Below, one piece after another: positions 1-64,000 of a stretch of 64,000 nucleotides of DNA. Below the pieces are notes generated by a model. That model had not been told where the DNA came from, did not search any database, and was given only the letters and a program-made list of their open reading frames with translations. This stretch comes from an uncultured Acidobacteriota bacterium (lineage in GTDB: Bacteria; Acidobacteriota; Thermoanaerobaculia; Gp7-AA8), in contig CAWGHO010000001.1 in assembly GCA_963822445.1 (NCBI GenBank), forward strand, positions 704,001 through 768,000. Direction: 5' to 3'. How positions within the stretch are numbered: position 1 is the first letter of the stretch; each line of letters opens with the position of its first letter. A program made the translations under genes and the position numbers.

Positions 1-565
1 CGACAAGCCCGTCAGCGACGACACGCTGCGCGAGATTTACGAGGTCATGAAGTTCGCGCCGACGAGCGCCAACAGCAATCCCACGCGGTTCGTGTTCGTC
101 CGGTCGCCTGAGGCGAAGGAACGGCTGAAGACCTCGCTGTCTCCTGGAAACGTGAAGAAGACGATGACCGCGCCGGTGACGGTGATCGTCGCGTACGACC
201 TGAAGTTCTTCGAAAAGCTGCCGAAACTCTTTCCTCACTCGCCGGCGATGCGCGAGAACTTCGCGTCGAATCCGCAGCTCGTCGAGACGACGGCGCGCCG
301 CAACTCCTCGCTGCAAGGCGCCTACTTCCTCCTCGCCGCCCGCGCGCTCGGCCTCGATTGCGGTCCGATGTCCGGTTTCGACAATGCCAAACTCGACGAG
401 GAGTTCTTCGGCGCCGGCAAATCGTGCGAAGGCTGCGATCAGGAGTTCTTCCCCGCCGGCCACGTCCGCTCGAACTTCCTCATCAATCTCGGCTACGGCG
501 ATCCCGCGAAACTGCACCCGCGTGAGCCGCGTCTCGATTTCGCCGAGGCTTGCTCGATCGTATGA
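1..565 (+). CDS. Nitroreductase family protein (RutE/YcdI-like), 5' end outside window
   Basis: Frame open from base 2; motifs [42 protein letters not shown]. Confidence 0.85.
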
Positions 566-1392
566 AGCCGCGCAGCGTCAAAGCCCGGTACGGATCGATT
601 CGAGACGACATCGACGATCTCGTCACCCGCCGCCCGCTTCCGAACGAGCATCTCGATCAGCTCGATCCCTTTCTCTTTCTCAATCACCACGGCCCGCAGG
701 TTTATCCGCCGAACAATCGAGGCCTCCCCTTCGGACCGCATCCGCATCGCGGCTTTGAAACGGTGACGTTCATCGTCGAGGGATCCCTGCTGCATCGCGA
801 TACCGGCGGACACGAGAGCGCGATTCACGCGGGCGGCGTGCAGTGGATGACCGCCGGCCGCGGACTCGAGCACGCCGAGCTTTCGACGAAGGAGTTCCTG
901 CGCGACGGTGGTCCGCTGGAGATCCTCCAGCTCTGGGTGAACCTTCCGGCGCGTTTGAAATGGGTCGAGCCGCGCTACACGGGTCTGCAGAAGGCGGAGA
1001 TTCCGTCGTTCGTATCGGGCGGTGCGACGATCGATCTCATCTCCGGACAATGGGAACGGGAGATCGGTCCCATCGAATCGCTGACCGGTGTGCAGATGAT
1101 GACCGTGCGCGTCCCGGCGGGCATCTCGGTCACGCTGCCCGCGCCGCAAGGCCGCACCGTTTTCTTCTACATCGTGCGCGGCTCGCTGAACGTCGGCGAG
1201 CAATATCACCTCGTCGATTTCAACGACGACGGCGATGCGGTCGAAGTGGAAGCGCTGTCCGACGCGCTGATCCTCTTCGGGCATGGAGAGCCATACGGCG
1301 AGCCGGTCGTTGCCCACGGCCCGTTCGTGATGAACACGCGCGAGGAGATCGTCGAGGCCTTTCGCGACTATCAGATGGGGAAGTTCAGATAG
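562..1392 (+). CDS. Pirin family protein
   Basis: [45 protein letters not shown]; ATG overlaps upstream TGA (ATGA). Confidence 0.92.
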
Positions 1393-2634
1393 TCATCCCC
1401 GAGCGTTACGCGCGCGACTTCCAAGCCACAGGAACAGTGCGCCGAGGGCGCAGGCAATCGGACAGACCAGCAGCGAGAAACGCATCTGCTGCGGATCCGC
1501 TGCGACGCCGAGGGCATCGCTGATCCTGCCGATGAGCGGCGCGCCGAGACCGTACGCGGTGATGTTGATGATGGAGAAGAAGATCCCGATGCCGATCCCC
1601 CGAAGATGCGGTCCGGCGAGATCGTGAATGTCCGCCGTCGCCGGCCCGACCCACATCAACGCCAGGGCGTAGAGGACGACGTTCACCGCGAGCAGCAAGG
1701 GGATGTTGTTGATGAAGAGCATCGCCAGCCAGAGCGGCACGGACACCGCCGCGCCGATGGCCGTGAAGGACATCCGCGTGCGGAAGCGATCGGCGAAGAA
1801 TCCGGCCGAGGCCATGGCCGGAAATCCGACGAAGATCGCCAGCATGCCCGCCGCCGTGCCGACGACGGCGATCGACATCTCATGAACGCGGACGTAAAAG
1901 GTCGGACCCCAGATGCCGAGGTTGTTCGAGGCGATTCCTACGAAGGCGTAACCGGCGAACAGGAAGAGCAGCGGCTTGGAACGGAACAGCAGGCGCCAGT
2001 CGGTGTTGGCGCGCGTCGCCGGGGTCGATTCGGTGCGGCCGCGCGGCACTTCGCGCAGCATGAAGACGAGCACCGCCAGCAGCAGGCCGGGAAATCCGAG
2101 AAACCAGAACGCCGGCCGCCAGCCGTACGACTGGCCGATCCATCCGCCGAGGAAGTAGGCCAGGCCTCCGCCGACGGCGATGCCCGAGGAGTAGATCGAC
2201 TGCACCTTCGCGCGCATGCTCGTCGGAAAGTAATCGCTGAGCAGCGACAGCGCAGCGGGTCCGAGAGTGGCCTCGCCGACGCCCACCATCAACCGGCAGA
2301 GGAAGATCGTCCAGAAGCTATCGGCGAATCCGGTCAGGCCGGAGAAGAGACTCCAGATCGCCAGGCCGACGCCGATCATGTTTTTGCGCACCGTGCGGTC
2401 GGCCAGGCGCCCGAACGGGATCCCCAGCAGCGTGTAGAAGATGACGAACGACGTCGTTCCCAGCAGCGCGAGCTGCAGGTCCGAGAAGCCCATCTCCTTC
2501 TTCATCGGCGTGAAGAGGATGTAGATGAGCTGGCGGTCGAGGAAGTTGAGGACGTAGACCGCGGTGAGGACCGCCAGGGCGTACCAGGAGTAGCGGGGAG
2601 CGCGTTCGTCGACAGGCTCGGCGGTTACGGACAT
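1393..2634 (-). CDS. MFS transporter (spinster-like)
   Basis: LNFLDR, motif A GRLADRTVRK, GVGEA, about 12 hydrophobic segments. Confidence 0.92.
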   Translation of the reverse strand: MSVTAEPVDERAPRYSWYALAVLTAVYVLNFLDRQLIYILFTPMKKEMGFSDLQLALLGTTSFVIFYTLLGIPFGRLADRTVRKNMIGVGLAIWSLFSGLTGFADSFWTIFLCRLMVGVGEATLGPAALSLLSDYFPTSMRAKVQSIYSSGIAVGGGLAYFLGGWIGQSYGWRPAFWFLGFPGLLLAVLVFMLREVPRGRTESTPATRANTDWRLLFRSKPLLFLFAGYAFVGIASNNLGIWGPTFYVRVHEMSIAVVGTAAGMLAIFVGFPAMASAGFFADRFRTRMSFTAIGAAVSVPLWLAMLFINNIPLLLAVNVVLYALALMWVGPATADIHDLAGPHLRGIGIGIFFSIINITAYGLGAPLIGRISDALGVAADPQQMRFSLLVCPIACALGALFLWLGSRARNARG

Positions 2635-2850
2635 GGGCGGGAAGTGTAACCGACCGGCTGGCCGGTTTCGCGAAACAGCGGCGTTCGACAGGCAGCCGCC
2701 TTCCGAATTCGTTGCAGCGTAACGACCTGACCTCGGATGCCCAGATCCCGGTGCATGGGGCTGTGGAAAGCTGTGGAAATCAAAAGCAAACTGTAACAGC
2801 TAAATCCCTTGCATTACTGAACTTATGGATCTAGATTGACGCTCACCTCA

Positions 2851-3190
2851 GCACGGATGCGCTATCGGCGATGTCAACGTGAAGAGGTGGCCGAGAAGGA
2901 CCCGATAGGTCATCGAGGCAACGGTTTCGGCACGAACGCTCTATCGCGGATGTCAACGTGTCGAAGGCGGGTCGAAGTGGCGCGATAGGCCATCAGACAA
3001 CGGTTCCGGCACGAACGCTCTATCGCGGATGTCAACGTGCTGAAGCCGGTCGAAGTGGCGCGATAGGCCACCAGACAACGAGCTCCTGCACGAACGCTCT
3101 ATCGCGGATGTCAACGTGCTGAAGCTCGCCGAGAAGGCGCGATAGGTCTTCGAGGCACGGTTCGGTGCGAACGCGCTATCGCGGCGTAAC
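2851..3190. repeat. Non-coding tandem array, about 4.3 units of 79 bp
   Basis: Units start at 2851, 2930, 3009, 3088, 3165; core GCACGAACGCTCTATCGCGGATGTCAACGTG identical in the three central units. Confidence 0.9.
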
Positions 3191-3322
3191 ACACGGAACC
3201 GGTTGCGATCGACGCGATGGGTCGTCGCAACAAAATTTAGCGCGAATGCCCCTTTGTGGCTGTCAACGCGCTGAGAACGGCCTCGGGAGACAAAGGGTCC
3301 CGGGGCCATCTTCTTTTTGTGG

Positions 3323-3398
3323 CGTACGGCGGCCGTCCCGGCCGCTCATCGCCGGGCATCATGCCCGGCGAGACAGCGAGCGGGACGCTCGCCGTACG
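3323..3398. repeat. REP-like palindromic element
   Basis: CGTACGGCG...CGCCGTACG terminal inverted repeat around CGCCGGGCAT-C-ATGCCCGGCG hairpin, just downstream of the SGNH gene stop. Confidence 0.65.
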
Positions 3399-3400
3399 AA

Positions 3401-4168
3401 TCAGACCGGCGACAACTCCGGCCGCTTCGGTCCCCGCCCATCCCCCGACGACTTCCCCTGCGCGTGCCGCCAGATCCACGGCAGCAGATGGATGCGCAGC
3501 CACGCCAGCTCGGCGCGCGCGATGTCCATGACCGTCGGCGGCGCGCGATCCGGCAGCGGCGTGGCCCAGGAGTCATCAGTCCCCGGAAGACCGAGGTGGT
3601 ACGCGAGGGCGTCGGCGATGCGGGCGTGGCCGATCGAGTTCGCGTGCAGACGATCATCGGACCACAGCCGCGGATCGGAGGCGATCGGATGCGAGGCCAG
3701 ATCGACGACGATCGCGCCACTCCGCGCGCAGGCGCCGCGAATCGCTTCGTTCAACCGCAGCACGCGCTCCCCCATGATCTTCGCGATCGGCATCACGTCG
3801 CGAAGATCGGGAAGCGTGAAGATCATCACCGTCGCTCCCTGCTTCACGAGCGCGCTGAGCATCGCCTCGAGATCGGCGGCGAAAACGCTCGGATCGAATC
3901 GACGCCGCAACACATCGTTCGTTCCCGCGGAAACGGTCGCCAGATCGGGCCGCATCGCCAGCGCCGACGCGAGTTGCTCCTCGCGAATCTGGCGCGTCGT
4001 CCTTCCGCGAATGGCGAGGTTCGCGTAGAGCAACGATCCCTGCTGCGCGGCGATGCGCTCCGCGAGCCGGTTGGCCCAGCCGCGGTAGCCGCCCTGGCCA
4101 TCGGGATCGTCGAGGCCCTCGCTCGTGCTGTCGCCGATGGCGACGTATCGCTCGAACCGTTTCGTCAC
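3401..4168 (-). CDS. SGNH/GDSL hydrolase
   Basis: GDSTSEG, NLAIRG, GTND, DRLH blocks; GTG start overlaps pgm stop. Confidence 0.88.
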
Positions 4169-5802
4169 GCCGGTCCCGCCAGCGCCGTCGTCACCAGCGC
4201 CTGCGCCTCGGTCTGAATCTGGCGCAGATGGTCCTCGCTGACGAAGCTCTCCGCGTAAATCTTGTAGATGTTCTCCGTGCCCGACGGCCTGGCGGCGAAC
4301 CAGCCGTTTCGCGTCGTGACCTTGAGGCCGCCGATCGCGTTTCCATCGCCGGGAGCATTCGTGAGAATGGCCTCGATCGCGTCGCCGGCCAGTTCCTTCG
4401 CCTTCACCTGCTCCGGCGCGAGCTTGCCGAGCAGCGCTTTCTGCTCCGGAGTGGCGGCGGCATCGGTCCGCGCGTAGAACGGCGCGCCGTGCTGCGCGGC
4501 GAGCTCGCGATACAACTCGCCCGGATCGCGGCCCGTTACCGCGGTCATCTCCGCGGCCAGCAGTCCCATGATGATTCCGTCCTTGTCGGTGGTCCACACG
4601 CTGCCATCGCGGCGCAGGAATGACGCCCCGGCGCTCTCTTCCCCACCGAATCCGAGCGTTCCGGCGAGCAAGCCGTCGACGAACCATTTGAAGCCGACCG
4701 GCACCTCGTACAGCTTCCGCCCCAGATGCGCCGCGACGCGATCGATGAGACTGCTGCTGACGACGGTCTTGCCGATCGCGGCGTCATCGCGCCAGTGCGG
4801 CCGGTGCGTGAACAGATAGGAGATCGCGACGGCGAGGTAGTGATTCGGATTGAGCAGCCCCGCGCTCGGCGTGACAATGCCGTGGCGATCGTTGTCCGTG
4901 TCGTTGCCGAAGGCTACGTCGAACTTGTCGCTGAGCGCGATCAGTCCCGCCATCGCGTGCGGCGACGAGCAATCCATCCGGATCTTCCCGTCCCAGTCGA
5001 GAGTCATGAAGCGGAACGTCGGATCGACAGACTCGTTCACGATCTCGATGTTCAGTCCGTACTTTTCGCGAATCACGCTCCAGTACGCGACACCCGCGCC
5101 GCCGAGCGGATCGACGCCGATGCGCAAGCCCGAGGCGCGAACAGCATCGAGATCGACCACCGATGACAGATCGCTGACATACGTAGCGATGTAATCGTGG
5201 CGATGGGTCGTCGATGCCGCGATCGCTTTGGCGAACGACACCCGCCGGATCGGCGACGAATCGTTCATCAGTCGATTGGCCGCTTCCTCGATCGATTTCG
5301 TGGCCGCGGTCTCGGAAGGCCCGCCATGCGGCGGGTTGTACTTGAACCCTCCATCCTCGGGCGGGTTGTGCGAAGGCGTGACCACGATGCCATCGGCGAG
5401 CGCCGATTTCCGTCCGCGGTTGTGCGTGAGGATCGCGTGCGAGACGACCGGCGTCGGCGTGTAGCCGCGGTTGCGGTCGATCATCACCTCGACTTCATTC
5501 GCCGCGAGCACCTCCATCGCCGACGCGAACGCCGGTTCGGACAAGGCATGCGTGTCGATGCCGAGGAACAGCGGGCCGTCGATGTTCTGCGCGCGGCGGT
5601 AGTCGCAGATGGCCTGCGTCGTCGCCAGGATGTGCAATTCGTTGAACGCAACCTTCAGCGACGAGCCGCGATGTCCCGACGTGCCGAACGCAACGCGCTG
5701 GTCACGTACGGAAGGATCGGGACGCTCGGTGTAGTACGTGGCGATGAGGCGCGGCACGTTCACGAGCATGTCCTCGCTCGGCCGCGATCCGGGTCTGGTC
5801 AT
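4165..5802 (-). CDS. pgm: Phosphoglucomutase (alpha-D-glucose phosphate-specific)
   Basis: [32 protein letters not shown]. Confidence 0.95.
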
Positions 5803-5836
5803 TGTTCTTGTCACGGACCGGGAGCATATCCAGTTC

Positions 5837-6079
5837 TCACACCTGACGCAGGTTCGGAATCCCCAGCAGGTACGACCGGTCGCGCGGATCGATCCGCACC
5901 TGCGCACCGCGTGCGCCGAACTGGTACCGCTGCCCCGTCGCGGGGCCGACGACGATCATCGACGTCTCGCCGGTGTACTCGAATCTCACGGTCTTGTTCA
6001 TGGTGCCGGGCACCACCGAAGGCCGGCTGACGTTCACCGGTCCGCTCGCCGCGGCGCGTGCTTTTCCGCAACAGCTCAT
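5837..6079 (-). CDS. Small hypothetical protein (80 aa, N-terminal MSCCG)
   Basis: ATG overlaps stop of upstream gene; plausible protein [10 protein letters not shown]...[10 protein letters not shown]. Confidence 0.7.
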
Positions 6080-6393
6080 GACTCGATCTCCTCTTCGTAA
6101 AAAGCTGCAGTGGTGCCGCGGGCCGTCGCGCGCTCCAGCAGGATGGCGGCGGCGGAGATGCTCAACCACAGCAGCACTCCGTCGCGCCAACCGGTCGCCA
6201 GCAGCACCGCGAACGGCACCGCGACCCACAAACTGAGACAGTAAAAACAATCGAGAAGCTGCCCGAGGAACCCGTCGCCGGCGAGCCGCCGGAAACGGGC
6301 CAGGATTTCTCCCGGCCCGTCCTCGGCATGCAGCAGGTGCGTCACCCGCCAGCAGCAGAGCGATCCAATGAGCAGCGACACGATCATCGTCAA
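6076..6393 (-). CDS. DUF1360-like small membrane protein
   Basis: WRVTHLLHAEDGP and LLDCFYCLSLW (CxxC), hydrophobic helices, translational coupling on both sides. Confidence 0.75.
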   Translation of the reverse strand: MTMIVSLLIGSLCCWRVTHLLHAEDGPGEILARFRRLAGDGFLGQLLDCFYCLSLWVAVPFAVLLATGWRDGVLLWLSISAAAILLERATARGTTAAFYEEEIES

Positions 6394-8612
6394 TCCACGC
6401 AGATCCCCAGGTCATCCTCGGCATGGAAGCTAGTGATACCGAAGTTCGGACCGCTGATGTAGCCGACCACCGTGCGATCCCACGCCTGGAACCGCAGCGC
6501 GTAACCGCACACCGTCGTCGCACGCATCGCGAAATCGCCGGTCTCGCCGCCGGTCGGCAGAACGGGATAGCCGCGGCTGACGGACGACGATCCGCTGACC
6601 GTGGTTCCGAAGCCGACCACCGCGCCGGGCAACGCCGGAATGATGCTGATGCTGACCGTCGAAAGATGCGGTGCCCCGAACGCCGTTCCCGGCGTGTCGC
6701 TGACCGTGTACGACCCGACGACTGTCGTGCCCGGCGTGGTCTTGTTGCACGTCGCCTCGACGGCGGCGCTCCACGACGCATTGATGACCGGCCCCGTGTT
6801 GTCGAGGAACACCGTGACCGCGCTGGGCGTGGTCTCGATCGCACCGTCGAGGAACGTCACCCGGATGTTCCAGAGCCCTTCATCGCCCGGTGTGGTGTGC
6901 CAGTAACCGAGGGTGTGATCTTCGATTTGGCGGCGCACGCCGCCGCTTTCGTAGTTCTGATACTTGTACCAGACCGCCCCGAGGCCGTCGCCGAGATCGA
7001 CCGGGGTCACGACCGGGAAGCACTCGACCTGGAATCCAGGACTCGGGCTGCAGTCGACGACGAACGAGCCGTTCTCTTCGAAGATGCGCAGCGTGACCGG
7101 GTTGGTCAGCGCGGTGTACGCCGAATCCGGCGCGGCCGCGCGTTTCACGTCGATGCGGTAGTAGCGGTCATACGTCTTCCAGCCGGGCAGCACGCCGCGA
7201 ATGGCGAGGATGCCGCCGAACGGCGCGTCACCTGCGCGGGTGAGACCGGTCGCGGGATCGATCTCGTTCGTGATCGGATCGGAGGAAACCGAGTAGCCGC
7301 TGATGTTCAGAAGCTGCGGGATTCCGACAGCCGTCGGATCGCCGGGGCGGAGCTGGATCAGCGTGTCGAACGCATTGCCCCAGTACGGCGTTTCGTCCGG
7401 ATCGGTCGATGACGGAGGCGTGGACCACGACAGCACCGCGCGCAGTTTCACGACCTTCGCGCCGCTCGCGCAGAGCTGCCGCCATACCGTCGTGTCGACG
7501 GGCAGATTGACGGCGTAGTGCACGCCACCAGCGGGCACGGACGGCAGGTCGTGGACCTGCACCGCGGTCATGCCCAGGAACTGCCAGCCGCCGACGTCCG
7601 CCCAGAACGCGACGTACTCCGTCGAGCCGGTCGTGCACAGCGAGCCGGAGTAGCCGTTCGACTGTTTGATGGTCACCACGGCGCCGACCGAATCTTCCTC
7701 GGGACGATAGCCGGCGCAGGTGACCTCCTCGTACTGCGTGGCGTCGTGCGTCGGGAACTGGATGATTTTGATGAGCTCATCGATCGCGCTCGGCTGCAGC
7801 TTGAGCGTGTCGAAGAGCGAGACCGACGATTGCGCCGCGAGCAGCAACGGCTTGGCCGCGGCGTTCTTCACTTCCGCGAACGCGAAGCGGTTGGGCGTCA
7901 CCTTGGTCTTGGCGTAGAGCTGGGACTTCTCGGACAGATCGAGCTTCTTCGGCGTGACTTTCAGCTCGGTGTCGAGATCGACGGACGAGAGAAACGCCTC
8001 GAGGCCGGGCTCGAGTTTTTGCAGCTTGACCAGGTCGGTGAAGTCGGCCCACAGCCGGCGATAGCGCGGCCGGAGCTGGACGTCGACGTCGAGGTTGTGA
8101 CCCCACACCGGCGGGTAGTCGGGCGTGTTGGCGGGCGGCGGCGCGCTCCAAGAGAGGATCGCCCGGATCTTCACCAGATTGCTGGCCGTGCAGTACTGCC
8201 GTGGCGGATCGAGAACCGGCACGCGCAGCGTGTAGCTGAGCGGCTTGTCGCCAGGGATGTCATGCACGCGCACGGAGGCGAGACCGAGGTCGGTCCAGTT
8301 GTTGGTGTTCGTGTAGTCGGCGTAGAAGCGGACGTACTCGTAGCTGCCGGTCGAGCAGATGCCGCCGCTGTAACCGGTGTCCTGCTTGATGTCGACCACC
8401 GCCTCGACGTAATCGAACTGCGGGTTGAGGCCGACGCAACGGAGCTGCTCGTACGTGGTCTGGTTGGCGAACGGCTTGGCAACGCCGCTCTTGAACGTGC
8501 TCTTCGGATCGTTTCCGAAGTAGTTGGGGTTCGCGAGCGTCAGCAGCGAAAAGTGCTGGCGCTCCTTCGGCAGGCGCGCAAGCGCCGCCTTGATCTTTCT
8601 GTCGGTAGCCAT
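6390..8612 (-). CDS. Uncharacterised 740-aa protein with an internally duplicated ~130-aa domain
   Basis: RBS GAGGAGGG; two copies of TxYE..C.G..P...IKQ..GYSG..C..GS.EYV.F...VHD.P...RA.LSW..PP...WG...QLRP. Confidence 0.88.
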   Translation of the reverse strand: MATDRKIKAALARLPKERQHFSLLTLANPNYFGNDPKSTFKSGVAKPFANQTTYEQLRCVGLNPQFDYVEAVVDIKQDTGYSGGICSTGSYEYVRFYADYTNTNNWTDLGLASVRVHDIPGDKPLSYTLRVPVLDPPRQYCTASNLVKIRAILSWSAPPPANTPDYPPVWGHNLDVDVQLRPRYRRLWADFTDLVKLQKLEPGLEAFLSSVDLDTELKVTPKKLDLSEKSQLYAKTKVTPNRFAFAEVKNAAAKPLLLAAQSSVSLFDTLKLQPSAIDELIKIIQFPTHDATQYEEVTCAGYRPEEDSVGAVVTIKQSNGYSGSLCTTGSTEYVAFWADVGGWQFLGMTAVQVHDLPSVPAGGVHYAVNLPVDTTVWRQLCASGAKVVKLRAVLSWSTPPSSTDPDETPYWGNAFDTLIQLRPGDPTAVGIPQLLNISGYSVSSDPITNEIDPATGLTRAGDAPFGGILAIRGVLPGWKTYDRYYRIDVKRAAAPDSAYTALTNPVTLRIFEENGSFVVDCSPSPGFQVECFPVVTPVDLGDGLGAVWYKYQNYESGGVRRQIEDHTLGYWHTTPGDEGLWNIRVTFLDGAIETTPSAVTVFLDNTGPVINASWSAAVEATCNKTTPGTTVVGSYTVSDTPGTAFGAPHLSTVSISIIPALPGAVVGFGTTVSGSSSVSRGYPVLPTGGETGDFAMRATTVCGYALRFQAWDRTVVGYISGPNFGITSFHAEDDLGICVD

Positions 8613-8753
8613 GGAACTCCCTCCTCAGGGGGTTGTTTAGCGAATCTGATTGAGCCGGCTGAGGAGGTAGTGACGACAGACGCGGAAACGTATCACCCAC
8701 AAGAGGCCGCGAACCGTGTCTATCTCTCGAGAAAGCCTTCAGGCGATCACGCG

Positions 8754-8972
8754 ATGAAATTCGATCAACGGGAATGGGTCAACGACCTTGCCGCTAGCGC
8801 GATAGCGGGTGCGATCGGCGGCGCGGTCATGGCCATGCTCGTGCCGAATCCGCCGATTCCCGACGCCACCGTCGCGGGAGGCATCGTTGGTTTGGTCACA
8901 GGCATGCTGATCCATCCGATCAAATGGTTGCTCGATCGGCGCGCGCGCGAAGGTCCGGAGGACAAGTCATGA
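8754..8972 (+). CDS. Small membrane protein (glycine-zipper-like)
   Basis: AIAGAIGGAVMA and VAGGIVGLVTG helices; stop overlaps next ATG. Confidence 0.6.
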   Translation: MKFDQREWVNDLAASAIAGAIGGAVMAMLVPNPPIPDATVAGGIVGLVTGMLIHPIKWLLDRRAREGPEDKS

Positions 8973-9274
8973 CCGCACAAACGCAGCATCCACAGCCTTT
9001 TCAGTTCCTGCCGATCCTCGCCGCCGCGTTCTATGGCGTTCTCGTCGCGACCGGCGCGTTGACACTCGTCCTCGTCGCCGCAGCGGCGATGAGTGGCGGC
9101 AGCGTGACCGATCTTTTCGCCGATGTCTTCCCTCGATTCCGCGGCGGCACGAACACGACGCGCATTCCCGGCCTCGGGTACGCCATCTTCATCATCTACA
9201 CAGTCGTTGCCTCGACGATCGCCGTTGTGAGCCGCCGCCGGTTTGCGCATCGATGGTCGCGCAGAGCGAGTTAG
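8969..9274 (+). CDS. Small two-TM membrane protein
   Basis: GGAGG upstream, two hydrophobic segments, basic C-terminus. Confidence 0.6.
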   Translation: MTAQTQHPQPFQFLPILAAAFYGVLVATGALTLVLVAAAAMSGGSVTDLFADVFPRFRGGTNTTRIPGLGYAIFIIYTVVASTIAVVSRRRFAHRWSRRAS

Positions 9275-9305
9275 CACTTCCTGACGCCGGGTGCAGAATG
9301 GCCAC

Positions 9306-9554
9306 ATGAATCCGCGGGACGAGCTCGCGAACGAACTGCGCAGCCAGGCCGTGCTCAAAGAGGAAACGGGGCAGATCACGGATGCGATCGCGCTTTGGAG
9401 CGAAGCAGGTCGGCTTTACGAGATGGTGAGTGTCGACGCCGGCGCGAAAGAGAGCGCACGCCGCGTGGCCCGGCTCAGTTCCGCGTCGTGGCGCGCGAAC
9501 CGGGCGTGCTCTCCTCGAGAACCTTGCGGAGATCCAGCTCTGTCGACTGCGTGA
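9306..9554 (+). pseudogene. Possible remnant or mini TPR-like helical protein
   Basis: ELANELRSQAVLKEETGQITDAIALWSEAGRLYE resembles a single TPR unit; 3' end runs into the convergent gene. Confidence 0.4.
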
Positions 9555-10134
9555 TGTCGGCTTTCAGAACCGTCCGCATCTGCTCGAGCGCGTGCCGGTT
9601 CTCCTCGGGCGTATTCGACGCAACGCAGTCGGCGGGCACGACGACGTTGAAGTCGCGCATGTACGCATCGTTCGCGCTGAAGAGGATGCAGATGTTGCCG
9701 GCCACACCGGTCAGGATGACGGTGGAGACGCCAAGGTAGGTCAGCAGCGTGTCGAGCGTGGTCGCGTAAAAGGCGGAGTGCTTGGGCTTGAGCACGAAGT
9801 AGTCATCGTCGTCCGGTTGCAGGATGCGCGCGACCTCTTCGCCGCGAACACCGTCGTTCAAACAGTGCTCGACCACCCGCCGAAAGTCCGACTGCCACCG
9901 CCCGAAGTTGTCGTTGCAGTAGATCGCCGGGATGCCCGCCTGCTTCGCTTTCTTTTTCAGCGCGGCGATGCGGTGAGCCATCGGCACCGCCTGGTCCACC
10001 AGCGCCTCGGCCCCCTCGAACTCCATGTCGTTGATCACGTCGATGAGGAGAAGCGCGACCGCCGAGTTCTCGGGCACGCTCCCGTGCAGGTCTTCGTTGT
10101 TGGCAGGCACGAGCGTTTCCAAAGCATGGCTCAC
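9475..10134 (-). CDS. Isochorismatase-family cysteine hydrolase
   Basis: Triad motifs LIDVIND, KPKHSAF, GNICI. Confidence 0.9.
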   Translation of the reverse strand: MSHALETLVPANNEDLHGSVPENSAVALLLIDVINDMEFEGAEALVDQAVPMAHRIAALKKKAKQAGIPAIYCNDNFGRWQSDFRRVVEHCLNDGVRGEEVARILQPDDDDYFVLKPKHSAFYATTLDTLLTYLGVSTVILTGVAGNICILFSANDAYMRDFNVVVPADCVASNTPEENRHALEQMRTVLKADITQSTELDLRKVLEESTPGSRATTRN

Positions 10135-10155
10135 GCCACTCTCTACAATGCCGTC

Positions 10156-10881
10156 GTGGCTTCATCGGCGCTCCTCGAAAATGTCTCGGTAGTTGCGCCG
10201 GGCGGTGCGCCGATCATTCGCGACGTGACGCTGCGGCTCGAGCCCGGTGAAGCAGTCGCGCTGATCGGGCGGAGCGGCGCGGGCAAGACCACGATTCTGC
10301 GGCTGCTCAATGGACTGGCGGCGCCGAGCACCGGGCGGGTGGAGATCGACGGCGCGCCGTTCGCGATTGAGCGCCGCCGCGCGATCGGCACGATTCTCCA
10401 GGCGCCTGCGCTCTTTCCTCATCGCTCCGTCTTCGACAACATCGCCACGGTGCCGCGGCTCCTCGACTGGACCGAAGAACGCGTTCGGACGGCGGTGGAT
10501 GAGTTCCTCGATCGCGTCGGGCTGCCACCGTCGCGATTCGCCGATCGCTTCCCGCGATCACTCAGCGGCGGGGAACAGCAGCGCGTCGGAATCGCCCGGG
10601 CCATGGTCGCGCGGCCGCCGCTGCTGCTGTGCGACGAGCCATTCAGCGCGCTCGATCCCATCGTCCGGCGCGAGTTGCAGGAGACCTTCATCAACCTGCG
10701 AGACGGCGGCGACGTGACCATGCTCTTCGTCACGCATGACCTGGCCGAGGCGCTGCGGGTGGCGCGGCGGATCGTGCTGGTCGATGGTGGTGCGATCGTC
10801 TGCGATGAGCGGCGCGAGGCATTTCTGAAATCAGAGCATCCGCTGGTCCGCCGCTTCATCGAGGCCGTGCATGTGGACTGA
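10156..10881 (+). CDS. Osmoprotectant ABC transporter ATP-binding subunit
   Basis: GRSGAGKT, LSGGEQQRV, LLCDEPFSALD, FVTHD; start codon inferred. Confidence 0.9.
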   Translation: MASSALLENVSVVAPGGAPIIRDVTLRLEPGEAVALIGRSGAGKTTILRLLNGLAAPSTGRVEIDGAPFAIERRRAIGTILQAPALFPHRSVFDNIATVPRLLDWTEERVRTAVDEFLDRVGLPPSRFADRFPRSLSGGEQQRVGIARAMVARPPLLLCDEPFSALDPIVRRELQETFINLRDGGDVTMLFVTHDLAEALRVARRIVLVDGGAIVCDERREAFLKSEHPLVRRFIEAVHVD

Positions 10882-11485
10882 GATTGCCCGCGCCACTGGC
10901 GAGCACGTGCTGATCGTGCTCGCGGCGGTCGTCGTCGCGACCGCAGTCGGCATCCCCATCGGCATCGCGTGCGTGCGCCATCCGCGAGCTGGACGGATCA
11001 TGCTGCGCATCGTCGACATCGTGCAGACCATTCCTTCGCTGGCGCTGTTCGGGCTGCTGATCCCGCTGCCGTTCATCGGCGGCATCGGCATCCGCACGGC
11101 CATCGTCGCTCTCATCCTCTATTCACTGCTGCCGATCGTGCGCAACACCATGACCGGCATCACCGGCATCGATCCGCTCATTCGCGAGGCCGCGATGGTC
11201 CTGGGCATGACCGATCGCCAGCGCCTCGTCGGTGTGGAGTTGCCGCTCGCGCTGCCGTCGATCTTCGGCGGCCTGCGCATCGCCACTGTGCTCGCCATCG
11301 GCGTCGCGACCATCGCCGCGGCAATCGGCGGCGGTGGATTGGGAACGCTGATCTTCCGCGGAGTGGCCATGGTCGACAGCACGCGTATCCTCGCCGGCGC
11401 GTTGCCGGCCGCAGGATTGGCGCTCATCGCCGACCTGCTGTTCGGCGCGCTCGAGCGGGCCGCTGCAAGAAAGTACGGTACTTGA
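10871..11485 (+). CDS. Osmoprotectant ABC transporter permease
   Basis: QTIPSLAL, EAA loop EAAMVLGM, VELPLALP, GGGGLG. Confidence 0.92.
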   Translation: MWTEIARATGEHVLIVLAAVVVATAVGIPIGIACVRHPRAGRIMLRIVDIVQTIPSLALFGLLIPLPFIGGIGIRTAIVALILYSLLPIVRNTMTGITGIDPLIREAAMVLGMTDRQRLVGVELPLALPSIFGGLRIATVLAIGVATIAAAIGGGGLGTLIFRGVAMVDSTRILAGALPAAGLALIADLLFGALERAAARKYGT

Positions 11486-11487
11486 CC

Positions 11488-12300
11488 ATGCGCCTGATCG
11501 TCGTCGTAACGCTGCTGCTCGTCGCCTGCCGTGAAAAGGAAGCGATCGTGGTCGGCTCGAAGAACTTCACCGAGTCGGTGATCCTCGGCGAACTGATCGC
11601 CCAGCGGCTCGAGAAAGCCGGCTGCAGCGTGGAGCGCAAGCTCGATCTCGGGGGCACGCTCGTCTGCGACAAGGCCATCACCGCCGGCGCTCTCGACGTC
11701 TACCCCGAATACTCCGGTACCGCGCAGGCGGCGATCCTCGGCGGGAAAGTGCCGATGCGCGACATTCCGGCCGCGTACGCGAAACGCGGCCTGCACTGGG
11801 GTCCCGCACTCGGCTTCGAGAACACCTTCGCCATGATCGTGCGCAAAGCCGACGCGGAACGGCTCGGGCTGCGACGCATCTCCGATCTCGCGAAGGTCGC
11901 GCAGACCTTCCGCGCCGGGTTCGGCTACGAATTCGTCGACCGTCCCGACGGCTGGACCGGTCTGCAACGCCACTACGGTCTCAACTTCGCCATCGCCCCT
12001 CGGACGATGGATCTCGGGTTGACCTATCGCGCGCTCGCCGCGAGTCAGGTCGACCTGATCGCCGGCAACTCCACGGACGGCCTCATCGACTCCCTCGGCC
12101 TGATCGTGCTCGAAGACGATCGCCGCTTCTTTCCGGAGTACGACGCGGCCATCGTTTCCCGCAATGACATCGCGCGGAAATGCGTCGCCGCACCGGCCGT
12201 GCTCGAGTCGTTGCGCGGAACGCTCGACGCGGCCGCGATGCGGCGGCTCAACTACGCGGTCGACGGGTTGAAGAAGTCTCCCGCCGACGTCGTCAGGTGA
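11488..12300 (+). CDS. Glycine betaine/choline ABC substrate-binding lipoprotein
   Basis: Lipobox LVAC, VGSKNFTES, YPEYSGT, DRPDG, LEDDRRFFP. Confidence 0.9.
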   Translation: MRLIVVVTLLLVACREKEAIVVGSKNFTESVILGELIAQRLEKAGCSVERKLDLGGTLVCDKAITAGALDVYPEYSGTAQAAILGGKVPMRDIPAAYAKRGLHWGPALGFENTFAMIVRKADAERLGLRRISDLAKVAQTFRAGFGYEFVDRPDGWTGLQRHYGLNFAIAPRTMDLGLTYRALAASQVDLIAGNSTDGLIDSLGLIVLEDDRRFFPEYDAAIVSRNDIARKCVAAPAVLESLRGTLDAAAMRRLNYAVDGLKKSPADVVR

Positions 12301-12343
12301 GAGGTGCTACCCTCTCCCTCATCCAGAGCACTACTGCCGAACC

Positions 12344-15300
12344 GTGAAACAAGGGAAACGGTTTCTCCCGTGGCTGGGCGTCTCGCTCGCACTGCTTGTG
12401 GGCATTGCCGTCTGGTTCATACAGCCGCTGCGACCATCGTCGCTGGCGCGATTGGCCGCGGCGACACCGGGCGACGCGCGCTTGATCGAGGCTCGCATCA
12501 GCGGTGGATTCCAGTGGGCACCGTTTCCGGGATCGAAACGCCGCGAAACTGGCACGCGCACACTGTCGATGCTCGCGGCCGCGCATCAGATTCTGCAGAG
12601 CACGGAAGAAAGATCGCCCCATGCTGCCGCTGTCGCGCAGCTCTTTGCGGATCACTCAGACGTCGCGATCGCGGAGCTGACCGCGATCGCTCAGGAGAGC
12701 CGCGAGGCCGCGGTGTGGAACGATCTCGGCGCGGCTCACTACGATGCGGCCGCTCGAAGCGGATCCGCCGAGCACCTGATGGATGCGCTCGCGGCCGTCG
12801 ATCAGGCGCTTCTTTTCGACCCCGGATTTTCCGAGGCCCTCTTCAATCGCGCGCTGGTTCTGGAGCGCTTTCACTTGCGCGATGCTGCAGCGAGCGCATG
12901 GCGTGACTTCCTCGCGCACGCTCCGTCCGACGGATGGCGTGATGAGGCCCAGCGGCATCTGGACGTCCTGACTGCGCCGCGGCAGACATTCGCGACCGAG
13001 ATCAAATCGCACTATCCCCGGTTGCAGGCCGGCGATCGCGCGGCCGCACGAAACCTGCTTCGTCTCGATGCGGGCGACGCACGCTATTTCGGCGAGACCG
13101 AGGGGCTGGCGCGTTGGGGCGAGGCCTGGCTGAAGCGTGACGCCGGTGCCGGGCAGCATCTCGAGGCGGTCAAGACGCTCGCGGCGGAGCTGGTCGCCTT
13201 CAACGGTGAAGCGCTTCTGCTGGACTCGGTGGCGACGATCGAGCGCGCGACCGAACGAGAGCGGCGTGCGCTCGCACGGGGACATGTCACCTACCGGGAC
13301 GGACGCCTCGCCTACGTGGAGCGGGACTTTGCCGAAGCGGAGCAACTTCTGCAGGCGGCGGTGCGCGATCTCACGCCGGGCAGCAGTCCGCTCGCGAGCA
13401 TGGCTCGTCTCGACGCGGCTGCGGCTATGTTCTGGCAGGGCCGTCACTCCGAAGCTGAATCAGAGTTTCGCGCGCTGCAACCCGCGGCGCCGGCAAAGTA
13501 CGCGGCTCTCCGCGCTACGATCGACTGGCGGTTCGCCGTGTGTTCCCTGGCTCGCGCCGACACGGGCAAATCCCTCTCTCACCTGAGCCGCGCCATCGAG
13601 GCCTTCAGCCGCCTGGGGGAGGCCAGCCACGCGGCTTACCTGCACAACATCACATCGCAGGCATACGACGGCGTCCGCGATCATCAGCGCGCCGCTCATC
13701 ATCGAGCGCTGGCGCTTCGCGTTCTGGGCCCGACGTCGAATGACCGCCTCGTCCACGCGATCAACGGAATCAGCCATGCCGCGGTGCAACTCAAGCAATG
13801 GCGTAGGGCGCGATCCTTTGTCACGGTGCAGCTCACGCTGAACGCAGCGACGGTGAACGATGCCGAGCTCCAGATCAGCGCGCTCCTGCGACGTGCGCTG
13901 CTGCACACCCACCTCGGCGACCGCGCTGCGGCCGCGTCGGACCTGCGTACCGCGCAGGCGGTCACTGCGAGCGTCTCGGATCCGGCGCATCGCACGAAGC
14001 TCCAGATCGATTGCGATACCACAACGGCGCTCATTTCGGATGATCCACGGACAGCGATCGCACTGCTCACCGCCGCCCTCGAGTTCCAGGCTGCAAAGGG
14101 ATGGCATGGACTGATGCCGCAGATGTACCTGCGGCGGGGGCGCATGTACCTGGCGCTGCACGACCGCGAACGCGCCGCATCCGACTTCGAGAGCGGGATC
14201 GCGCTGATGGAGAAGTACCGGGAGACGATCGAGCTGGGCGAGCAGCGCTGGGGGATGCTCGACGCGGCGGAAGAGCTCTTTGACGAAGCCATCCGCGAGG
14301 CGTTGCGCGGCGGCGCGGCGCCGGCGTTCGCGTATGCGGAGCGGCGGCGAGCGCGCTCGCTCTCCGACACGATAAAGAACGCACGAGTCTTCGATCACAC
14401 CCTTCTGCCTCCCGAAACGCTCGTCGTCGAATACGCAGCGTTGCCGGAGAAACTGCTCATCTTCACGGTCAGCCGGACGGGCATCGAAGTGCGTGAGACC
14501 GCCGTCTCGCAAACGCAGCTTACGGCGCTCGCGGAGCAATTCGCCGCGGCCCACGGTGAAGCCGATCCCAGGGAACGGGCAAAGCTCGCGACACGGCTGG
14601 GCGAGCGTCTCCTCGCGCCCATCCGCACGTCCATCGCCGCACACCGCGAGGTGGCGTTCGTGACGGACGCCTCCACGTCGGGAATCGCGTTCGCCGCACT
14701 TCCAGGCATCGCGCCAGAGAGGATGCTCGTCGAAGACGTCACGATTTCCGTATCGCCCAGCGCGCGCTTTTACCTCGCGGCGCGCAGGCGCGGTGCGAGG
14801 AAAGGAACGAGCGTTCTGATCGTGGACAGTCCCGAGAACGAGAGGCTGCGGCGCCTGACGAGAACGAGCCGGGAGGCGCAGGCGGTTCAAGCGGTGTATC
14901 CGTACGCACGCCGGCTCACCGGACACGATGCAACGCGAGCCGCATTCATCGAGGAGTCGCGAACCGCGACCATCATTCACTTCGCAGGACACGGAGTCAG
15001 CGGCGTCGAATCCGCGACTCTGATCCTGACCGCAACACCCGACGACTCCGGTCTTTTCGATGCACAGTCGATCTCGCGTCTCGACCTGCGGAAGACCGAG
15101 GTCGTCGTGCTCGCCGCATGCGACACGGCCCGAGGGCCCGTGCGATCGGCCGAAGGGGTGACCAGCGTGACGCATGCATTCCTGCAGGCGGGCGTGCCCG
15201 CCGTGATCGCAACGCTCCGGCCGCTCGACGATCGCGATGCCGCGGACTTTTTCCCGCGAATGCATCGTCATCTCGCGCGCGGCGTCTCCGCACCCGAAGC

Positions 15301-15388
15301 GTTACGGCTTGCCCAGCTCGAATGGATCGCGAACGCGCCCCGCGATCGCACGGCCGTGTGGGCGGCCGTACAGGCGATCGGCTACTGA
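12344..15388 (+). CDS. Membrane-anchored TPR + CHAT (caspase-like) protease
   Basis: N-terminal TM helix; TPR-like motifs (WNDLGAA, EALFNRALVLE); His/Cys dyad HFAGHG and VVLAACDT; C-terminal WAAVQAIG. Confidence 0.9.
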   Translation: MKQGKRFLPWLGVSLALLVGIAVWFIQPLRPSSLARLAAATPGDARLIEARISGGFQWAPFPGSKRRETGTRTLSMLAAAHQILQSTEERSPHAAAVAQLFADHSDVAIAELTAIAQESREAAVWNDLGAAHYDAAARSGSAEHLMDALAAVDQALLFDPGFSEALFNRALVLERFHLRDAAASAWRDFLAHAPSDGWRDEAQRHLDVLTAPRQTFATEIKSHYPRLQAGDRAAARNLLRLDAGDARYFGETEGLARWGEAWLKRDAGAGQHLEAVKTLAAELVAFNGEALLLDSVATIERATERERRALARGHVTYRDGRLAYVERDFAEAEQLLQAAVRDLTPGSSPLASMARLDAAAAMFWQGRHSEAESEFRALQPAAPAKYAALRATIDWRFAVCSLARADTGKSLSHLSRAIEAFSRLGEASHAAYLHNITSQAYDGVRDHQRAAHHRALALRVLGPTSNDRLVHAINGISHAAVQLKQWRRARSFVTVQLTLNAATVNDAELQISALLRRALLHTHLGDRAAAASDLRTAQAVTASVSDPAHRTKLQIDCDTTTALISDDPRTAIALLTAALEFQAAKGWHGLMPQMYLRRGRMYLALHDRERAASDFESGIALMEKYRETIELGEQRWGMLDAAEELFDEAIREALRGGAAPAFAYAERRRARSLSDTIKNARVFDHTLLPPETLVVEYAALPEKLLIFTVSRTGIEVRETAVSQTQLTALAEQFAAAHGEADPRERAKLATRLGERLLAPIRTSIAAHREVAFVTDASTSGIAFAALPGIAPERMLVEDVTISVSPSARFYLAARRRGARKGTSVLIVDSPENERLRRLTRTSREAQAVQAVYPYARRLTGHDATRAAFIEESRTATIIHFAGHGVSGVESATLILTATPDDSGLFDAQSISRLDLRKTEVVVLAACDTARGPVRSAEGVTSVTHAFLQAGVPAVIATLRPLDDRDAADFFPRMHRHLARGVSAPEALRLAQLEWIANAPRDRTAVWAAVQAIGY

Positions 15389-15453
15389 GTCGCACGCGCA
15401 GCCGGGAAAAATCGTCCACGCGGCCATCTACTCCCTTGCAGGAGGAGAAAGCC

Positions 15454-16398
15454 ATGAGCAACATGAATGATTACGTCATCGACGTCTTTGCCAACGCAAT
15501 GAAGGCTGCTGTGAACCGGGACCAGTCGACCTCTACGACACCAGGAGGGCGGGAACTGGAGATCCTCTTCTACGGAATGATGTGCTTCGATCCGCAGCGC
15601 AACGGCACGTACCGGGTCCTGTTCCCGAACGGCATGGACCTCTCGGCCCTGACCGACATTCCGGTTCATGCGGCCGGTCTGTGGGTCCGCGATCGCGGCG
15701 CGAGGGCCACGGCGCGCTGGTCCGGCTTCGCGTTCCGGAACGACTACTTCGTTCAGGGGAAGAACAAGCTGACCATCACCGGCCTCGCGCACACGCCGCT
15801 CGACGCGACGCTGTTCGAGGGGCGCGTGACTAGTCTGAAGAAGTGCGATCCCGAGTTCACCATCGGCCCCGATCCGGACGCCGTGATCGAGTTATTGGTC
15901 GACCGCGGAACGCTCAGCGCTCACGTCGTCAACAGCCAGGGAATGATTGTGGTGCGCTGGGCCGTCCAGGTCTCGGCCGGCAGCACCGTCCGCTTTACGT
16001 TCGGCGACGACTTCGTGGAGATCCCTCCGACGGTGAGTCAGGTCTTTCTCGCGAACGTCAGCGCTGGGAGCGAGGACACCAAGAACGATTTCCAACTCTT
16101 CCGGAAGCTCGCGACGAAACCGGCGAAACGACTCGAGTACAAGCGGCCCGAGCTCGATCCGCGGGACACCGGCCCGCTCGTCCTGGATGAGCCAACCTTC
16201 GGATATGACTCCACGCCGAGGAGGGTCGTCCCGGCTCCCGCTCCGGGCGGCGGTCTCCCGGCGGTCGTCGGTGTCGTTCCGCAGTCCGGAATCTCGTCCA
16301 TCGCCGCGCAGTCGAAGGTCTTCACCGCCGTCGCCTTCAGCCCCAACGTGGTCTGTTCCGCCGTGGTGTCGCGGCCGATGGCAGATGTCACTGGCTGA
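15454..16398 (+). CDS. Hypothetical beta-rich protein (314 aa), no signal peptide
   Basis: RBS GGAGG before ATG 15454; alternating beta-strand pattern, Pro/Gly-rich linker and C-terminal Cys-containing tail. Confidence 0.82.
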   Translation: MSNMNDYVIDVFANAMKAAVNRDQSTSTTPGGRELEILFYGMMCFDPQRNGTYRVLFPNGMDLSALTDIPVHAAGLWVRDRGARATARWSGFAFRNDYFVQGKNKLTITGLAHTPLDATLFEGRVTSLKKCDPEFTIGPDPDAVIELLVDRGTLSAHVVNSQGMIVVRWAVQVSAGSTVRFTFGDDFVEIPPTVSQVFLANVSAGSEDTKNDFQLFRKLATKPAKRLEYKRPELDPRDTGPLVLDEPTFGYDSTPRRVVPAPAPGGGLPAVVGVVPQSGISSIAAQSKVFTAVAFSPNVVCSAVVSRPMADVTG

Positions 16399-16440
16399 AA
16401 CTTCCCGCGCGTCGGCATCTCGCTGAGAAAGGAATCTCCG

Positions 16441-17415
16441 ATGACCATCTACGCATCGCCCGGCTATTTCCAGGAAGCGCGCGAAGTCAAAGCCGCGCTT
16501 CTCCAAAGCATGTTCGGTGTCGCGAGCGTCAGCGCGGCAAAGAAGCCTCAGGTTGCGGCGCTCTCGACGCCCAAGCTGCCCGTTTCCAACATCCTCGGCG
16601 TCGGTTACGGCGTCAAAGTCACCTCCGGCGGAGGCATCGACGTTCTCGCGGCTCGCGTGTACGTCCGGGCCAAGCTTCCCGGTCGAGCATTGCGAGACGG
16701 AGAGCGTGTCCCGGAATACATCGACGGGATTCCGACGGACATCATCCCCGTCGGGTCGATCGCAGCGCAATTTCCGCGGCCGGTGCCTTGCGGCGTTTCG
16801 TGCGGGCACGTCGACATAACCATGGGGACGCTCGGATGCCTGGTGACCTCGAACGGATCGAACCGATTCATCCTCTCGAACAACCACGTCCTCGCCAACG
16901 TGAATCAGGCGCAGCTCGGCACGGATATCCTCGAGCCGGGCCCGGCGGACGGAGGCAGCGGCAACCCGCCCATCGCCCGGCTGACGGCCTATCAACCGAT
17001 CGCCTTCAACGGCATACCGAATCAGATCGACGCCGCCCTCGCGGAGCTGACCGACCTGGCGAACGTGATTCCCGAGATCGATACGATCGGGCTGGTCACG
17101 GCACCACCGATGAACGCTGCGCTTCTGCAGTCGGTTCGGAAACATGGCTCTGCGACGCGCCAGACGCTGGGCGTGGTGATGGACCTCGCCGCGGACGTTC
17201 TCGTCACCTACGGTTCGGATGTCGCTCAATTCGGCGATCAGATCGCGGTGGCCGGTGTGAACGGAGCGTTCAGTGCGCCCGGCGATTCGGGTTCGCTCGT
17301 CATCGACGCGACGACGACCAGCCCGGTGGGACTTCTCTTTGCCGGCGGCGAAGGACTCACATTCTGCAACCACATTCCCAACGTGCTCGACACGTTCGGC
17401 GTGAGCATCGTGTAG
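16441..17415 (+). CDS. Trypsin-like (Nal1-type) serine protease with N-terminal prodomain
   Basis: GTLGCLV, triad LSNNHV / IDAA / GDSGS, VGLLFAG; RBS AAGGA. Confidence 0.88.
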   Translation: MTIYASPGYFQEAREVKAALLQSMFGVASVSAAKKPQVAALSTPKLPVSNILGVGYGVKVTSGGGIDVLAARVYVRAKLPGRALRDGERVPEYIDGIPTDIIPVGSIAAQFPRPVPCGVSCGHVDITMGTLGCLVTSNGSNRFILSNNHVLANVNQAQLGTDILEPGPADGGSGNPPIARLTAYQPIAFNGIPNQIDAALAELTDLANVIPEIDTIGLVTAPPMNAALLQSVRKHGSATRQTLGVVMDLAADVLVTYGSDVAQFGDQIAVAGVNGAFSAPGDSGSLVIDATTTSPVGLLFAGGEGLTFCNHIPNVLDTFGVSIV

Positions 17416-17430
17416 CGCACGAGGAGATCC

Positions 17431-17670
17431 ATGGCGACGATCGAGCAGATTCGTAACGCGAAGGCGGCGGCGAAACGCACGTTCGGCCGTACGCCGGGCG
17501 TCGCCGGGATCGGCATCGGGGATGGCGTCCTGCGCGTTTACGTGCAGGACGCCACGGTGATCGATCAGTTGCCACGGTCCTGCGAAGAGGTCGACATCGA
17601 GTTCGTAGTCACCGGCGAGATCAGGGCTTTCGATCCGCCGGCGCCGCCAACGGATGATGGTCGTAACTGA
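17431..17670 (+). CDS. Small protein resembling the prodomain of the upstream protease
   Basis: RBS GAGGAG; GVAGIGIG...LRVYV...LP...TGEIRA matches protease residues ~10-110. Confidence 0.75.
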   Translation: MATIEQIRNAKAAAKRTFGRTPGVAGIGIGDGVLRVYVQDATVIDQLPRSCEEVDIEFVVTGEIRAFDPPAPPTDDGRN

Positions 17671-18100
17671 TTACCCGCGTGATCTTCCAGACGCCGTCCT
17701 TGTTCTGCCAGAGGTGCGTGAACTGCGCCTCGCCCATCGGCTGCACGTCGTCCTTCCCGGGATGGGTGAACCGATGCACGCCGGTCTGCACCGCGCCGAA
17801 ACCCTTCATCGGATAGACCTCCGTTGAAACGAGGACGCGGTTCACTTTGCCGCAGATGTTGTTCTTGACCGCCTCGGTCACGGCCTTTGCGCCGAGGGTG
17901 ATGCCGCCTTCGTCGTGGTAGAACTCGACGTCGTCGGCGAACAGGCTGGCGAACTTCTCCAGGTCGCATTGATTGAAGGCCTGGAAGAGCGCCGCATCGA
18001 GCTCCGTGATTTTCTTCGTGAGTGCGGCTTCCGGTGATGCGGCGGACGCGAGAACCGGCAACGTCATGAGAGTGAGCAGCAGGAAGGCTCGTGTCTTCAT
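17621..18100 (-). CDS. Secreted NTF2-like (DUF4440-type) protein
   Basis: Signal peptide; FQAFNQCD, DVEFYHD, GVHRF, WKITRVISYDH. Confidence 0.85.
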   Translation of the reverse strand: MKTRAFLLLTLMTLPVLASAASPEAALTKKITELDAALFQAFNQCDLEKFASLFADDVEFYHDEGGITLGAKAVTEAVKNNICGKVNRVLVSTEVYPMKGFGAVQTGVHRFTHPGKDDVQPMGEAQFTHLWQNKDGVWKITRVISYDHHPLAAPADRKP

Positions 18101-18140
18101 GAGCCGGGTCTACGTCAGTCGCGCGGCCGAGGTTTCAGCT

Positions 18141-18600
18141 CTCGCCCTCGCAAATGATCGGCGATCATTCATCAAATGATCTGTGCTCGCCCCGCGAGCT
18201 GACCGGCTTCGCCTCGAAAGTGAATGCCCGTCGCGTCCGAAATGATGGTCTGTCGCCCCGCAAGTGTTTGATCCTCGGCTCGCAAGTGATGCCCTCTCGC
18301 CCCTTAAATGAGCGATCCTCGCCTCGCAAATGATCGGTGCAGTATTTGATTGGAAACTCGGACGCCCCCGGAGGCGAGGACGCATCATTTGCGGTGCGAT
18401 ACCGGATCACTTTCGTACCCACGCCTCCAGCCATCTAAATGATGGCCGGTCATCGCGTTACGCCAACACCGATAACTTACGAGGCGTGCGAGGCGTCCAT
18501 TCAAGGCGACAGGTTTCGCCTCGCGAAGCGAGCAACGATCATTTGACAAAGGATCGTTGAGCATTTGAGGGGGCGACGACCCATCATTTGAAACGCGTCG
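18141..18600. repeat. Two oppositely oriented arrays of degenerate 22-bp repeats
   Basis: Left arm 9 units at exact 22-bp period, consensus TCGCCYCGCAARTGAT; right arm about 11 reverse-complement units (ATCAYTTGCGRGGCGA). Confidence 0.85.
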
Positions 18601-18631
18601 CGTGCCGGTCCTTGACCCACCGTGCATCGCG

Positions 18632-18664
18632 ATACTTGACACGTAAAACAATTCGACTTATCCT
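18632..18664 (+). promoter_or_regulatory. Sigma70-type promoter of marR with overlapping candidate operator
   Basis: TTGACA (18636) - 17 bp - TATCCT (18659); ATACTTGACACGTAAAACAAT recurs in similar form at 19197. Confidence 0.7.
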
Positions 18665-18674
18665 GCCTTTCGAG

Positions 18675-19160
18675 ATGACCCGCGCCATCCACGACGAGAT
18701 CAAACAGACCCGGCCGTTCCGGTCGAAGTCGCAGGAGGCCGCCATCGCCCTGATGCGGACGGCGCATCTCTTCCGGCGGCAGGCGGAAGCGGTCGTGGCC
18801 GCGGAGGACATCACCGGGCAGCAGTACAACGTCCTGCGGATTCTTCGCGGCGCGCGCGGTCCCCTTCCGACCATGGAGATCTCGGCCAGAATGGTCGAGC
18901 CTTCCTGCGGAATCACGCGCCTCATCGCCAGCCTGGAGGAACGCGAGCTGGTCAAGCGCGAGCAATGGGCCGGCGACCGCCGCCAGGTCCTCTGCCAGAT
19001 CACCCCGGCCGGTCTGCGCGTCCTGGAGCGTCTCGAAGAGCCCATGAACCGGCTCGACGATCAGGTCACCGGCACCCTTCCCCCCGAGCACATCGACGCC
19101 CTCCTCGAGGCCCTCGGCGAAATCCGCGAGAGCCTCGAGAAGCACGCGAAGCAGGAGTAA
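18675..19160 (+). CDS. MarR family transcriptional regulator
   Basis: ITGQQYNVLRILRGA, ITRLIASLE, DRR wing, ITPAG. Confidence 0.9.
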   Translation: MTRAIHDEIKQTRPFRSKSQEAAIALMRTAHLFRRQAEAVVAAEDITGQQYNVLRILRGARGPLPTMEISARMVEPSCGITRLIASLEERELVKREQWAGDRRQVLCQITPAGLRVLERLEEPMNRLDDQVTGTLPPEHIDALLEALGEIRESLEKHAKQE

Positions 19161-19196
19161 TCCGCCGAAAAATCGACTCTGTCTGACGTAGACCCT

Positions 19197-19217
19197 ATAT
19201 TTAACGCGTAAACTAAT
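19197..19217. promoter_or_regulatory. Candidate MarR operator upstream of doxX
   Basis: ATATTTAACGCGTAAACTAAT, 16/21 identical to the marR promoter site, near-palindromic core. Confidence 0.55.
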
Positions 19218-19231
19218 GGAGAGAAACGACC

Positions 19232-19723
19232 ATGACATCCCTCGCTGCTGACCACTACGACAACCTCACCTCCGGCATCGGCTATCGCCTCACCAGGACC
19301 CTTCTGGCAACGGAGAACACCTCGCTGCTCACGATCCTGCGCGTCGCGCTCGGCGTGGTCATCCTGCCGCACGGGCTCCAGAAAACGATCGGCTGGTTCG
19401 GCGGCCATGGCTTCACCGGCACGATGAATGGCTTCACCAGCATGGGCATCCCTGCGATCCTGGCCTTCCTCGTGATTCTTGCCGAGTCGGCGGGCGCCGT
19501 TGCGCTGATCACCGGCTTCACCACGCGCATCGCCGCGTTCGGAATCGGCGCAACGATGGCCGTCGCCGCGTTCATGCACAAGGCCAACGGCTTCTTCATG
19601 AACTGGAGCGGCCAGCAGAAGGGTGAAGGCTTCGAGTTCCACATCCTGGCCGTGGCCATCGCTGTCGTGCTGATGATCGGTGGTGCAGGGCGGTTTTCGT
19701 TGGACCGCGCGATCGCCAAGTGA
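19232..19723 (+). CDS. DoxX family membrane protein
   Basis: LRVALG..HGLQK, GEGFEFH, GAGRFSLD. Confidence 0.9.
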   Translation: MTSLAADHYDNLTSGIGYRLTRTLLATENTSLLTILRVALGVVILPHGLQKTIGWFGGHGFTGTMNGFTSMGIPAILAFLVILAESAGAVALITGFTTRIAAFGIGATMAVAAFMHKANGFFMNWSGQQKGEGFEFHILAVAIAVVLMIGGAGRFSLDRAIAK

Positions 19724-19778
19724 CGATTCGGAAGTGGCGGCGACGCGCCGCCGCTTCTCTCCTCTACACTGTCCGCGA

Positions 19779-20213
19779 ATGCGGTCCTTCGCTCACATCT
19801 GCGCGATCGTGTTACTGCTACCGCAAGTGCTGTTGGCGTCGCTGCTAGCACTCGCCGGCTATGTCGCGACCGAGCGCACTGTCTGGAGCATTCTCACGAA
19901 TGCGTGGGCGGTGATGGGCTACGTCTTTGGCTGGCTTGGCCTGGCCGTCGTGATCGGCGGTCTCGGCCTGATCATCGCCGGTTTTACCCGCCGATTCCGC
20001 GTCGTGGCCTCGTGGATCGTCATCGCCATCGCGGCCTACAGCGGGGTTGCACTCTGCAGGCGTATGGGTCTTTCGCTTGCCCTCGAATCCTGGTGGTTCT
20101 TCGTACCGGCACTGGCCGCGATCGGGATTTCCGGCTGGAGTCTGTCACGCGAGAGATCAGAGGTCGATCTCAGGCAAGTGGCCACGGCAAAGCCGACGCC
20201 TTCGCACCAATAG
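19779..20213 (+). CDS. Hypothetical membrane protein (4 TM)
   Basis: Four hydrophobic segments; TACACT 8 nt upstream of ATG. Confidence 0.6.
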   Translation: MRSFAHICAIVLLLPQVLLASLLALAGYVATERTVWSILTNAWAVMGYVFGWLGLAVVIGGLGLIIAGFTRRFRVVASWIVIAIAAYSGVALCRRMGLSLALESWWFFVPALAAIGISGWSLSRERSEVDLRQVATAKPTPSHQ

Positions 20214-20754
20214 CTTTGGCTGCCTGCTCGAGCTGTTCTCTGGCGATGGCTGCGGACCGCAACGGTTTGACGTGGGCCTGTCGTGCCCACGCCGACCACG
20301 GTTCCACCACCGTCTCGTGGCGGCCCGACGGGCTGTGAATCTCGCGCGCCCGAGCGAGAAGACGCACTTCGAGCTCTTTGACGGCCTTGCCGGTGCTCGG
20401 CACGCCCGCCTCTGAGTCTTCGATGGAAGCGAGCAGGCGGCGCGCTGCTTCGGAAAGCCCCCGTACCTGCCACGGAGCCTTCTCGGTCGCCACCGCAAGA
20501 AACGCCGGCCACAACTTGCGATGGACCAGCGTGACTTTGCCGGACAGCAGTTTCGAGAACAGCACGTCCGGGTGTTCGGAGAGGCTGGAAAGAACCGCGA
20601 AGATGAGCTGCGCCTTCGGATGGGACCACCACGAGCCTCGCAGCGACTCTCCGGTCAGCAGGCCGACGACGCTCGCGATTTCCTTGTCCTGCACGAGCAG
20701 GAGACCGGCGTCCTCGAGCGAGGCGAGGACGCGTGCCGTTTCCGTTTTACTCAT
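20170..20754 (-). CDS. Hypothetical protein (possibly AlkZ-related winged helix)
   Basis: GSWWSHP and KLLSGKVTLVH motifs; family call tentative. Confidence 0.65.
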   Translation of the reverse strand: MSKTETARVLASLEDAGLLLVQDKEIASVVGLLTGESLRGSWWSHPKAQLIFAVLSSLSEHPDVLFSKLLSGKVTLVHRKLWPAFLAVATEKAPWQVRGLSEAARRLLASIEDSEAGVPSTGKAVKELEVRLLARAREIHSPSGRHETVVEPWSAWARQAHVKPLRSAAIAREQLEQAAKAIGAKASALPWPLA

Positions 20755-20819
20755 GACGTTCGCTGGACTGCGCAACTCGCGTCGCCCCGGAGCGTATTCT
20801 GCTGCGAGGGACCTGGTCG

Positions 20820-21824
20820 ATGGGTTTCCAGGGTCTGTGGCGCCGGCGGGTCGCCGCACTGCTCGAACTGGTCGGCGTCTTCGTCACCGGCACGCTCGTC
20901 GCGCGGATGATCGCTCGAGCCATCGGGCTGCCGAGCGGCGGCCTGCGCGACGCGGAGCCCGGTGCTTCGATCGACTACCTCGCGCTCGCTTTCACGACCG
21001 GAGCAAACCTGCTGCTGCGCTACGGGGTCATCCTCGCGCTGGCCTTCGTCATCGGGTGGCGCTATCGCCGCCAGCGGCTGTCGAATTACGGGGTGACCAC
21101 CGCAGGTCTGCCGGCTCGCGCGCACATCGCGATCGCGGTCGTGCTCTTCGCGGTCGGCGGCTTCCTGCCGAAACTGCTCATCTACCTCAAAGATCACGTG
21201 GCTCTCGGCCAGGGCCCGCGGCACTGGGATCTGATCGGGTCCGCGAATTCGTTCGAATTCTGGGTCTACATGGCTGTGTCGAGCTTCGGACTGGTTCCGA
21301 TCGTCGAGGAGTTGTTCTTCCGCGGCTACGTGCAGACGCGGCTCACCCAGACGTTCGACGCTCCGACGGCGATCGTGATGACGGCGCTGTTGTTCACCCT
21401 CTCGCATCGGCAGTACTTCATCCCCAGTGTCCTCGGCCTGGGCATGCTCCTGGCGCTGTTCATCGCCTCGTTGCTCGCGAGCTACGTTCGCCATCGCTTC
21501 AACTCCCTACTGCCCGGCGTCCTCGCACACGCTCTGGGCAACGTACCGGTTCGAGGTGTGTGGCAGGTGGTACTCCTGGCATTGATGGCCCTGGCCATCG
21601 GCCTTGCGCGAACCGAGATCCTCGCGCACACGCGCGAGCTGGCGGCGCTGATCAGAACGCGTACCGTCGTGACGGGCTCACTCGTCACCGTCGCTGTGGT
21701 CGTCGTGGTTTTGACCATCGCCGCTTTGGGTCGAACACCGCTGCTCGTATTCGGCGCCCTGGCATTGATCGCAGCGGTCGCATTCGCCCGGAACGAGCGG
21801 CAGCACGAGACGACTGTTGGTTGA
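20820..21824 (+). CDS. CPBP (CAAX/Abi) intramembrane glutamic endopeptidase
   Basis: EELFFRG, FTLSH, HALGN, multiple TMs. Confidence 0.85.
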   Translation: MGFQGLWRRRVAALLELVGVFVTGTLVARMIARAIGLPSGGLRDAEPGASIDYLALAFTTGANLLLRYGVILALAFVIGWRYRRQRLSNYGVTTAGLPARAHIAIAVVLFAVGGFLPKLLIYLKDHVALGQGPRHWDLIGSANSFEFWVYMAVSSFGLVPIVEELFFRGYVQTRLTQTFDAPTAIVMTALLFTLSHRQYFIPSVLGLGMLLALFIASLLASYVRHRFNSLLPGVLAHALGNVPVRGVWQVVLLALMALAIGLARTEILAHTRELAALIRTRTVVTGSLVTVAVVVVVLTIAALGRTPLLVFGALALIAAVAFARNERQHETTVG

Positions 21825-23369
21825 TTCCACCGGCGGCGGTGGCGGCTCGACGTCCTTCACGAACGCCTTGTAATGCTCGTGCCGATCGAGAATCAGATCG
21901 ACGTAGGCCACCGGCTCGGTTCCACGCGCGAATCCGTACTTCACGACGGGATCGTTGTAGACCGCTCGCGTCGACTTGCGGATCAGCCAGTAGGCGACGT
22001 CGCTCCACTTGTCCGCGTCATCGCCGAATTTCGCCGCGAGCCGCCGCGCATCCTCGACGTGTCCGTAGCCGACGTTGTACGAGGCCAGGATGAACTTGCG
22101 GCGCTCGCTCTCCGGCTCGATCGATTCCCAGCGCTGGTCGAGCTTCCACAGATACCGGCAGGCCCCTTCGATGGCCTGTCGCGGATCGGCGGCATTCACG
22201 CGCAACTCGCGCGCCGTCGCGGGCATGATCTGCATGATGCCCACCGCGCCGGCCCACGATCGCGCCCGCGCGTTGAAGCGCGATTCCTGATACGCCTGCG
22301 ACGCGACCAGGCGCCAATCCCAGCCGGGAATGCGCGCGTATTCCTTGAAGAAATCGTCATACGGCGACAAGCGCCCCGTCTCCGCCGTCAGATACTTGCT
22401 GGCCGCGCGCTGATGAAAGCCGCGGCGGTCCTTGAAGTACTTGCGATACAGAACATTCAGCAGACCGCTCTTTCTCTTCGCCGCGATCCACGTATCGAGC
22501 TGGGCGCGCAACGCAGGCGCGTTCGTCCGGACCGCCCACACCACCTGTTGCGGCGGACCGATGGCCGGCTTCACCAGAAGGTTCGTGTACTCCCCCGCTT
22601 TCAGCGCGGCCACATTCTCCGCGGCCACGGTGTAAGCGATGTCCCCCTCGGACAACTGTTGAATCAGGCGATCGCTGGTCGCGTCGACCTCCACGACCTG
22701 GATGTCCTGCGTCAGCTCGTCGTTCAACTCCAGCAGGCGCGCGTGATACGGCGAGGTCTGCGGAACATGCACCTGCGAGCCGCCGAGCTCCGACGGCTTC
22801 GCCACGAGCTTCGCCCGCACGACCACGCCCTGCGGGTCGGACGTCTCCCGCCGCTCCCGAGCCTGGGCCTTGTTCACGTCGGCGGACGGTGTCGCGGGCG
22901 TTCCTTTCCGCTGCACGACCACCGGCGCGGTCTCGTACAAACCGCTGGTGAACGCGACGCGAGTCTCCTTCGATCCGGGCGTGATCTGCGCCGCGACGAC
23001 GTCGCCCTCACCCGCGTTCAGCTTGTCGAACAGCTCCCGGCTGTCCCGCACCACGACCGGCTTCATCTTCAGTTTGTTGTCTCTGGCGAAGGTGTTGAGG
23101 AGCTCGAACTCGTAGCCCATCGTCGCGCCGCGGTAGACGAAGTAGCCGGTGGAGTTGAAGGTGAAGAGGACCCGCAGCTCCTTCGATTCGGCGATCTGCG
23201 CGAGGTCCCGCGCGACCGGTGCAATCGGCGGGGGCGCGGGCGGCGGTGCTTCGAGGCTCTTGGTCCTGGTCTCTTCCCGCTTCGGCTCAGGGGACGGCGG
23301 TGGGGTGGTTTCGTTCCGTTGACCGCAGGCCACGACGAGCAGCGCGGCGATGACCATCCCCCGAATCAC
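21678..23369 (-). CDS. mltF: Membrane-bound lytic murein transglycosylase F (SBP + SLT)
   Basis: Lipobox VVAC; GYEFEL SBP domain; SLT motifs QESRF, GAVGIMQIMP, LASYNVG, GFARG. Confidence 0.85.
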   Translation of the reverse strand: MIRGMVIAALLVVACGQRNETTPPPSPEPKREETRTKSLEAPPPAPPPIAPVARDLAQIAESKELRVLFTFNSTGYFVYRGATMGYEFELLNTFARDNKLKMKPVVVRDSRELFDKLNAGEGDVVAAQITPGSKETRVAFTSGLYETAPVVVQRKGTPATPSADVNKAQARERRETSDPQGVVVRAKLVAKPSELGGSQVHVPQTSPYHARLLELNDELTQDIQVVEVDATSDRLIQQLSEGDIAYTVAAENVAALKAGEYTNLLVKPAIGPPQQVVWAVRTNAPALRAQLDTWIAAKRKSGLLNVLYRKYFKDRRGFHQRAASKYLTAETGRLSPYDDFFKEYARIPGWDWRLVASQAYQESRFNARARSWAGAVGIMQIMPATARELRVNAADPRQAIEGACRYLWKLDQRWESIEPESERRKFILASYNVGYGHVEDARRLAAKFGDDADKWSDVAYWLIRKSTRAVYNDPVVKYGFARGTEPVAYVDLILDRHEHYKAFVKDVEPPPPPVESTNSRLVLPLVPGECDRCDQCQGAEYEQRCSTQSGDGQNHDDHSDGDE

Positions 23370-23432
23370 GAGCCGGTTTCTCTGCACGACCGGCTCCAAT
23401 CGACGCGACACGTGCTGTTACGATGGCGTCCA

Positions 23433-24467
23433 GTGGCCGGCCGCGCGCGCAAACAGTTCGAGTGGGAAGACCTCCCCGACGCCCAGCTCCTCGACATCCG
23501 CCTCCGCGACCTCGGCGTCCGCATCGAAGGCACCTGGATCGAGGCCTGTCTCAGCGATCTTTACGAAGACCTGGAGCGCCGCGATCTCCCCTTCCGCCCG
23601 CACGCGTGGCTCTCCGGCGACTGGTTCGTGCCCGATCGCGTTCCAGGCATTGCCATCCCCTTCTACCTCGCTCATCCGCGGCTGATGAAGCTCGAGCGCA
23701 AGCAGATGCTGGAAGTGGAAGGGGGCACCGCCGCGGAGATGATGAAGATCCTCCGCCACGAATGCGGCCACGCGCTCGACAACGCGTACGGCACCACGCG
23801 CGATCCGCGGCGCCGCGAGCTGTTCGGCGATCCGTCGAAGCGCTATCCCGAGCACTACCGCCCCAACCCCGCCAGCCGCCGCTACGTGCAGCATCTCCGG
23901 CTTTACTACGCGCAGAGCCATCCTCTCGAGGATTTCGCGGAGACGTTCGCGGTGATCATCGCCTCACGCGGCGGAGGATGGCGCAGGCGTTACGCGGAAT
24001 GGCCGGCGCTGAAAAAACTCGAGTATGTCGACGCGCTGCTCGACGAGTTGCGCGGCCAGCCGCAGAAACATCGCAGCCGGGAGAAGCCCGATTCGCTCCC
24101 GACGCTGGGCATGACCCTGCGCGAGTACTACGCCGACAAGCGCGGCCGCTATCTGGTCAGCTATCCCGACATCTACGATCGCGATCTGCGGCGGCTCTTC
24201 TCCGACGATCCGAAACATCAGCGGCGCGAGCTGGCGTCGCGGTTCCTCCGCCGCAATCGCACCGAGATCCGCAGCCTCGTCGCGAACTGGACCGGCGAGT
24301 ACCAGTTCACATTGGAACAGGTGCTGAAGGACATGATCGGCCGCAGCCGCGAGTTGAAGTTGCGTGCGGCCGGGCCGGAGCGCCGTCTGAAGATGGAGTT
24401 CGCGGTCCTGCTCACAGTCAAGACGATGGATTTTCATTACAGTCGCCGGAACTGGTTCGCGCTCTGA
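23433..24467 (+). CDS. Putative zinc-binding metallopeptidase (Peptidase_Mx-like)
   Basis: LRHECGH (HExxH), YAQSHPLEDFAETF; start inferred. Confidence 0.8.
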   Translation: MAGRARKQFEWEDLPDAQLLDIRLRDLGVRIEGTWIEACLSDLYEDLERRDLPFRPHAWLSGDWFVPDRVPGIAIPFYLAHPRLMKLERKQMLEVEGGTAAEMMKILRHECGHALDNAYGTTRDPRRRELFGDPSKRYPEHYRPNPASRRYVQHLRLYYAQSHPLEDFAETFAVIIASRGGGWRRRYAEWPALKKLEYVDALLDELRGQPQKHRSREKPDSLPTLGMTLREYYADKRGRYLVSYPDIYDRDLRRLFSDDPKHQRRELASRFLRRNRTEIRSLVANWTGEYQFTLEQVLKDMIGRSRELKLRAAGPERRLKMEFAVLLTVKTMDFHYSRRNWFAL

Positions 24468-24471
24468 AGCA

Positions 24472-25494
24472 ATGAAGCGGAAATTACGCGTCGTCGTCCT
24501 CATGCATCCGTCGATGGTCCCGCCCGACAATCCGGAGGACTACTCCGAGCAGGAGCGGTACGAGTGGAAGACGGAGTACGACGTCGTGACCACGCTCCGA
24601 GAGCTCAAACACGAAGTCCGCCCGCTGGGCGTGGCCGACGAGCTGACGCCGATCCGCAAGACGATCGAGGAGTGGAAGCCGGACATCGTCTTCAATCTGC
24701 TCGAGGAGTTTCTCGGACGGCAGGACTTCGATCATCACGTGGTCAGCTTCCTCGAGCTGATGCAGGTGGCGTACACCGGTTGCCATCCGCGCGGCCTGAT
24801 GCTCGCCCGCGACAAGGCCCTCTCCAAGAAGCTCCTCGCCTATCACCACCTGATGGTTCCCCGGTTCGCCGTCTTTCCCCGCGGCAAACGCGTGCAGCGC
24901 ACGAAGGGGCTCGAGTTTCCGCTGATCGTGAAGAGCCTCGTACACGAGGCCTCGCTGGGAATCTCGCAGGCGTCGCTCGTCGACAACGACGAGAAGCTTC
25001 GCGAGCGCGTGGCCTTCATTCATCAGCGGCATCACTCCGACGCCATCGCCGAGCAGTTCATCGACGGCCGCGAGTTCTACGTCGGCATCATCGGCAACAA
25101 CCGCCTGGAGATCCTGCCGGTCTGGGAACTGGTCTTCGAGAACATGCCCGAGGGCTCGGCGTCGATCGCGACCGCGCACGTGAAGCACAACACGGAGTAT
25201 CAGCGCCGCCGCGGGATCTACCAGCAGCACGCCGACGACCTCGCGCCCGCGCTGCGCGATCACATCATCCGCACCAGCCGCCGCATCGCGCGCATCCTCG
25301 ACCTCGACGGCTACAACCGCATCGATTACCGCCTCAGCGCCGACGGGAAGCTGTACTTCCTCGAAGCCAACCCCAATCCCGACATCGCCCGCAGCGAGGA
25401 GTACGCGTCGGCCGCCGAAGAGGCGGGGATGAGCTACCCGGCTCTGATTCAGCGGATCGTGGAGCTGGGATTGAAGCGCGCCGCGGGGCGGTGA
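24472..25494 (+). CDS. D-Ala-D-Ala ligase-like ATP-grasp protein
   Basis: VFNLLE, DKALSK, PLIVK, SLGIS, EQFIDGRE, RIDYR, LEANPNP. Confidence 0.88.
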   Translation: MKRKLRVVVLMHPSMVPPDNPEDYSEQERYEWKTEYDVVTTLRELKHEVRPLGVADELTPIRKTIEEWKPDIVFNLLEEFLGRQDFDHHVVSFLELMQVAYTGCHPRGLMLARDKALSKKLLAYHHLMVPRFAVFPRGKRVQRTKGLEFPLIVKSLVHEASLGISQASLVDNDEKLRERVAFIHQRHHSDAIAEQFIDGREFYVGIIGNNRLEILPVWELVFENMPEGSASIATAHVKHNTEYQRRRGIYQQHADDLAPALRDHIIRTSRRIARILDLDGYNRIDYRLSADGKLYFLEANPNPDIARSEEYASAAEEAGMSYPALIQRIVELGLKRAAGR

Positions 25495-25495
25495 G

Positions 25496-26551
25496 CTACT
25501 TCACGCCGTTCCGCAACTCCTCCACGTGCACGGCCTTGATCACCGTCAGCGTCGCATCGGTGAAGGTCAGCGGAGCCAGTCCCAACACCGCCCGAGCCTC
25601 GCCCAACGCAGTCCGGAGGGCGATGATGTGCTGGGCACGAACGATGGCTCCCGCGGCGATCGTGCCGTCCGCGCTCATCGAGGACATGCCTGCCGAAGCG
25701 CGCATGGCGTTGACGGCGGTTCGCAACTCCGTGATGTGAACGAGCTTCACCACGGTGCTCCCGGCGACGAGCGGATCGTCGGTGAACACCACCGTCGTGG
25801 CCGCGTCGACGTTGCTGAATCCCTCCGACGTGTTTGCTTTGACCTTGTAGAGATAGGTCGTGTTCGCCGAGACGCTGGTGTCTGAGAACGAAGTCGCCGT
25901 GGGCGTTGCGATCGATGAATACGCGCTGCCGTTGAAGCTGCGCCAGACTTCATAAGAGCTCGCGCCGGCGAGCGCGCTCCAGGTGAGATTCACCTGCGAC
26001 GTGCCGGCCGCGGTGGCGACGAGGTTCGTGGGCGCCGGACCGGTGATGGTCACACTCCCGTTCACGAGCGCGAGATTTCCCGCGGCGACCGTCTCCTGTA
26101 CGGAACCGGTTTGATTCGAAAGGACGGCGCTCGGCGGATCGAATCGCAAAGAGGTCGTGCTGGTCGCGGTGACAGTCAGCGTCCCGATCGGATTGCCGGG
26201 AGCAATGGTGTTGAGATCGAGCGTGAGCGGCTGGCTGAACGACACCACCACCGAGATCCAGCCGTCGCCCTGCAGCGTGCTTTCGAAGAACACCGGCGTC
26301 GAGGCAGCGATGCCGGCGCGCGCGAACGTCACCGACGTCACGGCGTCGTCGTCGAACATCACCTTGAAGGCGAAGCCGCGGATCGCGGTGGCGTCGTTGC
26401 CGAGGGGTGTGCCGCTGCGATCGAGGATGGAGATCGGAACCTGGGCCGAAGCGCCGGTCGCCGCGCTCCCCGTGCCGATGGTCAGGACATCCTGCGCGCT
26501 CGCCGAAAAAGCGGACAGGAGCAATGCGAGGGCAACCGGGAGCGGACGCAT
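25496..26551 (-). CDS. Secreted protein: cohesin-like beta-sandwich + FN3 + C-terminal H-x-x-x-L-R repeat domain
   Basis: Signal peptide; LTIG...VPI...GFAFKVMFD...NGSVTI; FN3 APTNL...LTW...Y.Y.V; three HxxxLR repeats. Confidence 0.75.
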   Translation of the reverse strand: MRPLPVALALLLSAFSASAQDVLTIGTGSAATGASAQVPISILDRSGTPLGNDATAIRGFAFKVMFDDDAVTSVTFARAGIAASTPVFFESTLQGDGWISVVVSFSQPLTLDLNTIAPGNPIGTLTVTATSTTSLRFDPPSAVLSNQTGSVQETVAAGNLALVNGSVTITGPAPTNLVATAAGTSQVNLTWSALAGASSYEVWRSFNGSAYSSIATPTATSFSDTSVSANTTYLYKVKANTSEGFSNVDAATTVVFTDDPLVAGSTVVKLVHITELRTAVNAMRASAGMSSMSADGTIAAGAIVRAQHIIALRTALGEARAVLGLAPLTFTDATLTVIKAVHVEELRNGVK

Positions 26552-26616
26552 GGTCTGGCTGCAGGCGGCAGCAAGGCGTGTGCCTCGTGGCAGATCGTTT
26601 GCTGCGCTTCCGGCCC

Positions 26617-27870
26617 ATGCGCCGGACTTTTCTCACCGCCATCCTCTGCATCGCCATCCCCCTCGGAGCGGCCACCCTTCCCGCGGGATTCAGCGAGACC
26701 GTCATCTCCGGCCTGGCCAGCCCCACGGCGATGGCCATGGCCCCGGACGGGCGCATCTTCGTTTGTCAGCAGGCCGGCGCGCTGCGGGTGATCAAGAACA
26801 ACGCCCTCCTGTCCACGCCGTTCGTGACGATTACCGTCAACGCATTCGGCGAACGAGGGCTCCTCGGCATCGCCATCGATCCCGATTTCCTCACCAACAA
26901 CTTCGTTTACGTTTACTACACCGCCAACACGCCGAACGTTCACAACCGCATCAGCCGCTTCACCGCGGCGGGCGACGTCGCGGTGCCGGGCAGCGAAGTG
27001 ATCGTGCTGGAACTGGAGGATATCGACGCCAGCAATCACAACGGCGGCGGGCTTCACTTCGGCACCGACGGCAAGTTGTACGCGGCGGTCGGCGAGAACG
27101 CGGTCCCGTCGCATTCACAGACGCTGACCAACAAGCTCGGCAAAGTCCTGCGCATCAACAAGGACGGCTCGATCCCCACCGACAATCCGTTTTACGGCGC
27201 GACGACCGGAACCAATCGCTCGATATGGGCTCTCGGGCTCCGCAATCCGTTCACGTTCGGCGTCCATCCGAACAGCGGCCGCATCTTCATCAATGACGTC
27301 GGCGCGGCCACATTCGAGGAAATCAACGACGGCGCTGCCGGGGCGAACTACGGCTGGCCGGACACGGAAGGGCCGACCTCGAATCCGAGCTACGTCTCAC
27401 CGCTTCACTACTACGCGAACGATGCTTCGACTTGTGCGATCGCCGGCGGTACGTTCTACGCGCCCGAGGTGCGGCAGTTTCCTTCGACCCACGTCGAGTC
27501 GTATTTCTTCGCCGATCTCTGCGGCGGATGGATCCGCAGACTGGATGAAGCGGCGCAATCGAACGACTTCGCCACCGGCATCTCGCTTCCCGTCGATCTG
27601 CTCGCCGGACATGACGGCAGCCTTTACTACCTCGCCCGTGGTTCGGGCGCGGTGGTGCGCGTGCGCTGGGATCGCCATCTCGAAGGGGACGTGAACGGCG
27701 ACGGGTCGACCAATGCCGCGGACGTCTTCTACTTCATCAATTTCTTCCACGGCGGAGGCGCGGCGCCCGCGGCAGGAAGCGGCGACGTCGACGGAAACGG
27801 CCAGGTCAACGCGGCCGACCTCACCTACCTCGTCGCGTACGTTTACGGACGCGGGCCGACGCCGATCTGA
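26617..27870 (+). CDS. PQQ-dependent sugar (glucose/sorbosone) dehydrogenase with C-terminal dockerin-like domain
   Basis: ERGLLG, HNGG, GLRNPF, NYGWP; tail [13 protein letters not shown]...[13 protein letters not shown]. Confidence 0.88.
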
Positions 27871-28889
27871 GTGAGCTCCGTCGCGATCCGCGCGAGCATC
27901 GCCACCCGCTCCCCCAGCGACGCGAACCGCGGATCATCGGTCTGCTTGCGCACGAACCGCGCGTAGATCTGCTGGATGACCACCGCCAGCTTGAACACCG
28001 CGAAGACCTCGTAAACCGCGATGTTGTCGAGTGACTGCCCCGAGCGCTGCGCGTAACGATCGAGGATCTCCTCGCGATCGAACCAGTCCCGCCGCTTCGT
28101 GACGCTGGGGATGGCGTCGTGGCCGACCGCGGCGTGAATCCAGTAGCAAAGCAGGATGCCGACATCGACCAGCGGATCGCCGATCGCGCTCATCTCCCAG
28201 TCGAACACTCCGACGAGGCGCGTCGGATCGCTTACATCGAGCATCACGTTGTCGAGCTTGTAGTCGCCATGCACGAGCGTCGGCCGCGCGGGATCGTCCG
28301 GAATCCGCGACTCCAGCCAGGCCGCGAGCGCCTCCATCTCCGGCACGTCGCTGGTCTTCGAGCCATGCCAGCGCTCCGTCCAGCCGCGGATCTGCCGCGC
28401 GACGAAGCCCGCTGGTTTGCCGAGGGCGTCGAGTCCGTGCGAAGAAATGTCGATGGCGTGCAGATCGGCGAGCGTGTCGATGACGCTTCCGCTGATCGCA
28501 CCGCGCAAGGGCTCGATGCCGGGCGGCTCGTCGGCGCGGATGACGATGCCGCGGCGTCGCTCCATCACGTAAAAAACGCTGCCGATGATCGACGTGTCCG
28601 CGCAAAGCAGGTACGGCTTCGGCGCGAGAGGAAAGTGCGGATGCACGGCCTGCAGCACGCGGCACTCGCGAGCCATGTCGTGCGCGCGCGGCGGAACAGG
28701 ACCGAACGGCGGCCGGCGCAGGACCATCTCCTGATCGCCGAACGCGATGTCGTAGGTGAGGTTCGAATGGCCGCCCGGGAACTGCGTGACGGTCATCTCG
28801 CCGGTGACGCCGAGCTCTTCTCGCAGATACGCGGCCAGCTTTTCCCAGTCGAGCTGCTCGCTCTCTCGGACAGGGCGGGTGTCGTTCAT
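27843..28889 (-). CDS. Phosphotransferase (APH/ACAD10-11 kinase-like)
   Basis: [27 protein letters not shown]. Confidence 0.9.
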
Positions 28890-29656
28890 TTCACCCTCAG
28901 CACGCGTCGCACGAGGCCCGGCAGGAATCGCCGCAGCAGCACGGCGTGGATCTCTTTCCCACCGACGCGAACCTCCGCTTTCTTCTTCGCCACCGCGTCG
29001 ATGATGCGCAGCGCAGCGTCTTCCGCTCGCATGGCTTTGGCGTGTGTCTCATCGGTCTTGCCGTAAGCGGAGCCGTCGCCGCGCAGCGCGTTCTGCGAGA
29101 CGTTCGTCCGCACGTAACCCGGCACGACCATGGTGATGACGATGCCGTCTTTCGCCGTTTCCGCGCGGAGCGTCTCGAAGAATCCGTGGAGTGCATGTTT
29201 CGACGCGGAATACGCCGACCGCATGGGGACGCCGACGTAGCCGATCACGCTGCTGATTGGCACCATGTGTCCCGATCGCCGCACGATCATCGACGGCAGC
29301 ACGGCCTTGGTCAGCGCGATCGTGCCGAAGTAGTTGAGGTCCATGATCGCGCGGTCGGTGCTGAGATCCGTTTCCACGACCGTCGATCGCTGACTCACCC
29401 CGCCACTGTGCACGAGGATGTCCACATGGCCGACGCTCGCCGCCGCGGCGTTGATGGCGATGGTGTCGCGCAGATCGAGCGACAGGACGCGATGTCGCTC
29501 CGGATTCGCGCAGAGTGCGCGGACGCGCTCGAGCTCCGTCGCGTTCCGCGCCGATAACACAAGCTGCGCGCCTTCGCGGCTCCAGGCGATGGCGAGCGCT
29601 TCGCCGATGCCCGAGGAGGCGCCGGTGATCCAGATGATCTGATCGCGAAATCTCAT
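28886..29656 (-). CDS. Short-chain dehydrogenase/reductase
   Basis: [13 protein letters not shown]. Confidence 0.9.
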
Positions 29657-29766
29657 ATCTGGACTGCGGCGGCAGAGCCGCCGCTCTCACTCCCGGCGGC
29701 AAAGCCGCCGGGCCGCGGCTCTGCCGCGGCAAGCCAGAGCGGTGGCTTTGCCACCGCACTCCAGAG
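29657..29766. repeat. REP-like palindromic element (GGA[C/G]TGCGG...CCGCACTCC family)
   Basis: Nested hairpins; related copy at 60036-60098. Confidence 0.75.
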
Positions 29767-29774
29767 CTGAGCTT

Positions 29775-30926
29775 TCATTTCAAAACCTTCCTCGCTATCA
29801 CCATCCGATGCACTTCCGACGGTCCGTCGTAAATCCGGAAGGCCCTCGCCTCTCTGTAAAAATGCTCGAGCGGCAGGTAGGTCGTGTAGCCCAGCCCGCC
29901 GCAGATCTGAATCGCGCGATCGATCACCCGATTGATCGCCTCGGCCACGAACACCTTGCAGATCGACGACTCCTGGCGGATGTCGCTCCCCTGCTCGTGC
30001 TTCCAGGCGGCCTCCATCACCATCAGCCGCGAGGCGTGCAGGTCGATCTCCGAGTCGGCGATCATGTGTTGAATGGCCTCGTGCTGGGCGAGCGTTTTCC
30101 CGAACGCCTCCCGGTCCTTCGCCCGCGCGATGGCGATCTCCTGACTCCGTTGCGCGGCGCCGAGCCAGCGCATGCAGTGCGTCAGTCGCGCCGGGCCGAG
30201 ACGAACCTGCGCGAGCTTGAATCCGTCGCCGATCTCTCCGACGATCGCATCGTCGGGCACACGAACGTTCCGATACTCGACCTCGCAGTGGCCGCCGACG
30301 CCATGACCGCCCATCGTCGGCGTCATCCGTACGACGCGATAGCCGGGCGTGTCCGCCGGCACGATGAACATCGTCGTCTGCTTGTGCCGCGGCGCCTCGG
30401 GATCGGTGACGGCCATCGTTACCGCGAACGACGCACCCATCGCGCCCGTGGTGAACCATTTGTCGCCCGTGATCTCCCAACCCCCATCGACGCGCGTGGC
30501 CCGAGTGCGCATCATCGTCGGATCGGAGCCCGCGCCCGGCGCGGGCTCCGTCATCGCGAAGCAGGAGCGGATCTTCCCTTCGATCAGCGGCCGCAGCCAG
30601 CGCTCCTTCTGCTCATCGTTCGCAAAGTGCGCAAGCAGGTGCATGTTCCCCTCATCCGGCGCGGAACAATGCAGCGCGAGTGCGCCGAGGAAACTGCGGC
30701 CGGCCTGTTCGAAGAGGACGCACATCGCCACCGTGCCCAGCCCGAGACCGCCGTACTCAGGCGGCAACTGCGGTCCGTAGATGCCGAGCTGCCGCGCCTT
30801 CGCCCGCAACTGCGCGATGACATCCTCGGCGATCTCTTCCGCTTCGACAGGAATCACTTCATCGCGCACGAATGCCGCGACGCGATCGCGCAGTTCGACG
30901 AGTTGCGGGTCGAGCTCGAAGTTCAT
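29775..30926 (-). CDS. Acyl-CoA dehydrogenase
   Basis: [32 protein letters not shown]. Confidence 0.92.
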
Positions 30927-32089
30927 TGCAGGTTCTCGAAAATCGTGGCCGCGCCCTGCCCGCCGCCCACGCACATGGTGACCATGCCGTAGCGCGAGCC
31001 GCGGCGGCGCATCTCGCCGAGGAGCTGCACGGTGAGCTTCGCGCCCGATGCGCCGAGGGGGTGGCCGAGGGCGACCGCGCCGCCGTTGACGTTGACGCGC
31101 TCCTGGTCGATGCCCAGCTCGCGCATGACCGCGAGCGCCTGGCAGGCGAAGGCTTCGTTCAACTCGATGAGATCGATGTCTTCGAGTCGCAGTCCGGCGC
31201 GCTTCAACGCCTTCGGCACCGCGACCACGGGACCCATGCCCATGATCTCCGGCCCGACGCCGCCGACGGCGTACGTAACGAGTCGCGCCAGCGGCTTCAG
31301 CCCGAGCTCCTCCGCCCGTTTGCGCGACATCACGATCACCGCGGCTGCGCCGTCCGAGGTCTGGCTGGAGTTGCCCGCGGTGACGACGCCCTTTGCGTGA
31401 AATACGGGCTTCAGCTTCGCGAGCGCTTCCGTTGTCGTGTCCGCGCGCGGGCCTTCGTCCTTGTCGAAGGTGAAGCGCTGCGAGCTTTCCGCGTCGACGA
31501 TCTCGACGTCCAGCGGCACGATGCCGTCATCGGCGAACTTCCCGTCGTTCTGCGCGGCGAGCGCGCGCTGATGACTGCGGAACGCGAACGCGTCGGCGTC
31601 TTCGCGCGAGACGTTGTACTTCCGCGCGACGTTCTCCGCGGTCAGCCCCATGCTCAGATAAACCTCGGGCCGATGCTCGACGAGATGCGGATTCGGGCGG
31701 AAGCGGTTGTTGCCGCGGACCATGCTCATCGACTCCGTGCCGCCGGCGATGATCTGGTCGGCCATGCCGGCCATGATCCGTTCCGCGGCCATGGCGATGG
31801 TTTGCGATCCGGAGGAACAGAAGCGGTTCACGGTCGCGGCGGGAACGCTGTCGGGGAGTCCGGCGCGCAGCGAGGCGATCCGGGCGACGTTCATCCCCGA
31901 TTCTCCTTCGGGAGTCGCGCAGCCGATGATCACGTCGTCGATTTCTTCGGCGCTGACCTGCGGCGTCTTCGCGAGCAGTGCGCGGATGACTTCCGCGGCC
32001 ATGTCGTCCGGCCGCGTGGTGCGCAAGGAACCTTTTGGCGCTTTTCCGACCGCGGTGCGCAGGCCGGCAACGATGACTGCTTCGTTCAT
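30923..32089 (-). CDS. fadA: Acetyl-CoA C-acyltransferase (thiolase)
   Basis: [28 protein letters not shown]. Confidence 0.92.
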
Positions 32090-32091
32090 CT

Positions 32092-32529
32092 TCAGGTCTC
32101 CTTGAAAAGAATGCAGGTAGCGGTGCCGTGCGCGTAGAGCTTGCCGTTCGCATCGACGATGCGGCCTTCCGCGGTGGCCGTTCGCGATCCGGCGTGAATG
32201 ACATTGCCGGTGCAGGTCAGCAGCCCGGCCTGACGGGTGATGGCGCGGACGAAATTGATCTTCATTTCCAGGGTCGTGAAGATCTTGCCCGCGGGCATGG
32301 CCGTGACGACCGCGCACGCGAGCGCGCTGTCGAGGAGCGTGGCCGCGAACCCGCCGTGCGCGATGCCGAGGCCGTTTTCGTGCTCAGGCCGCACCTCGCC
32401 GACGATGGTCACGCGGCCCTGCTCCACTTCGGTCATGCGCATTCCGAGCAGCCGGGCCATCGGCGCACCGGCGATCTCGCCGTTGGCGACGCGGCGCATG
32501 TAGTCGAGTCCGGAGAGGCCGTCTTTCAT
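32092..32529 (-). CDS. PaaI family thioesterase
   Basis: NGLGIAHGG...LLDSA hotdog motif. Confidence 0.88.
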
Positions 32530-32540
32530 GGTGTTTGTCG

Positions 32541-32638
32541 TGTCATCCCGAGCGAAGTCGAGGGACCTGGAGCTCGGGTGGTGGCACGCCTCTCGATCCA
32601 CCCGGCCACCAGGTCCCTCGACTTCGCTCGGGATGACA
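32541..32638. repeat. Palindromic REP/MITE-like element with perfect 30-bp inverted repeat
   Basis: TGTCATCCCGAGCGAAGTCGAGGGACCTGG (32541) and its reverse complement (32609-32638). Confidence 0.85.
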
Positions 32639-32642
32639 TCAA

Positions 32643-34916
32643 TTAATTCCTCAACGGTTTCCCACTCTGCAGCATGTACTGAATCCGCTCCATCGTCTTC
32701 GGTTGCGCGAGCAACTCCACGAACACTTCGCGCTCGAGATCGAGAAAGTGCTGTTCGTCGACCCATTGCCCGGCGGACAGATCGCCGCCGCACAGCACGT
32801 GGGCGAGCTTGCCGCTGAGGAACGCGTCGTATTCGCTGATGTAGCCGCCCTGCTGCAGCACGTAAATGCTGGCCTTGACCGCGGCGCGCACGTCGCGGCC
32901 CGCGGCGTAGCAGTTGCGATCGCGATTCGGTGGCACGTAATCGTCCGCGAGGGCGAGCACTTCCTGTTTCGCCTCGTGCAGCAGGTGATCGCGATTCATG
33001 ACGATGCGATCGGTGTCGCTCAGGAAACCGAACGACCGCGCCTCCGCGGCACTCGATGACACCTTCGCCGCACCGACGACCTGCATCAAGTCGCCGATGA
33101 TCGGGACGGCGTCGACGGGCACTTTCTTCATCGCGCGGCGAACCATTTCCTTGCACCCGCCGGCGCCCGGAATCAGTCCGACTCCGACTTCGACGAGCCC
33201 CATGTACGTTTCCGCGGCCGCGACGATGCGTGCGCCGGCCATCGCCACCTCCGCACCGCCACCCAGCGTGCGCCCGAACGGCGCGGTCACGACCGGCTTC
33301 GCGCAGAAGCGGACGCGCATCAGCGCATCCTGCATGCCTTTCACGGCATCGTTCGGATCGCCGGCCAGGCCGCCGGCGAGATTCGCGCCGACGCAGAAAT
33401 CGCCGCCGTCGTTGCCGATGACCAGGCCCTTCCAGTTGCCGCGTTCCACTTCGTCGACGGAGTCGTTCAGCATCTGCCGGATGTCGCCGTCGAGCGTGTT
33501 CATCTTCGTGTGGAACTCGAGGCACAACACGCCGTCGCCGAGGTCGCGCAGGCTCGCGCCTTTGTTCTCTTTGACGACCGGCTGGTCCTTGATGCTGATT
33601 GCGCGCGGATCTTTCGGAATCGCGACGTACGACTTCGACGCGGGGTCGTACACCGAGCCGTCGCGATAAAACGACTCGTTGCCGGCGGCGAGCATTTCCT
33701 TCACCCAAGGCGCGACTTCGACGCCGTGCGCTTCCATCGCACCGGCGGTTCCCTCGACGCCGAGCGCATCCCACAGTTCGAAGGGTCCGAGGTCGTGCGA
33801 GAAGCCCCAGCGCACGGCGCTGTCGATGCTCACCAGATCGTCGCTGATCTCCGGCACGCGCCGCGCCGCGTAGCCGAACGCGTTGTAAACGACGTGACGC
33901 GCGAGGTTGCCGGCCTTGTCGGTCTGCTGCAGCACGAACTGCAATCGCTCCGGCAGCTTCTTGATCTTCGACGCTTCGGCCAGCGAGCGGATCTCCGGCT
34001 CGCGCCGCTCGCGATACTCGCCCGTCTCCAGGTCGAGAGTCTGAATGCTCTTGCGATCCTTCTTGTAGAAGCCCTGCTGGGTCTTGTCGCCGAGGCGGCC
34101 TTTTTCTTTCTGCGTGGCGAACAGGTTCTGCAGGCGCGGCGACATGAGCACGTCGCGCGACTCGTCCCCTTCGATCAGCTCGTACAGATTCGTCGCGACG
34201 GAGCTCGAAACATCGAGGCCGACCAGATCCTGCAAGCGGAACGAGGCCGTTTTCGGCCGCCCGATGAGCGGACCGACGATCGCGTCGGTCTCTTCGATCG
34301 TGTAGCCATGCTCGAGCGCGAAATCGGTCACCTGCGCGCCGCCGATCGAGGCCAGGCGGTTGGCGATGAAGTTCGGCGTGTCCTTGCAGAGCACGACCGA
34401 CTTGCCGAGGCGGTGCTCGGCGAACTCGCGAACGAACGCGACGACGTCGGGCGACGTCCGCGGCGTCGGAATGACTTCGAGCAATTTCATGTACCGCGGC
34501 GGATTGAAAAAGTGCGTGCCGAGGAAGTGCTTCTGAAAGTCTTCGGAGGCCTGCGATGCGATCTGCGAGATGGGCAGCCCTGAGGTGTTGCTGGAGATGA
34601 TGCTGTTCGGCTTGCGCAGACGATCGATGCGCGCGACGAGCTCGCGCTTGGCGTCGAGGTTCTCGATGATGGCCTCGATGATCCAGTCCCCCTCGGCCAG
34701 CCACTCTTCGTGTTCGTCGAGCTTGCCGGCAGTGATGAGGTACGCGGTTTCGGGAGTGTGAAACGGCGGCGGCTTGTGCGCTTTGATCTTGTTGAGCGGA
34801 GGCTCGATGACGTCGAGGAGGTAGACCGGAATCCCGGCATTTGCGAAATGGGCGGCGATGCCTCCACCCATCGTGCCGGAGCCGATGACGACGGCGCGCG
34901 CGATCGTTCTAGGCAT
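32643..34916 (-). CDS. fadN: 3-hydroxyacyl-CoA dehydrogenase/enoyl-CoA hydratase fusion
   Basis: GSGTMGGG, SNTSG, THFFNP, C-terminal crotonase LGGGAE / EVGVGLIP, GKPLRN end. Confidence 0.88.
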   Translation of the reverse strand: MPRTIARAVVIGSGTMGGGIAAHFANAGIPVYLLDVIEPPLNKIKAHKPPPFHTPETAYLITAGKLDEHEEWLAEGDWIIEAIIENLDAKRELVARIDRLRKPNSIISSNTSGLPISQIASQASEDFQKHFLGTHFFNPPRYMKLLEVIPTPRTSPDVVAFVREFAEHRLGKSVVLCKDTPNFIANRLASIGGAQVTDFALEHGYTIEETDAIVGPLIGRPKTASFRLQDLVGLDVSSSVATNLYELIEGDESRDVLMSPRLQNLFATQKEKGRLGDKTQQGFYKKDRKSIQTLDLETGEYRERREPEIRSLAEASKIKKLPERLQFVLQQTDKAGNLARHVVYNAFGYAARRVPEISDDLVSIDSAVRWGFSHDLGPFELWDALGVEGTAGAMEAHGVEVAPWVKEMLAAGNESFYRDGSVYDPASKSYVAIPKDPRAISIKDQPVVKENKGASLRDLGDGVLCLEFHTKMNTLDGDIRQMLNDSVDEVERGNWKGLVIGNDGGDFCVGANLAGGLAGDPNDAVKGMQDALMRVRFCAKPVVTAPFGRTLGGGAEVAMAGARIVAAAETYMGLVEVGVGLIPGAGGCKEMVRRAMKKVPVDAVPIIGDLMQVVGAAKVSSSAAEARSFGFLSDTDRIVMNRDHLLHEAKQEVLALADDYVPPNRDRNCYAAGRDVRAAVKASIYVLQQGGYISEYDAFLSGKLAHVLCGGDLSAGQWVDEQHFLDLEREVFVELLAQPKTMERIQYMLQSGKPLRN

Positions 34917-34981
34917 GAGGAACCACCGGGAGGCCTCCGGCGGGCCGGCACGGCCGGCAGCGCTGGTGTTGGCGATTTTGC

Positions 34982-35755
34982 TCAGACAATCGTCCCTCCT
35001 CCATCGACTACGACCGTATGACCGGTGATGTAGCTGGAAGCGTCAGAAGCCAGGAACACGGCCACACCTTTCAGCTCACCGGGATCACCCACCCGTCCGA
35101 TCGGATTGCGGCGTTGAATCTCCGGCTCGACGTGCTTGATGACTGGATCGGCCAGACGCGAGTGAAAGAAGCCGGGGGCGATGGCGTTGACGCGGATTCC
35201 GCTCGGACCCCAGGTCGCGGCGAGCTCGCGGGTGAGGCCGATCAGCGCGGACTTGCTCGCCACGTAACCGGCGAAATGTGGGCCGTGCGTCGCCGAACGC
35301 AGACCGGCGACCGAAGCGATGTTGATGATCACGCCGGACTTCGCTTCGAGCATCACCCGTCCGGCGGCCTGGGCGAAGAGGAACGCGCCGGTGAGATTCG
35401 TGTCGAGCACGCTCTTCCACTTTTCGAGCGACATCGTCTCCGGCCGCTCGCCCCAGGAAATGCCGGCGTTGTTGATGAGGATGTCGATGCGGCCGTAGAT
35501 CGCGACCGTGTCTTTGACCACGCTCTCGACCTGCTGCGGATCGGTGACGTCGCAGACCCGCCCTTCGACGCGATAACCGCGGCCGCGCAGTTCCTCGAGC
35601 GTCGGCGTCAGCCACTGCTCGCGTCGCGCGCAAAGCATCAGCGCCGCGCCGGCCTCCGCCAGTCCTTCGGCGAATTCCTGGCCGAGGCCGCGCGAGCCTC
35701 CGGTGATGATCGCGACGCGGTTGGAAAGGTCGAAGAGCTCCTGGACTGGCCTCAT
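34982..35755 (-). CDS. SDR oxidoreductase
   Basis: TGGSRGLG, NNAG, YVASK. Confidence 0.9.
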   Translation of the reverse strand: MRPVQELFDLSNRVAIITGGSRGLGQEFAEGLAEAGAALMLCARREQWLTPTLEELRGRGYRVEGRVCDVTDPQQVESVVKDTVAIYGRIDILINNAGISWGERPETMSLEKWKSVLDTNLTGAFLFAQAAGRVMLEAKSGVIINIASVAGLRSATHGPHFAGYVASKSALIGLTRELAATWGPSGIRVNAIAPGFFHSRLADPVIKHVEPEIQRRNPIGRVGDPGELKGVAVFLASDASSYITGHTVVVDGGGTIV

Positions 35756-35778
35756 CGAGGCCGGATCATCGCACTGAT

Positions 35779-36423
35779 TCAGCGCCTTGCGTCATTGGCC
35801 CGTTCAATCAGCGTTTCGAGCGGTTTTTCGACCCGCTCGGCCATGACGTCGTACCCGCGGGCATTCGGGTGGATCTCGTCGCTCTTCAAGGTCTGGTTGC
35901 TGAGGATTCCGTCCATGAGGTCGGGGATCAGCAGACATTTCGTGTCATCGGCGACGCGCTCGTACATCGACTCGTAACTCGGGCCGAGGCTGGGAAACCG
36001 GAAGCCGAGCAGGACCACCATCGCTCCCTGCTGCTGGATTCGGCGCACGATCGCGCGCAGATTCCGCTCCGTGTCGGCGATGGGCATGCGACGGAGAAAG
36101 TCGTTGCCGCCGAGGCCGACGATGACGATTCGCGGGTCGTGGGCGATGACGTCGGATTCGATCCGCGCCAACGCGGACTCGGTCGTATCGCCGCTCACGC
36201 CGGCGTTGAGAATCTCGACGCCGGCGCGCTGGGCTAGTCGCGATGGGTAATCCTCGCCCGCGCCTGCGCCGACTCCCGAGGTGAGTGAGTCTCCGAACGC
36301 GATGACGGCGGTGCCGCGGGAGTCGAGATTGGTGACCTTGCCGCCCGGCCAGAACAGCAGGACGAGTGCGATCACGACCGCGCCGAGGCCGGCGCCGATG
36401 GCGAGCGGTGGAGGCCGGCGCAC
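35779..36423 (-). CDS. GDSL arylesterase (TesA-like), membrane anchored
   Basis: FGDSLT, NAGVSG, GGND, DEIHPN. Confidence 0.88.
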   Translation of the reverse strand: MRRPPPLAIGAGLGAVVIALVLLFWPGGKVTNLDSRGTAVIAFGDSLTSGVGAGAGEDYPSRLAQRAGVEILNAGVSGDTTESALARIESDVIAHDPRIVIVGLGGNDFLRRMPIADTERNLRAIVRRIQQQGAMVVLLGFRFPSLGPSYESMYERVADDTKCLLIPDLMDGILSNQTLKSDEIHPNARGYDVMAERVEKPLETLIERANDARR

Positions 36424-36452
36424 CGGCGGACTCGGACGCTTCGGCGCGGCTT

Positions 36453-37985
36453 TCAGTTGGCCGGCTCCGGTTTATTGATCTGCGCCGCGAGCCGCATCGC
36501 ATTCCGGCGGCCGGGCGCATCGCGAAGGACGAGGTTCAACTCGGCGATCGCGTCCTCCTTCTTCCCGTTCTCGAGCAGCAACTCCGCGAGCAGCTCGCGC
36601 GCGGGAACGATCGCGCCGGGAGTGACCGGGTGCTTGTCCGTGGAAGCCTCGAGATCCGCCGCGGTGCGCATCAGCTTGAGGGCCTGTTCGTCGTTTCGTT
36701 CCGCGCGTGCAAGCCACGCGGCGACGGCGAGGCGCTGCACTTCGACCTGATCGGCCCAGTAGGTGTTTTTCTGATCGATCAGCGTCTCGCGGATGGCGGC
36801 CAGCCTGCGCAGCGCTTCGCGGGCGACAGGAATCTGTCCCGATCGCGCCGCACCGATGCCGCGAGCGAAATGGATGTTGGCCTCGGCATACGGAACCTTG
36901 TCCCACTTGACCACGCCCGGCACGGTGAGCGCGGCCGCTTCTTTCCACTGACGGCGCTCGAGTGCGTAACGTCCCGGCACCGCGCTCACGGCGAAGGCCG
37001 CGGCGAACTGCGCGGGATTGTCGATCTTGGTGACCGCCGCGAGCTTCTCTGTGAGCTTCCGCGCGTCGTCGATCTTGCCTTGCTGCAGGTAGGCGTAGAC
37101 GAGGTAGTCGATGGCGTGCAACTCGTCGAAGGAGGCCGCGCCGGGCATGAACGTCGAGACGTAGTTGCGTGCTTTTTCGGCCGAGGCGAGATTCGAAGCG
37201 ATCGATTCGTCCCAGAGTCCGAGGCGCGTGAAGATGTGCGAGGGCATGTGCAGCGCGTGCGGAGAGCCGGGCGCGAGCTTCGCGTAAACGCGCGCGGCGG
37301 GAAGTGCCAGTGCGGCGAGCTCGGGGTAGTCGAAGCTGTGAATGAGGTAGTGCGCGACGCCCGGATGCTCCGGCTCCTGAGGCAGTACGCGATTGAGAAT
37401 CTCCGCGGCCTTCTTCTGATGGGCGTAGGTCTTGTCGCTCGGCTGGGCGATGCCGAGGAGCGCCAAGGCGTGGAAGATCGCCGCTTCGCGATCTTTCGGA
37501 TGATCGCCCTCGAGCGCAGCCATCGCTTTCTCATACGCGGTCATTCGCGACTTGTGATCGAGCTTGTCCGAGTCGGCGTAGAACGTGGCGATCGCGGCGA
37601 TGAAGGTCTTCTCGCGATCGGTTTTCGCGCCGACCTTGATCGCGCGCTCGGCTGCTTCCCGGCCCGTCTTCAGTTCATCCGGCGTGGGCGGGGCCCAGAT
37701 CGGATGGAGATTGGACATGGCCACTCCCCACCAGGCCATGCCGCAATCGGCGTCGGCCGCTGCGGCCCGGCGAAAGGACTTCTCGGCCTCCGCGTACCAG
37801 AACGAGTGAATGAGCGCGACTCCGCGATCGATCTCCTTGCGTGCCGCCTCGTTGCACGACGTCTCGATGTGGGCCTTTCCGATGTTGCCGAGGTCCGGGG
37901 CAGCGTGATCGTGATCGTCGTGGGAATGACCCTGCGCGAAGAGGGAGAGCGGGGCGGAAAGTACGAGCGCGAGCAGCGTGCGCAT
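36453..37985 (-). CDS. Secreted TPR-like repeat protein
   Basis: Signal peptide, His-rich N-terminus, HPGVAHYLIH, HALHMPSHIF. Confidence 0.85.
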   Translation of the reverse strand: MRTLLALVLSAPLSLFAQGHSHDDHDHAAPDLGNIGKAHIETSCNEAARKEIDRGVALIHSFWYAEAEKSFRRAAAADADCGMAWWGVAMSNLHPIWAPPTPDELKTGREAAERAIKVGAKTDREKTFIAAIATFYADSDKLDHKSRMTAYEKAMAALEGDHPKDREAAIFHALALLGIAQPSDKTYAHQKKAAEILNRVLPQEPEHPGVAHYLIHSFDYPELAALALPAARVYAKLAPGSPHALHMPSHIFTRLGLWDESIASNLASAEKARNYVSTFMPGAASFDELHAIDYLVYAYLQQGKIDDARKLTEKLAAVTKIDNPAQFAAAFAVSAVPGRYALERRQWKEAAALTVPGVVKWDKVPYAEANIHFARGIGAARSGQIPVAREALRRLAAIRETLIDQKNTYWADQVEVQRLAVAAWLARAERNDEQALKLMRTAADLEASTDKHPVTPGAIVPARELLAELLLENGKKEDAIAELNLVLRDAPGRRNAMRLAAQINKPEPAN

Positions 37986-38099
37986 GACGGGCCTCCTTTG
38001 TTGCGAGGGGAAAGTCTAGCGCCGAAACGCGGGCGGAAATCAAAATCCGGTAGGGGAAACGCGGAGTGAAGACCCTCCTATCCAGAGAGGGAATCAGAC

Positions 38100-40628
38100 A
38101 TGCGTCCGTTTGTCGTTGGGTTGATCTTCATCGCCACTGCCCTTCCACTGTTTGCCCAGCCAGCCACTCCCCCGGCGCCGACATTTCCCAAGCCGCTGGT
38201 CGACTCCGTAAAAATCGAGCGTGACGCCACGGCATTCTTCGTGATCGACGGCGGCGGGCTCGTTGCCGGGCTGGCCGGTCAACGGGTCAGGGACAACATC
38301 TGCTTTCCCGAGCGCAAAGACGCGCCGTCGTTCTCGTTCGACACCACGATCCGGCAGGGCTGGACGGTGCGTCTCGTGCCGCAGGATCCCGCCGATCTCG
38401 CGCCCGGATGCCACAACCTTCAGTGCTCGCGGACGCTGCAGCAACTGAAAGCCAATGACCTCTGCGATCTCTCGCCGGCCGGGTCGGGGCCGTGCATCAC
38501 CTCGACGAGAGCACTCGGCGCCTGCTTCGGTCCCGAATGCGACGCCCTGCGCGCCAACTGCAAGCTCGAGGGCAATCCGCGGACCTGCACGCTCGCGGTG
38601 GAAGACATCAAGGCAGCGTGTGACTCCAGGCGTTGCGGCACGGCCAAACCAATCCTCTTCCCTGACCGCCAGCTGGAACCGGGCGAACGAGCCTCGGTTT
38701 CGTTCCCGCCGGAATCTCTGGGAAAACCGCCATACCACTTCATCGTCGAGGGAGAGAACGGCGAGGTCTACGAGGTCACCGTCGCGAACGGCGGAGCGGC
38801 GTGCACGGACCTGATCCCGGAGACCACCACCGTCGAAGAAGTGGTGGTCATCCCTCTCGACAACACCGGCGTGGCGAGCTGGCTTTATCTCAACCCGATC
38901 AACCCGGCATGCATGACCTGCGACAACAGCGCGATGCGCCCGCTCGCGTTCGAAAACCGCACCAGCGACCGGTCCTTCAGTGTCTCGATCGACTTCCCCG
39001 CCGCGGTCAGCCCGGCGCTGTTCGGCGAAGGCTGCAAGATCGACAAGGTCTGCAAGATCTCCCGGACGATTCCGCCGAACAACGCCACGATCTTCGACAA
39101 GAACGTCCTCGAGCTCGTGCCCAAGGGAACGCTGCTGAAATTCAAGGTGGCCTTTTCCGACGAGGTGGACAAAGTCTCCAACGCGACCGCGTACCTGAGA
39201 GTCTCGTCGGCCGACATCGAGGATCCGCCGGACGCGCTGGACACGAAGTTCGCGACGAAACTCGGTGCGGCGCTCGATCCCTTCATCGCCGCGGTTCCGG
39301 ACAAGTTCACCGACGTGGACGCGAACGGACTGGACGACGTGACCGGTTTCAAGCCTTGCTATCCCCCCGCAACGCCCGACAAGTTCGCGAAGGACGCGGA
39401 GCCCGCACTCTGCGTCGGCAACCGCGTCTACGGGGGCAAGTACGCGCGGCACTACACCGGCCTGGCCCGGATCGACCTGGCGAAGACGCTGGGCCGGCGC
39501 GCCGACATCAGCGCCTCGGTGAACTACCGCACCAGCGATTTCGGTGTCGACGATGGCAACGTCGTGAAGTTGAGCGAGTACGGCATCAACGTATTCGGCA
39601 CGAACGGGATCCACTTCCGCTTCGGCAGGACCACGTGGGCCAATCCCGCGAACTCGATCTCCATCTTCGAGAAGGGCGACGGCTATCGCTTCAACTACAA
39701 GTACGGCTCGATCACGCATGTCGTGAAACGCGAGAGTGCCAAGTCGCTGGCCGACGCCGACAACGATGACAGCCGCTCGATCATCGGACAGCTGAAATCG
39801 ATCCCGCTCAATCGCTGGCGCGGAAAGCCGAGCAATGTCCCCTTCTTCCGCGGATTGAAGCTCCTCGACGTGACGGCGGTCCGCGGCGAAGACAAGCTCA
39901 GTCACGTGTACCGGACGCTCGGTGCCGAGGTGTTCTACACCTTCAGAAGCCCGGAGAAGTATCCGTGGCTGGGAACGCTGACTGGAAGTGCCGCGGCATT
40001 CAAGAGCTCGCGCCACGCCACGACGACCACCGTGATTCTGCCTCGCCACGGCGAAGGCTGGGTGGGCTTGTTCACCGCGACCTGGATCGGCAAGACGCAA
40101 AAAGCGCCGGCAGGCGGTTTCGAACCGGTCCGCAGTTACACCGTGCAGTTCGGAAAGGGCTCCTCTGACGACACCGACACGGAAGACAAGAGCGAGGACT
40201 ACATCGGCGAGGCGCCTACGTTTTCCGGCGACACGCTGTTGATGTCGACCTTTGCCAGCAAGATCAACGCGAAGGGAAACACAATCCTCCAACCGAGCCT
40301 GGCCAACAAGCGCTACCTCGGCCTGCAGATCGTCGACAACACCTGGTCCCCGCTCGAGGAACTGGCCAAGGCCTTCCGTGTGGAAGCGGCGGTGAACAGC
40401 AAATCGACGACGCTGCGGATCCGGCAGTACAAGTTCGGCAGGCCGGTCTACGCGACCACTGAAAGCCGCGATGCGGTTAGCGAGTTTTCGGTGGAGTTCG
40501 CGATTGAAGTCCCGAAAGGCGTTCGAGTGACCGCAGGTACCGGCTACATGCACACCGGCAAGGGAATCGAGCCGGTGATCGAGAACGATGCCTGGGTGGT
40601 CTCGGCCGGTGTCTCGCTGACTCTCTAA
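38100..40628 (+). CDS. Large secreted protein with Cys-rich N-half and possible C-terminal beta-barrel
   Basis: Signal peptide; many Cys in first ~440 aa; amphipathic strands ending WVVSAGVSLTL. Confidence 0.8.
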   Translation: MRPFVVGLIFIATALPLFAQPATPPAPTFPKPLVDSVKIERDATAFFVIDGGGLVAGLAGQRVRDNICFPERKDAPSFSFDTTIRQGWTVRLVPQDPADLAPGCHNLQCSRTLQQLKANDLCDLSPAGSGPCITSTRALGACFGPECDALRANCKLEGNPRTCTLAVEDIKAACDSRRCGTAKPILFPDRQLEPGERASVSFPPESLGKPPYHFIVEGENGEVYEVTVANGGAACTDLIPETTTVEEVVVIPLDNTGVASWLYLNPINPACMTCDNSAMRPLAFENRTSDRSFSVSIDFPAAVSPALFGEGCKIDKVCKISRTIPPNNATIFDKNVLELVPKGTLLKFKVAFSDEVDKVSNATAYLRVSSADIEDPPDALDTKFATKLGAALDPFIAAVPDKFTDVDANGLDDVTGFKPCYPPATPDKFAKDAEPALCVGNRVYGGKYARHYTGLARIDLAKTLGRRADISASVNYRTSDFGVDDGNVVKLSEYGINVFGTNGIHFRFGRTTWANPANSISIFEKGDGYRFNYKYGSITHVVKRESAKSLADADNDDSRSIIGQLKSIPLNRWRGKPSNVPFFRGLKLLDVTAVRGEDKLSHVYRTLGAEVFYTFRSPEKYPWLGTLTGSAAAFKSSRHATTTTVILPRHGEGWVGLFTATWIGKTQKAPAGGFEPVRSYTVQFGKGSSDDTDTEDKSEDYIGEAPTFSGDTLLMSTFASKINAKGNTILQPSLANKRYLGLQIVDNTWSPLEELAKAFRVEAAVNSKSTTLRIRQYKFGRPVYATTESRDAVSEFSVEFAIEVPKGVRVTAGTGYMHTGKGIEPVIENDAWVVSAGVSLTL

Positions 40629-40659
40629 AACGAAACGACGATCGACAACAGGAGGAATC

Positions 40660-42705
40660 ATGGCGGCACGACGACGGGCCCGGAAATCTTCACCACGTTC
40701 ACGGATGCTGGTTACAGCCGAGGAACATCCGGCACCCACGATTGCCCTCGCCGGCACGGACGGCAGCACGCCGAAGCTCGATGCGATGCCGGATCCGCTC
40801 GACTTCCGCGATCAGCTTTTCGCGCCGACGCTCGTCGAGGTCCCGCGCCGGATCACGCTCGATTCGTATCGTGCGGCGGGTGTGCCGATCCTCAACCAGG
40901 GAAGCGAGGGCGCCTGCACCGGCTTCGGCCTCGCCACCGTCGCGCACTACCTCCTGTTGCGCCGCACCCAGGACGCCGATCGCGTACGAGTGAGCTCGCG
41001 CATGCTTTACGAGATGGCCAAGCGCTACGACGAATGGCCGGGAGAAAACTACAGCGGCTCGAGCGCGCGCGGTGCGATGAAGGGGTGGCACAAGCACGGA
41101 GTCTGCAGCGAAGACATCTGGCCCTACAACCCGGCCGACCCCGATCGCCGGTTCACGACGACGCGCGCCGGGGACGCGGTGAATCGGCCGCTCGGTGCCT
41201 ACTACCGCGTCAACCACAAGGACCTCATCGCGATGCATTCCGCGATCGCGGAGGTGGGCATCCTCTACGCTACGGGCGTAGTCCACGAAGGCTGGAACAA
41301 CATCGACGAGGAAGGGGTGATCCCCTTCCCCAACAAACGCCTCGGCGGCCACGCCTTCGCCATCGTTGCCTACGATGACCGCGGCTTCTGGATCCAGAAC
41401 TCGTGGGGTCCGGCCTGGGGACGTGACGGATTCGCGCTGATCACCTATGACGACTGGCTGGCCAACAGCACCGACGTCTGGGTTGCCCGTCTCGGTGCGC
41501 CGGTGAAACTTCGATTTGCAGCCGCGGTCGCGACAGCCATCTCCAGCGTCGCCAAGTCCTCGGACACGTACGCGTTCTGCGAGCTGCGGCCGCACATCGT
41601 CAGTCTCGGCAACGACGGCCGATTCCGCACCAGTGGGACCTTCGGCACGGACGAACAGGACGTCCAGGACATCCTCGCCAAGGACTATCCGAAGATCACG
41701 AAGGACTGGAAGACGAAACGGGTATTGCTGTACGCGCACGGAGGCCTGGTCGGCGAAGACGGCGCCATTCAGCGCGTTGCCGAATACCGCGCGGCGCTTC
41801 TGAAAAACGAGGTCTATCCGCTGAGCTTCATCTGGAAAACCGACTACTGGACGACGTTGAAGAATGTCCTCAACGACGCCGCCAACCGTCGCCGGCCGGA
41901 AGGGTTCATCGACAGTACCAAGGACTTTCTCCTCGACCGCCTCGATGACGCGCTCGAGCCGCTGGCCCGCGCGCTCACCGGCAAGCTCCAGTGGGATGAG
42001 ATGAAGGAGAACGCCCTCCGTTCCACGACCACGAAAGAGGGTGGACTCGGAATCACCGCGAAGCTCCTCTCGAAGCTGGTGGTCAAGGACGGCGCCGAGA
42101 TCCACCTGGTCGCGCACAGCGCGGGAGCCATTCTCTTCGCTCCTCTCATCCAGGTTCTCACCAAACTCGGGCTGAAAATCGCCAGTTGCACGTTATGGGC
42201 TCCCGCGCTGACCGTCGAGCTCTTCAAGGAGACCTACCTGCCTGCCATCCGAGCCGGCGCAATCAAGAAATTCACGCTCTTCACGCTCACCGATGAAGCC
42301 GAGCAGGACGATCACTGCGCGCACGTCTACCACAAGTCCCTTCTCTACCTCGTCAGCAACGCATTCGAGAGCCGCGTACGCATCCCGATCTTCCGCGATG
42401 GCGTGCCGATCCTCGGCATGGAGAAGTTCATCCGCAAGGACCCCGAGCTGACGAAACTCTTCAAGCTGGCGAAGGCCGAATGGATCATGTCGCCGAATGC
42501 GGAGGTAGGCACGGATCGTCACTCGACCTCGAGCTCACACGGCGGGTTCGATGACGATGGCCCGACCGTCCGCTCGACGCTCAACCGGATCATCGGCGCG
42601 CCGCAGGAGCCGGCCATCGCGACCATTCCGAAATTCGCTCGCACCGCGTCGTCCATGCGCGACACGCGGGCCCAGCTGGCGCGGGTGGGAGGGGCGGAGC
42701 AGTAG
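40660..42705 (+). CDS. Papain-like (C1A) cysteine peptidase fused to alpha/beta-hydrolase-like domain
   Basis: NQGSEGACTGF, GGHAF, IQNSWG; then YAHGGL, VAHSAG, SHGGFD; RBS GGAGG. Confidence 0.85.
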   Translation: MAARRRARKSSPRSRMLVTAEEHPAPTIALAGTDGSTPKLDAMPDPLDFRDQLFAPTLVEVPRRITLDSYRAAGVPILNQGSEGACTGFGLATVAHYLLLRRTQDADRVRVSSRMLYEMAKRYDEWPGENYSGSSARGAMKGWHKHGVCSEDIWPYNPADPDRRFTTTRAGDAVNRPLGAYYRVNHKDLIAMHSAIAEVGILYATGVVHEGWNNIDEEGVIPFPNKRLGGHAFAIVAYDDRGFWIQNSWGPAWGRDGFALITYDDWLANSTDVWVARLGAPVKLRFAAAVATAISSVAKSSDTYAFCELRPHIVSLGNDGRFRTSGTFGTDEQDVQDILAKDYPKITKDWKTKRVLLYAHGGLVGEDGAIQRVAEYRAALLKNEVYPLSFIWKTDYWTTLKNVLNDAANRRRPEGFIDSTKDFLLDRLDDALEPLARALTGKLQWDEMKENALRSTTTKEGGLGITAKLLSKLVVKDGAEIHLVAHSAGAILFAPLIQVLTKLGLKIASCTLWAPALTVELFKETYLPAIRAGAIKKFTLFTLTDEAEQDDHCAHVYHKSLLYLVSNAFESRVRIPIFRDGVPILGMEKFIRKDPELTKLFKLAKAEWIMSPNAEVGTDRHSTSSSHGGFDDDGPTVRSTLNRIIGAPQEPAIATIPKFARTASSMRDTRAQLARVGGAEQ

Positions 42706-42722
42706 GCGCTAGCGCCAAAACG

Positions 42723-42750
42723 AAACGAGCCGCCTTTCGGCGGCTCGTTT
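42723..42750. terminator. Bidirectional intrinsic terminator
   Basis: AAACGAGCCGCC-TTTC-GGCGGCTCGTTT between convergent peptidase gene and tRNA. Confidence 0.8.
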
Positions 42751-42765
42751 GAGTTTGGGTCTTTT

Positions 42766-42841
42766 TGGTGGAGCTGGACGGGATCGAACCGACGACCTCC
42801 TCATTGCGAACGAGGCGCTCTCCCAACTGAGCTACAGCCCC
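42766..42841 (-). tRNA. tRNA-Ala (anticodon CGC)
   Basis: GGGGCTGTAGCTCAGTTGGGAGAGCGCCTCGTTCGCAATGAGGAGGTCGTCGGTTCGATCCCGTCCAGCTCCACCA, 76 nt with CCA. Confidence 0.97.
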
Positions 42842-42898
42842 ACTTTCGTGGAAAGTACCGCTGCTAACGCGCGCGGATTCTAAGTTTCTTCCCGCCCG

Positions 42899-45800
42899 TC
42901 AAGCAAGCCTCGAGGACCGTACTGCCGCCACGGCCAGGAACGCCGCCAGCAGCATGAGCATCCACTCCGAGAGCGTCGGGATGTCATTTGCCGCGGTTGC
43001 GGTGTCATTGTCGAGAATGGTCCCGGTCGCCGATCCGTCAGCGATCGTCGCACCGGTGGGATTGGTCAGAGTAACGTCCACCGTCTCCGCCGGCTCGACC
43101 GCGGCGTCGTCGACGACGCTGACGACCACCGATTCCTCGGTATCCCCCGCGAGGAACGTCACCGTACCGCTCGAGGGCGCGTAGTCCGCTCCTGCCGTCG
43201 CGTCGCCGCCGCCGGTCGACCACTGCACCGTAACCGTGACCCCGCTCGGCTGCGAAAGCCTGACCGCGAACGTGAGCGCGCCGTTCTCGGAGGCCGTCGC
43301 GTCGTCGATCGTGATCGTCGGCGGCGGATCGTCGTTGGTGATCGTGGCGACCGCGCTTCCGTCGAAGATGACGGCGTTGGTGGCGTTCGACAGCGTGACG
43401 GTGAACGTTTCGTCGGACTCGAACGTGGCGTCGTTCGCGCCGAGGTTGATTACGATCGTCTGGGTCGTCTCGCCGGGGTTGAATGTCAGCGTTCCGCTGG
43501 ACGGCGTGTAGTCCGTCGAGCCGTCCGCGGTGCCCGGCGAGTTCGCCCAATCCACCGTGACCGGCACCGCCGAGGCGTTCGACAGCGTGACCGTGAGGCT
43601 GATCGTGCCGGCACCTTCGCCGGCCGACGCGTTGTCGATGATGATGTTTGGTGCGGACTCGTCGTCGAAGATCGTGCCCATGCCCGATGGATCGGCGAAC
43701 GAGGCGTTCACCGCATTGGCGAGATTCACGTTCAGGGTCTCGCTCCCCTCGGTGATGGAGTCGCCGAGGAGTGTCACGTCCACTGTCTGCGTGGTCGTGT
43801 TGGGAGCGAAGGTGGCAGTGCCGCTCGCGGCCGTGTAGTCATTGCCCGCGGTTGCTGTGCCGTCGGCGGTCGTCCAGTCGACCGTGATCGTCTGCGAGCT
43901 CGGGCTCGAGAGCGTGATCGTGAAGCTGAGGCTCGCCGAGCTCTCCGACGCCGACGGGTTGTCGATCGTGATCGTCGGCGGCTCGTCGTCGTTCGTGATC
44001 GTCCCGGTTGCCGTTGCGGCGGAGATCGTGGCGTTGCCGGGGTTGGTCAGCGTCACGGCCATCGTTTCATCGGACTCGAAGATGTTGTCCGCGATGATCG
44101 GCACGGTGATCGTGCCGGACAGCATCCCGGCGTTGATCGTGAGCGTGCCGGTGACCGGTGTGAAGTCCACGCCTGACGTGGCGGTAAGGCCGGTGGTGCT
44201 GTAGTCGACTGTGATGTTCTGCGCGCTGGGATTCGACAGCGCCACGGTGAAGACGAGACCCGCCGCTGCCTCGGAGGCCGAGGTCGGAATCACCTCGATC
44301 GCCGGCTGCGCGTCGTCATTCGTGATCGTGCCCGTCGCAGTTGCCGTGGAGAGCGAGCCGTTCGCGGGATTGGTCAGCGTCACGGTCATCGTCTCGTCGG
44401 TTTCGAAGGTGTTGTCGGCGAGGATCGGCACGGTGATCGTGCCGGACAGCAACCCGGCGTTGATCGTGAGCGTCCCGCTGACCGGCGTGAAGTCGACGCC
44501 CGAGGTTGCGGTTCCGCCGGTCGTGCTGTAGTCGACGGTGACGTTCTGCGAGCTCGCGTTCGAAAGCGTGACCGTGAACTCGAGGCTTGCCGCTGCCTCG
44601 GAGGCCGAGGTGGGGGCAATGGAGATTGCCGGCGCCGCTTCGTCGTCGGTGATCGTGCCCAGACCGGTGCCGTCGAGAATCGACGCCATGGTCGGATTGG
44701 ACAGAGTCACCTCGAACGTCTCGTTCGGCTCGGTGATCTCGTCGCCGAGAACGCTGACCGGCAGCGGCTTCGACGTCTCCAGAGGTGCGAACGTCAGCGT
44801 GCCGCTCGTGGCTGTGTAGTCCGTCCCCGGCGTCGCGGTTCCGCCGCCCGTGGCGTAGTCGACGGTGATCGCGAACGCGCTCGGGTGCGAGAGCGTGACC
44901 AGGAACGTCGCCGGCGTACTTCCGACGTCGCCCTCTCCTGCTCCCGCGTCGTCGATGGAGATGACCGGAGGATCATCATCGTCGACGATCGTGCCCGTCC
45001 CGCTTCCGTCAGTGATCGTGCCGTCGCTGAGCGTCATCACGACCGTCTCATCGCCCTCATCGATCAGGTCGGACGCCACGAGCACGTTGATCGTCTGCGA
45101 CACGACACCCGGATCGAAGGTGAGCGTGCCGCTGACCGCCGTGTAGTCATCGGGAGCGGTGGCCGTGCCGTCGCTGCTCGCGTAATTCACGGTCACGGTA
45201 TTCACGCTGGGATTGGAGAGCGTGACTGTGAACAGGAGAACCGACGTCCCGGCGTCCACTTCAGCCACGCTGGGATCGTCGATCGAGGCCGAGGGCGCAG
45301 GATCGTCGTTGGTGATCGTGCCGACGGCCGTCCCGTCGCTGATGGTGGCGTTCACGGGTGAGGTCAGAGTGATGTTGACCGTCTCGTCGCTCTCGAAGGT
45401 CGTGTCGCCGAGGATCGGGACGTCGATCGTGGTGGTGAGATTTCCCGCGAGGATGGTGGCCGTTCCGCTCACCGCCGTGTAATCGACGCCTGCCGTCGCG
45501 GTCCCGTCGCTCGTCGCGTAATCGACGGTGATCGTGCTCTCGCTCGGATTGGAGAGCGTGACGGTGAACGTCACGTTCGCATCCGCCTCGGACGCGGGAA
45601 CGTCGGCGATGGTGATCGAGGGAGTGGTGTCGCTGTCGGTCATGGTCACGGTCGCCGTCGACGGCGATCCGGCGATCGCGCCGCCCGTGAAAGTGCCGAG
45701 GCTGACGTCGAACGTCTCGTCGATTTCATCGATCGGGTCGTCGGTGATGGTGATGGTGAGCGTCTGCGTGACGACACCCGGGCCGAACGTCAGCGTCTGC

Positions 45801-48436
45801 GGTGTCGGATCGTAGTCGGTCGTTTCAGCCGTTCCGCCGCCCGGCGTGGCCACCGCGGTGACGGTGCCGTCGCTGCCGCCGGTGCGGTTCACGGTGAGCA
45901 TGATGCTCGTACCGGCTTCACCGACCAGGTACGTCGCGCTGTCGAACGACAGGACGCCCGGCGTGGTCACCGCCAGCTCCGCGGAAAACTCGGAGGTGTT
46001 GTGAAAGGGAGCAATGGCCGTTGCCGTAACGACCTGCCCGGGCCCCGGCGCGTTGGCCAGCGGCGCGTCGAAAGTCGCGTTGCCGCTGCCATCGGTCATG
46101 ATCACCGCGTCGCCGAGATAGATCGCACCCTCGGGATCGCCCGCGGCGTTGGCAAAGAACTCGAGCGTGAACGTCGTGCTGGGAGTGCTGTTGAGCGTTC
46201 CCGTCGCCCGGCCGTTGGGACCGGGATAAAGATACGCGCCGGTGAGTACGGGGAAGTTCTGCAACAGGTTGCCGCCGGTGTCGGGATCGCCGGCGTCGTT
46301 CGGAGTGACGCCGGGCAGCGGCAGAAGATCGATGCCGAGGCCGGCGTTCGCGGTGATGCTGTTTCGGGTGATGCGGTTCTTTTGCGAGGTCGGGGCGATG
46401 ACGACGCCGGAAACCGCGTTGTTGGCGATCAGGTTTCCGGCGCCCGGGGTCGAGCCGCCGATGAAGTTGCCGGTCAGACCGCTGGTGCCGTCGACGAGGA
46501 TGCCCGCGCCGGCGTTGCCGAGCGGCGTGATCGCGTCCGCGGCGCGACCGATGACGTTCCCCTCGATCCGCACGTCGTTGGTGCTCGTCGCACTGAATCG
46601 GATGCCGTTCGCGATGTTGCCCGAGATCACGTTGGCCGTGCCCGCGGCGGTCCCGCCGATGAGGTTGTTCGAGGGACCGCTGCCCGCGATGGCCACGCCG
46701 TCGCCGCTGTTCGGGAGCGGCGCCGCGCCGGAAATGTCCGTCCCGATGTAGTTGCCCTGCACGAAATTGGATTGGGCGGCGGAATTGATGCGCACACCGG
46801 CCGCACCGTTGCCGGAGAGGATGTTGCGGGTGAATGCAGTCGCACCGCCGACGGTGATGTTCGAGCAGACGTTCAACTGCACGCCGTCCGTGCCGTTCGG
46901 GCGAGCCAGCAGGCCGGTGATGTCCGTGCCGATGTGACTCGAAGACACCTGCGTGTTCGAGCCCCAGACGCTGACACCGGCGCCGCCATTGCCGGAGATC
47001 ACATTCATTGCGCCGGCGAAATCGCCGCCGATCCGCACGCCGAATGAATCGTTCGAGGTGACGACGACGCCGTCGTTACTGTTCGGCAGCGGAACGTTTC
47101 CTGTTGCGTCGAGGCCGATGATGTTGCCGGCCAGCGAGGCCCAGCCCGGATCGACGAGCGCCACGCCCGCCGGTCCGTCATTGCCGGAAACGACGTTCGA
47201 GCCCATGAGGAAGCGCCCTTCGGAGTAAATCCCCTCCTCAGCATTGCCACGGTCGAGCGTTCCAGTGACGTCGGTTCCGATGTAGTTGCGGTTGATGGAG
47301 TGCGCGACGGAGCCCGAGTCGATGAAGATGCCCGCTCGCGCGTTCCCTGAAATGATGTTCCGCTCCGCGGCCGTGTTTCCGCCGACGCGGATGTTGTTGC
47401 CGGTGAGGTGCACGCCATCGAGTCCGTTCTCGATGACTGTCGAGCCGTCGCTGCCGAGGCCGATGATGTTGCCTTCGACGAAGGCGAGGATGTGCCGCGT
47501 CGGGAGATCGGACAGCACGCCGTGAACGCCATTACCCGAGATGACGTTGTCCTCGGTCAGCGTATGGTCGCCGTTCATCAACACGCCGTGGCGTCCGTTG
47601 CCGCGATCGAGGAGACCGGTGATGTCCGTGCCGATGTAATTGCCTCTGATCCACGGCCCGTTTGCGCTCATGGCCGGCGTGCTCAGCTCGGAGTTGATGC
47701 CGTCGACGCCGTTCGCGGAGATGATGTTGCGGGCGGTGTCGCCGATCCAGGCCGTGTCGGCGACGTAGATGCCGTGAAGCGTATTCGGGGCCGGCGTCAC
47801 GCCATCCGGGCGCAGTCCGATGATGCAGCCGTTGATCCGCGTCCAGCCGAAAACGACGATGCCTTCGCCGGTGTTGCCGCCGATGACGCAGTCGATGACG
47901 TCGACCGTGGGTGAGGCGACGAAGATGCCGTTCTGAGTCGCGCCGGTTTCGCCGGGAGCACCTGTGACGGCGCCGATGTAACTCCGCTTCACCGTGCCGG
48001 TGGTCGAGAAGTAGACCTGGGACTGCGCGGGCCCGGTGATGATCAGCGCATCGATGATCGAGCCGGCCGCCGTGCCGCTGATCTGAAACGTGTTGATCGC
48101 TCCTGTCGCCACCACGCGCACGAGCGGCGTTCCCGCGTAACCGGGAACGGTGCTGCCGTCGATGGTGGCGACGTTGGTCAGATGGAGTCCCGCCGTCGCG
48201 ATCGTGTAGGCGGCGTTGAATCCGATCACGTCCGCATCCGGATTGGAATTCGCCTCGGTCACCGCCGCGCGAAGCGTGCACTGCGCGATCGCATCCGCGC
48301 AGATCCCGTCGCCGGGCAGCGCGTCATCGGTATCCGCGGCCGCGTTGACCGTGAAGGTCGCGGCCAGCAGGGGAAAGGAGACGAAGACGATGAAGAGGAC
48401 GAGGATCGAGCGAACGACCGAACCGGTGGAAATCAG
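42899..48436 (-). CDS. Large surface protein: CSLREA-type N-terminus, beta-helix repeats, nine Calx-beta domains, IPTL-CTERM tail
   Basis: CTLRAAVTEAN; ISGN/GNYIG repeats; nine Calx-beta units; DIPTLSEW + TM + basic end; start probably CTG at 48436. Confidence 0.88.
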   Translation of the reverse strand: MISTGSVVRSILVLFIVFVSFPLLAATFTVNAAADTDDALPGDGICADAIAQCTLRAAVTEANSNPDADVIGFNAAYTIATAGLHLTNVATIDGSTVPGYAGTPLVRVVATGAINTFQISGTAAGSIIDALIITGPAQSQVYFSTTGTVKRSYIGAVTGAPGETGATQNGIFVASPTVDVIDCVIGGNTGEGIVVFGWTRINGCIIGLRPDGVTPAPNTLHGIYVADTAWIGDTARNIISANGVDGINSELSTPAMSANGPWIRGNYIGTDITGLLDRGNGRHGVLMNGDHTLTEDNVISGNGVHGVLSDLPTRHILAFVEGNIIGLGSDGSTVIENGLDGVHLTGNNIRVGGNTAAERNIISGNARAGIFIDSGSVAHSINRNYIGTDVTGTLDRGNAEEGIYSEGRFLMGSNVVSGNDGPAGVALVDPGWASLAGNIIGLDATGNVPLPNSNDGVVVTSNDSFGVRIGGDFAGAMNVISGNGGAGVSVWGSNTQVSSSHIGTDITGLLARPNGTDGVQLNVCSNITVGGATAFTRNILSGNGAAGVRINSAAQSNFVQGNYIGTDISGAAPLPNSGDGVAIAGSGPSNNLIGGTAAGTANVISGNIANGIRFSATSTNDVRIEGNVIGRAADAITPLGNAGAGILVDGTSGLTGNFIGGSTPGAGNLIANNAVSGVVIAPTSQKNRITRNSITANAGLGIDLLPLPGVTPNDAGDPDTGGNLLQNFPVLTGAYLYPGPNGRATGTLNSTPSTTFTLEFFANAAGDPEGAIYLGDAVIMTDGSGNATFDAPLANAPGPGQVVTATAIAPFHNTSEFSAELAVTTPGVLSFDSATYLVGEAGTSIMLTVNRTGGSDGTVTAVATPGGGTAETTDYDPTPQTLTFGPGVVTQTLTITITDDPIDEIDETFDVSLGTFTGGAIAGSPSTATVTMTDSDTTPSITIADVPASEADANVTFTVTLSNPSESTITVDYATSDGTATAGVDYTAVSGTATILAGNLTTTIDVPILGDTTFESDETVNITLTSPVNATISDGTAVGTITNDDPAPSASIDDPSVAEVDAGTSVLLFTVTLSNPSVNTVTVNYASSDGTATAPDDYTAVSGTLTFDPGVVSQTINVLVASDLIDEGDETVVMTLSDGTITDGSGTGTIVDDDDPPVISIDDAGAGEGDVGSTPATFLVTLSHPSAFAITVDYATGGGTATPGTDYTATSGTLTFAPLETSKPLPVSVLGDEITEPNETFEVTLSNPTMASILDGTGLGTITDDEAAPAISIAPTSASEAAASLEFTVTLSNASSQNVTVDYSTTGGTATSGVDFTPVSGTLTINAGLLSGTITVPILADNTFETDETMTVTLTNPANGSLSTATATGTITNDDAQPAIEVIPTSASEAAAGLVFTVALSNPSAQNITVDYSTTGLTATSGVDFTPVTGTLTINAGMLSGTITVPIIADNIFESDETMAVTLTNPGNATISAATATGTITNDDEPPTITIDNPSASESSASLSFTITLSSPSSQTITVDWTTADGTATAGNDYTAASGTATFAPNTTTQTVDVTLLGDSITEGSETLNVNLANAVNASFADPSGMGTIFDDESAPNIIIDNASAGEGAGTISLTVTLSNASAVPVTVDWANSPGTADGSTDYTPSSGTLTFNPGETTQTIVINLGANDATFESDETFTVTLSNATNAVIFDGSAVATITNDDPPPTITIDDATASENGALTFAVRLSQPSGVTVTVQWSTGGGDATAGADYAPSSGTVTFLAGDTEESVVVSVVDDAAVEPAETVDVTLTNPTGATIADGSATGTILDNDTATAANDIPTLSEWMLMLLAAFLAVAAVRSSRLA

Positions 48437-48478
48437 ATTGGCTCCCGATGTGGCTGAAGTGGCGCGCCGAGTGTAGGT

Positions 48479-50017
48479 TTACTCCTCCTGCTCGTCAACG
48501 AATCGGGCAGTGAAAAGCGGCGCGAGCATGTTGTCCACCGGGGCGTAATCGTCGGTGAGCACGATCCCTCCCCGCGGGGTCACCGGATGCCCTGCGGCCG
48601 CGGCTACGATCGACCGCACTTCGGTCGACGCAACGACGACGAACGTCGATCGCGCACTCTCCACATCTTCCGGCGCCTCGGCGAGCACCGCGACATTGCT
48701 CGCGCCGAACACGGACTCCAGAGTCCGCGCGTAAGAGACGAGAAAACGGCCCTTCCCGTAGTCGTCGATCACGTTCGCTGCGAGCACGCCGTCGGGCGCC
48801 AGCAGCCGCCGCAGATGCGTGACGAGCTCCCGCGTGGTCAGGTGGTACGGCACGGACAGGTCGTTGAAAGCGTCGATGAAGATCGCGTCGTACTCCTGCC
48901 TCGCATGCATCGCGAACCAGCGCGCGTCCTCGTTGATCGTGCGGATGGCCGTCTCGCGCGCGATGCCGAAGAAGCGGTAGGCGACGCGCGTCACCGCCGG
49001 ATCGATCTCCACCACGTCGATCTCCGCGGTCGGATACTGCTGCTCGATCAGCCGCGGCAGTGTGTATCCGCCGCCGCCGATGAAGAGCACGCGGAAGACG
49101 GGCTTCCGCCGCGCGGTCCAGTCGACGACGTCGCGGAAGATGCGCAGGTATTCGTACTCGAGGAACGCCGCATCCTCGGGATCGGAATACGAATGCACGA
49201 GATGATCGAGATGCAGCGCGTGCAGCGGCCCGCCGGTGTCGTCCCGGACCGTCCGTTCGACGCGAATCGTGTAGTACTCGCTTTCCTCGAAATGCACGAT
49301 GCCGGTCGCGCCGAGCTGCATCAGCGGATCCTGATGCGGCGGCTGGATGGCGCCCGGCCACAGCCCGACAGCCGCGAGGGCGACGGCAATCAGCAACACC
49401 GCGGCCGCGCGTCCCGCTCGTCCGAAAAGATTCCCGAACAACAGCGCGGTCGCGATGAGCACCGCGGCCGTGCCGATCAAGGTCGCGCGTGTACCGAATC
49501 GAGCGATGAGGAAGAAGCCGGTCGTGAATGTGCCCGCGATGGAGCCGAGCGTCGAGAAGGCGTAAATCTTCCCCACCGTGCGACCGGTCGTTGCGAGATC
49601 GCGTACGGCGATCTTCACCGCGACGGGGGAGATCATGCCGAGGAAGAACGAGGGGAGAAAAAAGAGGACGAAGGAGAGCAGGACGACGCGCTGAAGAAGA
49701 GTCGTCGCGATGCCGTAGTTGGTCAGGAGTCCATCGTCGGCGGCGAGGAAGTCCGTGGCCGGCGCGATGAGCATCGCCGTGATCCCCGCGGCCAGCAGCA
49801 ACCAGCCCAGCGTCGACTCCGCGGGCCGCCGATCGGCCAGCCAGCCGCCCGCGTACGCACCGGCGCTGATTCCGGCCAGTACGACTCCGATGATGCTCGT
49901 CCAGGTGTAGAGCGAGACGCCGACGTACGGCGCGAGCACGCGTCCGGCCACGAGCTCGATGACCAGCGTGCAGAACGACGCGATGAAGACGACGACCGCG
50001 GCGCGCACGATGCTCAT
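48479..50017 (-). CDS. Membrane-fused spermidine synthase-like methyltransferase
   Basis: N-terminal TMs, FIGGGGY, VEIDP, EDAR, IDAF, LTDDYAP. Confidence 0.88.
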   Translation of the reverse strand: MSIVRAAVVVFIASFCTLVIELVAGRVLAPYVGVSLYTWTSIIGVVLAGISAGAYAGGWLADRRPAESTLGWLLLAAGITAMLIAPATDFLAADDGLLTNYGIATTLLQRVVLLSFVLFFLPSFFLGMISPVAVKIAVRDLATTGRTVGKIYAFSTLGSIAGTFTTGFFLIARFGTRATLIGTAAVLIATALLFGNLFGRAGRAAAVLLIAVALAAVGLWPGAIQPPHQDPLMQLGATGIVHFEESEYYTIRVERTVRDDTGGPLHALHLDHLVHSYSDPEDAAFLEYEYLRIFRDVVDWTARRKPVFRVLFIGGGGYTLPRLIEQQYPTAEIDVVEIDPAVTRVAYRFFGIARETAIRTINEDARWFAMHARQEYDAIFIDAFNDLSVPYHLTTRELVTHLRRLLAPDGVLAANVIDDYGKGRFLVSYARTLESVFGASNVAVLAEAPEDVESARSTFVVVASTEVRSIVAAAAGHPVTPRGGIVLTDDYAPVDNMLAPLFTARFVDEQEE

Positions 50018-50886
50018 GGCGCTTCCACGACGAACTCGGCGAAATCGCTCGCCGCTTCTGTGTTGGGAAACACGGCCCTCGCCTCTTCGAGCAGAGGAGC
50101 CACGTCGCGATAGCGGGTCGAAAAGTGCGTGAGGATCAGCCGCGAGACGCCCGCGCCTGCCGCGACGCGCGCGGCCTCGGCCGCAGTCGCGTGAAAGCGG
50201 TCGTGCGCTTCGACGCGCATGTCATCGCCGTACGTGGCCTCGTGGATGAGCACACCAGCATTCCGCGAGAGCTCTTCCGCGGCCGCGCAAGGCCGCGTGT
50301 CGGTGCAGTAGACGATGCGCCGCCCGCGCCGCGAAGGTCCGGTGACGCGAGGATCGTGAGCGCGCTGCAACTCACCCCACTGCGGGCCTTCCGGAATCCC
50401 CAGCGCACGCGCCCGTTCCGGATCGAACGTACCGGGACGGTCGTCCTCGATGAGGCAATACGCGAAACAAGGCAGGGTGTGCTCGACGGGCGCGGCCACG
50501 ACGCTGAATCCCTCACCGCGATACGGCGGCGAGGAGATGCGAACGGGAAAGATCGGATTGTGCTGCGTGGTCCTGAGCGTGGCCTCGAGATACTCGCGCG
50601 TCCCCTCGGGGCCGATGAGATCGAGCGGCCGCTCGCGACCATTCATCGACATCGACGCGAGCAGTCCCGGCAACCCGTAAACATGATCGCCATGCAGATG
50701 CGTGAGAAAGATCGCCTCGATCGCGCCGCTCCGCACCGGCGCCCGCAACAATTGATGTTGCGTTCCCTCCCCGCAGTCGAAGAGAAGGACCGTCCCATCG
50801 AGCACCATCGCCACCGCGGCGACATTGCGCTCCCGCGACGGCGTGCCGGCGGACGTGCCGAGGAAGACGATGCGGAGGTCTTGCAT
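50014..50886 (-). CDS. rnz: Ribonuclease Z
   Basis: FLGTSAG.P, DCGEGTQ, THLHGDH, DTRP, HEAT, THFS.RY. Confidence 0.92.
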   Translation of the reverse strand: MQDLRIVFLGTSAGTPSRERNVAAVAMVLDGTVLLFDCGEGTQHQLLRAPVRSGAIEAIFLTHLHGDHVYGLPGLLASMSMNGRERPLDLIGPEGTREYLEATLRTTQHNPIFPVRISSPPYRGEGFSVVAAPVEHTLPCFAYCLIEDDRPGTFDPERARALGIPEGPQWGELQRAHDPRVTGPSRRGRRIVYCTDTRPCAAAEELSRNAGVLIHEATYGDDMRVEAHDRFHATAAEAARVAAGAGVSRLILTHFSTRYRDVAPLLEEARAVFPNTEAASDFAEFVVEAP

Positions 50887-50888
50887 TC

Positions 50889-50965
50889 GGTTTCGGGGTT
50901 ACGAGGTTACGGGGTTTCGGGGGGAAAGCCACCTCGGAACCCCGTAACCTCGCAACCCCGAAACC
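50889..50965. repeat. Palindrome built from 8-bp tandem units (GGTTWCGR)
   Basis: GGTTTCGG GGTTACGA GGTTACGG GGTTTCGG followed by the inverted copy. Confidence 0.75.
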
Positions 50966-50966
50966 A

Positions 50967-52670
50967 TCACGACACAACGACCCGCCGGGACCGCGACTGC
51001 TCGACCTCGGCGTCCCCCGTCGACAACTCCTCCTGCGGGTGCGCGAAGTAGTAGCCCTGCAGGAGGTCGATGCCGAGGTCGCGGCAGGTCTGGTACTCCT
51101 CCTCGGTCTCGATCCCTTCGGCGAGCGTCTTCGCGCCGACCTTGTTGCCGAGATCGACCAGCATCTTCACGAGGTCCTGCTTGATCGGCTCGTCGGCGAG
51201 CGTGGAGACGAGGCTCTTGGTGATCTTCAGGTAGTCGGGCGACAGGGCGGCGATCGCTTCGAGCGACGCGTATCCCGAGCCGGCGTCGTCGATGGCCATC
51301 TCGATGCCCTTGGCGCGGAACTCCGCAAGCAGCTCGCGGAACACGGCGTAGTCCTCGATCGCGGCGCGCTCGGTCAGCTCGAAGACGAAGTGGCCGCTGT
51401 GCTCCGCGAAGAACGACACCATCTCGTGAATGCGGAACTCCGACTCCCCGAACATCTCCGCCTCGAGATTGAGCAGGAACTTGCGATCGAGCAGATCGAC
51501 CTGCCGCAGCCGCTTCAGCGCCCCTTCCAGCGCGATCGCCTCGAGCGCCCAGGCCAGTTTGGCCTCGCGGGCGAAGGAGAAGAGCATGTCCGAGTTGCGG
51601 AACGACGAGTTGGCGGGGCCGCGCGTGAGGATCTCGTAGCCGAAGACCGCAAGGTTGTGCGCCCAGACGATCGGCTGGAAGAGCGTGGTTACGCGCTTGC
51701 GGCGGATGATGTCGCGCAGCTCGCGGATGAGCTGCTTCTTGCGCTGCTGCTCCGCGTCACGCACCGCGTCCGCGGCGGTCTGCATCCCCGTGTAGACCTG
51801 GCGCTCCAGACGGATCTGCGGGCGGTAGTCGATGCGCGCCGAGCCGACGAAGAAGCCGATCTGGCCGGCGTGCAGATTGGGGAAGCGCTGCCGCGTCGAG
51901 TCGATGAGCTTCTGCCGCAGGTCGTTGGCGACCTTCTCGGAGGCGTTCTCCGCCGACTAGGTCCTGTCCGCGGGTCTCGTGAGAAAACGTAAAAGCTCGA
52001 GCCGCCCGTGCGATGGCAGGTCACGATCGCGTTGTGAAACCGCATCGTCGCCTCGGCCGAAATGATCTGGCCGACGTGGCAGAGCAATTCGTCGAAGAAC
52101 GCCCAGCCGTACTCCGCCTCGATCGCCTTCGAACTGCTCGATGTCGATGAAGACGATGCCGATCTCCCCCTGATCGATGAGGATCTCTTTGACGCGATCG
52201 AGCACGATCGGAAGCGTGGGGAGGGCGGTGGCGCGGTCGAGCAGCATCGACTCGAGCGCCGTGCGGCCGGCCTGCACTTCTTCGCTGCGATCTTCGTGGA
52301 CGCGCGCGAGCACGGTCTGCACGCGCTTGAGGACCTCGTCGCGATCGAACGGCTTGACCAGATAGTCGTCGGCGCCGACCTGCAGACCGGTCAGACGGTC
52401 CTTCACGTCGCCGCGGCCGGTGACGAGGATGACGCCGATGTGCGAGGTGCGCTGGACGGTCTTGAGGGCCTGGCAGACTTCCCAGCCGCTTCGCTTCGGC
52501 ATCATGACGTCGAGCAGCACGACGTCGGGAAGGCGCGTCTGGGCGAGGGCCAGTGCTTCCTCGCCGTCGCGCGCGAGCAGGATCTCGCAGTCCAGCGGCC
52601 GGAGAAACATCCGCAGCAGAAGGGCAACTTCTTCGTCATCGTCGGCAATGAGCACGACCGGCGCGGACAT
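50967..52670 (-). CDS. Response regulator with degenerate GGDEF-like region and EAL domain (apparent frameshifts near 52125 and 51960)
   Basis: REC IADDD/LDVMMP/KPF; EAL motifs YEILTR, FELTE, IDDAGSGYAS, AEGIE, QGYY. Confidence 0.8.
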
Positions 52671-52769
52671 ACGTTGACTGGGGATGATTGCGGAAAACAG
52701 GCCATCTGTCATCCCGAACCGGGTGTGCTAACGTTGCCGGCTCCCCGGTCGGCGGGGAGAGAGCAGGCA

Positions 52770-54189
52770 ATGATCAGATTCGGGACCTCCGGGTGGCGCG
52801 GCATCATCGGCGAGGACTTCACGTTCGAGAACGTCCGCATCGCCAGCCAGGGCATCGCCAACTACCTCAAGAAAAGCGGCCAGAAGGGATCGGGCGTCAT
52901 CGTCGCGTACGACACGCGCTTCCTCTCCGAGAAGTTCGCGTCCGAGGCGGCGAAGATCCTGGCCTTCAACGACATCAAGGCCTTCCTCTGTACGCGCGAC
53001 GTCCCCACGCCGTGCGCCTCGTTCGAAACGGTCCGGCGCCGCGCCATGGGCGCGATCAACTTCACCGCCTCGCACAATCCTCCCGAATACAACGGCCTGA
53101 AGTTCTCGACGCTCGAACGGCGCGCCGGCGCTCCCCGAGATCACCGAAGCAGATCGAGCGCGAGATCCACGCCGTCCAGCAGAAGAACGAGCGCCTCGAC
53201 GTCTACGAGAAAACGGAGCTGATCGAAGAGATCGACCCGAAAGACCGCTACCTCACCGAGCTGCGGTCAGAAGGTCGACGTCGACGCCATCCGCAAGTCC
53301 GGGCTGCGCATCGCCATCGACTCGCTGTACGGCACCTCGCGCGACTACCTCGACTACTTCCTGCTCGAGGCGGGCATCGAGGTGAAGACCATCCACAACT
53401 ATCGCGACCCCTACTTCGGCGGATTCTCGCCGGAGTGCAGCGAGAAGAATCTCGGCGAGCTGCGCAAGGTCGTCGACCGAGGAGAAATTCGACCTGGGCC
53501 TGGCCACGGACGGCGACGCCGACCGCTTCGGCATCATCGACGACCGCAATCGCTTCGTCGCCGCCGAACACGATCCTCGCTCTGCTCGCGGTGTACCTGA
53601 AGCGCGATCGCAACATCCCGGGCGGCCTGGCGCGCTCCGTGGCGACGACGCACCTCATCGACGCGATCGCCAGAAGCTCGACGTCCCGCTGTACGAGACG
53701 CCGGTCGGCTTCAAGTACATCGGCGAGCTGATTCTCGACAGACAAGATCGCCCTCGGCGGCGAGGAATCGGCCGGCATGTCGATGTACCGCCATCTGCCG
53801 GAGAAAGACGGCATCCTGGCCTGCCTGCTCGTGGCGGAGATGGTCGCGCGCACGCGGCAAGAAGATCAGCGAGCTCATCGACGAGATGCACGCGGAGTTC
53901 GGCTACTTCTACTCGAAGCGCGTCGACCTCAAGCTCACGCCGCAACTGAAGGAATCGCTGGCCGACGAAACTGGCCAATCCGCCCAAACAGCTCGACGGC
54001 ATGGCAAGTCCGCGAGCGTGAACACGACCGACGGCGTGAAGCTGATCTTCGACGATAACACCTGGCTGCTGTTCCGCCTCTCGGGCACCGAGCCGGTGGC
54101 GCGCATGTACGCCGAGGCGTGCAGCGCCGAAGGACCTGAAGCACTTGCTCGACGTCGGGCCGGAAGTTCGTCGCGCCGTCACGCACTGA
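52770..54189 (+). CDS. Phosphoglucomutase/phosphomannomutase family protein (several apparent frameshifts)
   Basis: FGTSGWRG, TASHNP, DGDADR, GGEESAG, RLSGTEP spread over frames. Confidence 0.85.
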
Positions 54190-54194
54190 GACGC

Positions 54195-54540
54195 ATGAAC
54201 TATCCGTTTCGAAAAGCTCTTCCTCGTCTGCACCGGTGCGCGCTGCAACGACGAGAAGCATGGCGAGGAGCGCGGGGAATGCATCCGCGAAGAGCTGAAG
54301 GGCCACAACAAGAAGCTGGGCCGCAAGCCGACCGTGCGGGTCTGCGCCGTCTCCTGCCTCGACCTCTGCGATCACGGCCCGAACATGGTGGTCGACGGCA
54401 CGGTTTACTCGCATCTGAACATCGAGAAAGCACGCGCGGCATACGCGGGCGTGATGGGCGACGGGCCGCCGCGGCCTGATCTCGAGCTCGATCGCGCCGA
54501 GTTCGAAGCCGGTACATCCGCGGCCGTGAAGCGGACGTAA
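54195..54540 (+). CDS. Thioredoxin-like (2Fe-2S) ferredoxin (one apparent frameshift)
   Basis: VCTGARC...SCLDLCDHGPNMVV. Confidence 0.7.
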
Positions 54541-54547
54541 GCGAGTC

Positions 54548-55122
54548 ATGCGACCGTATCTGGTTCTGATCGCGCTCGTTTCCTTCCGCCTCTCCGCGCA
54601 AACCTTCGTCGCTTTTCCGTTCACGCCGTTGGCGGCCAGAGCCTGAAGACCTGGCACGGCCAGGCCGACGTGCAGTGCGCTGAACATCGAGATCAGCGCG
54701 CATTGAGCCGCGAGACGGAACTCGCGTCGTGTTTCGCCGATGTACGATCCGCCAGCCGCGGAGCTGGTTCGGCGATCAGTTCGGCGACGGCAACGAGAGC
54801 GTGTCGGCGCTATCGGCGGTCGCTGCTCCTGCGCCGCCGTTTCTTCGAGCCGTCGACTCGCGCGGCAGTTCTACGGCGAGGTCGGCACGGGACCGATGTG
54901 GGCCAGAAGGCCGAGTTCCCGCGTCCACGTCGCGCTTCAACTTCATCAGCCAGGTCGGTGCGGGAGTGGTGCTGCTGCCGCAGAGTCGCACACCCATCGT
55001 GCTCGGCTACCGCTTCGGCCACATCTCGAACGGCGGCTACTCGCCGCGGAATCCCGGGATTGAACGTCTCGTCGCTGGTGATCGGGACGCGCTTCAGAAG
55101 CGCCACGTCGCGCCGCCGCTGA
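54548..55122 (+). CDS. PagL-like acyloxyacyl hydrolase (frameshifted read)
   Basis: Signal peptide; FNFISQVGAG, YRFGHISNGG, NPG. Confidence 0.7.
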
Positions 55123-55698
55123 CGATCATCGGATCGAACGAGACGCCGAGGGCAGCACGACCCCGGACGTTCGTCGCGGATGATCTCCGTCTCCGCCTCG
55201 AGCGGCATGTACGACAACGCCGAGCTCGAGGAAGATCCGCGGCCAGAACCGATAGCGCAGGCCGGCCTCGACCGAGGAAGGTCGTCTCGTTGTCGAAGGT
55301 CCATCGGATGTCGTCGCCGAATTGATCGTCGAGATTGCCGATGACGACCAACGCCGCGCCGCCGCCCGCGAACGCGCTAAGCTTCGATTGCGGCCGGAAG
55401 TGGTAGCGCGCGCTCACGGAGTAGATGTCGAGACCGAGCGTGCCAGGTCGATGGCTCGGCGTTCTCGGGCCGGAGAATGGCCACGGGATTCGATGAACGT
55501 CGCCGGCGAGCTGCGTCGAGAAGCGTCGCGTCCAGAAGACCTCCGCCGGTCGCCGAGAAGCCGCGGCTCGTGCGGATGTCGAGCGCGCCGCCGTCGAATC
55601 GCCTCGCGGTCATCAGGACGAGATGGCGCACGCCGAGCTCGAAATCGGCGGCAGGCAGCCGCCGAACCACGAGCGAGGCAGGATGAGAACAGCCGCAT
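55094..55698 (-). CDS. OmpW-like outer-membrane beta-barrel (frameshifted read)
   Basis: ARYHF...FAGGGA, ends DPMIVSGGATWRF. Confidence 0.6.
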
Positions 55699-55699
55699 T

Positions 55700-56628
55700 T
55701 CATTCGAACAGTGTATCCACGTACGCCTGGGGGTCGAAGGGGATCAGATCGTCCGCCGCCTCGCCGACCCCGACGAATTTCACCGGAATGTCGAACTGCC
55801 GCATGATCGAGAGGATCACGCCGCCCTTGGCCGTGCCGTCGAGCTTCGTCACCACCATCCCCGTGACCTTCGCCGCCTCCAGGAACGCCGCGGCCTGACT
55901 GACGCCGTTCTGGCCGGTCGTGCCGTCGAGAACGAGCAGCGTCTCGTGCGGCGCGCCCGGGCGGTCCTTGTCGATCACGCGATGGATCTTGGAGAGCTCC
56001 TGCATGAGGTGCGATTTGTTGTGCAGGCGGCCGGCGGTGTCGATGATGACCACGTCCGCGCCGCGCGATTTCGCGGCCGCGACGGCATCGTGCGCGACGG
56101 CGGCCGGATCGGAGCCGGCCTTGTGCTTCACGAGCGGCACGCCGATGCGGTCGGCCCACATCTGCAACTGCTCGATCGCCGCGGCGCGGAACGTGTCCGC
56201 CGCGCCGAGGACCACGCTCTTGCCTTCGTTCTTCCAGCGCTGCGCGAGCTTGGCGATGGTGGTGGTCTTGCCGGTGCCGTTCACGCCGACGACGAGGATC
56301 ACGAACGGCTTGGCGTCGCGAGATGTCGATCGTCGCGGCCTGCCGCTGCGGGATGAGCGCGCGCGTCTCCTCGCGGACGACCTCGCGTGAGGCGGTCCAT
56401 CGTCGTGATCTGCTCGTCGCGAACGCGCGCTCCACGCGCTCGACGAGCGCCATGGTCAGCTCCGCGCCGACGTCGGCGCCGAGGAGCCCTTCTTCCAGCC
56501 CGTCGATGGCGGACTTGATCGATCGGAAGATCGGGAGTCAGCGACTCCTTCACCTTCTCGATGATCTCGGTGTGGGTCATGAACAAGCCGCGTTTCAGCT
56601 TGTCGAAGAGGGATTTGTTGGTTCGCAT
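55700..56628 (-). CDS. ftsY: Signal recognition particle receptor FtsY (frameshifts in N-terminal part)
   Basis: [32 protein letters not shown]. Confidence 0.92.
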
Positions 56629-56654
56629 TGGTTTCGGCAGTCTCAAGTCGAGTC

Positions 56655-57744
56655 TCAGGACGGGTCTCCTTGTTCGCGGGCGGCGATGGCGATCTTCGCT
56701 CTGCACCATGTCCCTCGTCGATGGTCAGCGCACCATCTCCTCGTCACGTCGCCGGCATGCGGCTCGAACTCGAGGTCGCGGATGATGCGGCGGTAGGTCT
56801 CGCGCAGGGCGCGGGCGCCGAGGCGGTTCTGGCGCGAGGCGTCCCAGGCGATGGCGATCAGCGCACCGCGGGTGATCTGCAGATCGATGCCGAAGCGGCG
56901 GAAGTAGTCGCGCGACGTGCGGAAGATCGAGCCTTCCGGCTCGACGAAGATCCTCGCCAGGTCCGCTTCGCCGAGGTCATTCAGCACCACGATCGACTCG
57001 AAGCGGGAGACGAACTGCGGCGTCATGCCGTAGCGGAAAAGGTCGTCGTACTTGAGGTAATCGCCGAGGTGGAACGGCAACTCCTCGCGCACTTCGCCCG
57101 ACGCCGAGACGACGACGACCGGCTTCATCGGCACGACGTCCTGCCCGATCGTGGCGCGGCGCAGCACGCTTTCGTAGAGCTCTTCGAACGCGCCGCCGGC
57201 GACGAAGAGGATGTGCGAGGAGTTGATGACGAACGTCCAGCCGTCGGCCTCGAACTCGACGTTCTCGTTCTCCATCAGCGTCAGCAGCGCTTCCTGGGCC
57301 ACGATGCCGCGCACGTTCGGCTCGCCGCTGACGTTCGCGCGGATCTTGTCCACCTCGTCGATGAAGACGATGCCGCGCTCGACGGCGCGAATGATCTCGT
57401 CCGGCGTCGCGCCCGGCCGAGCGTCTTCTTGCGCGTTCTGCGTAGAGGCGGCCGAGGACGACCTTGCCGTAGCCCTGGCGCTCCTCGGCCAGCACGTTCG
57501 CGTTGAGGCGGACGACGTTCGCGTAATCGCGCAGGCTCCGGGTCGTGGCGAGGAACTGCTCGACCGCGCGCATGAGCGTGGTCTTGCCCGAGCCCGAGTT
57601 GCCGATCAGGAGGATGTTCGGCGCCGGATGCCCGACCAGGTGCTTGACCAGCGCGACCGAGATCTCGCGGATGGCGTCGTCCTGCCCGACGACGGACTTG
57701 CGCAGCTCCTCGAAGATGTCCTTCGGGCGGAGGGGGAAATCCAT
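56655..57744 (-). CDS. ClpX-like AAA+ ATPase (frameshifted read)
   Basis: VVGQD, GNSGSGKT, IDEVDK, QEALL, GGAF, LGARAL. Confidence 0.78.
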
Positions 57745-57747
57745 GAA

Positions 57748-57820
57748 ATGCAGGATGCAGAATGCAGAATGCAGAAGCAACCCCTCGGCGCTCTGCATTC
57801 TGCGTTCTGCATCTGCATTT
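57748..57820. repeat. Palindrome of 7-bp tandem units (ATGCAGA / TCTGCAT)
   Basis: ATGCAGG ATGCAGA ATGCAGA ATGCAGA ... TCTGCAT TCTGCGT TCTGCA TCTGCAT. Confidence 0.75.
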
Positions 57821-57822
57821 CG

Positions 57823-58440
57823 TCAGGTCACAAACGAAAATCCCACCGCCACGAGCAGCACGACGAGCACCGCCACCGCCACCCACATCGCCTGCACGGT
57901 CGGCCGGTGCATGTTCACCGTCTCGCGGCGCTCGCCGAGGAGGTACTGGAGGTATTCGACGCGGGGGTTGATCACGCCGACCTTGTCCTCCAGGTTCGGG
58001 TAGACACCTGGTTGATGCCGGGGACGATCATCACGGGGATGAACGTCGCGCCGCCGGTGCGGGTGATGTAGTCGGTGAGCGGTCTCGTTGTGGGGAACGT
58101 CGCTGGTCGTCGACCAGGCAGTGATAGACCGTCGTGGCCTGCAGGACCGACAGCGCTTTCTGCACGGGGTCTTCGCGCCGTAGGTCTGCACGACCGACTC
58201 CGAGGTCTGGCGCAGCATGCGCTCGTTGAGGTCCGGGACGCGGGTGAAGATGAAGACCGTCTCGCCTTTCGTCAGCGGAAGCTTCTCCGGGCGGCGGTAG
58301 ATGATCTCTCCGTACTCGTCCCACCACTCGGGACCCTGTTCGGTGGTGAATCCCTCTTCGGCGAGGCGATCCATCAGACGAAGGACGGGATCGCTCCCCT
58401 CCGGCGACTCGATCGGCTTCTCAGCTTTGAGCTCTTGCAT
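57823..58440 (-). CDS. Hypothetical protein with C-terminal TM (frameshifted read)
   Basis: Plausible coding sequence at both ends; hydrophobic C-terminus. Confidence 0.65.
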   Translation of the reverse strand: MQELKAEKPIESPEGSDPVLRLMDRLAEEGFTTEQGPEWWDEYGEIIYRRPEKLPLTKGETVFIFTRVPDLNERMLRQTSESVVQTYGAKTPCRKRCRSCRPRRSITAWSTTSDVPHNETAHRLHHPHRRRDVHPRDDRPRHQPGVYPNLEDKVGVINPRVEYLQYLLGERRETVNMHRPTVQAMWVAVAVLVVLLVAVGFSFVT

Positions 58441-58792
58441 ATTTGTTGACGAGGCGAATCAGGTCCTCGAATTCAAAAGGTTTGCCCATGTAGTCGTCGG
58501 CGCCGCAAACGCGCGCCTTCTCGGCGATGTCGCGGTCGCCGGAGACGACGACGTACGGGATGTTCTTCGTTTCGGGCGTCGATTTGAGCGTGCTGCACAA
58601 CTGCTCGCCGCCCATCCCCTTGATGGTCAGGTCGGCGAAGATCATCGCCGGCTTGCACTTCATGCGCGCGGTCGAGCGCGGCTCTGGCCGTCGGCCACGA
58701 CGCTGCGACTCGTAGCCGTTGCGCTGCAGGACCAGCGAGATCAGCCGCGCGACCTGCGGGTCATCTTCGACGACGAGGATCACAATGCGCAT
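58421..58792 (-). CDS. Single-domain response regulator (CheY-like)
   Basis: LVVEDD, IFADL, VVSG, GADDYMGKPF. Confidence 0.82.
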   Translation of the reverse strand: MRIVILVVEDDPQVARLISLVLQRNGYESQRRGRRPEPRSTARMKCKPAMIFADLTIKGMGGEQLCSTLKSTPETKNIPYVVVSGDRDIAEKARVCGADDYMGKPFEFEDLIRLVNKYARAQS

Positions 58793-58794
58793 CC

Positions 58795-59281
58795 TCAGAA
58801 ATCGAAGCGCACCCGCACGCCCTTGCGCGCGTGACCCAGCGCCGCGCCGGCGAGCGCGCCGAGCGCCGTTGGCGATCGTGTCCGGCAGCGACGGTGACGC
58901 GCGTCGGCAGGTAACTGCTGCCAGAGTACATGGCCCGGCGAAGACGAGCGCCGCCACGAAGGTGATCGTGTAGGTGCGAGCCCGCGGACGCGAGCGGCGA
59001 GTCGAGCGCGACGAACGCCAGAAAGCCCCACGGAACGAAGAGGAGCATGTTCGCGATGGCCGGCATCAGCGAAGGCCAGCAGTGCGTCGCGCGAGACGGG
59101 CCCGCGTCGACCCGAGCCGAGGACGCGCGCCAGGATGTCGCGGACCGGATGGGCGTCCGGCGGCGTAGGCCTTCCCCGAGAGGAAGTAGAGCAGCGAGGC
59201 CATGGCGACGGTGGTCAGCACGAGCAGGGCGAAGGTCACGCCCTTGCGCACCACGATCACGTGAACCTGCCGTTTTCCCAT
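58795..59281 (-). CDS. VanZ-like membrane protein (frameshifted read)
   Basis: ANMLLFVPWGFL and DTIAN...GAL.GA motifs in different frames. Confidence 0.65.
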
Positions 59282-59389
59282 GGCCCGGGATTATGCGACG
59301 CATCGTCTCGCGACCGATTGCCAGTTTCATGCACGACTCGGAAGTCGCTAAAATCTCAATAACTTGCACCTATCCCCCTCGGTCCACAT

Positions 59390-62169
59390 CGCCCCGTATC
59401 GATAGATCGCCGCCACCGTTGCCGAACGCCTCCTCGCCGCGCGCGGGAAATGACGTTCTGCGCCCCTGGGCAGAGGAGGTGATCGTGCCGTCGCGGGGGA
59501 TGGCCGAGGCGATCACCGCGGAGGTGCTGGCGCGGGTTCCGGACGGGGTTGCGGCGTTGCAGATCCGTTTCATCGACGAGCTCGCGCGCGCCGTCGTCAA
59601 CGCTTCCGGGGCAATTCCGCGCGTGGCCACGGACATCGAGCGCCGTCTGGCGATGCGCATGGCCATGCGCAACGTCGACCATCCGCTGATGGAAGGGCCG
59701 CGGCGTCGCGGCGATGCTCGAACGGTCCTATCGCGACGTTCGGGACAGCGGCCTGACCCTGCGACCGAGTTCGCGCTCCCGTGCAAAGAGCGGCACGCGC
59801 ATCAAGGTCGTCATCCGGCGCGCCTGGACGCGAGTACGAGCGTTTGATCGCGTCGTTCGGGGCGATCGATCGCGGCAGATCTGCTCTGCGCGGGCTTCTC
59901 GCCGCGGAGTGAAGCCGCAGTTGCTGGCCGGCTTCTACGACATGACCGGAGCGCAGCTGGCGTTTGTGAAGTCGTTTCGCCGCTGGCGGCGGATTTGCGT
60001 GCCGACGGACATGCCGTTTGCTGAGAGGTTCTCTGTTCGGAGTGCGGCGGCTCTGCCGACCGCTTTCGAAAGCGGCGGCAGAGCCACCGCACTCCAAATC
60101 GGCATTACGATACTCGCTACTCATGAGCTGCGCGAGCGTCTGCGCCGAGGTCGCGAGCTCTCGAGCAACCACGGGCGAGACGAGATCGGCATCGTCGCCC
60201 GCTCCTTCGACCATACGACGCAAACCTCCTGAACCGCTTCGCCGAGGAAACGGCTTCGCGACCACGCTGAAGGAAGAGACCCGCTCTCCGCGCATCGCAT
60301 CGGCCGCGGCGGCACTCAACCTGCTCCGACTGACGAGATCGCGGTTTCCTGCGCGGCGAGGTGCTGGAGCTCGTTCGCGACGGCCTGCATCTGCGCACGC
60401 AACTCGAGCGTCGATGACGTCGACGTGGCCACGCGCCGCGCACCGCATCGCCGGCGGCACGTCCGAGGAGCTGCGCCGTGCTCCGCAATCGCTCCCGAGC
60501 CATCGACGACTACATCGCCCTGGTCGAGGAGCTCGAAGACGCTGACCGCCGACACTCGACCTCGACCCGCCTGGGCAGCCTCGTTCCGCATCGAGACGCG
60601 AGCGAAGATCTCGCCGCCGCGGAGAAGCCTCGACGAGATCGCCGCGGTCTTCGATCCGCGCGAACGCCGCTCTCGCGACACGGACGTCAGCTCATCGACG
60701 CCATCGAACAGGCAACGATCCCCGCCCGCTGACGCACTGCGCCACTGCGCCGCTGATCTGGGCCGGCGAGCGTGCTCCGCTTCCGCGGCCGCACGTTCAC
60801 GCATCTCTTCGTCGTCGCGCATGCAGGACGACGTCTTCCCGCAGCGCCGCACCGAAGACCCGCTGCTCCCCGACTCCGACCGCGCCCTCCTCGGCGTCCG
60901 CGAGATCGGCGACGGCGAGGCGACGAGGAGCGGCTGCTCTTTCGCTGCTCGCTCGATGCCGCGCCGACACGTGCACTTCTACGTACGCGACGGGGGACGG
61001 GTTCGGGAAGGTGTTGCGGGCGTCGCGGTACTTGAGAGCCGTCACCGGTGGAGCGGCGGGCCGCAGCCACGGCCGCGCGATCGACTGCGCGGCCGGCGCT
61101 ACAGCGCCGCCAACTCCAACTCCTGCGCAAAGTCCGGCACGCACGTCGAGTCTTCGACGGCTACATCGGCCCGCCTCGCCGCGAGCGTCGAACCGCAAGC
61201 TGCGCGTCTCCCCCACCCAGCTCGAGGACTTCGGCGAGTGTCCGCAGAAGTTCCTCCTCAAGCACATCCTCGGCGTGACAGACATCGACCACCCCGAGCG
61301 CGAGATGCAGATCCATCAGCGCGACAAGGGCACGCTCGACCACCGCGTGCTCGAACGCTTCTACCGCGGCCTGACAGATGAGGATCGCGCCGCGGCGACG
61401 CTTTCCTTGCCGCGTCTTCCCGAACACTCGAGCAGCGCCTCGACCAGCTCATCGACGAGGAGTTCGACAATCACGAGACCGACGTCCCCGCGTTCAACCA
61501 GCACCATTCGCGGCATCGAGCGGCGCGCGACGAAGCGCATGCTGCGCGAGTTCGTGATCGCCGACCTCGCCGATCTCGAGGCGCAACGAGCTCGCGCCGC
61601 AGCCACTTCGAGTACCGCTTCGGCAGCGAAGTCTCGAAGCGGCGCGCCGAACCATCCGTCCAGCCGTTCATCGTCGAGCGCGGCGGCGTGGCCGTGCGCG
61701 TCGAGGGGACGATCGACCGCATCGACGTCGGCCGGACGCGCTTCCGCATCGTCGACTACAAGTCCGGCAAGGCCCTGCGCCACGACAACCTCGCCGAGAA
61801 GATCGATCGCGGCGTGCGGCTGCAGCTCGCGCTCTACGCCATGGCCGTGCGCTCGAGATCTTCGGCGTCGACCCGGCGCACGTCAGCGGCGACGATCAAG
61901 CCGATCGTCATGGGCGAACTCAAGCCGGAGAAGTTCGCCTTCGCGCTGCACGAAAAACAGCGACGCGCTGCTCGAGACGCTCGGAGATCTTCACGCGCGC
62001 CATCCTCGACCGGCCGCTTCCCCGCCTTCCCGAACGAGAACGACCGAGTTCAACTCCTGCAAGTACTGCCCGGTGAACCACTCCTGCCGGACGAAGCACG
62101 ACCTCGACGAGCGCTACGCCGTCCAGCAGCAAAGGACCCGCGCACGCTCCTCGGCGGCGGCGCGCGTGA
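59390..62169 (+). CDS. AddB/RexB-like PD-(D/E)xK nuclease subunit (many apparent frameshifts, start approximate)
   Basis: SPTQLE...CP, GTLDHRVLE, GTIDRID, IVDYKSG, LQLALYA, CKYCPVNHSC Fe-S staple. Confidence 0.75.
60036..60098. repeat. REP-like element inside the addB-like gene
   Basis: GGAGTGCGGCGGCTCTGCCG...AAAGCGGCGGCAGAGCCACCGCACTCC; same family as 29657-29766. Confidence 0.75.
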
Positions 62170-64000
62170 TCCAGCAGCAGTCGCTCTTCGACCTCACGCC
62201 GCGCACGAAGCCGCGCCGAGAGCGCCACCGCAAACCTGGTCATCGAGGCCGGCGCCGGCACGGGCAAAACCACGGCGATCGTGGCCGAGGTGCTGAAGCT
62301 GATGCTCGAGCGCGAGGAGCTCGCGCCCGAGCGGATCGTGCTGATGACGTTCACCGAGAAGGCGGCGGGTGAGATTGCGGAGCGCATTCGCGCGGCGCTC
62401 GAAGAGCTGAGAATTGTGTCGGGTGCGGGTATCAGGCGCCGAGGTGTTCCCTCGGCCGAGCTCGGCTCGACACCCGACACAGTGCTGGCCCTCGGCTCCC
62501 CAACCCTCGTACATCGCGATCCTGAACGCGCCCGAACAACTCATCGCAAAGCATCTCGCGAACATCGACGCGCTGCGCTCGCAGACCATCCACTCCTTCT
62601 GCCAGTCGCTGCTGCGCGCGTTTCCGATCGAGGCGGGACTCGATCCGCAGTTCAAGATCGTGGAAGGCTTCGAGCGCTCCTGCTCTACGGGCAGGTGTAC
62701 GACGCGTGGCTCGATCAGGAGACGCGCGTCGAGCCGATGCCGGAGGTCGGTGCGGGAGTGGGAGCTGCTGTTCGCGCACGCCGGCTATCTCTTCCAGATC
62801 CGCGACCTGATCCTCGGCCTCATCGAGCGGCGCGATCTGCTCGCCGAGACGGAGGACGGCTTCGGCGATTTCAGCGACGTGCGAGACCAGGCTCGAAGAC
62901 GCCGTGCTGTGGATCCGCCGCGATACGGCGACGTGCAAGGATGCCGCGGCGGCGGGTCGCGGACGTACGTCCGCGCGACCGACGCGCGTTCGACGGCGGG
63001 TCGATGGACGCCTGGATCGAATACCTGCAGCCGATCGCCGCGAACATCCGCGCTCATCGACTTCCGTTACTGCGGCGCGCTCAAAGAGCCGATGACCTTC
63101 CTCCGCGCGGGCGACAAGCGGCAACTCCATCTACGACCGTCTGGTCGGCCATCGCGCTGCCATGGCCCTGCTGGCCATGACGCGCCGTTTCCTCGACTTT
63201 CTCGACGCGGAAAAGCGCAAGCTCGGCGTGGTCGACTTCGACGATCTCCTGCTGCGCACGCTCGCGCTGCTCGATGACGAGACCGTCCTGGCGCGCGCGC
63301 GGTCGCAGTTCGACTTCATCTTCGTCGACGAGTTCCAGGACACCGATCGTACCCAGGCGCGGATCATCGACAAGCTCGCGCGCGACGCGTCGGGCGCATT
63401 CGTGCCCGGCAAGACCATCGTCGTCGGCGATCCGAAGCAGTCGATCTACGGGTTCCGCCGCGCCGATCCGGAGACGTACTACCGGATGACCGAGGACCTC
63501 AAGGACAGCGGCGCGGAGCCGCGCGTCCTCGGCGAGCAGTATCGAAGCGACCCGCCGCTGGTCGAGACGATCAACGCCATGTTCACGCGGCTCTTTCCGC
63601 AGCAGCCGCACGATCCGAACGTTTTCCGTCCGGACTACAAACCGCTGCACGCCGCGCGCAAGACGGTCCGCCGCGAGCTCGATGCGCGGGTGACGCTGCT
63701 TGCCGCGCGCAGCATGACGAGAAATCGGATCGCTACTTCGCGGAGGCGGAGGCGATCGCGCAGTGGATCAGGGCGCGGAGCGACGGCGACCTGCGCCGCT
63801 TCGCGATTCTCTTCCGGCGGCTGACGAAGCTCGACGACTACCTCGACACCTTCGACCGCCATGGCATCGATTACGTGCTGCCGCCGACGCGGATGTTCCT
63901 CGACCGCCGCGCGCCGGTCGATCTCGTGGCCGTGCTGCGAGCGATCGCGTATCCGTTCGATCGGGGCGCGCAGATCTCCGCGGCGCGGACGCCGTACTTT
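62166..64000 (+). CDS. AddA/UvrD-like helicase, truncated by window end (apparent frameshifts)
   Basis: AGAGTGKT, TFTEKAA, TIHSFC, VDEFQD, VGDPKQSIYGFR. Confidence 0.88.

What the first reader, a model, noticed from the sequence alone, without database searches (positions are those of the whole stretch)
12344..17670. Candidate undescribed protease cascade: TPR-CHAT protease, unknown beta protein, Nal1-like serine protease, free prodomain
Seen: four co-oriented, closely spaced genes (gaps 65, 42, 15 bp) between housekeeping loci. CHAT has an intact His-Cys dyad behind a long TPR region; the trypsin-like enzyme has an intact H-D-S triad and no signal peptide. Known: TPR-CHAT proteases act as ligand-gated switches that cut a neighbouring substrate (Csx29/Csx30; bacterial gasdermin loci that also encode trypsin-like proteases). 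Inference: sensor protease, substrate and zymogen amplifier with a dedicated inhibitor, used in defence, cell death or signalling. No gasdermin, cas or sigma gene is recognisable, so the effector would be new.
Basis: partly seen in the sequence, partly recalled or inferred. Interest (0 to 1): 0.82.

Follow-up and report, generated by a model that had tools for sequence, protein, structure and literature searches.

The report
Conserved two-protease cassette, unknown partner
Four neighbouring genes encode a membrane-anchored caspase-like protease, a trypsin-like protease and two small partner proteins that stay together in related acidobacterial genomes, which points to a protease-driven switch whose output is still unknown.

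Summary
In detail: four co-oriented genes with gaps of 65, 42 and 15 nt, an intact CHAT His-Cys dyad and an intact serine-protease triad.

The cluster is two conserved gene pairs.
- Pair 1 is a membrane-anchored TPR-CHAT protease plus 'g2', a 314-aa protein. The only solved relative of the CHAT protein is DdvA, the periplasmic sensor of a Myxococcus anti-sigma factor. g2 belongs to a small unnamed family with no Pfam model and no structural match found. It lies beside a caspase-fold protease in 18 of 19 places examined.
- Pair 2 is a cytoplasmic NAL1-like serine protease plus 'g4', a 79-aa protein. g4 is a free copy of that protease's own N-terminal domain. This pair is widespread on its own.

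The pairs lie together in 10 of 19 places, in two gene orders, using two distant protease lineages. The linkage is therefore real.

A direct CHAT-to-substrate cascade is doubtful. The CHAT domain is predicted to face outward, while the other three proteins have no export signal.

My best reading (confidence about 0.4): an outward-facing sensor, plus a cytoplasmic latent protein released by clipping of its docked C-terminal tail, probably by the serine protease. No function has been shown. I rate it a new variant of protease-partner modules.

The parts
12344..15388 (+). Membrane-anchored TPR-CHAT cysteine protease (1014 aa), a homologue of the DdvA sensor domain without the zinc anti-sigma domain
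   Evidence: Pfam CHAT E 3.1e-48. The only PDB sequence hit is 8rot_B/8rw5, which is DdvA (E 4.7e-13). The ORF cannot extend upstream, because the OpuAC gene ends at 12300.
12365..12430 (+). Predicted signal-anchor transmembrane helix (residues about 8-29), preceded by Lys2, Lys5 and Arg6
   Evidence: Kyte-Doolittle 19-residue maximum 2.21 at residue 8. This stretch aligns to the DdvA transmembrane and linker region.
14582..15382 (+). CHAT domain (residues 747-1013) with catalytic His883 (14990-14992) and Cys926 (15119-15121)
   Evidence: Pfam span. His883 and Cys926 are invariant in 14 of 14 homologues.
15454..16398 (+). g2: 314-aa protein of an unnamed family. It has a beta-rich core (residues about 33-250), a Pro-rich disordered linker (251-294) and a conserved C-terminal Cys-Ser tail (295-314).
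   Evidence: No Pfam, NCBIfam, PADLOC or PHROGs hit. AlphaFold model pLDDT 78.9, with the core mostly above 90 (two 10-residue blocks at 72-73), the linker below 50 and the tail at 96/87. Cys44, His72, Asp132 and Cys301 are invariant in 25 of 25 sequences.
16204..16335 (+). g2 linker. It carries an insertion found only in this genome, whose five residues SIAAQ match the domain junction of the neighbouring serine protease.
   Evidence: Alignments and k-mer listing.
16441..17415 (+). S1: NAL1-like trypsin-fold serine protease (324 aa), with an N-terminal domain (residues 1-112) and a protease domain (113-324)
   Evidence: Nal1_C hit. PDB sequence hits to NAL1, E 1e-4. Model pLDDT 90.9. Top Foldseek hits are NAL1 chains (E 1.4e-15), followed by Streptomyces griseus protease B and alpha-lytic protease. 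Triad invariant in 52 of 52.
17431..17670 (+). g4: 79-aa free-standing homologue of the S1 N-terminal domain
   Evidence: hhalign of the g4 family against S1 residues 1-112: probability 91.7, E 7.6e-7, 38 columns. Controls: 0.4 against the protease part, 6.9 and 9.1 reversed, at most 2.3 in 20 column shuffles. g4-like genes lie beside S1 homologues in Rubrobacter and Bacillus thuringiensis plasmids.

Best explanation
The four genes form one self-contained accessory cassette built from two conserved gene pairs that work together.

Pair 1 is a membrane-anchored TPR-CHAT protease followed by g2. The large domain of the CHAT protein is homologous to the periplasmic sensor of the anti-sigma factor DdvA and is predicted to face outward. 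g2 is a cytoplasmic protein of a small new family, with a beta-rich core onto which a conserved C-terminal Cys-Ser tail is docked.

Pair 2 is a cytoplasmic NAL1-like serine protease (S1) and g4, a free copy of that protease's own N-terminal domain.

Proposed mechanism:
1. The outward-facing CHAT protein senses an envelope or invader cue.
2. g2 is the latent output protein.
3. g2 is licensed when a protease cuts the linker ahead of its tail.
4. In this cassette S1 is the likely cutter, with g4 tuning S1 assembly or activity. In two related loci a cytosolic caspase (C14) takes that place.
5. In the sister form of the system the sensor still carries a zinc anti-sigma domain and a sigma gene, so outside and inside are linked by transcription. 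In the window's form that link has been lost, and how the signal crosses the membrane is unknown.

Shown: the genes, the domains, the catalytic residues, the homologies and the conserved linkage. Inferred: the topology, the tail-release step, S1 as the cutter, and a role in conflict or stress.
For: Linkage:
- g2 lies directly after a TPR-CHAT gene in 16 of 19 places, and directly before a signal-less Peptidase_C14 gene (PF00656, E about 5e-19) in 2 more.
- S1 lies within about 1 kb of g2 in 10 of 19 places. Four are co-oriented as in the window (53-70% identity). Six are convergent. A g4-like gene was seen in 9 of these 10.
- S1 is rare in these genomes: 1 copy in the own genome, and 1, 1, 1, 2 and 6 matches in five relatives, with the best match always the one beside g2.
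- In a quick tree of 39 rows, the S1 genes of the two arrangements are not sisters. The six convergent-type S1 form their own clade (support 100). The window type sits inside a 33-row clade with Bacillus, Clostridium, Rhizobium, Rubrobacter and cyanobacterial S1.
- The cassette has different flanks in all four co-oriented genomes.

CHAT protein:
- The only solved relative is DdvA (8rot, E 4.7e-13).
- Six relatives carry an HxxxCxxC N-terminus plus a transmembrane helix. Pfam zf-HC2 hits are sub-threshold in the 2 that were scanned. Five of the six have a Sigma70_r4-like gene just upstream.
- Other CHAT paralogues in this genome start with Sec-type signal peptides.

g2:
- The model is confident, with a docked tail and a disordered linker.
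- The C-terminal TP-x-x-x-Cys-Ser motif is present in the 17 long and 6 short forms aligned. The two convergent-type forms end instead in C-x-N-T-G-C-C, and only Cys301 aligns in all 25.

Cleavage-site hint:
- The junction in window-type S1 reads ..AQ(F/S/A)(P/A/S).. in 9 of 9 sequences plus L010. That compares with 1 of 18 other S1 homologues.
- 6 of 11 co-oriented-type g2 tails begin after AQ-TP.
- The window's g2 lacks AQ-TP but has a private SIAAQ insertion identical to its own S1 junction.

Precedent: latent effectors unlocked by a neighbouring protease are an established logic (abstract and passages of PMC12642450).
Against: - No cleavage, toxicity, defence or expression data exist.
- The predicted outward CHAT domain cannot reach cytoplasmic partners, so its role in the window's form has no mechanism. 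The topology rests on homology to DdvA and the positive-inside rule, not on a test.
- Six places have CHAT-g2 without S1 in the DNA fetched, and tight CHAT-g2 spacing is the most constant feature. That argues for a direct CHAT-g2 relation rather than an S1-g2 one.
- The convergent-type g2 proteins sit beside S1 but lack the long linker.
- The AQ motif was found post hoc and is short. It is absent from 5 of 11 co-oriented-type g2 tails, including the canonical position in the window's own g2.
- PADLOC found no defence family for g2, S1 or g4.
- S1-g4 pairs occur alone in many bacteria, so they have a function that does not need CHAT or g2.
- One g2-like domain (P0197, on a 4.1-kb contig) is fused to an unknown helical region, with no protease seen nearby.
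- The S1 tree is a quick search with long branches.
Confidence: 0.4

Rival explanations
1. The TPR-CHAT protease is the switch that cuts g2 (substrate or effector), S1 (zymogen), or both. g4 is a dedicated inhibitor or prodomain of S1.
For: - CHAT-g2 adjacency is the most constant feature (16 of 19 places, short gaps).
- g2 also pairs with another caspase-fold enzyme, C14, which suggests the caspase fold itself is g2's partner.
- g4 is homologous to the S1 N-domain.
- The protease domain of S1 resembles alpha-lytic-type proteases. From recalled knowledge, the pro-regions of those enzymes act as folding catalysts and inhibitors.
- A prokaryotic CHAT-to-caspase cascade is in print (search listings and abstract of bioRxiv 10.1101/2023.06.23.546230).
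Against: - The CHAT domain is predicted to be outside the cytoplasm (homology to periplasmic DdvA; signal anchor; signal peptides on paralogues).
- g2, S1 and g4 have no signal peptide or transmembrane segment.
- The DdvA authors propose self-cleavage rather than cleavage of a partner.
Confidence: 0.2
2. Coupling is by transcription only. The cassette descends from a sigma/anti-sigma operon, and g2, S1 and g4 are simply regulon members induced when the sensor fires. No protease in the cluster cuts another member.
For: - The convergent-type loci read sigma-like gene, then zinc-finger-TM-TPR-CHAT, then g2 as one run of genes.
- DdvA/DdvS controls a defence island by transcription (abstract and passages of PMC11506125).
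Against: - The window's form has no anti-sigma domain. There is no sigma gene in the window: none of the 54 Sigma70_r4_2 hits in the genome lies inside it.
- Even so, the four genes stay together at 53-70% identity in four genomes.
- g2 also pairs with a cytosolic caspase where there is no sigma gene.
Confidence: 0.15
3. These are two protease-inhibitor pairs. g2 is a cytoplasmic inhibitor or chaperone of the caspase-fold enzyme, and g4 is an inhibitor of S1. Each protects the cell from its own protease. The proteases act on outside targets or in protein turnover.
For: - Each protease has a small signal-less neighbour with a tight gap.
- g4 copies a domain that contacts the protease domain in NAL1.
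- Signal-less inhibitors encoded beside exported cysteine proteases are known (staphostatins; recalled, no call).
Against: - A Sec-exported CHAT would not fold in the cytoplasm, so it would need no inhibitor there.
- g2 (240-314 aa, with invariant Cys, His, Asp and Cys) looks more like an enzyme or metal-binding protein than a plug.
- This reading does not explain why the two pairs travel together.
Confidence: 0.12
4. These are two unrelated modules that merely lie side by side in variable genome islands.
For: - S1-g4 occurs alone in other phyla.
- Six places have CHAT-g2 without S1.
- Flanks in relatives hold island-type genes: TIR_2, Uma2, a MotA-like gene and a tubulin-like gene.
Against: - 10 of 19 places have both pairs within about 1 kb, although most of these genomes hold only one or two S1 copies in 5-7 Mb.
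- There are two different gene orders and two distant S1 lineages.
- The four co-oriented genomes share no flanks.
Confidence: 0.07

Closest known systems
[quoted passage not shown]
   Same: - It is the only solved sequence relative of the window's CHAT protein (E 4.7e-13). The match covers the TM-proximal linker, the TPR region and the CHAT domain.
- Both have a single N-terminal transmembrane helix and a His-Cys dyad.
- Sister loci in related genomes keep the zinc-finger N-terminus and an upstream sigma-like gene.
   Different: - The window's protein has only about 7 residues before the helix: no anti-sigma domain and no sigma gene nearby.
- DdvA is not reported with a g2-like, S1-like or g4-like neighbour in the passages I read.
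- DdvA controls CBASS and CRISPR operons, and none is present here.
Protease-effector modules of prokaryotic defence (Pepco/Trypco, EACC1, MBL-fold and alpha/beta hydrolases, bacterial gasdermins; PMC12642450, abstract, passages and section 4 read)
   Same: - A protease gene is tightly and repeatedly paired with a small protein of no known enzymatic family.
- Both serine and caspase-like proteases are used.
- g2 has a C-terminal tail separated by a linker, as expected for release by a single cut. Pepco is activated by a cut in its C-terminal tail.
   Different: - g2 and g4 match none of these families in Pfam or PADLOC.
- The proteases here are not fused to STAND, Avs or other cytoplasmic sensors.
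- The CHAT domain is predicted to be extracytoplasmic.
- Two proteases and two partners occur together.
- No toxicity or defence has been shown.
Rice NARROW LEAF 1 (NAL1) serine protease cage (PDB 8PMM, 8HAU, 7Y77; PMC12012508, passages read)
   Same: - It is the best structural match of the S1 model (E 1.4e-15, probability 1.0, about 335 aligned columns).
- There are weak sequence hits (E 1e-4) and a Pfam Nal1_C hit.
- Both have a trypsin fold preceded by a small beta-rich N-terminal domain.
   Different: - S1 has 324 aa, against 582 aa for the longest NAL1 chain.
- ATP binding and hexamer formation are untested.
- NAL1 has no free-standing copy of its N-domain.
- One is a bacterial accessory gene; the other is a plant developmental regulator.
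Type III CRISPR protease switches: Csx29-Csx30 (craspase) and the SAVED-CHAT to PCaspase cascade
   Same: A TPR-CHAT or CHAT protease acts as a gated switch that cuts a neighbouring protein, and a two-step protease cascade exists (listings and abstracts).
   Different: - Those CHAT proteins are cytoplasmic and are driven by a CRISPR complex or cyclic nucleotides.
- No cas, SAVED or Csx30 gene is present here.
- The PDB sequence search hit DdvA only.
Alpha-lytic protease and Streptomyces griseus protease B (chymotrypsin-fold secreted proteases with pro-regions)
   Same: The S1 protease domain matches them well (3sgb_E: E 1.3e-11, TM 0.84 over the target).
   Different: - S1 has no signal peptide.
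- Its N-domain gave no Pfam family at all, so also no pro-region family.
- Cleavage of the S1 N-domain is not shown.

Membership tests
CHAT peptidase (Pfam PF12770, caspase fold) | Profile match above the curated cut-off | tested here: met
   165.1 bits against a cut-off of 24, residues 747-1013.
CHAT peptidase (Pfam PF12770, caspase fold) | Catalytic His-Cys dyad | tested here: met
   His883 and Cys926 are invariant in 14 of 14 aligned homologues.
DdvA-type transmembrane anti-sigma factor | TPR-CHAT domain homologous to DdvA, placed after a single transmembrane helix | tested here: met
   phmmer hit to 8rot_B, E 4.7e-13, in two stretches (query 12-379 and 855-997). Hydrophobic maximum at residue 8.
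DdvA-type transmembrane anti-sigma factor | N-terminal zinc anti-sigma domain (HxxxCxxC) | tested here: not met
   Only about 7 residues precede the helix, and the ORF cannot extend upstream. The domain is present in six relatives: L018, L019, L029, L030, L032 and L034.
DdvA-type transmembrane anti-sigma factor | Cognate ECF sigma gene adjacent | tested here: not met
   The upstream gene is OpuAC. None of the 54 Sigma70_r4_2 hits in the genome lies inside the window.
DdvA-type transmembrane anti-sigma factor | Periplasmic location of the TPR-CHAT domain | not testable with these tools
   Inferred from homology and from the basic residues before the helix. It needs reporter fusions.
Craspase (Csx29 with Cas7-11 and Csx30) | Neighbouring Cas7-11/gRAMP and Csx30 genes | tested here: not met
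   No such family was found in the four proteins or in the ten flanking ORFs scanned.
Bacterial gasdermin (for g2) | Sequence or fold similarity to gasdermin | tested here: inconclusive
   There was no Pfam or PADLOC hit. Gasdermin was not among the structure-search rows, but a family that is not listed is not thereby excluded.
NAL1-like serine protease (for S1) | Ser-His-Asp triad in trypsin-fold order | tested here: met
   His149, Asp197 and Ser283 (GDSG) are invariant in 52 of 52 sequences.
NAL1-like serine protease (for S1) | Profile and fold match to NAL1, including the N-terminal part | tested here: met
   Nal1_C scored 26.4 bits against a cut-off of 26.1, which is marginal. Foldseek top hits are NAL1 chains: E 1.4e-15, about 335 columns, TM about 0.53.
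NAL1-like serine protease (for S1) | ATP-binding domain and hexameric cage needed for activity | not testable with these tools
   Described for rice NAL1. No oligomer or ligand model was made here.
Trypco/Pepco small partners of trypsin-like proteases (for g4) | Profile match to the family | tested here: inconclusive
   None of 18 g4 family members matched a relevant Pfam family at E <= 1. That Pfam holds Trypco models is recalled, not checked.
Protease-effector defence module (general kind) | Conserved adjacency of protease and partner across genomes | tested here: met
   18 of 19 g2 places lie beside a caspase-fold protease. S1-g4 pairs occur in Acidobacteriota, Rubrobacter and Bacillus.
Protease-effector defence module (general kind) | Partner is cut by the protease and then harms the cell; the system protects against phage | not testable with these tools
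   Needs co-expression, mass spectrometry and challenge assays.
CATASP (caspase-associated component named in PMC12642450) | Similarity of g2 to that family | not tested
   The two papers cited for it are not held, and no profile or sequence was at hand.

The most novel reading that the evidence does not exclude
g2 is the founding member of a new-fold family of latent effectors or signalling adaptors. A C-terminal Cys-Ser tail clamps it shut, possibly through a Cys-His-Asp-Cys metal site. The cassette is a protease relay across the envelope that needs no sigma factor: an outward-facing DdvA-like CHAT sensor controls a cytoplasmic NAL1-like cage protease, which releases g2 by cutting a site that copies the protease's own domain junction.
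Probability: 0.15. Interest if true: 0.85.

Novelty: new variant of a known kind. Interest (0 to 1): 0.62.

Why it matters
- Protease-gated latent effectors are emerging as a main logic of bacterial immunity, but the known cases are cytoplasmic and use a handful of partner families. This cassette adds a partner family with no Pfam model and no structural match found.
- It ties that family to both caspase-fold and NAL1-like proteases.
- It links the theme to DdvA, an envelope sensor whose signal and output are still unclear.
- Zinc-finger-TM-TPR-CHAT proteins with an upstream sigma-like gene occur in Acidobacteriota. The DdvA paper found such proteins only in Myxococcota and one Comamonas (passage; its table S7 could not be seen).
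- The widespread S1-g4 pair gives bacterial context to the plant yield gene NAL1. It suggests a testable idea: a free N-domain may regulate assembly of the protease cage.

Tried and rejected
Family and fold searches for g2
- Gasdermin reading: no Pfam or PADLOC hit.
- Foldseek against the PDB gave no match at E <= 0.001. The best was a cohesin at E 0.013, TM 0.11.
- VIA-align against 48,161 chains gave one chain at Z >= 2 (2j71_A, Z 2.0, 72 residues).
- Foldseek against viral models gave none at E <= 0.001.
- The ESM Atlas gave no usable hit.
- None of these blanks proves a new fold, and none excludes gasdermin.

Complex prediction
- The CHAT region (residues 560-1014) with g2 returned 'no answer': scores 0.00 and 0.25 against a mark of 0.32, and controls were not run. 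I draw nothing from it.

Expression
- No RNA holder was listed. Co-transcription is therefore untested.

Promoter and terminator scan of 11800-18300
- 1 promoter-like site against 0.7 expected, and 6 terminator-like sites against 3.9 expected. None is informative.

g4
- BLASTP of g4 against S1 alone was not significant (E 0.095). Only the profile comparison showed the relation.
- The g4 profile against PDB sequences gave chance hits only (E 1.3 and 1.5).

S1 in phages
- It matched phrog_20754 'protease' (E 7.8e-49), but only 3 phage records hold a relative. I did not pursue a phage origin.

Other dead ends
- The fused g2-like protein P0197: its N-terminal 330 residues match no Pfam family and show no similarity to the C14 protease.
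- Cluster look-up of ten distant g2 relatives gave no informative names.
- Pfam on ten distant g2 family members gave nothing relevant.
- Supplementary files were not seen. Table S7 of PMC11506125 (list of DdvA-like proteins) and the supplements of PMC12642450 (family lists) may bear on the novelty claims.
- Searches behind 'not in print'. None returned a paper describing this gene combination or the g2 family.

Full report
OBSERVATION

All are on the + strand, with gaps of 65, 42 and 15 nt.

Pfam gives CHAT (E 3.1e-48, residues 747-1013) with weak TPR hits for the first protein. It gives a marginal Nal1_C hit for S1 (26.4 bits against a cut-off of 26.1) and nothing for g2 or g4. NCBIfam, PADLOC and PHROGs add little. 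PADLOC gives only a weak BovA hit on the CHAT domain. PHROGs gives phrog_20754 'protease' for S1.

The CHAT dyad (His883, Cys926) is invariant in 14 of 14 homologues. The S1 triad (His149, Asp197, Ser283) is invariant in 52 of 52. Genes 2-4 have Shine-Dalgarno-like motifs and GC3 of 0.78-0.83.

The CHAT protein starts with about 7 basic residues and a transmembrane-grade helix. The other three proteins have no such segment.

THE CLUSTER IS TWO CONSERVED PAIRS THAT TRAVEL TOGETHER

Distribution of g2:
- Searched as a protein, g2 matched 11 of 24 other genomes of the same genus and 0 of 16 more distant ones.
- As a profile, it matched 9 of 72 genomes of the same family and 0 of 228 from other families of the class.
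- It matched 1 of 400 across the phylum, and that one is again in the same family.
- A scan of one genome per species found 7 loci, all Thermoanaerobaculia or Acidobacteriota MAGs.

I read 19 g2-bearing places in 16 genomes:
- Sixteen have a roughly 1000-aa TPR-CHAT gene directly upstream.
- Two (L011, L012) have no CHAT. There g2 is followed after a few bases by a Peptidase_C14 caspase gene (E about 5e-19) whose product has no signal peptide.
- One (L031, a 4.1-kb contig) is a degenerate g2-like domain fused to an unknown helical region, with no protease seen.

S1 lies within about 1 kb of g2 in 10 of the 19 places:
- Four places, including the window, have the same co-oriented order CHAT-g2-S1-g4 at 53-70% identity.
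- Six have CHAT-g2 on one strand and S1-g4 converging on it from the other. g4 was not detected in one of the six.
- Six further places have CHAT-g2 with no S1 in the DNA fetched.

Eight metagenome contigs probably also carry g2 with S1.

S1 is rare in these genomes. There is one copy in the own genome. Five relatives have 1, 1, 1, 2 and 6 matches, and the best match is always the one beside g2.

I built a quick maximum-likelihood tree of 39 S1 rows: 4 co-oriented, 6 convergent, 4 from plasmids, and 25 of the 119 listed homologues.
- The convergent-type S1 form their own clade (support 100).
- The window-type S1 sit inside a 33-row clade with Bacillus, Clostridium, Rhizobium, Rubrobacter and cyanobacterial S1.
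- Long branches are a caveat.

The four co-oriented cassettes share no flanking genes with each other. Two gene orders, two S1 lineages and four different contexts argue for a functional link rather than shared descent of one operon or chance.

THE CHAT PROTEIN

Its only relative among solved structures is 8rot_B/8rw5 (E 4.7e-13). That is DdvA, the transmembrane anti-sigma factor of Myxococcus xanthus. DdvA's roughly 900-residue TPR-CHAT domain is periplasmic and is proposed to sense a phage-related signal and to cut itself (abstract and passages read). The match starts at the helix and linker and includes the CHAT core.

The window's protein has no room for DdvA's zinc anti-sigma domain. No Sigma70_r4_2 hit lies in the window, out of 54 in the genome.

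Relatives differ on this point:
- Six have an HxxxCxxC N-terminus before the helix: five of the six convergent-type relatives, plus L034. Pfam zf-HC2 hits were sub-threshold in the two that were scanned.
- Five of those six have a gene with Sigma70_r4 or r4_2 hits overlapping their start. Most of these hits are just under the cut-off, and L030 is above it.
- The sixth (L018) shows only a weak HTH hit.

The genome holds 11 CHAT hits. The other full-size paralogues I read begin with Sec-type signal peptides.

I therefore infer that the window's CHAT domain faces outward. This is an inference, not a test.

g2

The family is small. There are 225 cluster representatives at E <= 0.001 among 1.84 billion proteins. 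Most are 235-275 aa and start at the first strand. None of the 10 scanned has a relevant Pfam family, and none of the 10 looked up has an informative name.

The AlphaFold model has mean pLDDT 78.9 and pTM 0.77. It shows:
- a beta-rich core (residues 33-250, most 10-residue blocks above 90, two at 72-73);
- a disordered Pro-rich linker (250-294, below 50);
- a C-terminal tail modelled with confidence (blocks at 96 and 87).

Gly41, Cys44, Leu56, Pro58, Gly60, His72, Gly110, Asp132, Phe135, Gly152, Leu154, Asn201, Phe213 and Cys301 are invariant in 25 of 25 diverse members.

The tail motif TP-x-x-x-Cys-Ser is present in the 17 long and 6 short forms aligned. The two convergent-type members end instead in C-x-N-T-G-C-C. 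The long linker and an N-terminal helix occur only in the co-oriented type.

Structure searches found no match (details under Tried and rejected). That does not prove a new fold.

The Cys-His-Asp-Cys pattern suggests a metal or catalytic site closed by the tail. I could not measure distances, because the tools do not return model coordinates.

S1 AND g4

S1 belongs to a very large family: 7622 of the 8000 scored candidates at E <= 0.001, from Acidobacteriota, Cyanobacteria, Chloroflexota and Actinomycetota. It also appears in 33 plasmid records.

Its model (pLDDT 90.9) matches rice NAL1 best (E 1.4e-15, about 335 columns). Streptomyces griseus protease B and alpha-lytic protease follow.

The g4 family aligns with S1 residues 67-111, the end of its N-terminal domain. 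hhalign gives probability 91.7 and E 7.6e-7. Controls were:
- 0.4 against the protease part;
- 6.9 and 9.1 with reversed alignments;
- at most 2.3 in 20 column shuffles.

g4-like genes lie after S1 in a Rubrobacter plasmid and before it in a Bacillus thuringiensis plasmid, with no CHAT nearby. The pair therefore works on its own elsewhere.

In NAL1, the region ahead of the protease domain binds ATP and makes the contacts that build trimers and the active hexameric cage (passages). A free copy could cap, block or seed such an assembly. 'Free prodomain' is thus half right: the homology holds, but cleavage is not shown.

A POSSIBLE SHARED CLEAVAGE SITE

In the window-type S1 clade, the junction between the N-domain and the protease domain reads ..VGD(L/I)xAQ(F/S/A)(P/A/S)... 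AQ is present in 9 of 9 sequences plus L010, against 1 of 18 other S1 homologues. Six of 11 co-oriented-type g2 proteins have A(V/I)AQ-TP exactly where the tail begins.

The window's g2 has AF-SP there instead. It also carries a private insertion 12 residues upstream whose SIAAQ is identical to its own S1 junction, GSIAAQFP.

This is short, was found after the fact, and is not universal. It is a lead, not evidence of cleavage.

READING

The direct cascade, however, meets a topology problem: an outward CHAT domain and three signal-less proteins.

I favour a model in which the CHAT protein is the sensor and g2 is a cytoplasmic latent protein released by a cut ahead of its tail. The cutter would be S1, or the C14 caspase in the two loci that have one. 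g4 would regulate S1.

- In the convergent form, outside and inside are joined by the sigma/anti-sigma pair.
- In the window's form that link is missing and the coupling is unknown.
- The six CHAT-g2-only loci, and the constancy of the CHAT-g2 pairing, count against S1 as the general cutter.

I put this reading at 0.4. The rivals are the direct cascade at 0.2, purely transcriptional coupling at 0.15, two protease-inhibitor pairs at 0.12, and chance neighbours at 0.07.

COMPARISON AND NOVELTY

The kind (a protease with a dedicated small partner that it unlocks) is established for Pepco/Trypco, EACC1, MBL-fold and alpha/beta hydrolases and gasdermins. This comes from PMC12642450, of which I read the abstract, passages, section 4 and part 1 of the reference list.

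What is new here:
- the g2 partner family;
- the use of a DdvA-type envelope sensor;
- the NAL1-like protease with a free N-domain;
- the joint occurrence of two proteases and two partners.

I could not compare g2 with 'CATASP', a caspase-associated component named in that paper, because its source papers are not held. Six literature searches returned no description of this combination.

I rate it a new variant of a known kind, with interest 0.62. The association is real and includes a protein family with no known relatives. But there are no functional data, the hosts are known to me only from unnamed or metagenome-assembled genomes, and one step of the mechanism is open.

Noticed in passing
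L018:8714-12819, L019:9015-13282, L029:9308-13455, L030:4700-8934, L032:3045-7258, L034:8619-12694: Acidobacterial genomes encode DdvA-like proteins (HxxxCxxC N-terminus, one TM helix, TPR-CHAT). A Sigma70_r4-like gene overlaps the start of five of the six. The DdvA paper reports such anti-sigma factors only in Myxococcota and one Comamonas (passage; its table S7 was not seen).
   Followed up: partly
own genome G000: C2:445120, C1:541213, C3:1420449, C3:1425061, C3:511982, C3:1251507, C2:452025, C3:221997, C2:1384082, C3:579809: The genome holds 11 CHAT-domain hits, mostly in 1000-1350-aa frames. The paralogues I read start with Sec-type signal peptides, and none has a g2 gene (g2 is single-copy).
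   Followed up: partly
L018:4711-6165 and L018:12915-16955: Beside one convergent-type cassette lie a MotA/ExbB-like protein with a long coiled-coil tail and a 1346-aa protein with a Tubulin_2 domain. This context looks like a defence island.
   Followed up: no
L021:3820-4809 (-) and L010:10777-11616 (-): A TIR_2 domain protein lies next to one co-oriented cassette. A Uma2 restriction-endonuclease-like protein lies next to another.
   Followed up: no
L027:5977-9257 and L035:2692-5951: In a Rubrobacter plasmid and a Bacillus thuringiensis plasmid, the S1 gene and its small g4-like neighbour both lie next to a sulP sulfate permease gene.
   Followed up: no
plasmid hits H5-H9, H17-H22: Plasmids of Clostridium botulinum group III and C. 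novyi hold 2 to 23 places per record similar to S1. This suggests a local expansion of the protease family.
   Followed up: no
L028:3298-6879: In a Rhizobium lusitanum plasmid, the S1 homologue follows a radical SAM gene and a HEXXH peptide-modification gene. That hints at a role in peptide maturation there.
   Followed up: no
L017:7294-7945; G015:C314:9299-10042; G041:C47:68926-69678: Some g2 copies look broken. One is split over two frames, and two matches contain an in-frame TGA.
   Followed up: no
L020:4728-4821 and L021:4869-4932: In two co-oriented relatives, the stretch homologous to the CHAT transmembrane helix lies upstream of the first ATG, GTG or TTG of the frame. This may mean an unusual start codon or an assembly error.
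   Followed up: no
window 21873-24467 (+): An 864-aa ORF has a weak Peptidase_Mx (zinc metallopeptidase) hit, 4 kb downstream of the cassette.
   Followed up: no
L019:13289-14725 (-): A second, shorter CHAT-domain protein (478 aa) lies just upstream of the sigma-like gene of one convergent-type locus.
   Followed up: no
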